Positions 1 to 64,000 of a stretch of 64,000 nt of DNA are shown one piece after another (position 1 is the stretch's first letter; each line of letters opens with the position of its first letter). Under the pieces are notes generated by a model. The model had not been told where the DNA came from and did not search any database. It was given only the letters and a program-made list of their open reading frames with translations. The stretch comes from Podarcis gaigeae (lineage: Eukaryota): NCBI GenBank assembly GCA_964106915.2, contig OZ066916.1. One strand, written 5' to 3'. The position numbers and the translations under genes are program-made.

Positions 1-334
1 TAATACCTTGGAGAAGCCTGCAGACAGCTTAACTCCAGATCAACTGGAAATATTATTAGCAATGCTCATATACACAACCTCAAAACTGACCTCCTCGCTT
101 TCAATTTTGGCATGACAGAGAAGTCACAAAAACACAATAAATACTGCATATTATCATAACAGGAAGTTTAATTTGTTCAGCTCATCAAAACATCAAGGTT
201 TTAGTGTACATTGTTAAAAAAACAACTACAATTCTACTGCAGACTGAGATACTCAGAATGGAGAATCTTCAAGGATATTCTGTTTCCTGATCTTCGAAGG
301 TCAATCTTGCTACATTCAAGGAAGTAGCTCTGCC

Positions 335-399
335 TTTATTTATCAATATTAAGTAAGGCTGGGTTTTCAGAATGGGGATTCATATTACTGTGTTTTATT
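335..399 (-). terminator. Candidate polyadenylation signals (AATAAA x2) in the TBC1D32 3' UTR
   Basis: tttatt on + at 335-340 and 394-399, about 360-420 nt past the stop; AT-rich background makes chance hits likely. Confidence 0.3.
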
Positions 400-754
400 G
401 GCAAACTTGTATGCAATTTAGAAATTTCAGGTAGATGTTGAAGAGAAGCAAAGTTTAATAGTATGGAAATCGCTCCAAGAAAATATAAGCAGGACATTTA
501 AGTAATTCAAGGGCAGGTTCTGAAGCCAAGTGTAAACAAGGCTATGGTGCATGGCTAGAAAAACACATTATTTTTCAGATGAACCAATTTAGAGGATGTC
601 TTGTGAAAGCGGAATGCTGAAGCGCCTTATTATTGATTTGGCAGTATGTACATTTAGAATGAATGCATTTTTATAGAGAAGTATATAAAACAAATAATCA
701 GTGTCCTTTTAAGAACGTAACTAAAATTTGAAATGAGAGGCTCATTTGCTTGAT

Positions 755-874
755 CTATGTGTTCTGCACTCTAATGTTCTTCATGTCTCTTAGCAGCACT
801 GGTCTGTAGGTTAGAGCCAAGTTTTCCATGTATTTGAAATAATCACTCACTTGAAATCCATGAAGTGCTTCTTC
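755..874 (-). CDS. TBC1D32: TBC1D32 last coding exon 33 (120 nt including TAG)
   Basis: gtgcag|GAAGAAGCA acceptor; [17 protein letters not shown]...IRVQNT*. Confidence 0.96.
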
Positions 875-3859
875 CTGCACATTGCACAAAAGCAAAGTAT
901 TAGCCAGGGGAAAAATGATGGATATTAACATTTGAGGCTTTCCCAAGAGACAACTTGTTTTATTTTTTCATCCCATTTAGAAATTTGTTCTGTTTCCATT
1001 GTAATACACAGATACTGCATTATGACAAAAGTGAAAAATAGACACATCCGTTTCTATACAATGGTGTCTAATGACATATTTACTAACGGAATTAATACAG
1101 CAAAATGAGGATTTCAAACTTTACATATTTCTTAGCTGTATCAGTATACATAATTTGAAGTATAAAATAAGCTACAATTTATCAGTAGCCCTAGTTAAAA
1201 TAAATTACTGTTTAATATAAATGAGCAGTGTGTTATTTCATGCTGCTCCAAACTTCCCAATTTGCTTCAACCTGGTCCTACCGCCGCCACACAGCAAGAA
1301 AAGCAGCTATGACACTGGTCTCATCGTTCATTTGTCTCCAGATAAAGAACAAATGGAAACCTATGTTTGTTCTTAGTTTACTACTTATAGTTTGGAAATA
1401 AACAAGCCACAAGCCTGATGCAGACAAGGCAACCTGAGGTTTGTTTCCTCAGCACAGGAGTAGCATGCTGCTCTATCACACTGAACCATCATTTATTTTA
1501 ACCATGGTTTACTGTGACATGCATACTTGGCCAACTAAGGGTTGAACATTGCCTTGTCCCATACCCTCTGTTTGCAGTTGCATGCCATGTCCTATTTTGT
1601 TTCTGACAAATTAAACCAACCATCTTGTTAGGTTAGCACTCGTTGCATTATGAACAGCACATTTTGAATGCCTTTTAAAATAAGATAATTGGGAATTAAC
1701 CCAAGGACAGACAAGTTTAATTATTATTATTTTAAATTTCTATACAGGGCAGTTTATGATAGAAAAACACAAACATGAAAAACATAGTAACAAATAAAAA
1801 CAATAACATCCCACAACAGAGTTTAAAAGGGCATAGATGGTTTAAGGCCTGGGTGAAGAGGAATGCCTTTGCACTGATTTGCTATTGAGGGATAAGGAAC
1901 TGCAGACTTTTGTTCTCCCAGCTCCTACCACAATGCTGGCAAGAGCTGGAGAAGGATATTTTCCAAAGCTATCCGCTGTTAAAGTAATCTTAGGGACATG
2001 GTAAAACTTTGCAAGGTGCAGAGTATCGGTGAAGTCGGTAGTTCTAAACAGAAGTGGTTGTGAATTCCTCTACAAAACAACAGCAAGTGTTGCAGATATT
2101 AATATTTGCATCTCATTTGCAGTAACTGTAGCATTAATGGCTAGTAAACACTGGGGAGAATAATTAAGTTTTTAGTATACACTGAAATCAATGCTTTGTC
2201 AGTGCTTCCCTTAATCTAGAGGCAAGTTTAGTTGTTACTTTGAGCGCTGTGTAAACCATATGGAAATACAAGATGAGGATTTTGCTGCCTTTCCACATTA
2301 AGGTTTTGATGGGGGGAAAGTAATTCAGATACTGTTTTGTTTGTCAATAATTGTGTGCATACCTGTATGATGGTTACTAGATGCTTCAAATCATCTATCT
2401 AAAATTGCATATTATATATTATGTCACTGTGCAAAAAAAAGTGAAACACTTGGTTGGAGTATTATGGGCCACCAGAAACCTCACATACTGTAATGGAGGA
2501 TAGTGGTTTTGTTAGAGAATCTTCCACTTTTATCCATATATATTATTATAAAGTAATTACATGACAAAGAGCAGCTGGCTCTTCTTGAAAGTCAGCACCA
2601 GAAAAATCGGGATAAGAAAATGCCCACATAGACTTTTGAGGTGTGGGTGGGTAGGAGAGAAGGAGGAAAAGAAGAGGTGACCTGACGGGCCCACAATCCT
2701 AGCTACAACTAAATACTGACTTTTAGTATCAATGGGATGAGTAATTAGAAATTATTTTCTTTATGAAGCAGTTAATAAGGCTTTTATTGGAGAGATTTGC
2801 AGTTAATTGTCTCAGCCTACTAACAAGGGAAATCCATGTGCAGAAAAAACCTACCACGTAATAACCAACATGGATGCAGATGTTCGCCTGTATTACAATG
2901 CACACCTGAGTTCCATTAAACTGGCTTGTGCATTTGATGTAAATAGGTTTGTACATTCCTATATGTAGCCACAAACTGTTGCACACAGCTTCAAGTAGAC
3001 TGGGTCCTCTTAATTAGAGTTTCCATTTTAATGATGCACTGCTTTGTGTACTTAGTACTGTGTTTCCTTCAAACAATGTATTGTATTCTAAGGGTGTAAT
3101 TTACAACCAATTAAGTCCAGAGTATTCTAGTTAAAATTAAACTGGAATCAGATATGGTGGATTTACTTTCCAAAATCTGCCAAGTCAAGCCTAGTTATTA
3201 AAGTCTAGTTAGGACAATTTGACAGAGAGTGTAAATTAAAATCGTGTTCTTTCCTCAAAAAACATTTATTTTTCTCTTTTATAAAAATACAGCAAACCCC
3301 ATGATTCCTTATAAAATGTGTTCAGCACACTTTTAATGAGAGTTTCATAATTTTTGACCTATTATTTGGCCTCTGTATCTTAAGAACTATTTAATCATGA
3401 TGGCCTGTCATCAGATGTTAAGATGAATTTTATTAGGAGGAAGAATAGCTCTGGTGTGTTGTCTCCTGCTATATAATGAGGACTACAGATCTGTCATGCT
3501 ATTTTAAAATGAATGTCAAAGATTTTAAATTAAAAGTACATTTTGGGAATCACATTATACAAAATGGCTGTTATAGACAGGCAGCAGCTAATGGCATGTT
3601 TAAACAATTAACTTGATATTTCTTATTTTAAAAGTATTATCCAGTCTAGAACGATATATTCAGCTTTGATTCTAAAGTTATGTATATCAAACAGGGTTTA
3701 TTAAATTTAATATATATAATGCCTGAAGCAACTCTTTTCATACAAAGAATTCTACTTTGGAGTTTTCGTTTGTGCATTCTTAGAAAAGGTAAAGACAGAT
3801 ATGAAACTTAAATAGAAAAGCAGCTTTCATAAAATAATAACTCATTTAACTTCATCTTT

Positions 3860-4200
3860 AAAATTTATATCCCTACCTCTTTGCCCAAAGACTTAGGGGC
3901 AGGGGACAACAATAAATACATAATTAATGTTAAAACAAAACAATAATAGTAGAATAAAAACAGTCTGCCTAGGTGTCAGTCTACATTTAAAGAAGGTCTT
4001 TAGCTGAGTCCTAAACCTGAACGACGTCAGCACCTGCCCAATGTCTGGCAGAAGTGCTTTCCGCAACTGGGGTGCTACTACTGAGAAGGCCCTCAGATGG
4101 GTTATAAAGTCCCAAACTATTCTCAATGATGGAACCATCAGAAAGCTCTCCCTAACAGATTTCAACTCACAGGCAGGTTGAAATGGGGAGAGGCAATAGG
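3860..4200 (-). mobile_element. Old L2-clade LINE 3' fragment (~)
   Basis: ORF 3893-4228 contains RAFSVVAPQL...FRTQLKTFF, typical of the L2 ORF2 C-terminus. Confidence 0.7.
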
Positions 4201-4399
4201 GATAAGGAAAAATATATATTCTGACCACCTAAATTAGTTACCAGAACATGCAAAGCACTGACATAGTTACCTTCTCAATGACCATTCATTCAGCTTTGAA
4301 TTAACTCAGGTTTGCCAAAAGCTCATTTCTAGTTCTGAAATTCTTCACTGAGTTTTCTGAGTTAATACAGCCGCTACACTTATGAGGAGACAGGACTAT

Positions 4400-4480
4400 C
4401 ATGGATACTTTAGCTGAGATTTGTGCATTGCAGGGGGTTAGATTAAATGGCCCCTGTGGTCCCTTCCAACTCTACAATTC
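4400..4480 (+). mobile_element. CR1-type 3' tail fragment (~)
   Basis: gcattgcagggggttagattaaatggccc...tcccttccaactctacaattct; same tail as the 11374 SINE. Confidence 0.6.
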
Positions 4481-4973
4481 TGGTTCTAATAAAAGGCAGC
4501 TACTGTTTCTGCAGATTAATGTAAAGCTTAGAAATAAACAAATCTATAGCTTAAAAATGTTAAGAAGAGCCCTGCTGGATCAGATAAAAAAATCAATCTA
4601 GTCCAGCATTCTGTTCCAACAGGGTTCAGCCAAATCTCCCTGGAAATATCACAAGCAAAGTATTTTGCTCAAAGTCCATCAAGGATATGGCATTCTGTAA
4701 AAGAGAATGACATATCAAGATCAGGCTCATCACCAATTCCCAGTGAACAAACAAGGAAGAATCTATTTCATATACATTTGGCATATGCATTTGTTTTCTT
4801 TAAAGGATTACAGAAAGGATATTTTCCTTTGTCACTAAGTAAAGTTATGAAGAAAACAGGCTGAAAACAAACACATATTCAAAGAAGAATTTGTTAAGTT
4901 TTTCTAAAAACCTGATATCAAATCTTCAACACTGTTCTATTATTCTAAGTCATGAAGATAAAGAAGAAATTAC

Positions 4974-5162
4974 TTTAAGAAAAACTTGGAGATCCTGAGT
5001 CTGCGTATGCTGAAGAATTTCTTGCTGTAGATGCTTGAATACAGATATACACATATAAATCTGATAATCTGGGCCAAGAAAAATACAAATGGCAATGTAA
5101 TGGCAGATCTCGCTCCAGTCCAAGTAATTCCAGAAACACTGAGTCAACCATTGTTGACAGAT
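4974..5162 (-). CDS. TBC1D32: TBC1D32 coding exon 32 (189 nt; [16 protein letters not shown]...QDLQVFLK)
   Basis: tcctag| acceptor, AAA|GTAATT donor. Confidence 0.96.
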
Positions 5163-6930
5163 CTAGGAAAAAAACAATAATCCAATTCATCACTTCCAAC
5201 AGCAACTGTTCCACATAATGCATCCAGCTCTATATACTCCATTCTGAGGTCCCTTGCAATTGTCAGCTACCATAATTTACAACAGAAATCCACCCCCCAC
5301 TCCTAGTCATGGGGGGCGGGGGCAGCACACCCTGTTTCGCCACTGGAAGTGAAATGTTTTTCCCTGAAGGTTCCCAGAGCTCACTGAAAACCTGAATCAC
5401 TGCCACTAGTACGGGCTTGTCTGGGAAGGCAGCACTTCCGTTTGTAAAAGCAACTAAAGCTCTAGACCACGTCCCCTATGCTAGGGGGAGGCATCTTTTC
5501 TCAAAGAATTTGAACTAAAAAGGAATGAGGGAGGTGTGTCATATCATCATCTCCCAATTGGTCGTTTGCACTGCATCTTCTTTCTGGCAATCATGGGCAT
5601 AAACAAGTTTCCACCTTAGTGTAGCATCATTAAAAACCCGGAAGAAGATTTGCTACATGAAAGAGTTTTCTAGTGAAGAATGTCACAAACAATAGTACTT
5701 TGGTTTTGTTTAATGTGTTTGTATTTAGCAGAAGAGGAGCTCTCCAACTTTTTAATAAATCTGACATTCTGTCATTAAACTGATTATGAAAAACAAAATT
5801 AGAATAACTGTTCTTTTTGTTGATCTCTACCACGACAATTTCATTTAGCTGTGAACTTATGAATCTTGTGTTAATCAGCCTGTAAATATTTACAAAAGTA
5901 AATCAGGCAAAAGTACTAATTTGATTGCAAAAGATAAGGTTTAAAACAGATTTTAGCTTGCTTCATTTGTAATCCAACAGTGACAATGGACTGGAACCAG
6001 ACTTTTTCTTTTTGTGGACAGCTTCTAATCTAACAGAGAAAACCATTTTTTGTTGAGTCCCCCCTACACTCTATGACTCCAGAAAAACTTACCTAGAGGA
6101 TTAAGGATCCCTTGGAAGGTAGCACTGGGGATTTTGAGAAATGGAAAAATCACTCCTCCTCTTTCATGGGAGCGTCCTGAGCAGAATTCTGCTGAGGGGA
6201 TCCAGCAGGAACAAACTCTGAATCTATCCCAATTAGTGTTTAGAGAGCAAAATTACTTTTGCTCTTTTCACTTCAAATTATGGTGTAAGAGCTGGCATCT
6301 AATACACTGCCCAATTCTATGTATTTTCATTCAGAGGCAAGTCTCATTGTTATTCCTAAGCATTCAAATACTTTCAGCGTTATTGTGGAAACTGTACAAT
6401 AAATAGTACATATCAGCAAAACAAACTGTTTTTTATTGCAGTAGCAATAATTCATTTTTTTGGTCTCACCTGTATAACTTGATTTCAAGTATGGTTATGA
6501 AGAACTACCAGACAAAAGCAATTCAATTTCAAAAAGCTCTCTCTTTCTACAATTCCCAGCTGACTATTCATTAGCAGTAAATATAATTTATAGTTAACTC
6601 TGCCCACTGCTGTGCATTTAAGGGTCTGACAAAGCTATTCTTTTTACCACTATGCTTTTTAAGAGAAAAAGAAAAATCTTACTTCCTGTGAATTTCTTTT
6701 CAGAGTTGCTTCAACATGAAATGATTTAGTGGAAGTCCTACCCAGCTGGAATCTTGTCTTAATTTCCCTGAAAGCCTCATTTAACTTAATGAGACTTACT
6801 TCTGAGTAAACACCTAAGGGGCTCCACTATAGAAGAGGAAAGTGCTTTGGCTCCACTTTTGCAGTCTCCCTTTCACTGACAGTCAAGGCAACCATTTTTT
6901 AAATAAACAAATTGGAATATTTTTTATTAC

Positions 6931-7071
6931 CTGTGACGACGTAAAACCAGACATATGGAACGCAGAAAAGACTAGTGGTAACTCAGCCTTCAGCAACATC
7001 TCAACATAGTGTGCACTGCAAAAATAGATTGGATGGATCCCAGACGCTGCTGTGTCAACGGGCAGGTGAAT
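6931..7071 (-). CDS. TBC1D32: TBC1D32 coding exon 31 (141 nt; [47 protein letters not shown]), TBC-like region
   Basis: gaccag| acceptor, CAG|GTAATA donor. Confidence 0.96.
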
Positions 7072-8767
7072 CTGGTCAATGAAGCAATAATACCCAAAAG
7101 GATCCTTATTATACAGCTTTTCAAAGGTCTCCCTTCAAAAAAGGTGTCACCTTCCCTCTGCCCATTCATTATCCACATGCAGAATAGAACAGTGATCGCT
7201 TTTCCTAATTTATGTCTAGCTGTAGAAAGTTTATTTGCTCCCAACACAACTAGAAAAAAAAAATAGGGCAAAGTAGCCAGTAACATTTACCATTGCTTTG
7301 GGAGCAATGGGAAGAAAGGACTACCTGCTTCCCCCTTCCCTCCACAGCCCCCTGATAATCTGGTCCTGAAGGCTGCCCCCCCCCCCCGGGAATATGGGAC
7401 ATAAGTGATGGGAGCTGCAGATGGATGGTGGAACTGGCAAAAACTGCATGTCCCTCTTAAATGAATGGAGAAGCGCCTTAGGATCCAAGTCACAGTCCTT
7501 GCCAGGGCCAGACATTTGGCTGTCTTCAAGCAGGTGCATTGCACATTCCAAAATGTGTGTTTCAGGATCCCTTGGAGTGTTGTCGAAGGTGTTGTAGCAC
7601 ACCTCTAATGCTGGACTGCTTCACGGAAACCAAGAGCTGCACACTAGAAAGAGCTGTGGCTCTTCAAGGAATCCTGGCATGCACAGAATTCCTTGGTGCC
7701 TAATAGAAGCATTTCGGTCCCAAGTGGACTGCTTGGGGTCTTTCTGCTGACCTACCTTTTGCAGGGAGGTTTACTATCTCTAAAAAGTAGTGTACAGAAA
7801 AGCCTGTTCTTGCCAGAAACTCCATGAATTGACTGACAGCCTGCTTGCCTTAAACTGAGTTTATGACATTTAACTGCTAACTTGAGTGCTTTGTTACCAG
7901 TATTAACAATATGATTTGGCTTGTGGCTTCCCTACTAGATGTGAACCATTGCTTTGACCTCTAATGGCCTTAGAAACAAACGGGCATCAACTGTGCAAGC
8001 GTCGAGAAAGTTCCAGAATATGATTTGGAATTGTCACATGTCCATAATGTTCATGAGTAGCACTTCTTGATCATGCCCTACACTATTTCTTAAACTCTTT
8101 TTCAAATCTTAGCCATATGGCTTTATTATTTTGGGGTGCTGACATCTCTCAAGTGGGGAGCCACACTTGCCCTGTTTGCTCAGTTTTCTAGTATGTGGAA
8201 GTTTATGTTAGTAGGAGAGTAAAAAATTAAACATACAAGTTTTCATTTAATTCTGTGATTATTTATGTTAAAGGAAACTTGTATAAATATCTGAGATGCT
8301 AAAATAGTGAGGCTCTGACTAGTAGTGACAATGCAAGCTGGCTTACTTTTTCCCCCCTTATCCAAAATTGCTACTTTGTATCATTTAATGATTTTATAAT
8401 AAAACAAAAGCTAATAATCTAAAGCATGAGCTTGCACATAGCAATAGTAATAAAAAGGCCATTCAATAGTTCTATCTGCCTACATACAGAATTTAACACT
8501 ACTAATAAAGTGAATTTTATGGCTCACTTTAAAATTCAATAACACCACCACTGCTGTCTACCTGTTTTCCCCCGGTTCCAGACAACCATTTGAGCAGATG
8601 TCAAATCCATATCTTTCTGAGAGAAATTTTGCAGGGCAAACATTTGGTTAAAAAAACCTTTAAGTAACTGCATTGTGTTCTGTTTATAAACAACTTTGGA
8701 AATATTAAATTTCATTTAAAATGTTCAGAGCAATCTTGTCAAGATGAAACCTTTTTTGAAGTCTTAC

Positions 8768-8922
8768 AGAACTGTGCAGCCGTGGTAGCCAAAGGAATGC
8801 TGACACAAGAAGACGGGAGAACTGGTGGAGAAAATTTACTGTTTTTTCCCTGTCTCCCATCATTATTAGAAATACAGAAGATGCAAACCAATCAAAGCCG
8901 ACGTATCCTCCCTGCAAACCAC
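8768..8922 (-). CDS. TBC1D32: TBC1D32 coding exon 30 (155 nt; [20 protein letters not shown]...WLPRLHSS)
   Basis: cctacag| acceptor, TCT|GTAAGA donor. Confidence 0.95.
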
Positions 8923-9395
8923 CTGTAGGAAAACGTTCAGGAAATCCAAGGGTTTGTTGTTAAATGCAGAAAAACCCTGCCATCGAAAACACATCTATTA
9001 GTAGACCATTATTAGAAAAGGATCAGGCCTAGATACCAAATCCAGAGACTTAAGGGTATCCACATGCATCATGTACAAAGTACACCCCTTTCATTGCAAT
9101 TGTGAATGCAAATCTATAACTGTGGGATGTCTGTGGATCTGCTTTCTACACTGGAGTAAGTGGGGAAACCACTGTAGATTTTAAAAAAAAACTGTGGGCA
9201 GAAATAGAAACATAGATGGGAGAGCATCTGCTCTGGAAAACATGCCTGTTGAGAAAGGAAAATGTTATGAAGTTCCTGCCTATATGGCACAAATCTTTGT
9301 GCCATCTTAAATAATTCAAGAAGGCATCTTAAAAATTATTTTGACAGTTATACCGACAAAAGACTTGGTGATGTTTATATTATGAGAAAGGATAC
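8923..9395 (-). other. U12-type (minor spliceosome) GT-AG intron 29
   Basis: 5'SS GTATCCTTT (9395-9387); branch-like TTTCCTGAAC (8944-8935) close to the terminal AG. Confidence 0.88.
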
Positions 9396-9511
9396 GCAAC
9401 GACGTCCTTAGAACTGCCTGTTGTCGTTTCAAAAAATTTCCACAGTGCATTATTACATGGCATAGATCATCTTCGGCATTCTCTCTCAGCAGGTTCAAAT
9501 GTTTACCATAG
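9396..9511 (-). CDS. TBC1D32: TBC1D32 coding exon 29 (116 nt; YGKHLNLLRENAEDDL...VLRTSL)
   Basis: poly-T...gtttag| acceptor; donor C|GTATCCTTT (U12-type). Confidence 0.93.
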
Positions 9512-11373
9512 CTAAACCAAAAAAAAAAAAAAAAAAAGAGTTTAACTTAACTAGAAGCTATACACATTTTCATTTACTTATTTCATTATAGAAAAGAGCA
9601 CACCAGACATTAATGAGAGTGATTTGTAGCCCATTGGCAGAAGCCTTAACCCACATCATATTTATAGGCAATCTATACTGGGAAAACATGTCTGCAGCTG
9701 TTTCTTTCTTTTAAACCTTGCTACTTTATTTAAGATGCATAACATTGCACATGAACTAATAATATGAATACAGAGAGCTGCTTTATGCTCATGGACGGGT
9801 TTGGTACAAACCCAACAATATTTGTGACTCCTTCTTCAAACAGCTGAACTCCATCACCACCACCTATGGCACATCAGAAGCTGCATTTGAAAGTCCCTGA
9901 TTCCCAGATTAAACAGTTTTCCATGTGGCTCAGATGGCTGGTCTTCAAAAGAAAGCCCCTTTGGTTCGTGGTACTAGTTTAACGGTTCTTTGAATCCTGG
10001 TCTGACCTCTTTCTCCAAATAAAGCACACTCTGCCACTTAAATGAGACCGCTGGTTAATTTCTGCGTGAAATGTATGATTTAATGGATTAAGGCATTGAT
10101 TTGACAAAATTATGCTCTTTCTGTTATAGATGCTGCAACTGCATGCAAAGAATGATGCAGTTACTCAGATATTGCTCTTCCACTAATGTAAACAAATAAT
10201 CCCAAACCTTCCTTATGCCCAGCTCCAACCAAAGTTGTTGGTGGTTTTGCTGGGGACACAGGAGCTGGGTGTGAAGCCTCAAGATAGGTGCAGGAAGGTA
10301 CAAAAAAGTATATTAAATACACATCAGATTACATGTTTCCAACCACAACTGGTGCCGTTACAGCAAGACCAAGATACATAAGAGGAACGTAATGTGCAAC
10401 ATAAAAATAAGCAAAACAGAATTTTGGAACCTGTACCTGGTACTTTCCATGACTATCTATCTGCATCTGCTTGCAAATCCTATTTGCCTTTTTAAAATTG
10501 TGTGAGTGTGTTCTCATCAAGGCAAGGTAGCAAATAGAACAGAAATAATGGCACAACAGTATTGTATAAGCATTTGCACATTTAAAATGTTAAAACAAAT
10601 GGGCTGCCCTACAACTATAATATGTGCCAGCCTAGTGAAAGCATAGGTGTGGTGTGTATTTATATTTTTATATAAAAAATATAGAGCAAGAATGGCTTAC
10701 CTTTCTGGGCCTGAGGGCTGCAGTTAACCTTGAACAACCCCCTGAAAGCTGCATACCAGCAGTGCATGTGATCAAAAGTGTGTGTAGCCATCTCACTCCC
10801 TTGCGCGCGTGCACACACACACACACATCCATTGATACTAGACATTTTTAGTATAAAAACTTATTAAATTCTTCCACAAAGCATTCTGCTTTGCTTCAGG
10901 CTTCCATTTGCACCCCACTGTTCACAGCTTAAGTCAGCTTTAAAATGCACATTATGTTGATTTAGATTATTATTCATTCTAGGAAGATCAAATAAAGCAC
11001 ATACAATGGAAATATGTTGATAGTTTAAATAAATGAATGAAACATTAGTGGTTCAAGAGCAAGGAAGTAGATTACTAGGTCTCAGTTGAATTAATATGGA
11101 ATTATTAAAGCATCTGTTAATAGTATTTTGGTAAAAATATAGTGTACAGAGCTTGGTTACTCATACTAGAACAGCTTACTACAAAAATAATAGTATGTAT
11201 TATAAAGATGTTTTTAAAATATCTGATACTCCTGTTACTGCACTTCCTATGAGGCATGGCTTGAGGGAAGCAATGGCTTCCTGTTACCTTACCATGTAGA
11301 ATTCACACTGTTGTTCATGACTTTAAAAGCCCTAAAGGGCAGAGGCCTGGCTGATTTAATGAATCAAGGTGAC

Positions 11374-11517
11374 CACAGATTCAAAGAACTGTAGCGTTGG
11401 AAGGGAACATGAGGGTCATCTAGTCCAATTCCCTGCAATGCAGGAATATTTTGCCCAATGTGGAGCTCAAACCCACGATCCTGAGATTAATAGTCTCATG
11501 CTCTACCGAATGAGCTA
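11374..11517 (-). mobile_element. tRNA(Lys)-derived SINE with CR1-like tail (~)
   Basis: Minus strand reads tagctcattcggtagagcatgagactattaatctcaggatcgtgggtttgagctccac (decayed tRNA-Lys head, A/B-box-like), then cctgcattgcaggg...cccttccaacgctacagttct. Confidence 0.75.
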
Positions 11518-12230
11518 CTCTCACTCCTAAAGCCTGGTGTGAACTTATTTATGTCCTGCCCTTCGTCACAACTTATCTCAGGGTGAATTACAAAAAAGTT
11601 ACAATATGATAAAGCACTAAAATACTGTTAAAATCATCAAAGTAAACCCATATGATTGCCTATACCTACTCTCTGTAACTGTGTGACTACACAGAGATAT
11701 TTAGAAAGCATGATGGAAGAGAAAGCAATTCAGCTGGCGCTGAAAATGAACAGCATCAGCTCAGTCTTGGAGAGAGGGACATTCCTTAACTGATGGAACC
11801 AGCGCTGAGAAGCCTCTAATTACATTTTTGGTGGTACTGTCAGAAGGACCAACCTAGCTCATTTCAAAGGCTTGGCAGGACAATATAGAGCAGGGTAGGG
11901 CCACCCACCTGTCAATCACCTAATGTCATAAAGATGTCACAAGGGTCTTGCAAAGTTCCTAAGCTTATATTGTAAAATAACCAAGAATGTTCTTCTATTT
12001 CACTATTGCTCCTACTGTGACCAACAGGGATCTTTAGATAGACCTTCTCAGTAGAAGTCATACAATTATAAAATTCTCACTCCTGAGATATCTGCTAGTC
12101 AGAACCTAATCATCTAGAAGCACTCTCTAGTTTGGGGTGGCCTTTGGTGCACCGGGTTAATTCAAATTGTTAACTGGTTTCAAGACAAAACAAAACATGA
12201 TTTTTGTATTCAGTTAGGGCGTTTATCATA

Positions 12231-12571
12231 CAGTGGTGCCTCGCAAGACGAAATTAATTCGTTCCGTGAGGCTCTTCGTATACCGGTTTTTTCGTCTTGC
12301 GAAGCAAGCCCATTGACAGCTTAGCGGATTAGCGGCTTTTAGCGATCTGCTGTTAAGCGGCTTATCAGCGGATCAGCTGATAAGCGGCTTAGCGGCTTAG
12401 GAAAAGGGGGGGGGGGAAGGGGAAAAAACCCGAAGGAACTCGCGAGACTTTTTTGTCTTGCGAAGCAAGCTCATAGGGAAATTCATTTTGCGAAGTGCCT
12501 CCAAAACGGAAAACCCTTTCGTCTAGTGGGTTTTCCGTCTTGCGAGGCGTTCGTCTTGCGGGGCACCACTG
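12231..12571. mobile_element. TcMar-Tigger/pogo-like MITE
   Basis: TIR CAGTGGTGCCTCGCAAGACGAA / TTCGTCTTGCGGGGCACCACTG, TA on both sides, repeated CGTCTTGCGA motifs; second copy at 58231. Confidence 0.85.
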
Positions 12572-14581
12572 TAGTAGTAATCAAGCACTTTTCTTTTTGT
12601 GTAATCTGGTTATATATATTTTTAACCTGCACTAGGCCTCCAGGGTAGAGCAAATAACCAACCTCAAATAAATTACATTCAATGTGTCTGAACACCATTA
12701 TTAATCCCTTCAGTGGAACAAAAAAGAATAAAAGCAAATTCCTAGTTTTGAAGGACAAGCTAAATGACCTTTATCAAATCTATTCTGAAAACAACAATTA
12801 TGGTAATTATGTTGAAATATACAATTCAAACTTACTTAAAGGAATGAAAAACATACAAACCATACAAGGAATTATATACTGGTAAGAACATCAGTATTCA
12901 TTATAATCTCAGCTATGAAGTCACTGGGGTGACTTAGGCGAGCCTTTAACTCTTCACCTCAGCCTGCCCTCCTTTTCAATGGCAATAATGGAATATTTAT
13001 TTCTTTAAAAATTACTGACAACTTTTCAAAAATGACAAGGTTGTTTACAAATAAATATAGTACAATAAAACATAAAGCAAACTATCTAGAGTTCAGTAAA
13101 GCTGGTACTAAGGATTAGAGTCCAGGAACGCCCATATCAAATGAAACGTTTTTACCAGCAGCAGAACATCTGCGCTGTAGGTTCCTGTCATATCTGTAAG
13201 GGGAGGTCATTCCAGTGTGGGACACTGGTCTATTTTATACAGGTCGTCTTGTGAGGATTACCAAGAAAATACATGATAACCGCATTGCACAATATTCACT
13301 CTCTGTCCAGTTTACAGCAGGTGCATGGCTCCTGAGCAGGATCCCCAGAGGGGAACTGGATGCAGCCCAAAGAGAAAACACAAGGCCATCATTTATACAG
13401 CACAACTGATCAGTCGGCATAAAAAGGTAAAAAGAAATAAAAAAGGCTAATCAATCCATTCTAAGACGGGTACTACTTAGACCTGAAAGCTTGTTATTGC
13501 CACACACGAAAATAACCAATTATGCAAAAATGGAGTATTCCATTTGCAATGGGGCACTAATTTTAGTACATCTTTGATAATGAGTATTGTTTTGTTTTGA
13601 TAACATTAAAGTATCCCTATATAGACACTTAACTTGGTCTGGTGTTGTTTCAGCACACTATAGCCCCATCTACCGTATTTCTAAGATGCTTCATGGAGAA
13701 CACCCAAGGGCAGACAAAGCTGGCTAAGAGGTCACTTAAAGTGATGTAGGTGCTGTTCTGCCGGTGCGGAGAGAAGCCCGCCAGCAAACCAGCCCTTACA
13801 CTGCTGCAGGTCACCCACAGAAAGCTCCACAGACATAGATGTTCTGCTGCCACTGAAACACTGAGGGGTTGCCCAGTGTTTCATGGGCAATGGAGGATCT
13901 GATATAGTTCAATCAATCAGGGTTTTTTTTTGTTACAATTTCAGATCAGCCACTAGAATATAGTCCAACACATATAATTTTACAGAGATTATAAATTTGG
14001 GGTTACCAGTACTTCCAAAAACTAGGGTATGTTTGTGCACTGCCATACATTCATAATCACACTAGAATTAGTTTTTTGAGTGCTAGTGTGGTTGGTAGAG
14101 AGATGTAATCATCTGGTTCCTGGTGATGCATGCTGATGTGCATAATTTTGCCACATTGATGAGTCTGGTGTAGTTAATTCCCTTCTGTTGGCTGCAATGA
14201 GGGGTGTGGGGAAAAAAAAGGAGAAAAAAGTCTATGGACCCCCCACAATGGATGCAGTGAGCCAACAGGGATTGGGAAGTAGCAATAGCTCTACCGTAGG
14301 ATCAGTAAGAGGAGGAAGAGCTTGCTCGACCATTGATTCATGGAACATTACAATATTTTGGTGATGTATCTGGTCTGGAAGGTGCTGGTAGCAGTGAGAG
14401 AAACCGTGTGCAGTTCTGTGGTTCCAAGCCATTCACGTTCCAATAATGATTTTCACCATAAAATTGTTCAATTTAAATGTTGTATTATGTCGAATGGATG
14501 GTTTCAATAGCATTCAAGTCATAACAAATTAAAAATGAACATTTTATAAATACCTAAGTGAAATGTTTTGACGTAATGTAC

Positions 14582-14648
14582 CTGATTGTCATTTTAATGC
14601 CAAGCTGCTGTACAGATGAAAGAGTTTTGATCTCCACATTTGCATCAG
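14582..14648 (-). CDS. TBC1D32: TBC1D32 coding exon 28 (67 nt; DANVEIKTLSSVQQLGIKMTI)
   Basis: ttgcag| acceptor, CAG|GTACAT donor. Confidence 0.94.
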
Positions 14649-14683
14649 CTGCAAAGAAAAGAAAAAGTCACATAAAAATAAGT

Positions 14684-14897
14684 TCAGGTAGGTAGCAGTG
14701 TTGGTCTGATGCAGTCAAAATAAATAAATTAAAATTAAAATTGTCCAGTAGCACCTTAGAGACCAACTAAGTTTGTTCTGGGTATAAGCTTTCATCTGGT
14801 GTCTGAAGAAGTGTGCATGCACACGAAAGATTATACCCAGAACAAACTTAGTTGGTCTCTAAGGTGCTACTGGACATTTTTTTTTAAAAAAAATATT
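14684..14897. mobile_element. Penelope-like (PLE) fold-back insertion with hammerhead motif
   Basis: 13-bp TSD CATAAAAATAAGT (14671-14683, 14898-14910); 52-bp inverted arms 14742-14793 / 14825-14876; same family as the 31544 element in opposite orientation. Confidence 0.8.
14798..14837 (+). ncRNA. Minimal type I hammerhead ribozyme-like motif (mutated)
   Basis: GGTGT-CTGAAGA-A-GTGTGCATGCACAC-GAAA-GA-TT-ATACC; the AGCT palindrome is mutated to AGAT. Confidence 0.5.
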
Positions 14898-15782
14898 CAT
14901 AAAAATAAGTGTTTAACCATTTTAATCTGAATTTCTAAGAACTGTTTAAAAGATGAAGTTTGGTGGCAATCCATAATACAGTGAATTTAGTGAAAGCAAT
15001 AAATAATAGTTATTATAGTTACAATAAGACAACACTTTGGACTATCTATGGCCTTACGTTTAACAACTGAACTCTACAAGCTTCCATTTTATGACAGATA
15101 TAAATAACTGTCAGCTCATGGTTCATCACCCCTTACAACTTCATAAAACTGTCGAAGTGGCACCTTGCCTAAATACTGTCTGTAGTACTTATGCACAATC
15201 CTATGGGTGTTGCGATGGAGTTCTAGGAACCATAGGATTTTGCAGATGTATCTCACCTTCTCCATGGGCTCTGAAGAAGCTTCATCCAGGTTGCTATGAA
15301 AAGATCCATAACTACTACTTCCCCACAGAGAAGAGGGCAAAAGGGAGCATTTTGAGGGTGGATTTAAGTGGTGTCTTTGGATCTGCTTGAATCCAAAGCC
15401 CTTTCACTCTGAAACCGTAGGGAAAGAATGCCGACCCTTTGGCTGGTGTCCTTCTTTTCCCTATTCAAATTCTTGGGAAAAAAACTAAGAGCCAATAGGA
15501 GGAGAGAAAAAATGGGAACAACGCCATCACACCTTCTGTCCTGACAGTGCATTCCCAGAGGGCTTTGGATTTTGTGATTTGTCTTCTATAACTACTAACC
15601 ACTCCCAACACTGTTGCTTTGTCTAGCACTTATCCAGCAGACAGAACTTGACATCAAGTGCTCTTCTCCAATATTTGACTCAACTCAGCCTTTTGCCAAG
15701 TATGGGTAGCATCCAGTAAAAACAATAGCCTAATTCACTATAATCAAAATGAACCAACGGATTATCCTGTTTCACAGTCTCT

Positions 15783-15805
15783 TATATATATATATATATA
15801 TATAT
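15783..15805. repeat. (TA)n microsatellite
   Basis: direct reading. Confidence 0.95.
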
Positions 15806-16919
15806 CTATTCATGACATAAATTAATGTGTAAAATTGTGGTTGGGTTTTCATTATAGCTCTGTTTTCCTATTCAGAAGATATCTGTATCAATTCTTTTAG
15901 TGCAGATTTTAAAATGGCTTTCAGAACTCTTCACAATTGAAGTACACTTAATATTAACCAATGAGTGAAGCATTGGCCTGGTGCGGTAGTTCTTAGATTT
16001 TTCCAGGCTAACAATATTTTCACCTGTTGTTTATAAAAAAAAGTGGGCCTACAAGTCTTTCTTTGTACTTTATTCAATACATTAGGAGCACAACACCTCT
16101 ACAGGGAAGGGGGAGGGGGCACGAAAGCTGCAATTGTAATGATGCACAAAATGTACCTTGTTTATTCCAAGATATATTATTTAATTTCCCCCCAAATCAA
16201 TGTGAAACCCATTTTATTAAAAATGTCTTGAAATAATGTGGCTTTCAGAACAAAAGCATCAAAGGATCAATTTTCTCAATAAGAAAACCATTTTCCCCTT
16301 AACAAAAGGCAGAGTATCTCTGAACTGTCAATCAGACAAAGAGGTGAAACTGCTCTAGTAGTTAAGCAGAATGAATAAAATATGCTATGGCAGCAGCTCC
16401 CAAGCTGCCAAATTCAGGGAAAAGGTTTAAGTACACCTCACAGTTCAAAGAGAAATAAAAATTGCACAGAACATGTGTAATTCATTTTTTAAAGAAGAAA
16501 TCAAACATTCAATTGGATGTATCACAATTCATATTTAATTTCAATATATGGTGACTGTCAGAATTCCAGATACAGTCATGCTGAGAACTTGTGCTGAAGT
16601 AGTTTATAACAATATTGACCATTTTTGTTTTTCAAAACGCATCCTTAATTCAGAGTTCACCGGCTTCTAAGCAGAATAAGGCAGCCTCCCCACCACCATA
16701 CACCATTTTTAAAATCAGATCTATTGTGTGCAGTTCTTAGGTTTTCTATCAAATTTAGATTCTAAAGTAACAATTTAATAGTCTATTAAACAATACCAAA
16801 AAATGTTTGTACTAGTTGGATGCCATTAACATTGATAATTACAAGGGTTGGTGTCAATTTTCCGAAAAGGAATGTGACTTCCTCTTCTTAGTGTTAACAG
16901 GGTGCTGACATCCAAGAAG

Positions 16920-17275
16920 CACAATTTGTTTTTGCATACAATATTAATTGCATTAATCCATAACAAATTTAATATCTTTATAGGGGTTCTCCCAACCCCC
17001 GGACTTCCCCCCACTCCTCTCCCCAGTTTCCAATAATTATCTCTTCTCTTTTCTGTGACTAAATACTTTTATCTAATCTATTAAGTCTGCCTTTTCAATA
17101 CCCTTTATCAAATTATATTACAAGTGCTAATCCAAACCTGCTAATGTTTTTAAATGTTTGCAATGCTCCTACATATGTTCTATAACGTTAACCCATTCAT
17201 TTCTATATTTTTTTTGTCCTCTTGGTGTCTAATCTTCCCATTCAATTTCGCCATTTTGGCATAATCCATCCAGCT
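16920..17275 (-). mobile_element. L1/Tx1-clade LINE 3' fragment (~)
   Basis: Minus translation WMDYAKMAKLNGKIRHQEDKK resembles squamate L1 ORF2 termini, followed by an A/G-rich 3' UTR. Confidence 0.55.
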
Positions 17276-18533
17276 CTCTTTTCGCACAGAAGGAAACTGC
17301 TTGAGCAACTGCTGCTCTTCCACCTCCATACTGTAGCTACTGAAATAGGAAGAACCTGGACAGGCAATGGGTCTCTCTCCCTGAAGCCACTTGGGCCCAG
17401 AGGCTGTATCTAATCACCCTGATGTACTAGCAGAAGCTGACTTAAGGAATCCCACCAGTGCAATGGGACCTTTCCCTTTCTCATCCCCTGTGCCCTCCCC
17501 CCCCCCCCATATACTCCAGAGGATTGGGAGAAATCTCAAAACAGTGCATGGTGGAAGGAGAGAGGAGACCTTAACTGCAAGAGTGAGAATACGCAGAACC
17601 TAAAGAAGGCCTTATCTTTATGTTTATCCCATCAAGAGGAATCTGGATGGCTCTCATGCTGGCTTACAGAGTATGATAGAAAAAATAAAAAATAAAATCC
17701 AACATAAAACTAAAACTCAAAAGAAATATGGTAACAGTGGCTGAAAACTGCAGCTAGAACACAATTCAGTTTAGAAGTTAAATGCCTTTCATAAAGGTCA
17801 AGAAAACTAAAAAAAGATAACAATGAATAATCTTCTTTCCTAGAACACAAAATTCCAATCTCTTACAAATCTACACATAATAAAATAATTCTTTGCACTT
17901 GCATCCTTAGATACCATCTAGCAGATGAGCAATCCTGTCCTCATGCTAAATTACTACTGGTAAGAATAAAGCAATTTCAAAACATAAAGGTCAATTTTTA
18001 AAAGTGCAGTCCATGTTCCAGGATTTTCAGCTTTTATTGCTACCTTGAAAGGAGATGCAAAATAATGTGTATGATCTGTCCTAATTCTAATTACATGAGA
18101 CGTGTTCAGCTCGAAATATATACAGCTACTTATTTCTAAAATGACATTACATTTGCCAGAATTTTAAAGACTCTCTTCAGCTGGAATTGTTTCTCTATTA
18201 ACAAAGTACTCCTCAGAGTTTTGAAGGGAAAAAATAAAATAAAATGTGAGCAGCAGAAGTGCAGTCTTAGTTTTATAGAGCTCAGTAACCCCATGTAATC
18301 AAATGGCAAGCATGAAAATAAAAAATCCGTGGAAGACAACAAAGTAAGAAATGTTCTTTTAATAGTCAAATCCCAAATGGGACATGCAGCCCAATTTGTA
18401 ATGTTTGCTATGCTCTCCAATTAAAAGGGAAGCTTTGTCCACTTTCACTTCATTGCCAAACTATGGGCAAGAACTACATGGAAGGGAAGGATGAGAGGAG
18501 ATATTTTCCAGAAAAAAGGTCAAAGGTTGCTTT

Positions 18534-18535
<2 letters not shown>

Positions 18536-18573
<38 letters not shown>
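18536..18573. repeat. (AC)19 microsatellite
   Basis: direct reading. Confidence 0.95.
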
Positions 18574-18575
<2 letters not shown>

Positions 18576-19694
18576 TTATAATGTTTAGTCTTCTCTCAGG
18601 ACAATCTAGCCAAGTAGGGTCAATCATTAATGATGGGCAGGAAATGATTTTCATTGTCCCACTTTTAGAGATCCTTTAATAAGAAATAAGATTTCAAACC
18701 TATGCCTGAAAGACATGCCCAACATGTCTGACTATTACTCCATACCAAAACTAATATTTAAAAAACCCAATCCAGAGACATTTAGGATGCCTGTGAGACA
18801 GATCCTAAAATGAGTTTTGTCTTCACCATGCTAATTTTCTGCAGAAAAATATTAAATCTTGCAGAGGGGCCCGAAAAGCACAGCCCAAAAATAGGTTTGC
18901 CACTCCAAATGTTACCTTATGAGTAGACTTAAATCTGGGGTTTCACAAATGTAGCTGGAAAATGGCGAGTCTACTACCTTAGCATCTTAATTTACAGCAG
19001 ATGATCTGATGTGAACATTGCTGTAAGGACTAGCAAGTACTCCAGTACCACCTCTAGGGCCAGCAGGCTGCCATATGGCGATGGAAAAGAGAAACAAAGA
19101 GGAAAGATTTTAAAAATATCTAGTGTCAGTTTTGTTGTGGTGGTTTGAGCTCAGGAGTGATATTTAAAGTTATATATAGCTATATGCATGGATCATATTC
19201 ATAAGTCATCCATATATTATATGACAGTGGCTGGATTTCCAGAAGTCTTTTTTCATAGAAGCTTTAACTTTAAGCGCATCTTCCACATAAGCCAACAGAC
19301 AGGCAATATAGAGTTAAGTGTTGCTATTGTTTATTATAATTTTTTAAAGCCCTGCAAATGTATAAATGTCAATATATTAGCTTATTATTCTCCCTCATCT
19401 TTAAAACGCTAACCGAAACTAATTTGATTTTTCCAGATTTGCAAATTTTATAATGGATTGAAATCCTGAGGGATTTCACAACAGCTGGATGAATTGTGTT
19501 ATTCTAATTTCAACTACCCAAGGGTTTAGAAAGCTGCTGTAGTTTAAGATAATCAATTTCTCATTTCCAGAAACATGATAACACTGAATATCAATGCATT
19601 GTCCTGAAACTACTTTCATATAACACATTGATTCTATTCATTAAAAAGCCAGGCTAAACTATTGTTATACTCCCTGTTGATCAAAGCCTAGCCA

Positions 19695-19696
<2 letters not shown>

Positions 19697-19734
<38 letters not shown>
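19697..19734. repeat. (GT)19 microsatellite
   Basis: direct reading. Confidence 0.95.
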
Positions 19735-19738
<4 letters not shown>

Positions 19739-20903
19739 GGGCTGCACTAAGTAGTCTGCTGGCTTATTAAAACTCAAATCCATCTGCTCACTTTACAAAT
19801 AATTTGGGATACCAAACAACCTTACATCAGATTTCTTATGCTTGATGATTCTCTGTGGTTTATTCCAGTATATGATTCAAGGGCTCAATACAGAGGAGAA
19901 GACAAACGGAGCCATAGTGTAACAAAAGTGTCAAAGGAATATGTTGAAAGTACAAAATTATATTTAATTTTTAAAACATTTTAATTTCCATTGATAGGTG
20001 GAATAAAATGCACTGCAGAAGCACCCAATTAAAAAAATCATGTTCCAGCTACTCTTGAACCATAATGAGATGTAAATAGCTATGTGGTATTTCAGAGGGA
20101 TCCTCCTTATTTTAGTGAAATCGTGTGAGCTTTATGTCAGATTTATGCCTATTGGAAAGGTATAAGAAAACAATTTTCCCCAAAAAATGAGGTGACAGGG
20201 TCAAAGTGACTCTGCAAAAGCCAGCTAATGCACCCCAGACACAGTGCAAGCGTACTGGACCAAAGATCACACACAAAGTCAATGGCTGGGGGAAATATGG
20301 CCACATTTTTTTATTGAGAATGGAGATTGTTGTGGCAAGGCAGCAAGGATCTTGGTATTGGGTGGCCTGACTTCTGCCTGATGTTGTCAGGAATTAGGGA
20401 ATGGCCCACCTCACTGTGGGTCATCCCAGTGGTTGCTCACCCACATGGCTGCAAAGAAGCCAGCCTCAGTCCCCAGAGCTACAGCCAAGGCCTTAGGGCA
20501 GCCCCACCAAGGAACCCTTATGTCTATGAATTCTGTCCTTTGTCCCTCTGCCACCAACTGTATGCTGTGACAAATACTCACTTTAGAATAAAATAGTAAA
20601 CACAATATTCTACAACCTATGCATGTTGCTATGAGAAAGGTGAAAAGCTCATCACTACGTCATAAAATGCCAAGATCTGCCATCCTCCTATTATAATGTA
20701 TTAAATATAATTATAGACTGCTTTTCTTTTTCAGTCAAAAACTGAAGGTCAGCTGGGTCAAACCAGATCAAGAGAAAGGAGCCTGCTATTTCTACCTATT
20801 CCACTCAGGACCACTGAGAGAGGCTCAGAAGCCAGAAGTGTGGCAGTTACCTTTCAGTTGACCATTGCAAGCCAGAAAAAACAGCATGAGAGAAGAAAAT
20901 TAC

Positions 20904-20987
20904 CTTCACATTCTCTGCTGGTGAAGTAACATTCTGATGGCGTTTCAGAAAGATGCAAGACAAACATTTCCATTAATTCTGCCAAAT
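20904..20987 (-). CDS. TBC1D32: TBC1D32 coding exon 27 (84 nt; LAELMEMFVLHLSETPSECYFTSRECE)
   Basis: tttcag| acceptor, AAG|GTAATT donor. Confidence 0.94.
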
Positions 20988-21164
20988 CTGAAATAAAACC
21001 AAAATGATTAATGCATCAATGCCACAAAATTTCCTTTAAAAAAGAAATCATGTCATGTTTTGTGATTTGCGTGGGCACAATTTTGTAACAATAAAATAAA
21101 TATATATATATTTAAAAATGCCACAAAGTAAAATGCAGAACTATATCAACCAATTTCTTTGTTT

Positions 21165-21365
21165 CCCTTATACCCTGCCTTTCCTCCACAGAACCAAAGG
21201 TGGCATATGTAGCTTGCTCCACTCCATTTTATCCTCTCGATCACCCTGCGGGAGAGGATAGGCTGAAAGACAGTGAGTGGCTCAAGGGCACCCAGTGAGC
21301 TTTATGGCTGAGTGTGGACTGAATCTTAGTCCCTCTGATATAGGCCAATACTCTGACCACAGCAC
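21165..21365 (-). mobile_element. MIR/CORE-like squamate SINE (~)
   Basis: ccattttatcctc...caccctg...aggctgaaagacagtgagtggctcaagggcacccagtgagctttatggctgagt; related copy at ~53870-54065. Confidence 0.6.
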
Positions 21366-22573
21366 AACAGTGAGTAGAAAATGAACCAAAATGAAAGCCT
21401 ACAGGCAACTAACAGTGCACTCTACTACATATGCAGTTAGAAGAAAGTCTCACTGGGTTCAAAGAGGCTTACCCCCAGGTAAGTGTGTTACAAGATTGCA
21501 GTCTAAAGCTGTCTATACAACCACATGTTTATTCACAAAAGCATGGCAAAAATAATTCAAAACAGGCATTCTGTTTTTGTATTCATAACAACATCCCTGG
21601 TTTAAATTAAAATTTTAATGGCTTCTCTGACAATCTATTCAGTGTAAACTGAAAGGGAATCGTTTGTTATCCTTGGATCCTCTGAGGATTACATCGGAAT
21701 TTGTTAGACAGTTTCAACATAAAGAAAATTAGCTGTAATTAGATTGCACTGCCTACATTCTTCTATATAGAGGTTCTGAGGAGGGAAGTTTGGCCTTCAT
21801 CTTGCAGTAAAGGTCAATACACTTTAAGAGTTTCTGTCCTCCTTTGTGCAAAAGGCGTTCCAACACAGCTACCTGCTTCCTTTTGCATCTCAGCAGGAAA
21901 CTTTCCAAGCTCTCCATGGAAGTCTTTCGCACTTGTCTTACTCATTTAAATGAGTAAGAAAGCCCTAAATGGGAGAAGAGTTCTATGTTCTATGCACACA
22001 GCATATTTGAGTACGATTGTTTTTCATTCTTTCATGGATAGTTCCCAAAGTGATCTTTGCAAACACAGGTTTGCCTAGAGCAGGTTTTCACCAACATCTG
22101 AGTTCACTGACCCCTTGACGAGCTTATAAAGTTGTCATTGACCCCCCCAACCCAAATTCTTAGGGATGTAAATGAAATGACATCCAGAAATATCAATGTA
22201 TAATAAACCTTTTTAAACCACCAATCACCATTACTAGGAATCATAAAATGGGGAAAAAAGGAATACTGTCACATTGTAAAATCATCTATTAAATACAGAG
22301 GCTCCTCACTGGCAAGGGAGATGCACTCTGTACATATTAATGTTCTTTATTCCTGAGGCTCATTGCATTTCCACACTGTCCCTTGTGGCAATCTTTTCCA
22401 CCCTAGGCCGTTTCTGACCTACTTTGGAATTCTAGATCTTTTATTCAGCCCCTGCACATTCACATCAATATCAACCACTTTGGGAAACCATTGCCTAAAT
22501 AATGTATAATTCTGATGTAGTAATTCATTTGGAGTATCTCTATCAGGGATTCTTAGAGGAATATTTAGGATAT

Positions 22574-22939
22574 ACTGCTATGGATACATGACGTCTCCAG
22601 GCACTGCAGTTGTCTGCAAGGGATTCCGGTCTAGCGGAGTTGATGTTGTCAGGCTTCATGTCACATTTGCAGACATCTTTGGAACAGAGTTGGTCTACCA
22701 ATGGGCCTGGTGCTGGAAGCCAGCTCCCCATAGAGCAGAGGAAAAATAACTGTGGGAGGAGTGCAGAGAGAAGAAATGCCATGGTGCATCTGCTGCAGCA
22801 TAACTGGATGCCTTCATCTGCCCCAGATGCAACAAAACATGTCTCTCCCACATCTGTCTCTACGGCCACAGCAAGCGCTACAACCCAGCAAGTTTGACTT
22901 CACCTCAATTGTCGCTGGGGCCAGGCATATTCCAACCAA
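22574..22939 (+). mobile_element. RTE-clade LINE 3' fragment with inverted 5' segment
   Basis: Minus 22737-22574 encodes LYGELASSTRPIGRPTL/KDVCKCDMKPDNINSARPESLADNCSAWR; plus from ~22733 encodes WEECREKKCHG...FICPRCNKTCLSHICLYGHSKR (C-terminal Zn finger). Confidence 0.8.
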
Positions 22940-22949
22940 ATTGGGACAT

Positions 22950-23395
22950 TTTGTGGTTGTTTAGTCCAGTGTTTCCCAACCTTGGGCCTCCAGCTGTTTT
23001 TGGACTACAACTCCCATCATCCCTAGCTAGCAAGACCAGTGGTCAGGGATGATGGGAATTGTAGTTCAAAAACAGCTGGAGGCCCAAGGTTGGGAAACAC
23101 TGGTTAGTCATTTAGTCGTGTCCGATTCTTCGTGATCCCATGGACCAGAGCATGCTGGTAGCTTCGAGAACACTATCCAACCATCTCGTCCTCTGTTGTC
23201 CCCTTCTCCTTGTGTCCTCCATCTTTTCCAACATCAGGGTCTTTTCTTCTCTTCTCATGAGGTGGCCAAAGTATTGGAGGCTCAGCTTCAGGATCTGTCC
23301 TTCCAGTGAGCACTCAGGGCTGATTTCCTTAAGAATGGATAGGTTTGATCTGCTTGCAGTCCATGGGACTCTCAAGAGTCTCCTCCAGCACCATA
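22950..23395 (-). mobile_element. Bov-B (RTE) LINE 3' fragment, tail interrupted by a MITE
   Basis: ORF 23112-23423 LWCWRRLLRVPWTA..SNLSILKEISPECSLEGQILKL..QYFGHLMRR...RRRGQQRTRWLD is the Bov-B ORF C-terminus. Confidence 0.92.
22967..23102. mobile_element. Palindromic hAT-type MITE (136 bp)
   Basis: 58-bp arms with 2 mismatches, ends CAGTGTTTCCCAAC; near-TSD GTTTAGTC / GTTAGTC. Degenerate relatives at ~31140, ~47935, 51501, ~62660. Confidence 0.85.
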
Positions 23396-23541
23396 ATTTA
23401 GGACATAGCAACATATAATGCAAACTGGTTTAAATGGCATGTCTTCCCCTTTGACAGTCCTCAATCATACCTCACTATAAAGAATCATCAATATAACGTA
23501 GCAAGGATAAGCAGCTTCCCTTTAAAAATAATTATACTTAC

Positions 23542-23667
23542 TGGTTCCACTCATAACAGTAGGTTTGTTTTCCATGATTTCACAAAACTGTCTTTGAATA
23601 TTTTCAATCAAATCCAGCGGTTTCTCTGGATTATTTAAAGCACATGCAAGCTTGCTAGCATCGCCAT
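23542..23667 (-). CDS. TBC1D32: TBC1D32 coding exon 26 (126 nt; GDASKLAC...IENIQRQFCEIMENKPTVMSGT)
   Basis: ttttag| acceptor, A|GTAAGT donor. Confidence 0.92.
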
Positions 23668-25952
23668 CTAAAACGAAGATGAAAATATTGCTATGAAAGC
23701 TATGGTTTTACTTTTGCCTAAATGACCACAGCAATCAGTGAAGAACTTAGTAAGTCTGCCTCAAACCAATAAAGCTCCTATACAAGGAAATACAAAAAGA
23801 TGTTCACAGGTCATAAGAGGACTGGACTGTGAAGGTGAGTTGCTTGGCTCAAACAGCAGATGGGGGCTGGGAGGCACTCCCCTCCCACCTGGCTGCTCTG
23901 CCTATTTAAACTTCATGCAGTATTAGAATTACTAAATATTACCATAGTAACAGCATTTTCCTGAAATTAAAAGTCCTGCTTTTTACAAACAGGTGCTTAG
24001 AAATGGCTCTTTATGAGCCTCCAAGAAGCTTTCAGTGAATTTCTTAATTGTAAATATCAAAGTGATCAAGATAATTTCTCCCTGCTATCATCCTCTACCA
24101 AGTTCTTGTTTGTGCAATATCGTACCTGTTTCTAGGCTTTCAAATTGCCTAAATTCATTTTAAGTATACACAATAAAACATTTCTGTAGTCAGACTTTAG
24201 AAACTTTGGTTCTTTAAGATACTTATTATTCCTGTTTCATTTCAGCATTTTAGTATCCTAGTTAATATTCAACTTCCTAAATGAAATCATCACTTGCAAA
24301 TGCCGTTAGGCTTTTTTTATTAAATAGAAAATATTTGCTTTCTGTTTCTTTCACCGCATAAAATGCATTTTAAAATAGTGTTTGGACTTTAATAATTTAT
24401 ACTTAAATTGTTTTCCCGTCACTGGAATTCATTTGACCAACCCAGAGTATTTCACGAAGCTGTTCAACTAGTACAATTCTTCCAATCTATTCCATATGCA
24501 CATTCAAATGCCAAGTAATTACACCAAAAGGCTTCATTTCTCAAAGGCCCTCACTGGCACAAGCCTAATTTAGTTCTTCATCTAATGTTCACTTCATGTA
24601 GCCAGGCACAGGGAAAAAGAAGCTTCTTGCGCAGATTAGATCGTTGGTGATGATGAAACTCCTCTGGCCCTTTCTCCCTGTATGAACATGACTTGTTCTC
24701 ACTGCCAAGGAGGAATAGGTATTCATTTCCTACTTTCAACACCTTTTGTTTATATCTATTTGTAAGTGTAAAGTATTCTATATGTCTTATCATGCTTCTC
24801 AGGATCCCACTTTTTGACTCTACATGATTGCCCTTTCCTTTTATGAGAATGAAAGGTGGCAATAATGTATAAGATTGGAAAGTACTTAACAAGAATAACT
24901 TAGAAAACTTAAGACTGTGTCTGTTAGGAGAAAGATTCAATTCAGGGCCACACCAAGAAACGTAGCTGCTTAAGCAAAGTATAGGATTATAATCTACTGT
25001 CACCTGAGACAGTTGTCTCACTTTGACAGCCCTGATTCAACCCCAGGCAGAAAGTACTGGGATAGGGAAAGGTTTTCTAGAACAAAACTGAGTTTCCTTT
25101 ATAGGTTATCGGGTGGGAGGGGAAAACTAATTTGTTCCCATATTCTGTTTTCCCTCAGTTTGATTTTCATACGTAAAGGAATTGAGTCCCAGTATCTGAT
25201 TGCTTTTATTATAAAAACCCTGCTGTGTTTGTATTAAATTCAAGGAACAAGTGTAAAGTCATCCTGTGTTCAATTTAACACTTGGTAATATACATGTATA
25301 TTAACAAAAACGTTAAGCCTAATGGATAATGTGTGCATCTTAGAATTGAAAGGGAAAAGCACAGTAGACACAGATAAACCATACAATCCCGGCAGGTTTT
25401 GAATGCGTAAGACTCTTCTTTGGGGAATAAATGCTGCCTATGGGACATGGGGTACATTCAGTAAAAATCCTTGATTTGTAGAGTTAAGCTCCACAAAGAT
25501 TTTTATTTTATCCTCTAAAGAGCCTTAAGTGTTTGAAATGCATGCCGTTATTGTACTGTTTGCCTGGACATAAATATCTGCACCTACTGTGTTCTCTCTT
25601 TCACAAGGGATTTTGCTTGGAGCAACCCTCTCTGTGACAACACCTTATGATTCAAATGTGAATAAATACAGATCCATATTGCATCTCAATGATAAAATAC
25701 AAACCAAGCAATGCAAACGGAAAATCAAGAGATAAAAATAGGAAAAAACTATTCCAAAGGAATATGGTAAACTCCAGCTGCCATACAGATATGTTCAGCT
25801 CATATTCTTTACCCTCGTGAGCCTTTCAAAAAGGTTCCTCAAAACAAAACAAAACAAGATTTATGCACAGACTAACACATAACCATAAATTAATCTAAAA
25901 TACATATTTGTGCTTTTTACATACATCACTCCAGTAAACTAACATATTATAC

Positions 25953-26046
25953 CTTGTCTTGTGTCAGTTTTTCTTGGAAATTCAGCAAGATAGCATGTTG
26001 GTAAAGGATATGATGAAAACATGGGCCAAGGATATGGATCATCACC
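25953..26046 (-). CDS. TBC1D32: TBC1D32 coding exon 25 (94 nt; [20 protein letters not shown]...TRQ)
   Basis: ccttag| acceptor, AAG|GTATAA donor. Confidence 0.96.
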
Positions 26047-26414
26047 CTAAGGGAGAACCACCAATAATAAAGTGATGTTATAACTTACTGATGGTTTGTC
26101 TATTTCATTCTGTAGTTTGAAGACTCTGCACTCTGTACTTACAGGTAATCTTCAGATATTTCATGCATTACCTACATATAAAACATAGTGCACTTGACAC
26201 TGTACTTTAATGCTATCAGTGTAATGAGGCAGGATGATTACACGGAACAACTCTTTCAAGCCCACTCAAAGGGCAGTAGCCGCAGTTAGTCAGCAGAGGT
26301 GCAATGGAATAATCAGCTCTAAATAAATGGTAGAAATAATAAATAAATCTCAGTCTGCAGCACTTATCTCCAGAGAGGCTAAATGTGAAGAAAACTGAAA
26401 AGCACGTTTACAAC

Positions 26415-26523
26415 CTTATGCAATATTCTTGGAGGCAAGATCCGTTCTGTTGGTCCACCAACATGATTTATTCTAACAAGAATATGGTTTCTCTCTACTG
26501 ATAGGCCATCAATTATAAAGTCT
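26415..26523 (-). CDS. TBC1D32: TBC1D32 coding exon 24 (109 nt; [36 protein letters not shown])
   Basis: ttgcag| acceptor, AAG|GTTGTA donor. Confidence 0.96.
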
Positions 26524-27205
26524 CTGCAACAAAACAAAATTGAATTGCATGTGGAAATTGCCATGAGTCTCATGATTCTCAAGAGCTAGATTACTGAGAA
26601 AGTATTTCAAGCCCGGTTGTTAGCATGGACACTGAATTGCAGTTTTGAACAAGGTAACAAAATCCTGGCACTGGATTCAGGGGAATTCAGAGGTAGGAGG
26701 GAATGCACTATGTGTGCTTTGCTTAGTCTTTTTTGACCAGAATATAATACAAACTACTCTTTTTATGGCATTCAGTATTTATTTATGGTGCACTGACCAG
26801 CCCTAATGGTTTTTGAGACAATATATCAGCACTTCCCAAGATCAAATTACAACACAGAGGCCAAAAATGGGTTGTGGTTAACGAATAGTTACTTCAAAGG
26901 AGTAGCAAGTTTACAAATTATTCCCATCCTTGCCAGGTCAATAAAGATTGTGAATACATCAGGTTTTTTCATTCTGCCTCATGCCCCTTCATGCATACTT
27001 CCTAGTGACTGTATGCAGCCAAGTAGTAAAGAACGATATGTAGTCATCAGATAAAACTTCCAAGGACAGTTCAAGTGGCACAACAATGAGGACAATAAAC
27101 ACAACCCATTTTCATGCTTTCAACACCATAATTTTTGTATCCCCAACAAATGAAAAAAAGAGTCTAATGCCAAATCCCTTAACTCAATGAAGCCATACAT
27201 TAATA

Positions 27206-27253
<48 letters not shown>
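27206..27253. repeat. (TAT)16 microsatellite
   Basis: direct reading. Confidence 0.95.
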
Positions 27254-27383
27254 CAGAGCTGCCTTCTCCACTGATATTTCTCTTTTGGAGGGTAAGGCTG
27301 TGGGTTTATGTGAAAAGCTCCAAGTAAAGATTACACAGAACTATAGAGTGGGGTGATACATTTTTTCAATGAATATTCCTTAC

Positions 27384-27506
27384 CGAGAAGTTTCAGAAAT
27401 GTAGATGGTATTTTCTGTTTGGGCATCTAAGAGCACTTCTGATACCTTATACTGAGATTCTAAAAGTAGGAGTGTATCTAGATCACAGCAGAGCACATTT
27501 AATAAC
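27384..27506 (-). CDS. TBC1D32: TBC1D32 coding exon 23 (123 nt, symmetric phase 2-2; LLNVLCCDLDTLLLLESQYKVSEVLL...ISETS)
   Basis: ctgcag|G acceptor, CG|GTAAGG donor. Confidence 0.93.
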
Positions 27507-27996
27507 CTGCAGAATGTAATATTTTGAAATATCAGAACATTACAAGTTATGGGAAATGCAGAGCAGCACTACACAAGTTTAAATATTTTGGAGTTGAGTT
27601 CTTTTTTTTTAAAAAAAGAAACAAACTAACTGCTGTAATACAAAGCAGAATTAGGAACCTGGGACACAGCATATGGTTTGCATGTAGAATACCACTGACC
27701 TATCCTAGAACACCATTTGAAACAATACTGTTATCTACAGTCAAGGTATGTCTATTATATTCTTGCATGTGCACACTGCCTTTTTATTGCTTCTTGTTGA
27801 ATACTGCTAAACTGACTGTCAATTTCTTATTGTCAGTTTTGTTCCAAGGAGAAGGGGCTTTAATTACCAGTTCTTCCTTTTATTTTTTCTTCTATTTTTT
27901 ATACAACAACATTGTTTTACTATACAAAGCTCCTTTCTGCAATAGGAACAGAAACTGATAGGGAACAATGTAGAAAGGCTTTATAGAAACAATTTA

Positions 27997-28185
27997 CAGT
28001 CGTACCTCGGCTTACATGTCCCTCTGGTTACGTAAACTTCGGGATACGTAAGAAGCAAACCCGGAGGTATATTTCTGGGTTTTTGCCGTGCACACATGTG
28101 CAGAAGTGGTCCCTCCGGTTGCGGAAACCTCGGGATCCGACCGGAGCTCCGGAACGGATCCTGTCTGCAACCGGAGGTACCACTG
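27997..28185. mobile_element. TcMar-Tigger-like MITE
   Basis: TA-CAGTCGTACCTCGG...CCGGAGGTACCACTG-TA; related copy at 54209 in opposite orientation. Confidence 0.8.
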
Positions 28186-31100
28186 TACAGGCTATTCATC
28201 AGTGAGCCCTAGTCAGTGAGCCCTACTCATCAGTGAGCTACACAAAACAGAAAGAAGCAAAACAAAAACATGAAACTAGGAAGCTTGTATCTAAAAGCCC
28301 AGGAGTGATGAATACCCTTTGGGATGTCCACACCAGACAGGGTGCGTCCTCCAGTTGTGTTTTAATTTATATACCAAAAAAATCAGCGGAAATTTTGCCA
28401 GAAAAGGGAGCGCACAATGTAAGGAAGTAACAACATCCCAACAATGCCACCCATTTTCTCTGAAAAAAAGTGAATGAACCAAGGATGGCAACAGTGCAAG
28501 CAAGCTAGCATGGAAACAACCTTTGGTCCCTTTATGAAAGAAAATTGCCTTCCCAGTGTTGTGATCCTATACCCATTTATATGGGAATAGGCGATATGGT
28601 TTAGTCCTAAGTAGACATATACAGAATTGCACTGAATTTTACATGGCTGGTTTGTCCAAATTTATCTCATCCATGCCATGTAACCCAAATGCTCCATTTC
28701 ATGAATAGGTGGAAGAAGAGCCCAACATAATATTGCAGTGGACCCAGCCTTCTTTCTCATTCGGCTGCTGAAAAACAAAGCTACTAGAGGCAATGTAGTA
28801 ATAACTATTTTTAGTTTCAAAAGCCTATTCATTTGCTTGAATGTTTTATTCATAAAATTATTCTCCATAATCTTCAGGACAAGCATTCATTCGTTAGTAT
28901 ATTTCAAGAAGTGATACAGAGAGATTAATAAAATCAATACTGAGACATTTAATGCTTTCATAAAGATTTATAGGATAAAAGAGAAGCATTCATATTTCCA
29001 TTACTGATGATCATGTCATTCTAAAACATTTATAGTATGAAAAGATTATTATGAATTACTTATGAGTAATCAGTGTGGGGAGAAACATTATGATGCATTC
29101 AGAAAATCAGTGTGATATCAAAATAATTTTTCATACACAAATGCCCTTTTCTGCATGGCATGCCTTTGACAGTTTAATTTGAATATTACTAGCAAACAAA
29201 GGAAACAAAAGCACCCATTGATATTAAAACTAGAATATTTTAGCCCACTAATCCAGACCATTTTCTATCCAAGTTACCCACACTAAATGCCTTTGCATGA
29301 ATTATACTGCACTTTCATGAGCTCCTAACAGATGCACATCTTTTATATAACTTGTGAAACTGGTCACCACTTTATCCCTTGGTCTAGGACTAAAAGCCCT
29401 GATTGCTCTTTTGTGCTCATAGCCAATGTTCCCTAGTTGTTTCAAAAGGTATGGAAAATGTGACACTATTCTTTAGCCCTCTGTTCTGCATCTGATATCA
29501 GTAATGGCGGTTTCATATTGCAAATCTAATGCAGTTCAAAGGAACTATTTCCATTTACTGTACTTGTTCTGCTAGCCATGCTATTTTAGGTCTTTCCATT
29601 TTTTTCCTGTTAACTTCTGTTAATCTTGCTTTTCAAGATTTCAAGTAAAACAAATGCAAATTGATGTGCGTATGTACAGATTGTGACATGAATGTTTTAT
29701 TTAATTATTTGTTTCCTGTACCTGCAGTCAGGTTTTAATACCACTGGAAACAGGCCAGATGTGAATATATAACAAAACAGGGATTCCCACCTCCTCATTA
29801 ATATATGACATGTTAATTTATCCTCCTCCATTGACAATACTCAGATTCTGTAGAACACGGTACATTCGTTTAAAAGATACAGTTCCCTAAAACTATTGCT
29901 GAAGATTGTTTACACAACATAATTACAATTCCAGTAGAGAAACTGGAGGAAAATACAATCTGTTTTGTTTTCCAAAACAAAAATTAGAACGACTGCAATA
30001 TCCTGTATAATTTGCAGTAATTATTTTTTTTTAAAAAAACTATAGGTAATACACTGATTGACAGAAGCATATTCCCAAGCAAAGTTTGTGTACAAACTAG
30101 ACAGGGACTACAGCAGCAGGCTCACCTTCCTATCAAACCAGCTTCCCTATTTGGATCAGGGACTCTGTGAGAAAGAACTGGTCTACAAAGACAAATTATA
30201 TGATAATACTATAAGTAGTTTAGACCTCAGTCTTCTCAAAATCTAAAAGGAACTGGTTGGTTTGTGAGCCTGATTCTACCCACCCCCTGTTCCGGATCTG
30301 CAAAGGAAGATTAGTACAGGGCTGCTTCCCTGTGCTTCTCCTGAGAGCATGAGCAACTATGAAACATCTAATACAGGAAATGAACCAAAATAACGTTATT
30401 AAAAACTAGAGTTGACAGGTACTAAGATTACTGGAAGAGAATAAAGGTTTTAATCCAGATAATGTATCTTCAAAGTAGAGAATCCAATTTAAACTCTTGA
30501 TGCACTAATGGAAAATCTTGTGGCACTTCAGGTACAAATAAAAAGCTAAAATTAACCTGAGGCTTCTCATTATATGTTCAGAAAGAAGGACAGGCACATA
30601 ACCTAATGACAACTACTTGCACATATTTTCTTGAGAACACGATGAGCTAGTTTCTTTAGGGGAAAGCTACACATTCTCCTGAGTGTTAATTAACTGCAGC
30701 TAGGGAGCTTGGGAAACTGTTGCCTTTTGAGCCAAGATCCATTGGGAACTTCATTTCTCAGATTCCCTAGCATACAGGCCTCCCCAACAGACAATGATAA
30801 GTTTAGGAGAAAGGGAAGCAAGCAGTGAAGGCTTTCCCCTGGGAAAATTGTTTTTGAGAACTGTTTAAGAAAACTCAAAAGGGCGCCTGCCTTTCACCAG
30901 ACTTGAGGGATATCAATGTTTTGCAATATCCATCTGATGACTTGGTTTACCACTGAGATTAAGACCATAAGGAATACAATTCTTTCACTTGTATTAATGT
31001 GAAACCTATTAAAAAATCCTACTGCAAAAAAAGGAAAAACAAACCACAGGACTGTAAATACTCTCTAAGAGGATATAGCAACATTCACTTCCTATTTGAG

Positions 31101-31597
31101 ACAGTTTTATTGTGATAAATATGTTAGAGCAGCTAGACTAGGGACAGGGAACCTTTAGCCCTCCAGAAGCTGCTGGACTCCAAATCCCAGCAACCCCAGT
31201 CAACATAGCCAGTAGTCAGGGATGATAGGACCAGAAGTCCAACAACAGCTGACTATCATTGCAGTGGCCTACTGTCTCAGTTTTTATTGTGGTTTTACTG
31301 AAATTTCATTATGCTTTAAATTGTTTTAAACCCTTTTTGTAAGCTATGATGTTGACAGATGAGGTATAAATTTTAGAATGCAAATTACAATAATCTATGA
31401 TAAATGCTTCAGCATATAGTATTGTTCCACTGCTTTAGCATAGTAAATTTCATTGCTATAATGTAGAGAAATGTTAGAACTGACACTGGATTTGGTAGTC
31501 TCTTTCCTATAATTATTTTGCATAAAATAATTGTGTTAGCATTAACAAAAAAAATTCCTTCCAGTAGCACCTTAAAGACCAACTAAGTTAGTTCTTG

Positions 31598-31635
31598 GTA
31601 TGAGCTTTCGTGTGCATGCACACTTCTTCAGATAC
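31598..31635 (-). ncRNA. Minimal type I hammerhead ribozyme motif (mirror copy, sense to TBC1D32 pre-mRNA)
   Basis: Exact reverse complement of 31641-31678. Confidence 0.65.
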
Positions 31636-31640
31636 ACTGT

Positions 31641-31678
31641 GTATCTGAAGAAGTGTGCATGCACACGAAAGCTCATAC
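31641..31678 (+). ncRNA. Minimal type I hammerhead ribozyme motif
   Basis: GTAT-CTGAAGA-A-GTGTGCATGCACAC-GAAA-GC-TC-ATAC: CUGANGA, stem II, GAAA, palindromic AGCU, UH, stem I GUAU/AUAC. Confidence 0.65.
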
Positions 31679-33454
31679 CAAGAACTAACTTAGTTGGTCT
31701 TTAAGGTGCTACTGGAAGGAATTTTTTTTGTTTTGACTATGGCAGACCAACACGGCTACCTATCTGTAACTGTGTTAGCATTGTTTTAGACATGGGTTGA
31801 GATTCGGTGGGAAACAGCTCTAATATGTGGATTTGGCTCTCCAATGAGTCCTCCTCCCTCTGACACATTGCTGCATTAGATGTAAACTCACAACAGTCAA
31901 CAAGCTCTACTGAAGCTGATCTACTTCAGCAAAGGACATTTGTCAGGAACAGGGAACAGGGTCTGCCACATACTAACAACACCTTCCAATCTGAGGCAGA
32001 AGAAAAAGAGAGATATTGGGGACAGACGGAGGACCAGAATAGCACAGCACATGGCACAAGTCTAAAATTACAGCAGCTAGAATCACACTTTCACTTCACA
32101 CAGAAGTGAACAAAATTGACCTACAGAAAGTGGTAAAAGCGAGTGAACTGAGCAGGAAAAAACGTCTTCATTCTGTGCTAGCAAAAGATATTAACTCCTG
32201 AAGCATGCTTAATCAGTATCCTGCTGATTAACTTGTTAACATATATAAAGCCCTGAACAACTTGGGACCAGGTTATCTGAAAGATTGCCTGGTCCAATAT
32301 ATTATTATTGTTATAATCATTGCTATTGTTGTTGCCATTTATTACCCAGCTGGTGTCTGTGAGCTCCCAAAAGGGCCTTTGGTCCACTGGAAACTCCCAC
32401 TAACTGAAAAGGAGGAGGAACACATTTTTGCTTATTCTCTCTTCTCCATGCCACATTTCACATTGCTCTGGAAGGGCCCCCAACCCTTTGAAGCCAATTT
32501 TCAGGGTGTGTGCTGGGAGCTGCAACGGAAGGGTGAATAGGGTTGCCATATGTCTGGGAATTCCCGGACGTGTCCTCTTTTCACGGTCCTACATGCCCTT
32601 CCCTTTGCCATACATGAAGAATGCAATCATCAGTTGCTTCAGATGTGAAAACTTCTCTTCCACTAACCCATAAGACTGGACCCTGTTTTACATGTTTGAA
32701 TCTTCAACAGTTTTTTCTCTCACTGTTATACTTTTTTATATTGCTGTTTTACTGGTTTAGGTTGTGCTTTTTTGGTTTAATAATCTACTCTTTGTTTGTT
32801 ACACTATACACAGCTTAGAGATTTTTGTAACGTTAAATAGTATATAAATGCTTTTAAAAAAAATAAACAATAACAAAAAGGTTGTGCTCATCAAACCAGG
32901 CACAGGAAATCCGACATTCAAAGATTCAAGACTGCATACAACCAATAAGCTACAAAACATCAGTCAAAACCACTGCAGCTCTTAATTAAAATTTCAGCAT
33001 CCTATTTCTTTCCTTATCCAACAAGAGACAGCAAGGAGTAACAGTTTAAGTGCATAAGTTCTTTCTATTGTGTCAGCACAGCAAAAATTGTAGACTGCAT
33101 CCCAAGCAGCTAAGAGTTCCAACCCCCAAAGCAACCTATGATAAACAATATAATGGGGGGGGGGGCACACCAAAGATTTGCGTTGAGAGGATTTTCTCTA
33201 AGCCTCATATGAACTTGGGTACAATACAAGTTGTCTAGGGGAAATACTTATTTTGTGCATAGTCTAATTTCCCTGAATGTATATTGGCCTTCATTGCCAT
33301 ACAGCACTCAACCTGTATATTTCACTCACAGATACCTCTACCCTCATCCCCATATTGGCCAGATTCATAAGCATTTTACCAAGTCAGCATTGCAGAACAG
33401 AATAAACTAGCTGATTATTTTACCTTAAGTGAATCAGAAAATTTAGTATCTTAC

Positions 33455-33543
33455 CTGAGGCCAAAGATATGAGACTGCTCATAATTGAACAATGAATGAA
33501 TTTTTGCTTCTGTGTTCACAATTATAAGCCTGTCAATGATATC
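33455..33543 (-). CDS. TBC1D32: TBC1D32 coding exon 22 (89 nt; [29 protein letters not shown])
   Basis: tttcag| acceptor, AG|GTAAGA donor. Confidence 0.96.
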
Positions 33544-34204
33544 CTGAAATATAAGCACCAATTTTATTAATATGTGACCAGCACTTTGAGCAGACAACAT
33601 TATTACTCAACCATTTTCATTAAGCCACATTTTTAAAGTATATGGACAAGTATATGATTTGGTTGTTACATTTCCTCACAAATAGCTCTTAAACTGGCAA
33701 GAAGCAATTCAGCAAACTGTTCTTGTGTTTAAAAAGTAAGTATTTTCCCCATTTCATTCCAGTCAATTTCTCTGACTCGAGTGAAAAAAGAATCATAAAA
33801 ATAGTCATTATCAGATACTCTACATGTATTTAATACCCAGTGCATTTATTTTTAAATCTATGTGTACATCTGGGGAAAACACAGTGAATAAGTATAGAAT
33901 AACATTCCTATAAAGGAAAACTGTTCCTAATTGGAAGTTTACTTCCTTAAACAAGTAAATTTTTACAACCTTGCTAATGTGAGAGTGTAAATAATCTGCT
34001 AAGAATAGAGATTTGGCAACATCTTTTGATTTGATCTTACATCCAAAGTACTTTGACACCTCGAACAGCTAACCAACTCAGTCTACACTGAGCAAAAACA
34101 CTTTTGCCCAGCTGTAGCAGCCAAGAGTAAGGTTTCCAGTTTCTTTCCCCAAACCCCAGAATAAATGTGAATAGCCAAAGGGGATTTGACACTATACTCT
34201 TTAT

Positions 34205-34365
34205 TTCAAGTCAGATCATTGGTCCATATAGCTCAGTACTGTCTGCACTGACTGGCAGCAGCTCTCCCGGTTTCAAACAGGAGTCCTTCCCAGCCCCATA
34301 TGGAGATACCAGGAATTGAACATGGGGCCTTCCATATGGAAAGCAGACGCAACTGAGCAACAACC
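34205..34365 (-). mobile_element. tRNA-derived squamate SINE fragment (~)
   Basis: Minus head gctcagttgc...aggccccatgttcaattcctggtatctcca (B-box-like); tail ccagtcagtgcagacagtactgagctatatggaccaatgatctga. Confidence 0.6.
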
Positions 34366-36319
34366 CTTCCTTAAATGAGTCATAGTGTGCTTGCCATGGT
34401 AGCAGGGGAGATCATAGACATTGTGCTACCTGAGACAAAAGACAAGATAGCATATTGCATGGTCAGACTGGCAGTAGAATTTTATTTCAACCTGATAACA
34501 GAGTAATGCCCTTCACTGCACCAGAGAGTAGCAGGCTAGGTTCTGGGCACAGAGCAGGGTTGCAAATCACACACAGCTGTATCTACTTCTTCCCTTACCA
34601 TCTCTGGAGAGCAGGGCAGGTGATTGGCTTTTCACCAGTTAGATTTGCACAGTACATGATTTTTGGTTGTTAAATGTTTATAGTGTTCAGCTGAAGTAAG
34701 AATTGAGTAGATGAAGTGGTATAATGTGTGTAAAGAGAGTGTGATGGCTGAATGAGTAGTATCCAAGTATGGTTCTTGAATTCCTGATTTGTATTATTCA
34801 TTATAAGGATACTTTTCTGCAATATTGGTGTGTGTGTGTTTTAAAGTTAATATTGCAATTATGTTGCATTCTGTTACTGTATTTTGCTGTTGTATTATTT
34901 TGCTGTATTTTGATGGATCCTTGTTTTGCATAAGATTTGCTTTTGTTTTTTATTTTACATTGTTTAGATATTTGTTATGTTACTTAAAACAAACCAGCTA
35001 TAGTCACATAGAACTGATCTAAGTCCTACTACAGAGGGATAGAAGGATAAAACTGTCATGAAACAACCTAATGCAACTTGATCAAGATTACACCAAGATA
35101 AGTGTTCCGGTCAAAAGGAAGAGCAACAGAAAGAAGAAATAAAAAAAGAACCATTTACACCAAAATCATCTACAGCGATGGCAACACAGGCAGACATCTG
35201 CTTGAGCACATATGCATCACTGGAAGTGGGAAGAGCCATCCCCAAGATTCAGGAACTGCCCTCAAAAAAGAAAGGTCACAGACACCTTTATGTTTAAATT
35301 ATCTTCAGGGATGGCATAAAGCACAGCAACACCAAACACAGTAATGTCTCTACCCTGGATATCCCAAGTGGGCCACAGGTAAAAGACCAAGAAAAGGAAA
35401 ACCACATTCCAGTTCAGGGAACGTCAACCTTTTTGAGGCAGTGGGTGAATATGCAAATTTGAGGAATTGCAGGAATACAAAAAGCATTCAAGCCTTCCCT
35501 ATTAATGAAGAAAAGGCATGTGCATGTCACCACCACGCTCACTCACAGAGGAAAGCTCTTTGCACCTCTCCTCTGCTCAGAGTAGGAGGCTGGGTGTCCA
35601 ATCCTGGCATCCAATGAAATGTGGGCATGTCTGAGGGGGCATGAGGAAAGGCCGAACCAATGCAAACACAACCTGAACAGGATGAGCAAAGCGTGTCTTG
35701 TGCATTGTGGATTTTTGAAGGAATCTTATTGAACCCTTTCTCAAGAATCATAAGAGGTGCTGCTAGGCAGGCTGGCACACACAGGTGCCAAAATTGTGGC
35801 TCTTGTTCTACTTTCACATTGGTTATAATTAAATATATCTATATTTCTTTAGATATGCAAAAGATTTTTATACATATACAGATTTTATATGATATAAAGA
35901 ATAATTTTATTATAATCAAATCCATTGCTTACACTTGAAAGAAGAGATTTGTCTTTAGACAAGAGAAAGCAGCATCTGCAGATTATTATTTAAGTATTAC
36001 ATTTTCCTATGACTGTGGGAAAAATAGATTCACACTGAGGACACTGTGCATATACTGCCCTCATGCTGCATGCAAGAAAGAAATGCTGAAAATGTACTTA
36101 GAACCTAAGCAGCAATAGAACACCAAACCCATATGAAGCTTCTTATTTTTATTGAACAGATTTGTAAACCACTCATGATTGTCAAAAGGAGATACAAAAT
36201 TATAAAGTTAAAGCAATAAGAAAACATTAAATCCATTTGCAAAAAGAGCTTGTTTCAATCAGAGCGATATAACCATTCAAAAGAGCTTTTCAAAAAGGAT
36301 TGAAAGCCAAGCTACTTAC

Positions 36320-36436
36320 TATAATATCTGTAGGAACTTCACGGAGAGAATATTCTGGTTTATTAGGTATCGCTTGATCACCTATCAGTTCGTAAACAGC
36401 AGGGTAGGATAACAAGTTTATCAGAGCTAGAAAAGA
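36320..36436 (-). CDS. TBC1D32: TBC1D32 coding exon 21 (117 nt; [17 protein letters not shown]...[11 protein letters not shown])
   Basis: ctttag| acceptor, ATA|GTAAGT donor. Confidence 0.95.
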
Positions 36437-38040
36437 CTAAAGCAGGAAATGGTGACACAGTAAACAAAATGATTACTGGCATTTCGTTCCAGCAGGCGTT
36501 CTAAATGAATTCTGATGTTATAGTTTTAACACATTTTTAGTCTTATTGTCTTCTGTACACTGCTTAGAGGCTACTGTCATTGAGTTATACAAATTGTCAA
36601 AATAAATAAATAAATAAATCTAAAGCCTGTTACAAAAGCCATTAGTATTACTTTGGTCTTCACAAATATGATATATAAAGAGTGACCTTTTATTGGACCA
36701 ACTCCTATCAGTGTGGGTGTTTTCAAGCTGTAGCGTTGAACAGAATGGAAAGGTAAGTTTGCATCCCAGGCAGAGCAGGGCTATTTAAAGATAATTAAAG
36801 AAATTTGCAGAGCGCCTACTGTGGAAAAGAAGGCGGAAAGGAAATCTAATGCAAACAGCTGGAATGAACGCCCACTGCAAATCACAGACATTAAAGCAAT
36901 ACCAGTTGGCTTAGCCTTTATAGGAGCAGGGGTGGGGAAATGGCAGATCAAGCAAGGTTGAATCTAGGTATAAGGAAACAAATAGCATTGAGGGCAGCCA
37001 CAAATCCAAACGCTGCTGCCTTTAGCTAGAATCTCCTTCAGTGAAGCCCAGACTACATTTGCACTTTAAACCTGGAGGGCAGACCAAGGTAATACAAGTC
37101 TAACTACAGGGACACTACCTTCCAGTACAGTATCTCCTTGTACTGACAAGAGTTAGGATAGCACAGCCGTTATTTTCCAATTAGACCATTGCAGCAGGCT
37201 GGATAATCCCCTGCTTTAGGACAGGCATGGCCATTCATAGACTAGGCTGCTGAGAGCAAATAGGATGAGCTCTATGTATAGCAGTTTCTCTCTCAGCCTG
37301 AATAATGTATATTTAAAATATACATGGCTATGCTCAACCCGTAAGATCACTGAAGAGTGATATTGCTGCATCACACAGAGATAGAAAAAAAGATTGTACA
37401 ATAAAATGCAGGCAGTCTAGGGTGCTTCCCAACGGAACAGCAACTACATTATGAAGTAGGAACAGTCACTTAGTTTTTATTTCTCAAGATATGCTTGTTT
37501 AAATTCTACCAAAGAATTACGTTGAGGTGGTGATTATTTGCGAGAATTGTGGATTGTGACTTTTATATGGGTACTGTTTTATTCTGGATAATTGTCTTTA
37601 TTTGTAGTTGTTAGTAATTATGTTTTGTATTATGGCCTCTGGCCGAGATAATAAAACTGATTGAAACATATTCACTGAATCCTGATGCGATTATACGTAA
37701 CTCTTCTCAAACTGATTTTGCTCCTCTTCTTTAAGCTGCTAAACTTCCAAAATATTAACACTAAACAAAGTTAGCACTTCTTTTTCTTTTTGAATTCTGG
37801 AGTCAGTCTCTATCCTTACGAGTAAGTTTATCAAGAACACATCCTCAATAAAAAGCATATCAGAGCATGGTACAGCAATCCCATGCTAATCTTTTATTGT
37901 TTCCCCAATACTCTACCTTAGCATAATACATAATTTACAACCAGCAAGCTACAAGCAACTTAAGGAATCCCAAGGAAAACATTCTGCTTCAGATAAAAAC
38001 TATATTCACATATTAATGTGCAAAAGAAAATTCAAACCAC

Positions 38041-38159
38041 CTTCTGACAGCTCCGATCAATGGGATCAACTGGTGTTGATCTGGGATGAGTTACTCGGAC
38101 ATCATCTCTTCCACACTCTAGAACACCCCACAATTCGGTAACAAGTGCTTTTATAAATC
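38041..38159 (-). CDS. TBC1D32: TBC1D32 coding exon 20 (119 nt; [10 protein letters not shown]...[24 protein letters not shown])
   Basis: tcctag| acceptor, AAG|GTGGTT donor. Confidence 0.96.
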
Positions 38160-39121
38160 CTAGGAAGAGAGTATTTTATTCACAAGGACTCTGTCATATT
38201 TTATAGCAGAGGTCCTAGCAAACGTTATTGGACACGAACCACACTGAGAACACTTTCCATAAGAGTTAAGCTGATAATGCTACCACAGCTCTTCACTAAT
38301 GAAACTATCCTCTTTCATAACATGCACAATTTCTAACATGGTGTCTTAATCTGTACTGTTTCACACCATAATAGGAACAGTTGGTGCAGCCACCTCCACA
38401 TTTCAGGTGGGAGCTCTGTTTGGTTCCACATGGACTTTGCTCTGGAACACTCAGGGCCTCAGTGGGTGGAATTCCATGTAGCACTGGGGTGTGCACATGG
38501 AAAACAAGGCCCGCTCATGCAATGGGACTTTCCCACCTCTCCAACCCCAAAGCCCTCTAAACCTGTTCTGAGGGTTTCCCCAAACCTCCAGGGCAGGATT
38601 AGGAAGCCCCGTTGAAGCCCTAATCCCATGCACACAGCAATTTAGTTGAATCCCACGTCATGATCTGACATTACATGACCAAGCATGGCAGCATCTTTGG
38701 GCTTGCATGCTCCTCTACCTCCTTCCCTTGTGAAAAAATTATCCCTCATTTCCTTGTTTGATGCAAATCATGGCTTCTGGAAAACCATGGCCTGCCTTTT
38801 ATCCAGACAAGCAAAGGAGGGAGGCATTTGCAAAGTGGAGGATGGAGAAGAAACCAAGTCTCAAATATATAGTGCAAAACCATGGTTTGCCATTCTGTCT
38901 GAACTGTCCCATACAGAAGCACAAAGACAGGATGATAGAATAAAATAAATTATTTGCTCTGATGCTTGCTGACAAAAGTCAAAGCTATAGACACAATTCT
39001 AACCATGTCAATAGGAGTTAAGTCCTACTGAATTCAATGGTGCTTGCTCTCCGGGAATTGGGATTAGGATTGCAGCCTTAATTACCAAGATTTATTCATG
39101 ATGATCTATACAAAAAGTTAC

Positions 39122-39209
39122 CTGAACTCTGTAGAGCTACAGCACCTGCAGCTGTTGCAGCTACTTGCGATACAATTGCTCCATAGCCAAACTTTTCAAA
39201 TCCACAGAC
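39122..39209 (-). CDS. TBC1D32: TBC1D32 coding exon 19 (88 nt; VCGFEKFGYGAIVSQVAATAAGAVALQSS)
   Basis: tgctag| acceptor, CAG|GTAACT donor. Confidence 0.95.
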
Positions 39210-39506
39210 CTAGCACAAACAAATTATAACAAACCATAAATTTCAAGGGCTCAAACACCTTAGCTATACAGGAGGATCATAGCTTATACAAGATAAGAAT
39301 AATGGTGCTTTTTATATATTGTTTGTTTTGTAACAAACAATTAATTCCATAATCAAATGTATCATTAACTAGCATTACCTAATTAACATTCTGATGCTAT
39401 TATACCGCTTTAACAGAGAAAGGTTATGGCATAGGAAATAAAGACTGCTCAGGCAAACTAAGTGATGAAAATATTGTTTCATGTATGTGTGTATGATTAT
39501 ACCTAC

Positions 39507-39645
39507 TTGGAGGTTTTTTGTGAACCTGTTGAACATGAAAGTCACACACTCGTTTACTGTTCCTGTATTCTGCAGCAGCAAAAGCCCTTTAGGTGTAGCT
39601 GCAAAATTTAGTAAGTCATCCAACAACGTCTCTTCCAGTACAATA
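39507..39645 (-). CDS. TBC1D32: TBC1D32 coding exon 18 (139 nt; [25 protein letters not shown]...KNLQ)
   Basis: ttccag| acceptor, CAA|GTAGGT donor (frame-preserving). Confidence 0.94.
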
Positions 39646-41630
39646 CTGGAAAAAAGCAAACAGATAAAAACTAAATTAAAGTACCCACAAACAAACAACA
39701 ATAACAACAACCAAGTAACCTCTCCCCCAATGAATAAAGGGATTCTTTTAGTAATGATTTGCATAAAAGGCTCATTTGTTATAGCAAAGACATAGACTGG
39801 TCTACCAGTATATAATTTCTGTTAGAAAAAATGTTTCCATTCAATATTGCTTACACTACTCAATTCACCATCTGGGTGCAATTAATTCATTTAGGAAAGC
39901 AGCTGTATATCTGTGCTTGTTCTACCTACGTGACAGCTGTCTCCCCCTGAAGGCCTAAAGCCCTTCTCTTGGATCTAATAGGTTTGTCTGTTAACTCTTC
40001 TGACACATTTCCCTCCAACAATGGTACCCTTTCACCATATACAAAAGAGGCTGAGAGCAAAGCAAGAGTTTAACTCTATTACTCTTTTGATTACTTGCTT
40101 AAGTTTCTGCTACCTGACAAAGAGAGAAACAAAATAGGTAGTAAGGCAGCAAGCCATAATGGTGATAATGCCAACTCAGTGAATTGCACATACAAGCAAA
40201 CCCTTCCCTCAGCAGGCAAGGATCCACAAGTTGCACCTATTGTTACTGACCATAGGATGGTGCTAGGTGTGCTCACGGTACCCAATCCCTAGTTCTTAAG
40301 TTGCTTTCCAGATCATATATATGCATGCTTACCTACTGAGAGTTCAACAGAATTTACTCCTAAGCATGCATATAATTGCATTCTAAGGTCCAGTGCCAAT
40401 GTAATGTGAACCTGCTACAAACTCAGGTCTGCCAATTTGGCAGCCTGAAGAATACCAACTCCCTTCCCACCCCCTTGCTTTCCTTTGTTTGCCTTAATTA
40501 CATTTTAATGTCATTTATTGCTGCATTCAGATGATCGAATCTTAAGTAACCTGCAGGCAGGCTGCCTCTTTGCTCCCCTTTCATGTGAACATAGAAGCAA
40601 GCCAGGAAGCAATAGTTAACCATAACTTCCATTACTTTCCCATTACTTTCAGTAATTAATGGATTCCAAATGAGCCAAAACCTAAAGCTTACTTATACTT
40701 GCTTTTCAGAACCTGGCTTCCTTAAAAGCCATTAACCAAACTTCCTGATTCTGATGTAACATGAAGCTCTGTTTAACTACAGCTTCTCAGCTTGTTCGTT
40801 TACTTCTGCAAAGGAGCAACATGTGGATACACGAAGCTTGTGAATATCTTCACTCGTTAAGCTGTGGTTCGATTATCTGAACGTGGCCAGTTACATAAAT
40901 GCATACCTTATCCTTCACTATTACAAATCATGTAAAACAATTAAACACAAAAATCACATACAAGGCAACAGAAACAATGGAACAGTAAAATCATAGAAGT
41001 CATATGCCTAACCTGAAATTGTGGGGGTACATTGAGAAGGGCACCTGAAGATGATCTTGGCGTACAAAAAATCTGTGGGAGAAGGCAGTCCTAATATTAC
41101 ACTTGCTCCAACACTAACCCTAGTTAACGCTAACCAGGTTCTTTCTTAATACAGTTTTTAGCAAATCTATGTGATATTCTGGTAAGTCTAGCTAACACTA
41201 CTCATGATTAGCATTTGTACAGATGTAACAGAAAAGTGTTATTAAGAGTGACAAGGAGAGAGAAACAGGTGATATCTGTGTTGGAGTGGGATGCGGCCCT
41301 GGAATGCCTGTTCCCAAGACTGGTTTTTAGTAGGCAAACCATAGTTTGCAGCAAACAAGCCTTGCACCAGCAATGGATCTACTATTAACCCAAACTTTGT
41401 TCACCACTCTGAAAGGACTGGAAAGAAGAAAACACTAGAGCAATATAATCATCCAATGAGAAGAGAACACACACAGACCCGCCTAAGAATACCCATCTTT
41501 AAAACTGAATTCTTCAATGAATTCTTCACTTATAGAAAGTGAAATCAGAACTATAGAGTATCTCTAATATTGATATAGGTATCCAAAAGCTACCTATATT
41601 CAGTGAGACACACACATTTTGAGGCTAATA

Positions 41631-43208
41631 ATGGGAAAAAGAATGTGTACCCTCTTTGAATTCTGTGGTTTTACATATAGAGACATAACAACAATCATCT
41701 GTTCCTTAGCAGGTCTTAAAATTAGGTAAATACAACCTCAGATGAACAATAACAAATGACATATTACACCATGTCAAGATTTATTTAACAGAAGTAAAGC
41801 CAAAATGGAGAAAACGTGTGAAAAACTAAGTACACCATTTTTCCATCCACAGGAATTAAGAGGCCAAGTAGCAGACAGATGCTGCTAATCAAATGCACTT
41901 GCTTGCTTAATTGATCATCAGTAAGTGTGCCCACCTCTATAAAAGCCAAAGTTTTAAGTTTGCTGGTCTGGAGCATTCAGGTATGTTTTAACACAATGCC
42001 AAGGAGGAAATAGGGCACAGTGCTCTTAGAAAAGCAAGTGCTGCTACCCATGAAACTGGGAAGGGTTCTAAGGCCATCTCCAACCAATTTTAAGTCCATC
42101 ATTCTACAGTGAGAAAGCTTATTCAAAAGTGGAAAACATTGAAGTCAGTTGCAGTCTTCCCAGGAGTGGATGCCTTAGCAAATTCATCCCAAGATCAGAC
42201 TGTGCAGTGCTCAAATTGCAAAAACCCCCAGAATTCCATCTCAGGCCCTACAGGCCTCAGCTAGCATGTTAAATGTTAAAGTTCATGACAGCACAATTAG
42301 AAAAAGACAGAACAAATATAGTTTGCTGGGAAGGATTGCCAGGAAAAAGCCTCTTCCCTCTAAAAAGAACATGGCAGAACAGATTAGTTCAGTTGCATCT
42401 TAACAAACCACAAGATTTCAGGAACAATGTCCTTTGGACAGACAAGACCAAAGTGGAGATGTTTTGTCATAATGCACAGCACCATGTTTAGCAAAAACCA
42501 AACACAGCACAAGCACCTCACACCAACTGTCAAGCACGATTTTGGAAGGGTGATGATTTGGGTTTATTTTGCAGCTACAGGACTTGGGAAACTTGTGGCT
42601 ATTGAGTCAACTATGAACTCCTCTGTATACTAAAGTATTCTACAGTCAAATGTGAAGCCATCTGCCTGACAGCTGAAGCCTGGTTGAAATTGGGTCATGC
42701 AACAGGACAAGGATCCCAAGCACACCAGCAAATCTACAACAGAATGGCTGAAAAAGAATAGAATCAATGGCCCAGTCAAAGTCCAGACCTCAGTACAATT
42801 GAAATGCTGTGCGGGACCTTAAGAGAGCTGTGCATCAACAAATGCCAGCAAACCTCAATGAACTGAAGCAACGTTGTAGAGAAGAGTGAGGCAAAATTCC
42901 TCCACAATGATGCGAGAGACTGATTAAGTCCTACAGAAAATGATTACTTCAAGTTATTGCTGCTAAAGGTGGTTCTACAAACAACTGAATCATAAGGTGT
43001 ACTTAGTTTTTCACACATAGCTTCTCCATTTCCGTTTTATTTCTGTTAAATAAATCATGACACAGTGTCATATGCCATTTGCTATTGTTCATCTGAGGCT
43101 GCATTTACATAATTTTAAGTCCTGCTAAGGAACAGATGATTGCTATTATGTCTTCATATGTAAAGCCACAGAATTCAAAGAGGGTGCACTTTCTTTTTCC
43201 CATGACTG
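41631..43208 (+). mobile_element. Decayed Tc1-family DNA transposon with ~210-bp IR/DR termini
   Basis: Left TIR 41631-41836 is the inverse of right TIR 42996-43208 (ends CATGACTG-TA); outer 5 bp of the left end missing; encloses a transposase remnant. Confidence 0.92.
41996..42988 (+). pseudogene. Tc1 DDE transposase pseudogene
   Basis: MPRRK* start; NVLWTDKTKVEMF, PTVKHDFGRVMIW, WVMQQDKDPKHTSKST, WPSQSPDL..IE, AKGGST..*; several stops and frameshifts. Confidence 0.9.
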
Positions 43209-44572
43209 TATGTTTTAGGCATGTTAGGTATTAAATTGTCACATGAAATCTGATATATCAATTACATTTTAATCAAAACTTTAAAAATATCGCTTCAAAA
43301 GCTATTAAACGTGATTTTATATTATACAGTGCTTACTTTTTAAAAATGCATTTATATGCTGCTAGATTTTTCTTCTATGGAATTATCATTGTAAGCAACA
43401 TATTTTTTAAAATAAAGTGATTGCTGTCTTATAGTCTGACAGTAAAATAACTTACTTCATTTTATAAATAGTCAGTGGATGCTGACATTACAAAAAAGAA
43501 AAATGCCTGTTGAAAATGATTTAAACCAATTGTAATTAATATATACCCATAAACTGTGATGTCTTCATTGCCTTGGCCAATACATCTTGCATGGAAAAAT
43601 GACAGCTTATAAAAGCTAAACAGAATTTATAGCCTGTTTCAATTTGCATGTTACATGTCATCATTATGAAAAAATAATATGCCATTCCCATTTCTAGGAA
43701 TATAGACTTGGGGAACAAGTGATTGAAAATAAAAAGTATGAAGCGCTGTATTGACACGTGGAATTCAGAAGTTCTTAAAATGCAGAAACCACATAAATAA
43801 TAATTATCTCTATAATAATAACATTCAGCGGTGAAAGCTGATAGCTACACACACCCAAAGAAGAGGAAAGATGTTCATATTCAGGAGAACTACATGCTAT
43901 GCAGAAGTAGAAAAAGGGGGGCCTAAAAATGGACATATTTGCACCCCAACCACTGAAACTGCATCTCATGTACCATATGCCTGCCTCACCCAGGTCCTTT
44001 TCCAAGTGAGGCTTGCACAACAGATGTCAAAAAGCCACTGTGAAGATTCCTTTCTGAATGTGTTAAGAATCGAAAACAAAGGAGCAAGAAAAGCAGCAAT
44101 AACATTAGTAAACAAAACGGGGATGGGGGCAGATGAAAAAGAGGAAGCAGATGTAGCTGACAGGAAGAGTAAGACTGACGGGAAGAGTAAGAGTAAGACA
44201 GAGGGCTGATGAAGGCAGAAGTGACAACATACTGGACAGCTGAAAAGCAAATGAGAGGGGAGAGATGGAAACCATAGCAGAAAATGGGGAAACTGCAGGA
44301 CAAGTGACAGAGGAAACAGAAATCAAAGAGAAGAAATGGGAGAAACAACAGGGAGTGAGGAAGACAGAGCAAGCAAAGGGAAAGGGAAGCAAGAGGCTGT
44401 GCGAGCCACTAAACTGTATTTTATTTTCCTATGCAGAACTTTGCTGTTGCCTCTCCCTGGTAACAGCAATACAGCTTTATCAGAAAGATTTCCCGTTTTT
44501 AAATGTTACCTAATCCCCGTTGCAGGACTTTTCTCATGTATCTCTAAGCAGGTAACCCAAACTAGTACTTAC

Positions 44573-44655
44573 AAGCTCTGTGATTCTTGACTTGCTGATG
44601 ATACACAATCTGCCCCCGCAACAGGAGTTGGAATTCTCTCCGAAAGCAAACTAGT
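44573..44655 (-). CDS. TBC1D32: TBC1D32 coding exon 17 (83 nt; TSLLSERIPTPVAGADCVSSASQESQS)
   Basis: tgacag| acceptor, TT|GTAAGT donor. Confidence 0.95.
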
Positions 44656-44758
44656 CTGTCAGAAATGAAAAGCAAATTACATAAATAGCAAATCTAAATT
44701 ATGATCGCTAACAACATAGTATGATAATGATATTTGATTAAGAATGAGAAATATCTTA

Positions 44759-45276
44759 AGGGCAGACATATCTGGGGCCTGGGTGGGTGCCTTTCTCCGA
44801 GTGTCTACCACCATTTCGGATCCTAGTAGTAACATTACTGCAGTTATCAGTCAACATTGCTTGGCCATTGTTGGTGGGGGTGCTGCAATGGGTGTGGTAA
44901 TGACAATGCTGTTTCTGCTGTCTGATAAACCCACTTGTGTGCGGGGGGATGGTGGCTGCCTAGTTCCCCAGACCATTATAGTGCCATCACCAGGTATGCC
45001 TGTTAAAGAAACCTGCCAGCTACCTGCTTCCAAGTGGGCTTTACCCAGTTGCAGCAACACTGCAATGCACCAGAGAGCCAAATGGATGTTTGGATCCTTC
45101 ACCACTTACATTAATAATCTAATAATAAATCCTGATACCACTAGATAAACTAGCTTGCAAATGTGCAAGGTGAGAAGCAGCAGCTGCTGCAGCAGCAACC
45201 ACCCGTGTGAAAGTGGGGGCAGCAAGTTGTCACTCTCAGAACCGTTGGGGCATGTGGAACCCCAATATATGCCCCT
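44759..45276. mobile_element. Possible old PIF/Harbinger-like non-autonomous element (~)
   Basis: GC-richer block bounded by aGGGCagacATATcTGGG and CCCAATATATGCCCCT (imperfect TIR); the 134-aa ORF is unrecognisable. Confidence 0.4.
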
Positions 45277-45819
45277 GTATGATGGGCGCTGACCAACCTA
45301 TGGGCATCAAAGTTACTTTGTGAATGTTTCTAATGTCACTCTTGGAACCAACAGCAAAGCATGCAAGAAATGCAGCACTGGACTTTTCATGACTAATGAA
45401 GATTAACAAACAGATCTACTTGCCAACTTTAAAAAAATATTTCAAACTCCCAACATCTATTCAAGCCTATTTCACATATAAATTAGAATGTACACATCTG
45501 TATACGATACTGGCAATATTTCCCACAGCCTGAGAGGACAAGACTTGCCTATTTTTTAACTACTGTGTACACTGTGGGGATCCAAGAGAAATTGCTACTC
45601 CCCCTCCCTCTTTGCTATGCTTGTTACAAAGAGGGCAAAACTAATAATCATCTTTGGGATATTATAACATTAAGGTGCCACTTCCATGATAAAATCTATA
45701 CTACAATACTATTTCAGCATAAAAAGTACCCTTTGGGAACAGATGCACATACAAGCAAACATAAACATCTTTTGCATAACTTCTATACATATACTTTGTA
45801 TAAACAAGGATAGGACTAC

Positions 45820-46021
45820 CTTTTTCCAAGCCTCAGAAATAGATCCATGTAAATGGTAAGGTAGCAACACCTCTAAGCCTTCACAAGTACTATACATCTG
45901 GTGGCATACAAAGATGAAAGCACCTTTGAGCACTGGCAACATCTCAGACCCAGAAAGAACAGAAATGTCTTCATCAAGAAGCTTCTTTGTAAACTGAACG
46001 ATAGTATGTGCACCCCTAAGG
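45820..46021 (-). CDS. TBC1D32: TBC1D32 coding exon 16 (202 nt; [19 protein letters not shown]...SEAWKK)
   Basis: ttgtag|C acceptor, AAG|GTAGTC donor. Confidence 0.95.
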
Positions 46022-47432
46022 CTACAAAGAATGAATCATTTCAAAAAACAATATTTTATTGATTCGGCAGAATTATGATGAAATAAAGCTTTTCAGTTAG
46101 TAATTGAAATGTTAATCCTTCTTCTGCTTATACAATATGCTGAGACTTGGCCTAAAGAAAGACTTACTGCCTATCATCTTCCCATGCAAGATGGAAACAA
46201 ACACGAGCAAAACAAAGTAGGAAGGCTTCTCTCCCCCTTCCACAGAGATCACCTATAAAACTGCTTTATTCTTAGTGAAGCTACACATCCACCATGTTTT
46301 TGAGCAGCATGCTTAGGACATGGTATGACTGTTTCTTAACAAATAAGCAACAGCAAGACCCAATCCATATTGAAACCATATTGTTGGAAGATGCTGTATA
46401 ACTCTCTACACCACCACCTTCCCACCCAATTCATTTGGATTGTGGTCATAATGCAGATTATGACCCTTTGCCATAGCTGCTCTTTGTTAAGAAAGTGATA
46501 TTGCATTTGCAAGTTTTTCCTTTTTACATTTTTTTAAAGAACTCCATTAGTTTTACATATGATTTATATCAACCCACAGGACGTAATCAATGATACCAGG
46601 TGCTAAATAGGTATGATCTCAACTATTTAGAAATGTTTGTGCTCATTTCTAAGACAGAGCAACCTGGCTCAGGGAAGGTGTATGAAGGCATTTATACTGC
46701 TGTGAAAATGGTGATGTATTCTGAGAAGTACACAATTTTCATATCTCCACATTTCCCAGGATAGCAGAAACACATCTTCAATTTAATTGGGAATATGTTT
46801 CTTTATTTCCTCTTACATGCCACCTTCTCCAGAATGCTGTGGAGATGGAAACATTCCACTTCGATTGTTGATTAACCACAGTTTATGATATATGCAAATC
46901 ATAAACTGTAGTTAAGTCTTAGCTACTACTGCGACAAGCCAACCTCATTAATCTAAGGCTTCCCACTGAATTCAGTAAACATTAGTTAATTCTACATTTG
47001 TATGGGTTCAAGCACAATGTTTAATTGCGGTTAGTTTAAAACAGAAATGAAACCTTCTGATATCCTCTTATGGAGAGAAGGTAGGTGAGAGTACACAAGC
47101 CTGAGGTTGGTTGACGTAACAAAAAATCATAGTTTATCATTACAATCAAATGCAGTAATACTTTAAGCCAAGAAACAAAAGCATGACTAATGAGAAATAA
47201 CATGAAAATTACAGTGTACGGACCATTCAGGTATTGCATGCAGACTGTTTTCTACAGGTGTGGGAGCTATCTCCTTAGGTACATTTGCATAAACAACAAA
47301 ACATGCAAGCTGTTCATTTTATAATTCAAATCATGGAAGCTTCTCTCAAGACTTATATACAACTAATTAGATATGACAGACAAGAACTTATTCATAACAC
47401 TGTTTTTGTTCTTTTAAAACACATTCTCTTAC

Positions 47433-47563
47433 CTACCACCCTCCATGGCAGAGGGCTTCTCTCCTCCATAGAGAAGGAGTGAAAGACCATCATCTGCAGC
47501 AGCAATCCTTGCCAAAATATCGGCTATATGTATTAGAGTTGTTTCAGGAGAATTTAGATGCAC
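47433..47563 (-). CDS. TBC1D32: TBC1D32 coding exon 15 (131 nt; VHLNSPETTLIHIADILARIA...AMEGG)
   Basis: gtgcag| acceptor, AG|GTAAGA donor (phase 2). Confidence 0.92.
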
Positions 47564-48372
47564 CTGCACACACATTTTAAAAACTCTGAAAATTAATGTT
47601 TTATAGAGACTTTTGTCTAGAAACCTTGTGTAACTAAAGGCAAATTAATGTAACAAGACTGAGACATTCTTACATTATAATCCAGCTTATGTCAATGGAG
47701 CTTTGATTTTTATTTTTATTTTTAACAATACAGTTGTAAATGATACTGCTGATTTGTATTTAGCTAAAAGTAGCCATGAGGATAAATCTAAATGTTAACT
47801 GACAAACAAGAACAGAAGAATCCCAAGTCCTTTCAAAATGCATTAACATCTATTTCAAATATAAAATAGAAACAGATGGGGCTAACTTCCAAAATAGACC
47901 AGCATGCCAATTCCACATTCCTTCTCCTACTGAAACAAGGATGGAAATCTATGACACTCCAGATGTCAAAAGACTATAATTCTCAACATCCCTTATGATG
48001 GAAGTTGGAATCCAACAACTGGAGGGTTATAGGTTAGCTGCCCTTGACTTACATGAAATGCAGCTTTCTTCATAATCTTCCCTGTCTCCTTTCCCCACAA
48101 ATCCCAAGCTCCATTTTTAACTTTGGCTCTTGTAATTCATTACAGCTTAGCCCAGTCAACAATATGTTTTATTTCACTGTGATGTGCACAGCTGTATTGA
48201 AACAGATACAGACACAATGTCCCCAATGCAATTCTCACTCTTTTGCAATGCACATCTCCATTCACTAGTTATATGCAAGACCACATTGTGCCTGACAATT
48301 AAATGGATCACAGCCATTACATTTTTCTACATTAAGTTTTATTCATGTTTATTTGAAGGAAATACAACCAAC

Positions 48373-48515
48373 CTCTGTTCCATTCAGTAAATAATGTATT
48401 GGCTGAAGAAGTGCTTCTATCACTGTATTAGTATATAGACATTCAGTTGCACATTCTTTTCTCTCACAAAGAATTCCGAGCACATCAGTAATAAGGCCTG
48501 CTGGAGAATAATTGC
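48373..48515 (-). CDS. TBC1D32: TBC1D32 coding exon 14 (143 nt; NYSPAGLITDVL...LLNGTE)
   Basis: tgtcag| acceptor, GAG|GTTGGT donor. Confidence 0.94.
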
Positions 48516-48795
48516 CTGACAAATAAAAAGAGACTTGTTTCAAAATAGTAAAGAACAACAGAGTGAGCAACACAATCAGATAAAGGAAAAGAAACAAGTG
48601 ATATTTCTTCCCTCTTGCCAAGCCCACCACTTCAAATACCCATCAGATGTGAAGAGTCATTCAGTTTTCACTTTGAATATGATGTCATGGTGTCTACAGA
48701 CACAGAAATGATTAAGAAATATGGAAGTGAACAAACCTTTATCCACAAAGAAGAACATTAAAGAATAACAGAGCAAATATAAAGGGCAATGTTAC

Positions 48796-48885
48796 CTGAA
48801 TGCACTGTAAGAGTCTTTGGGCAATTTGGGGCGCAATAGATAAGACGAGTAAACATTACGACAAGGTCTGTCAAGGACATCAAAT
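48796..48885 (-). CDS. TBC1D32: TBC1D32 coding exon 13 (90 nt; LMSLTDLVVMFTRLIYCAPNCPKTLTVHS)
   Basis: ttgtag| acceptor, CAG|GTAACA donor. Confidence 0.93.
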
Positions 48886-50210
48886 CTACAAAAAAGAGAA
48901 TGGGGAAAATAACTTCATGTTACTTATAATTTAATTAGGAACAACAAACGAATACCTGAATACAAATTTAAGTTAAATTGCTGTAGCTTTTCTTCCATTT
49001 CCAACTGCTTCACAGACAGAAACCATTTAATTTAATTTATTACTGGTAGAGCTATTCCACCAATGTCAAATAAACTGTTGGGTTCATGTTTTCCCTCCTG
49101 GAAAATAATGTAATCAAACGTTTTTTGTAACAGCCACAGGCCAAGGAGGACAGATGGAAGAATATTTAGTTAATTGTGTAAGATGATAATGTGTATTTCT
49201 TCATAGCCATAAACCAACCTGCCTTGGAAAAACCATAAGTCAGTGCTGCATGAATAAGTACAAGCAAGCCCCAGGCACTTGTCCTCACCCTCCTCTTCCA
49301 GTACAACAGCAGGAGGTGGAAAATAAGACAATTGCGGGTTAAACAACCTAGAGTTTTGTTGCATCCCACCTAGGGAAACTGATTAATTTAAACTATGCCA
49401 TGTTTGGAGAATCATAAACTGTGATTCGATGCTGTCTTATTGCAACTAACTATAGTTTAAACTAACCAGAGTTCCAGTTCCATTGATATCAGTTCTCTTA
49501 CTGAGCCATGATAACTTCCCCAAAGGAAGCAAAGTATTCCAATGCAATTCTGTCTCGCGTGCCTGTCATTGTCTCCAGCAAAGAACTCAAAAGAAGTATT
49601 CTAATTTCCCCATTTTTCCACAGGTACATGCAATAGATGTGTCCATGCAAATTTGTGAACTGGCACACTAGCAGATCTGGTAACTTCCCTTCACTCCCAA
49701 AGGTTTGGACATAACAATAAACACCAGTTAGTTGAAAACAGAAAACACATGCTTCCTTGAATCCTCCTCAGGAAAGATGGGTTGAAGAGAATAAAAGTGC
49801 ATGAACCGAAGGTTGTTTACACTGCACTAAGCTATGGTCTAGCATTATGTCCAAATCAAGTCACCATGTTAGTTTTGATAAACATCTCAGCTTCGCCACT
49901 GTTACAGAAAACAACAAAGTTTTGTTATAAATAGGTTTTTAAAAATCCAGATAAAAATAGTGAGACAGGAATTTATGTGTAATCCTTCTATATAGAACAG
50001 CATGTGATAATGCACCAGGCACTCCAATAACTGTCCTGCTTACATAATTTACGCCACATAATTTACACCTTGTTGTACAATCTCTTTTGGATACCTATAA
50101 GCCCTCTCCCATAAACATCAGAACCAAAGCTGAAAAGGAATTAGAAAAATGGCCCTAATAGAACACACTGTCATGTTTCTATGCTTCTATGTTCTTTGAC
50201 ACGCACTTAC

Positions 50211-50348
50211 CTTTTCTGTTTTTCAGCTGAATAGGAAAAAGTCTTCTGCCTTGTTTATATATCAACAATCTTCCTAAGAGGCTCAGGGAATGAACAAAAT
50301 ATATATACTGTAATTCTTTTCCAGTGTAAACATTCTTCTGTTTATTAC
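50211..50348 (-). CDS. TBC1D32: TBC1D32 coding exon 12 (138 nt; [21 protein letters not shown]...LKNRK)
   Basis: ttcaag| acceptor, G|GTAAGT donor; ORF 50179-50370. Confidence 0.94.
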
Positions 50349-50698
50349 CTTGAAAGACAAGACAGTTCATGTCAATAAACCTGTGCTGTCTCTTGCTTCA
50401 TTCTTGTATACTACAGTCCAAGCAATCACTGCTATCATGGGCAATAATGTATTTATAAAGAAAACTGCCAAGATCACAAAAAATGCAACCACCAATAAAA
50501 ATTGGATTTGCCATTTCTAGGTGGGAGGGAAGCCTCACACAGTTGAAATGTTATTTAGAAATTCTGAGATAGAACATATTCTGAACATTTGTCATAAAAA
50601 GCGCTACTGGAACACTGCTACATATATTATTAAAATGTAAGCAAAAAAGAAGACTTCAAATAAATATATATTATTCAGCATATGGAAAAATTACTTAC

Positions 50699-50798
50699 CA
50701 TTATGCAATGTGGAGAAAGAATTAAACCTGCTTGTTTTATCAATCACTGATTCACAAGTTTCAAGATAGGAAACACACTGCTCAACAGATGCAATAAT
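50699..50798 (-). CDS. TBC1D32: TBC1D32 coding exon 11 (100 nt; IIASVEQCVSYLETC...TLHN)
   Basis: cgtcag| acceptor, G|GTAAGT donor; divergent sequence but phase-consistent. Confidence 0.88.
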
Positions 50799-51155
50799 CT
50801 GACGAATAAAACAACAAGGTATAACAAAATTCACAGGAAATGCCTATTGCACAATTCCCTTTATTAATGAAGATTCACTTCACTCACATCATTAGCAAAT
50901 TTGCATTTGACCCTTTTCACATGAATTTTGAGTTGGTAGAAGTACATATAGGCAGTAGTGTAAATTATAAAGTCTCTGCAGAACATCATATTTAGAATGT
51001 GAAACTGAACTTCCTAAATGGTCATATTGATAAACAAAAATCAATTAAGGAGTATGTAATATCTTAAGATATATCTTGGTTTAGTTGTAATTGATATGTA
51101 CTTTGTTCCTTGTATTGATGAGAAAGGATATTGACTGATGAAAAAACAGACTTAC

Positions 51156-51215
51156 CAAAGATTTGTATTTTTTTTCAAGTAGCCTTAGCACCACTGTTCT
51201 GCTATAATATGCATG
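51156..51215 (-). CDS. TBC1D32: TBC1D32 coding exon 10 (60 nt; HAYYSRTVVLRLLEKKYKSL)
   Basis: ttttag| acceptor, TTG|GTAAGT donor. Confidence 0.95.
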
Positions 51216-51500
51216 CTAAAATGACAAAACAGATATACATTACACTTAAAGCACTGAGTAAAAAATCAAAATGATTCAATTATTTTTCAACTGATTACAA
51301 GATCAAAATTGCACATTAAGTTCTGAAGCTAGTCCATGTTAATATATATTGGCTTGGAGACAGGTGTATAGAGAAGCAATTAAGTGCTTTGTATTTACTG
51401 GAAAAATAGTTCAAATTGTCTGTAAGCCTACAGCACTATTTTAATTTCATTTTGACTACTGCCTATCGACACCAAGGACAATTCTACCCATACTCTACAG

Positions 51501-51616
51501 CAGGGGTGGATGTTGCTGGATTTCAGTTCTCGTTAGCCCTAGCCAACATGGCCAATGGCCAGGGGTAGTGGAAGTTTCAGTCCAACATATGGAGAGCTCC
51601 CAGTTCACCATCCATG
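51501..51616. mobile_element. Degenerate palindromic hAT MITE
   Basis: CAGGGGTGG...CCATCCATG flanked by CTCTACAG at 51493-51500 and 51617-51624. Confidence 0.7.
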
Positions 51617-51624
51617 CTCTACAG

Positions 51625-51946
51625 CATGGGTAGGCAAACTAAGGCCCGGGGGCCAGATCCGGCCCAATCGCCTTCTAAATCCGGCCTACGGATGGTCTGG
51701 GAATCAGCATGTTTTTACATGAGTAGAATGTGTCCTTTTATTTAAAATGCATCTCTGGGTTATTTGTGGGGCCTGCCTGGTGTTTTTACATAAGCAGAAT
51801 GTGTGCTTTTATTTAAAATGCAACTCTGGGTTATTTGTGGTGCATAGGAATTTGTTGTTGTTTTTCCCCCAAAATATAGTCCGGCCCCCCACAAGGTCTG
51901 AGGAACAGTGGACCTGCCCCCTGCTGAAAAAGTTTGATGACCCCTG
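51625..51946. mobile_element. hAT (Charlie-like) non-autonomous element with internal ~62-bp duplication
   Basis: CATGGGTAGGCAAACT...AGTTTGATGACCCCTG; perfect 8-bp TSD CTCTACAG; duplicated units at ~51711 and ~51782. Confidence 0.85.
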
Positions 51947-52478
51947 CTCTACAGCCTTCTAAAACAAGGGGACGTTCCACATGCGTAATAGATTAAGTCA
52001 TCTATTTCTTAAGCACAGTCCAGACACCATGCCTCTGAGATGCATTTCCATTGTAGGGATCATGCAATTAATTTGCTTATGGTGGGATGTAGTGTTACAT
52101 CCATCATGTGCTAGCAGAGTGCTATAGTATTCCTGCAGTGCAAGTTTTTTGGGGTTTTTAAAATACAAGTAGTCCTCCTCCTGCCATGTTCTTAACTTGG
52201 TTTGGTTTAGTTTGAAATATTACTGTGGGTTGCATTCTATCCTGGTGAGCCCATCCCATTCCCAATAAGCTAGATGAAGGAGAAACCTGCAACCTTCCGT
52301 GAAATTCCTCAGAAATTGCAACTTATCTCATCTATTGCATTACACTGACACATTCAATATCAACCTCTTGAAGAAAAGGACTAAGAGGATTATTAGCTCA
52401 AGGCATTATCAACAAAGCAATAACCTTGAAGGACTAACAGAAGAAGCTGCAATCAGCAAAATACATACATTTGCTTAC

Positions 52479-52614
52479 CATCCATTTTTTAAACCAAACA
52501 GCCTTGAGATCGACTAGAGCCAAGAAGTATACGGGATCCAAAGAAACAGGGTGGCTTGACTCACGCTTTGCTGACAAAAGTGACAGAGTACTCTCCATTA
52601 TTTCTTCCATGTAC
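52479..52614 (-). CDS. TBC1D32: TBC1D32 coding exon 9 (136 nt; [13 protein letters not shown]...AVWFKKWM)
   Basis: tttag|G acceptor, ATG|GTAAGC donor. Confidence 0.95.
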
Positions 52615-53319
52615 CTAAATATGTTATAAAGAACGAGATGTTAAATAAAATCCCAATATTTGTACTGATGCCATTTGTATTTAGATTGCCCATCATTCAA
52701 AAAAGGAATTTGAAAAGGGAAAGAAATCAGATGCATTTTAATATTTTCCACTTTACTGTGAATATGATTTTTTTAAAGTCAAGAAACTGTATATACTATT
52801 TTTATTTTGTATACACCAAAAGAAAATCACTTTCAAAAGGAGATTAAGAAAGTTACAATGAGCAATATTGTGAGTATGTTTACTGGGGTACTGTGAATAC
52901 ATTTTGGAGTTAAACTGCAATAATAATTTAGAGTATGCAGAACACCATTCTCCATGCTTAAATATTGTGAAGATCAGTTGAAAGGGACCAGTTGAAAGTG
53001 ATTGTTATCCTAAATCACCAAACAGGAAACAGAAGTGTCACCTGTAGAATCCAAATCAGGAAACCAGTAACTGGCATAGATTAAATAGTACAAAGAGAAT
53101 AGTTGGTTTGGGGAGTTTTAAGTCAAGGAACTTTGTCCTCATAGACACAGATTGACTTATGACAGCAAGCAATGGAACCAAGAAACTTCACTATCAAAAG
53201 ACAGATGAGTAGCAGTAGTAATTTCATGTTTAATAAATCACTGATTTTAGTAATTTAGCCCAAAGAAATTGCAACAGGCAAATGAAAACTAAGGAAACAA
53301 TTGGATAATTGTGACATAC

Positions 53320-53381
53320 TTTTCTGGATGACGAATCCAAAAAGATGGTACTTCCCTCTGGTACTCATTTAGCAGACGTAT
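53320..53381 (-). CDS. TBC1D32: TBC1D32 coding exon 8 (62 nt; [20 protein letters not shown])
   Basis: tcatag| acceptor, AA|GTATGT donor. Confidence 0.95.
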
Positions 53382-53479
53382 CTATGAATAAAAGAAAAAC
53401 AGCTTGTTTGCTTTTTTTAAAGTCTAGATGGGGAAAATAACTAAATTTGAAAAAGAAATATGGGAAAACTGATTTGTAC

Positions 53480-53583
53480 CTTTTTAAGTAAACGGATTAT
53501 ATCTGGGTTGCTTATATCAATACCTATTGATACGGTAGGAACATAACTATCTTCAGAAAGGAAGTACATCTCTAAATACTTTG
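53480..53583 (-). CDS. TBC1D32: TBC1D32 coding exon 7 (104 nt; KYLEMYFLS...IIRLLKK)
   Basis: ttacag| acceptor, AAG|GTACAA donor. Confidence 0.94.
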
Positions 53584-53690
53584 CTGTAAAGAGATAAATA
53601 ATTGCCAAATAATTTAAGAGGCAAATTTTAAAAATAGTCGCTGGCTACAGAAAGCAAGTAACATTTCTCCATTTGACTTAATGAACTTAC

Positions 53691-53769
53691 CCAAACTTGT
53701 ATACAGTTCCCTTGTCATATTTAGTGGAGAGGAAGAAAATGTCTTGGCATAGAATTTCAAAACTTTGTC
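53691..53769 (-). CDS. TBC1D32: TBC1D32 coding exon 6 (79 nt; DKVLKFYAKTFSSSPLNMTRELYTSL)
   Basis: tttcag| acceptor, G|GTAAGT donor. Confidence 0.94.
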
Positions 53770-54208
53770 CTGAAACAGTAAAAATGAAAGCTAGTTCATA
53801 AAATCTAAACAGAATTTCAATGTTCTGCGTCAGCAGCAATGTTATAAAGAATATCTGACTTGTTAATTTATTTCATTTCATTTTTTACCCAGCATTCTTC
53901 GAAGGCGTTTCAAACTGTTGTCTTTCCGCCTCACAACAACCGTGTAAGGTACTTTATGCTGAGAGACGATCAATAGCCCAAAATTACCTAGTGAACTTCA
54001 TGAGTGAATGGGGATTTAAATCTGGGTCTCTTTAGTCCTAACCTGATACTAACCACTATACTACACTAATTTCTGTAGCTCTAACATACACCAGATGCAC
54101 CTGTAGACTTTTCATTCAAAAGCTGAAAATTATTATAATAACATAACTCCCTATATTGACAGCTGAAGCACTTGAGCCTATATATAAACACACAAACAAC
54201 AGGCTATA

Positions 54209-54438
54209 CAGTGGTACCTCTACATATGAATGGGATCCGTTCCAGAGCCCCATTCGCATCCTGAAGCAAATGCAACCTGCGTCTGCACGTCTGTTCGTGC
54301 CACAATTTGCCGCTTCCACCGTCTGCGCGTAAGCGAGCGGCAAATCCCAGAAGTAACATGTTCTGTTACTTCCGGGTCACTGCGGAGCACAACCCGAAAG
54401 TGCTCAACCTGAAGCAACTTCAACTCAAGGTATGACTG
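54209..54438. mobile_element. TcMar-Tigger-like MITE
   Basis: TA-CAGTGGTACCTC...AAGGTATGACTG-TA. Confidence 0.8.
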
Positions 54439-54621
54439 TATACACAAAACACGTTGTATAGAGGCCATGCCAAAATGTACCTACAGGACCTCTCCCTCAA
54501 TATCTGGAGTTACCTTGATGGGAGAACACACCACCACTGTATCAAACAATAAGATAGCTTATTGATATATTACTATATTGGAAGGCAGAAGGTTTGCTAT
54601 AGTCCTGCAGGCTTTCTATTT

Positions 54622-54978
54622 CAGTGTTTACCTGAAGGAGCATCTCCACTCCCATCATTCTGCCTGGACACTGAGGTCCAGTGCCAAGGGCCTTCTGGCA
54701 GTTCCCTCACTGCAAGAAGCAAAGTTACAGGGAACCAGGCAGAGGGCCTTCTCGGTAGTGGCACCTGCCCTGTGGAACACCCTCCCATCAGATGTCAAAG
54801 GAATAAACAACTATCTAATATTTAGAAGACATCTTAAGGCAGCCCTGTTTAGAGACGTTTTTAATGACTGGTGTCTTAATGTATTTTTTAATCTTCTGTC
54901 GGAAGCCGCCCGGAGTGGCTGAGGAAACCCAGCCAGATGGGCGGGGCATAAGTAATAAATAAATAAATAAATATTATT
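54622..54978 (+). mobile_element. Relatively young L2-clade LINE 3' end (~)
   Basis: ORF YLKEHL...RAFSVVAPALWNTLPSDVK...FRRHLKAALF; 3' UTR ending in (TAAA)n. Confidence 0.85.
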
Positions 54979-55573
54979 ATTGATATTTTACATTCATTCA
55001 AAAAATGTGTAACACCACATAGCCCAAAGGCCAAATGAGACCCAGCAGTGCTCTCAATTTGGCCCGCAAGGCTGTTTTCCCCAAACCATGTCATATGAGG
55101 CAACAAGTGTGGGGCAGGTAAGGAAGTACTTACAAAGGAACAATCAGGAGCTTAAACTGAGCTTGCAATTATTCTTTTGCAAGCAGCGACGCTGTGATCA
55201 CCCATCAGCACTGACAGTGAGCATGCCTGAAGTTGCCACCTGATGTTGTAATGGTATGAAGTGACTGACAGGTTGACAGCTCTGTTCACCTATCAAAATG
55301 GCTTGTGGGGAAGCTCAGGATTCAGCCTACCAAATAGAAAAGCTTCCCGATCCCTGCGATACAACAGGGACAATTAAAACACTGCATATATATGCATGCT
55401 ATTCAAGGAAGAAGTAGTAGTAGTTATAAAGAAATATATACTTGACCTGCTTCATTTAAAATCCCAATAGTCACTTTTCTACATGGAATTTCTGAGAGGT
55501 ACATAAAATCTTTGCATGTACTTTGATTTTGCACACTATATAAATGAGGAATGGTAAAAAATAATTTCCTTAC

Positions 55574-55699
55574 ACTGAAACTGGAATCCGGATCTGAAAG
55601 TGCTGTTGCAAGATGTTTACGTAAATTAGCCCAACTCTCACAGTTTAATATATCAGATGGAGGAGCAGAACACAATGTCTGCATAGCTTCCTGACGCAC
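55574..55699 (-). CDS. TBC1D32: TBC1D32 coding exon 5 (126 nt; [16 protein letters not shown]...DPDSSFS)
   Basis: ttgcag| acceptor, AGT|GTAAGG donor. Confidence 0.95.
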
Positions 55700-55812
55700 C
55701 TGCAACATCAAGGTAAGATGTGGGTTTAAAAAATCACAAAGAGTATTATCATAATAAAACAGAAATCTTCAACCAATGTGATGATGCGCGCGCGCACACA
55801 CACACACACGAT

Positions 55813-55969
55813 AAGGTAAAGGTAAAGGACCCCTGGAAGGTTAAGCCCATTCAAAGGTGACTATGGGGTGCGGCGCTCATCTTGCTTCCTGGCTGAGGGA
55901 GTCGGCGTTTGTCCACAGACAGCTTTCCGGGTCATGTGGCCAGCATGACTAAACCACTTCTGGTGCAAC
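55813..55969 (-). mobile_element. Sauria SINE 3' fragment (~)
   Basis: (ACCTTT)n tail (aaggtaaaggtaaagg on +) plus cacagacagctttccgggtcatgtggccagcatgact body. Confidence 0.85.
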
Positions 55970-56236
55970 AGGTTGTGTGTGTGTATGTGTGTGTACCTAC
56001 ACACACAACCAGTGGACCACCTTTAGCTCTCCTGCACAATGCCTCCATACTTCTGCTTTCTAGATCTCACCTTCCTCTTCCTAAGTCTCAAGCCCGCACT
56101 TGTATAAAGAACTAATAACCAATCATGCCCCCTCCAAATGAGACTATCCAAGTTCACTCAAGCAACGTGAGCTTAAGATGTGCTAAAATAAAAAGTATTG
56201 TCTAAGTGGGTGTGTCCATTTGCCTTTTAGACTCAC

Positions 56237-56308
56237 CTCCTTAGGTTGTGCCGGATCAAGCCTTTCTACCAGTAGTTGCAATTGTTCTTGATTCATGAAT
56301 GTATAACT
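56237..56308 (-). CDS. TBC1D32: TBC1D32 coding exon 4 (72 nt; SYTFMNQEQLQLLVERLDPAQPKE)
   Basis: ttacag| acceptor, GAG|GTGAGT donor. Confidence 0.93.
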
Positions 56309-56778
56309 CTGTAACACATTGCAAAATGCTCATTAAATAACTCATTAAATTAAAAAGATTAATAACTATAATAATTAGCTATTATTAGTCAAATAAAAAT
56401 TATCTTTAAGGGATTCACATTATCTTAATGAAATATTAAGGGGGGTATTGTTAACTATCAAATATAAGGGGAAAATGTTACCTTTCTATTTTTAATAACC
56501 TTTCTATTTTTAATTATACAATATGTGATACCAACCATAACATTTTGTAGAAATAAAAGTAAGACATTTTGGAAAGACCTAAACTTTATAGTGCTGCTCC
56601 CAGTGAAAAAAACCCCACAGAATCATAGAACTGTAGAATTAGAAGGGACCCTAGGATCATCTATCTAACCCCTGCAATGGAGGAATCACTGAGAAGGTTT
56701 AAGTACATAGCAAACATTTTGAATATTAACTTTTATCTGGGAAGTAAAGTATTGTAATTAGGCTTAGTACTTAAATTG

Positions 56779-57207
56779 TATGGGGTGCATGTACACCTTT
56801 GGTCCCCACCCTGCACTCAGCTCTAACCTGTAGCTCCTAGAAGCTGTCAGAATGTGACAGCTGGCCAGCTAAACCAAGTGAAGATAGCTGATGGAATTAG
56901 TGAATTAGGCACTTCCGCCTGCATGCGAAGACAGGCTCTGGCGTATTGAGCCCTAAGGCGGTTGTATGCCTCTTTCCAGCAACTCCTGCAGTCAAGCTGG
57001 TGTCGAATGTATAATTCTGCTTTCCGTTGGGCCATAATAGCAAGGCCAAGAGTGGGGGTCTTGTCATCTGGGCAGCCCAGGACCTCCATACACACTGCCC
57101 AGGCTTGCACCTCCAGGAGGTCACTTCAGTGGTGCTAACACAGCAGTTTGACTACACCCCTGGAGGAGCACTCCATTGTCTCTCGAGACACAGAGATGCC
57201 AACAACA
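56779..57207 (+). mobile_element. Non-autonomous RTE-related short element
   Basis: 3' end ...gtttgactacacc...ccattgtctctcgagacacagagatgcc(AAC)n resembles the RTE tail at ~22890-22939; TSD ACTTAAATTG (56769-56778) / ACTTAAACTG (57208-57217). Confidence 0.7.
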
Positions 57208-57782
57208 ACTTAAACTGACTTCAATATTGTGGGTACCCTGTGCACAAAGCGGAGATGTGTAGAACTGCACTGAGGTTGATGGGAAATCTTAACGCTGTGA
57301 GAATTCTATGCATGCCCTCAGATAAGGTATTCTAACTTTCAGTGGAGATAATGCAACCCCATAAAAACCAATAGGCTTCCAGCCCTCGATCTAAATGGAA
57401 TGGATTTTATCTATTGATTTTGCAGTAACAATCTAAAGAAAATATAGCCTCAACTGGCAGTGTAAGTCAGAGAAAAGAATTTCTCATTGATTTCATCAGC
57501 AACAAACAAGACGAGGAACATGAAGATGAAATCACAGAAACCAACTAGGGCTCTCCATTAACTCTAATGGGAGTGTATTTAGATATGACAGCTATTTTGG
57601 TGGCATAGCTCTATGTCAGCAGGGAAGTAAGGCCCAGCCCAGGGGAGGATAGAATGGCAACTATGGCCAACTAGTCACTCTTCCATTCCTTACCACACCC
57701 GTGCCTTCCCCTTACACCCTTGTTGTTACAACAGCATAAAAGATGGTGGCCCCACAAGATTATTACATAGACTTGGCCATAC

Positions 57783-57960
57783 CTGATTAAATGAAGAATC
57801 ACTATCAGAGCAATTATCTGTATAGTAACTGCTGTGCTGTTCTGTTTTCACTTTCCTCTGAATTTCCTTATAGCGCATCTGATCTTCTTCAAACTTGTTA
57901 ATTAAAGATTCAACTACAACCATCATAACATTCTTCAGAGAATGCATCATTTCTCTATAC
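57783..57960 (-). CDS. TBC1D32: TBC1D32 coding exon 3 (178 nt; [10 protein letters not shown]...SDSDSSFNQ)
   Basis: gaag|G acceptor, CAG|GTATGG donor. Confidence 0.95.
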
Positions 57961-58230
57961 CTTCAGAGCAGAACAAATGTTATAAAAACAAGCAGACTAA
58001 AGTTCACAAATCTTATTACACACAGGCTGAACTCCTAAGCACGAATATCAATGGGACTTAGTTGTGGATAGGTAAGTACAGTCAATAGGAAGTGATTGGT
58101 CTCATTTTGTGGGGGCTTTGCACAGGTAGCATCACAGTCAGAACAGAAACTTCTAAGGCGAAGCAATGGTTGGGAAGTTACCTTCAGATATGTCCAACCA
58201 TACAAGAGGGAAACCATACAAATGTTAGTA

Positions 58231-58483
58231 CAGTGGTGCCTCGCAAGACGAAATTAATTTGTTCTGCGAGTTGTTTCGTCTTGCAATTTTTTTGTCTTGC
58301 GAAGCGCGGATTCCCTGGGTATTAATGGTTTTAAGAAAAAGGAAACAAACTCGCAAGACGTTTTCGTCTTGCAAAGCAAGCCCATAGGGAAAATCGTCTT
58401 GCGAAGCAACTCAAAAAACGAAAATCCCTTTCGTCTTGCACGTTTTTCGTCTTGCGAGGCATTTGTCTTGCGAGGTACGACTG
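58231..58483. mobile_element. TcMar-Tigger/pogo-like MITE (same family as 12231)
   Basis: TA-CAGTGGTGCCTCGCAAGACGAAATTAATT...CTTGCGAGGTACGACTG-TA. Confidence 0.85.
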
Positions 58484-58889
58484 TACCTATTCACTGAAGG
58501 ACTTTTACACAATAAACTTGAAAGTGGAGACTTAACTGGAAAATAGAAAAGGTCACAGACTGCCATAGCAAACTGATTTACATTCAGATACAAAGCAACC
58601 AAGCCAGTATTGGGACCAAAGAGCAACAGAACAGGAAAATACAGTCTCTGTATTGCTGAACCACAAACCATATCTTTAGGAAACCTAGTCAAGGCTGCCT
58701 TGGGTGTTTTTAGGTTCTATATATTTTCTGACAAGACAAAGGTGATGTTGTGGACAGGTGGGGAATAAATCTGTTTCTGGATGAAGCCACTATCCCCTGT
58801 AGGAGCAGATTTAAAGACTACACCACTTTTGTTGCTTGAGGCCCAAATAATCTCAGTTCTAGGAATGCCTATCTCCAGTTTAAATTGAT

Positions 58890-59990
58890 ATGCCTTCCTA
58901 GATTGCAACAGCTTTGCTGCAGTGGTCCGTGCTCTGTTGAACTCTAGATTTGACTACTGTAATGCAATCTACATGGGGCTACCATTGAAGACAGTCTGAA
59001 GTTGCAGCAGAACACTATCATATTATACTTGGACTTTTGGAGGAAGAGAGGGCAACTAGCCCCATTGTATATCGGGGGGGGGGGTTGTGTGGAGAGAGTC
59101 TCTTCCTTTAGATTCCTGGGAGTTTATCTTAGTGAAGGCCTCACTTGGAAAAACAATATAACTCAGGTGGTTAGGAAGGCCCAGCAGAGATTCCATTTCC
59201 TCAGGGTCTTGCGAAAGAACTATGTTAAACAACAATTGATGACCTCCTTCTATGTAAATAGAAAGTGTCCTCTCATATTGTATCACAGTGTGGTACGTTG
59301 GCTTGACAACCACGGAGATAAAGTCTTTATAGAGGGGGGTGAACACAGCACATGATATCATGGGCTGTCCCCTGAGCACGCTAGATGACATCGTAAGGGT
59401 TCGTTGCCTTAGGAGAGCGAGAAAAATTCTCAGGGACGATTCACACCTCGGCCAGCACCTCTTTAATCTTCTAATCTCGGGCAGGAGATATAGAAGTATA
59501 ATCAGTCATACCAACAGGCTAAAAAACAGTTTCTATCTGTGGGCTGTTAGGCTGCTGAATGGAAAATAATATAGTGCAACTGACTTTCGGGGTTGGTGTA
59601 TTGTGCGACAAGCACACAGGATGCAATGAGATTGAGTGTTGGGAGGGGGAGGCTCGGTTAATTTCATTGTACACAGGTTGAACACTGACAATAAAAGTAC
59701 TACTACTACTATTATTATTATTATTATACCTATCCTTCTGGAATTGCACTAAATGCCCATTTGCTACCAGGCCCAACTCAAGGTGTTAATGTTAGCATAT
59801 AAAGCCTAAACAATTTAGAGCCCAAATGCTGGAAATACTGCCTCTTCCTGTATCTGCCTAGTCAGACACTGTAGGTCCTTAATGTGGTCCTGTCAACAGA
59901 TGTATCAATAATGTAAGATAGGGCCTTATCCTTGGCAGTGCCCAGGTCATGGAACTCCCTCCCACTAGAGATTCAGTAGTCCGTCCTCCC
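58890..59990 (+). mobile_element. Old L2 fragment interrupted by Rex1 (~)
   Basis: SRFDYCNAIYMGLP motif at ~58940; L2-like continuation after 59730 (tataaagcct..., agggcctt...gcccaggtcatggaactccctccc). Confidence 0.7.
59029..59721 (+). mobile_element. Rex1/Babar-clade LINE 3' fragment
   Basis: VERVSSFRFLGVYLSEGLTW...RKAQQRFHFLR and ILRDDSHLGQHLFNLLISGRRYRSI..HTNRLKNSFY; AATAAA then (TAC)n(TAT)n tail; TSD TATTATAC at 59021-59028 / 59722-59729. Confidence 0.88.
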
Positions 59991-62402
59991 AGTGAAAAGA
60001 GAAGTAAAGGGTATATGGGATATTTATTTGTGCTTTTATACACTGCCTTCCTAATCACTCCCCTTTACAGTCTTAAAAAAGAAACCCATGAACATTGAGA
60101 ATCCTAAATAACAGTATCTAGCCTTGGGGTTTTTTTTTTATATATAAACAAAGGCTACCCTACAGGAATGAACATAGCCTGGCATTCATCTGTGCTCTCT
60201 AAAAATTATTTCTTTGTGCGGTTGGCTCAAAACTGACATGCCATTCCTAAATGTAAATAAATGGCTTATTAAAAATACAGCAGTCCACACATTAATTTAT
60301 AAAAGCAATTAAGCACTGATTAAGTAACGAAGTTTTTCACAATGACATTTCTAATTTCCTCTCACAGAACAAGGCCATCCACATATCATTGAAATTACTA
60401 TTAAAATGTTCCTAAGATTGATCTCATCATTAGAGGTTCACTGAACTTTTCTACAAGGGGTCCTCCTTACCCTTGGTACTTTCACATTCGTCTTGCAATC
60501 TCCCACTGTCTGAAGGTTATCTGGCTATATTTAAAGTGATCAACACTTCCAGTAATATTTTGTTTGGTAAAATCTCATAACTAACTGGGCTGACAGAAAC
60601 ATTTCAGTAATTAGTATTTATTGAATGCACTTCTTACCCGTTGTAAATAATTATAATTGAGTTCTAATTTTGCTACTATTCACAGAAATTGTTGGTAATC
60701 ATAATACCCTAATCTAATACCACCTATGATCACAAAAGCACCAGTATACACACAGCAGTGTCATGCTCACACAGGCATCCCCACTTAATGCCAAGGACAG
60801 ATATGTCCTCACATACAACAGCACCAATGTAATTACACTGAACAGTGAAAATCCCACTTAACCGAAATCTTTTTACTGGACCACCTGATGGGCTTCAGAT
60901 TAGATTATAGTTTACAGTCCGTCCCTGAATCCCTTCTTAGAAGTAGAAAAGATGCATAAACATTGTGTGCATACCTCTAGCTTGTTACAGTGAGGTATTC
61001 TGCAGCACAGTGCTTTAAAGTAGCATTAAAAAAAAAGATGCAGAAGAAAAAACTACTGCAACAAATACAAACAAAAACAAAAACACCAAAGAGTAATTTT
61101 TGGTGAAGGCTTGCAGATAATAAATTGGCTGTACTTATTACACTGCTTCCTTCCAGAGACATTTTGTAGAATGTACTGTAAATGCAGTGAAACTTTGAAC
61201 TTAGGGGGGTGGGTTGCATTCTTTGGTAAAGTACTTACTGTAAAGAGCTTATTGTACAAATTCATCTGAATTAGTTTTAAGCAGGCTATATCTTCTCAAC
61301 ATTTCTGGTCAAACTACACTCTACAATTTTGGCTACAATTCCATTTACATGGAAGTGAGACCCACTGAACCCAATTTGCTTACTCCTTGAGTATACATGT
61401 ATAGGATTGCGACACCATGCCATTATTCCATGGTACCTAGCACACTTGTTTAAACAAAGTAGCAGAAACAGTCATTCAGAAAGAAGAGGTGTCTCAGGAT
61501 ATGCATGAAATGTGAGGTGCACATTAATACCAAGTCTTCCCATGCTCATACTTATGGAATCAAAATCATACCACTGACACATGAGCGAGGTATAGGCAGA
61601 CTCGGCATAATTCTGAGGTACATATAAGTACCAAAACTCTGCGGGGTAGAAAGCTAAGGAAGGGAGACACCAATTCAAAAAAACAACAACCCAGCCCCTG
61701 AACTACTCCACAGCACAAACCAAGAAGATTATAAAAATCTGCTGGATCAGGCCAGTAACCCATCTAGTCCACCATCCTGTTCTCATAGTAGCCAACCAAA
61801 ACTATTGAGATGCAAAGGAAAAACTAACATGGTTGGGTGGGAGCAGAATAGAGCTGCAGAAACAGAAGGAGACACACACAACAGACATATTGTTCACACT
61901 GAAAAACTAGATCTTGACTGAAAAAGTAATAAAGGTAGCTGGAATTGGGTACCAAGTGCGTCTACCCCACCCCACCCTCAAAAAGATCCAAAAGGAGAGG
62001 AAAAAACAACAACCCAAAATTAGTCTAGTGAGGACTGGGCATGTTCAGTGGGCCTGGGATGCTGGCTAACATTCAAGGAGAGGAGAGGAAAACCAGGGAG
62101 TGAGGACAGGATAAAATGGCTGGAAACCAGTATTCTACACTGCAGTATTTTGTTGCAGGGCCACTTGTTTGAGTTTTAATGCCAGCATAAAGTAATTTTT
62201 TCTGGCTTAAGCAAGGAAATATTACAAACAATGCCAAATCTGAAGCCAATCTTTCAGAAGAGTTACAATAATGAAGGGACACGATTTCTGGAGGACAGTG
62301 CCAGGAACCGATAAAATCAAGTATAAGCAGGAAAGAACATTTGAGAAAGTCATTCTTTTTGGACACTGTAGGTTTTTACATGTGTTTTGTACATGTACTC
62401 AC

Positions 62403-62564
62403 TCTTTTGATTCTCGAGTCTTTTTAGTAACATGCTGTACCAGTGTATCATAGCCAGATCCTTCACCCTGATTTTGTGCAGATGTACATTTTTCAGTTTC
62501 TTCTTCTATTACGGAGCCCAGCATGCTACTTATATATTGCCTAAGATACTTCACAAATTCATAG
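62403..62564 (-). CDS. TBC1D32: TBC1D32 coding exon 2 (162 nt; YEFVKYLRQ...KTRESK)
   Basis: tacag|C acceptor, GA|GTGAGT donor; inside ORF 62399-62614. Confidence 0.95.
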
Positions 62565-63459
62565 CTGTAATAAACATGTAAAGTATAACTTACTTTGTGC
62601 TGTTGTATTTTCAATGTTACATAAACTGTATTTCATCAGGCTACTGCTAGAATTCTGTACAGCAGGAGTTGGTCTAGGAACCTGTGGTATTCCAGATGTT
62701 ACTCCTATCATCTCTGACCACCAGCCACGCTGGCTGGGGCTGAGGAGACATCTGGTTGTTAGATTCCACAGGTTCCCCACCTCTGCTGTAGAGATGTCAT
62801 GAAAGATTAGCAGATTTTTAACAGTAGATTTGCAGAGGTGAAAAGAAATTAGGTATTTAACTCACACCGAGCTTTAAAAGAATTTGTGGTCTATCTGCCA
62901 ACTGGAAAAAATAAAGTATTTCTCCATAAATACTTAGTGTACATAATCCTGTGGCTGCAAAATTATCAAACACACATAAAAAAAGAAAATGTAAAGATAT
63001 ATCTAATGTCTCAAAAACCATAGTTCACAAATGTTTTCAGTTATTATACATAATGCCACAAAGCAGCCTGCTAGATTTGTACAGATGGCTCAGTATTTTT
63101 TTTCATTCCAAAGTATCTTACAAATAACCGCTTGCCCACAGACCTGGGGCAAGCAATAATTCTTTCCACATGAGTAGCTTAGTAAAAACACCCTGTGAAT
63201 GACAGACAAGCATTTAACTAAGTTGGAAATTGTTTCTTAAAGACATCTGCAGTATTGTAACATCTCAATTTCTAAAATCAACTGACTTGAACATTATATG
63301 TATGAGTACCCGCAATGTTCTAACAACACACAATCAAAAACATTGCTTACTGCCAGTCATCAGCTGCAAAACTGCAGCAGCAAGTTTCCCCACATGGATC
63401 AGCAGTCACTATTCAGTTCCTTCAATGATGACACAAAAATAAACTTTCAAAAAAATTAC

Positions 63460-63614
63460 TTGTGAAAATTTTCATCTGTTTCCTCCAGATGTAGAAGAAT
63501 CTCTTCTGCACACTCTACTGATGGCGCTCCTGTGATTTTTTCTTTGACACTTTGCAGTAACTGTCTGAGCATAGACTGCAAAAGAGCTTCATCTTCACTA
63601 GAAAAATGAGACAT
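63460..63614 (-). CDS. TBC1D32: TBC1D32 coding exon 1 (155 nt; MSHFSSEDE...DENFH)
   Basis: ATG at 63614-63612; donor AA|GTAATT, phase 2. Confidence 0.95.
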
Positions 63615-64000
63615 CTAAAGAAATAAGCATAAACATCGCATTTCTGTAATACACAGTAATACACAACTCACTCTAAGCTTTTACAGATTTAGACTGAAAG
63701 GAAATGAAGCCTAATAAGTTCTTAGTAGAAATATGAGATAAAGAAATCTAATTCTAAATTTAAATGATTATTATCTGCTGTTGCTGTATTACCTGCATTC
63801 CCCAGGCCCAAATTCCTGGTTTTTTTCTTTCCTTTACTGCCTTTCTCTCAGGCAGCAGTGACACAGGTAAAAGGAATGCTATTTTATCATCTTTATTAGC
63901 ATGAATGGGCCAACAGATATGGCTTTGGGCTGACAATGGATGATCAAGGTCATAAAAAGAAAGTGTTAGGTTTTCTTGGCATCCTTAAACAATTCCTCCA

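Follow-up and report, generated by a model that had tools for sequence, protein, structure and literature searches.

A young insertion in a TBC1D32 intron is very probably a head-to-head pair of truncated Penelope-like ends with a hammerhead predicted to be hairpin-locked

A perfect palindrome with a hammerhead motif in each arm lies in an intron of TBC1D32 in the DNA analyzed here (a stretch of 64,000 nucleotides, referred to below as the window). What is this insertion, how did it come to consist of two mirrored arms, and does it supply the pre-mRNA with a ribozyme that works? A regulatory ribozyme switch in an intron of a ciliopathy gene would be striking, but the geometry of the insertion argues against it. 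Our analysis indicates that the insertion very probably derives from the end of a Penelope-like retroelement (PLE) that bears a hammerhead, present here as two 5′-truncated copies placed head-to-head, with the ribozyme predicted to be locked in a hairpin and likely without a switch.

Structure and age of the insertion

Pfam matches to BROMI and BROMI_C place the exons of TBC1D32 (BROMI) in order on the minus strand from 39.6 kb down to 0.8 kb. The insertion lies in a GT...AG intron of 5947 nt (27507..33453, minus strand), whose splice sites were read from the sequence and whose flanking exons match BROMI 663-681 above and BROMI_C 1-33 below, with no Pfam exon between them among the ORFs scanned. 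The intronic position given by a sequence-only reading of this DNA is thereby confirmed; the element is 1.7 kb from the intron donor and 4.0 kb from the acceptor. The same intron contains a weak 80-bp palindrome (77%) at 28105-28184. A MITE-like 138-bp palindrome (84%) is found at 22966-23103, and an older fragment related to it, repetitive in all four sequencing runs compared, lies at 31150-31251, 300 nt left of the insertion. At 41631-43203 there is an element of ~1.57 kb with ~208-bp terminal inverted repeats that are 88% alike, and we take the broken frames inside it to resemble Tc1/mariner transposase.

The arms of the insertion, at 31544-31637 and 31639-31732, are exact 94-bp reverse complements around T31638. 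They are flanked on the plus strand by an exact 12-bp direct repeat, TGTGTTAGCATT, at 31532-31543 and 31771-31782, and in both respects the sequence agrees with what the sequence-only reading had described. That reading took the 189-bp palindrome to be the whole insertion; the palindrome stands, but its extent does not, because a 38-nt tail (31733..31770, plus strand) is attached to the right arm only, and the insertion of palindrome plus tail measures 227 bp. Ends of family contigs cluster at 31771, which is the commonest loose end in X1, X2, and X10 and the second commonest in X6 (46–62 contigs; among the 24 of 1204 entries listed).

We compared the region 31150-32150 with contigs from 4 of the 24 listed sequencing runs, all of DNA type or without a label: X1 and X2 (organism A), X6 (organism B), and X10 (organism E). 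In all four, family contigs carry the left arm through 31639 into common upstream sequence, and T31638 is therefore probably part of the inverted copy; the position of the proposed 1-nt spacer is correct, but its role as a spacer is not. Accordingly, the left side of the palindrome is probably an inverted, 5′-truncated, tail-less pLTR copy with a hammerhead at 31544..31639 (minus strand), which from 31544 to 31637 matches the right arm's reverse complement exactly, and the right side is a direct 5′-truncated pLTR copy at 31639..31732 (plus strand), homologous to a second copy elsewhere in the window. The two copies probably overlap by 0–1 nt, with truncations 2–3 nt apart.

One contig each in X6 and X10 covers 31150-31531 and then joins 31771 directly. 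These contigs lack 239 nt, the 227 + 12 nt expected for the insertion and one copy of the TSD, and they differ from the window in their flanks at 12 of 762 letters (1.6%) in X6 and at 28 of 762 letters (3.7%) in X10. Because 31531 is joined to 31771 in both runs, the 12-bp direct repeat is a true TSD, present as a single copy at the empty site. In X1, which may be the source sample of the assembly itself, a left flank contig crosses the TSD without a break into the inverted arm as far as 31571 (31554 in X2), and a right flank contig begins within the tail at 31749 (X1 and X2). These junction contigs enter the element by 28 and 22 nt (X1) and by 11 and 22 nt (X2), which is below the 31-nt bridging rule; short overlaps of this kind are expected where contigs run into a high-copy repeat. 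The insertion is present in both organism A samples, with no polymorphism between them, and absent from both relatives. The TSD, the orientation, and the lineage restriction are thus backed by raw-data contigs, and a young, lineage-specific insertion is supported, although its description as "very recent" has to be softened because both organism A samples carry it. The locus provides a clean presence/absence marker separating organism A from two relatives.

It is very improbable that the perfect mirror arose as an assembly artefact. The center of this copy is spanned by none of the contigs listed, so that its letters rest on the assembly, and inverted Penelope structures are described as troublesome for assemblies (PMC8557442). 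However, contigs from two runs enter the inverted arm from the left flank and leave the tail into the right flank, the TSD is fixed by the empty site, and a second, imperfect copy in the window has the same plan.

The target site is AT-rich, and each end of the TSD carries ATT. The 227-bp copy has no coding part: an ORF for RT + GIY-YIG is absent from it. We infer the pLTR status of the repeat from its other features. Pfam found no RT or GIY-YIG in the 300 of 493 minus-strand stop-free stretches scanned (272-39821), and because no RT + GIY-YIG partner was found, family membership rests on non-coding features. Those features are the ones expected of an EN+ Penelope-like insertion, namely a hammerhead-bearing repeat, a head-to-head 5′-truncated inverted copy, a tail of 30–40 bp at one end, and a short TSD at an AT-rich target, and they support the Penelope-type origin that had been proposed from the sequence.

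The typical Penelope structure consists of pLTRs with an adjacent inverted pLTR, an optional 31-bp tail on one of them, and a TSD of 8–10 bp, and head-to-head junctions are the most frequent (Arkhipova et al. 2013, PMC3846280). In the EN+ clades, an inverted 5′-truncated copy is accompanied by a 30–40-bp tail at one end (Craig et al. 2021, PMC8557442), and a tail of this length is described in PMC11167929 too. The insertion shares with these published units the head-to-head inverted truncated copy, the tail on one arm (38 nt here), the short TSD, a junction with almost no gap or a slight overlap, and the hammerhead in the pLTR; it differs in that both of its copies are shorter than 135 nt, with no ORF left, and in that its TSD is 12 bp as against 8–10 bp in the rotifer examples (PMC3846280). 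Inverted terminal repeats of varying size are also described for the element of D. virilis (Schostak et al. 2008, PMC2377424). Poseidon PAc of Anolis carolinensis (PMC11167929) is likewise a reptile-type PLE with a hammerhead, a tail, and an AT-rich target, a likeness in general features. The architecture of the insertion is therefore the published default for Penelope-like elements and is unsurprising.

The hammerhead motif and its predicted fold

A minimal type I hammerhead motif at 31641..31678 (plus strand) was identified from the sequence, from constrained folding, and from the consensus features of PMC4209133. It comprises a 4-bp stem I, GTAT/ATAC (31641-44/31675-78), the CUGAAGA core (31645-51) with an extra A (31652), stem II (31653-57/31662-66, within 31653-66), GAAA (31667-70), the palindromic AGCU (31670-73), and GC-TC, with a predicted cut after C31674. 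The mirror copy at 31598..31635 (minus strand) has its predicted cut 3′ of base 31602. The hammerhead letters, both cut positions, and the 4-bp stem I are all where the sequence-only reading had put them. Its stem II of 5–6 bp is upheld at 5 bp, which allows a 4-nt loop, and not at 6, since a sixth pair would leave a loop of 2 nt.

Cervera and De la Pena (2014, PMC4209133) describe a minimal hammerhead (min-HHR) with four consensus traits, all of which are present here. Like the metazoan PLE motifs of that study, which include reptiles, the motif has the core boxes, the extra base 9/10.1, G10.1-C11.1, a 4-bp stem I together with stem II, and the palindromic 15.2-16.2, and it has no stem III. 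It differs in that stem II has 5 bp, within a fully self-complementary 14-mer, compared with 7–8 bp in the schistosome motifs, and in that the two cores are 14 nt apart, whereas pairs of minimal hammerheads on opposite strands are reported there at ~100–700 bp (PMC4209133). A search with hammerhead models, which had been suggested as a check, returned no Rfam hammerhead family at E≤10 on either the region or a single arm (29 and 3 matches), as expected because the motif has no stem III. The miRNA matches in the Rfam output fell below gathering scores, and we rejected them as effects of the perfect stem. Stem II contains an ATG, the place where the ORF of PAc begins (PMC11167929), but we rejected it as an ORF start; such a start is not evident here, the frame being closed by a stop after 9 codons with a length-variable T tract behind it.

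The loose core motif by itself is common by chance: it matches 11 times in the window against 5.2 expected, and 3 of the 11 matches come from this Penelope-like family. A pattern scan for further copies found 0 loci in viral_contigs and 1 (L001) in metagenome_contigs. L001, a metagenome contig that is probably animal DNA, has a similar minimal hammerhead core with another stem II loop at 5001-5029; by eye, there was no RT-like long ORF among the 15 listed.

Among the 40 of 47 family variants listed, none falls in the hammerhead stems, 1 in the core, and 4 in the 54 nt that follow. On these listed variants, the motif seems better kept than the stretch after it, as would be expected if source elements were under selection, and this counts against our own reading. 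The one core variant listed changes G12 (31667) to A in 11–20% of family depth in the four runs, and it may represent decay or the spreading of a subfamily with a dead ribozyme core. G12 sits in a CpG; the partner C-to-T change is absent among the same 40 of 47 listed variants.

The sequence-only reading proposed that, in TBC1D32 pre-mRNA, the palindrome could act as a kinetic switch, with self-cleavage in one state and a 94-bp dsRNA in the other. The sense ribozyme of this pre-mRNA is the one in the inverted copy (31544..31639, minus strand). On either strand, however, the antisense arm is transcribed first and is followed by a single sense ribozyme, and with this head-to-head order and one sense motif per transcript there is therefore no dimer in cis. 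According to PMC4209133, single minimal hammerheads show no cleavage and dimers show low cleavage. The element is predicted to fold as a 93-bp hairpin, in keeping with the 94-bp dsRNA predicted earlier, and a fold of this strength is not expected by chance (z = −30.8; none of 200 shuffled sequences reaches it). In equilibrium predictions that ignore proteins, the ensemble energy is −192.0 kcal/mol when folding is free and −127.4 kcal/mol when hammerhead stems I + II are forced, the hairpin is favored by 51.4 kcal/mol when the last base of the motif (in stem I) emerges and by ~65 kcal/mol afterwards, and the share of the hammerhead fold is ~1e-46.

Three observations favor the switch. For the isolated sense arm, a fold with stems I and II is predicted to cost no more than 0.8 kcal/mol relative to the optimum, cleavage by the PAc hammerhead does occur in the presence of the PAc protein (PMC11167929), and the insertion is kept in both organism A samples. 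They are outweighed by the absence of stem III, by the absence of the insertion from two close relatives, and by the distance of the splice sites (1.7 and 4.0 kb); for the anole element, moreover, RNA-seq is reported to show no reads with an end at the cut site (PMC11167929). As the antisense arm comes first, no dimer is available in cis, and the energy gap favors the hairpin, a kinetic switch is very unlikely, and the ribozyme likely stays locked in the 93-bp hairpin with no switch function. The antisense arm, emerging first, would pair with the ribozyme strand as it emerges, and the insertion would be a dead-end passenger that is spliced out with the intron. The stem II 14-mer (31653-31666) is fully self-complementary, and folding predicts that it can hold two sense strands together (duplex −25.2 vs hairpin −4.1 kcal/mol); a strand-swapped dimer could thus be favored.

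Perfect inverted repeats in general are reasonable candidates for editing by ADAR, processing by Dicer, and extrusion as a cruciform. Intronic dsRNA from the insertion is plausible on the predicted fold, and ADAR editing of the hairpin could occur as a by-product, as in other intronic inverted repeats. That inverted repeats can feed Dicer is stated in general terms in PMC7334843. Our literature search, which covered sources other than subscription journals and Repbase, found no usable paper on siRNA from Penelope hairpins.

Origin of the two facing copies

The mechanism by which Penelope-like elements build inverted ends is still open (PMC8557442, PMC11167929). PAc nicks and extends both strands of its target, has two RT start sites that bound the tail, and prefers ATT; its hammerhead depends on protein, and insertion in vitro does not require hammerhead cleavage (Frangieh et al. 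2024, PMC11167929). By analogy with this element of another species, from which the dual-priming step is borrowed, the RT/GIY-YIG protein of the element would have nicked both strands of the AT-rich target 12 nt apart. Each nick would then have primed a cDNA, one of them begun at the tail end and the other at the start site that lacks the tail. The two cDNAs would have stopped after ~95–130 nt and been joined at their ends with an overlap of 0–1 nt.

We somewhat favor this dual priming, but the same identity could have arisen in another way, which we regard as a real though lesser possibility: one cDNA may have folded back, primed itself, and copied itself into the mirror arm, after which the endonuclease would have resolved the end without a tail. 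Evidence from this insertion and from the second copy bears on both origins. The arms of the insertion are identical even at sites that vary between subfamilies and in a T8 tract that is variable across the family, as fold-back would predict, and self-priming has been proposed for such junctions (PMC3846280). The second copy (14684..14897, minus strand; 13-bp TSD at 14671-14683 and 14898-14910), which is homologous to the copy at 31639..31732, belongs to another subfamily, is likewise head-to-head with a tail on one arm, and also shares its subfamily letters between arms. However, an overlap of 0–1 nt would require fold-back through a 1-nt loop. The center of the second copy is asymmetric by ~27 nt and carries a short filler, one arm being without half of the core, and the tail-less end of the insertion lies near one of the two RT start sites expected from PAc (PMC11167929). 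Loose ends also cluster at 31548 and 31735, but we did not take these clusters as proof of the tail-less end, as T-tract variation can create them. The second copy lies much nearer to a TBC1D32 exon than the copy at 31544-31770 does, its tail end being separated by just 35 nt from the downstream 3′ splice site (end of the intron at 14649, minus strand).

Abundance and truncation of the family

The repeat family is very abundant. Its summed depth in X1 is 1.7–3.2 million over the element compared with 53 in the flanks, and in all four runs depth over the element exceeds that of the flanks by a factor of tens of thousands, values that are not copy numbers; between 7,866 and 21,549 contigs per run match the region. 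Each of the 15 joints listed, of 414 in all, leads from the left arm into the right arm or the tail, at points that differ between joints, as expected for head-to-head copies with other centers. No description of the family or of the locus was found in the literature searched, which lay outside subscription journals and Repbase.

The upstream sequence of the family contains a pyrimidine-rich tract ending in CAG directly before T31640, adjoining stem I of the hammerhead, and both arms of 31544-31732 begin within 3 nt of it. In X1, X2, and X10, 31641 is the commonest 5′ boundary (27–37 contigs; among the 24 of 1204 entries listed, with low consensus agreement). Together with the missing coding part, the recurrent boundary and the start of both arms near this tract would suit a defined non-autonomous unit, whether like a retrozyme, a SINE, or a MITE, whose mobile form is the palindrome itself or a short processed RNA. 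We consider such a unit improbable, because the centers vary between copies, the tail keeps the repeat from being terminal on both sides, and many contigs carry further upstream sequence of the element. The retrozyme-like unit proposed from the sequence fares no better. Non-LTR animal retrozymes share with the insertion a non-coding nature, a type I hammerhead, and derivation from a PLE pLTR, but they are tandem same-strand units that dimerise and circularise (Li et al. 2026, 10.64898/2026.07.22.740005), whereas the two motifs here face away from each other on opposite strands. By the definition in that work, a retrozyme has at least 2 consecutive same-strand hammerhead units; none are tandem within the window, and each strand of the insertion has one sense motif.

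In a MITE or other fold-back DNA transposon, both termini are inverted repeats and the internal length is fixed. We rejected this class for the insertion, as the 38-nt tail lies outside the palindrome and centers vary between copies.

Returning to truncated Penelope-like copies, we note that the tract ending in CAG is likely, from its sequence, a splice acceptor of the element. The D. virilis element has an intron whose end falls at the 5′ side of helix I (PMC4209133), and 31641 may mark a preferred truncation point tied to splicing. An extension of this idea, unlikely on present evidence, is that the stumps of the family are cut non-randomly, with cDNA synthesis stopping, or the template beginning, at an element splice acceptor that abuts stem I.

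As a single locus, the insertion matters little; it is one of very many stumps. The family may matter more: being young and high in copy number, with variable centers and subfamily-marked arms, it could tell dual priming from fold-back by counting. If truncation at the putative splice acceptor were the rule, there would be thousands of ribozyme-plus-antisense cassettes of a preferred size genome-wide, and these would form a data set on how Penelope inverted ends are built and a mass source of intronic dsRNA directed against the family itself.
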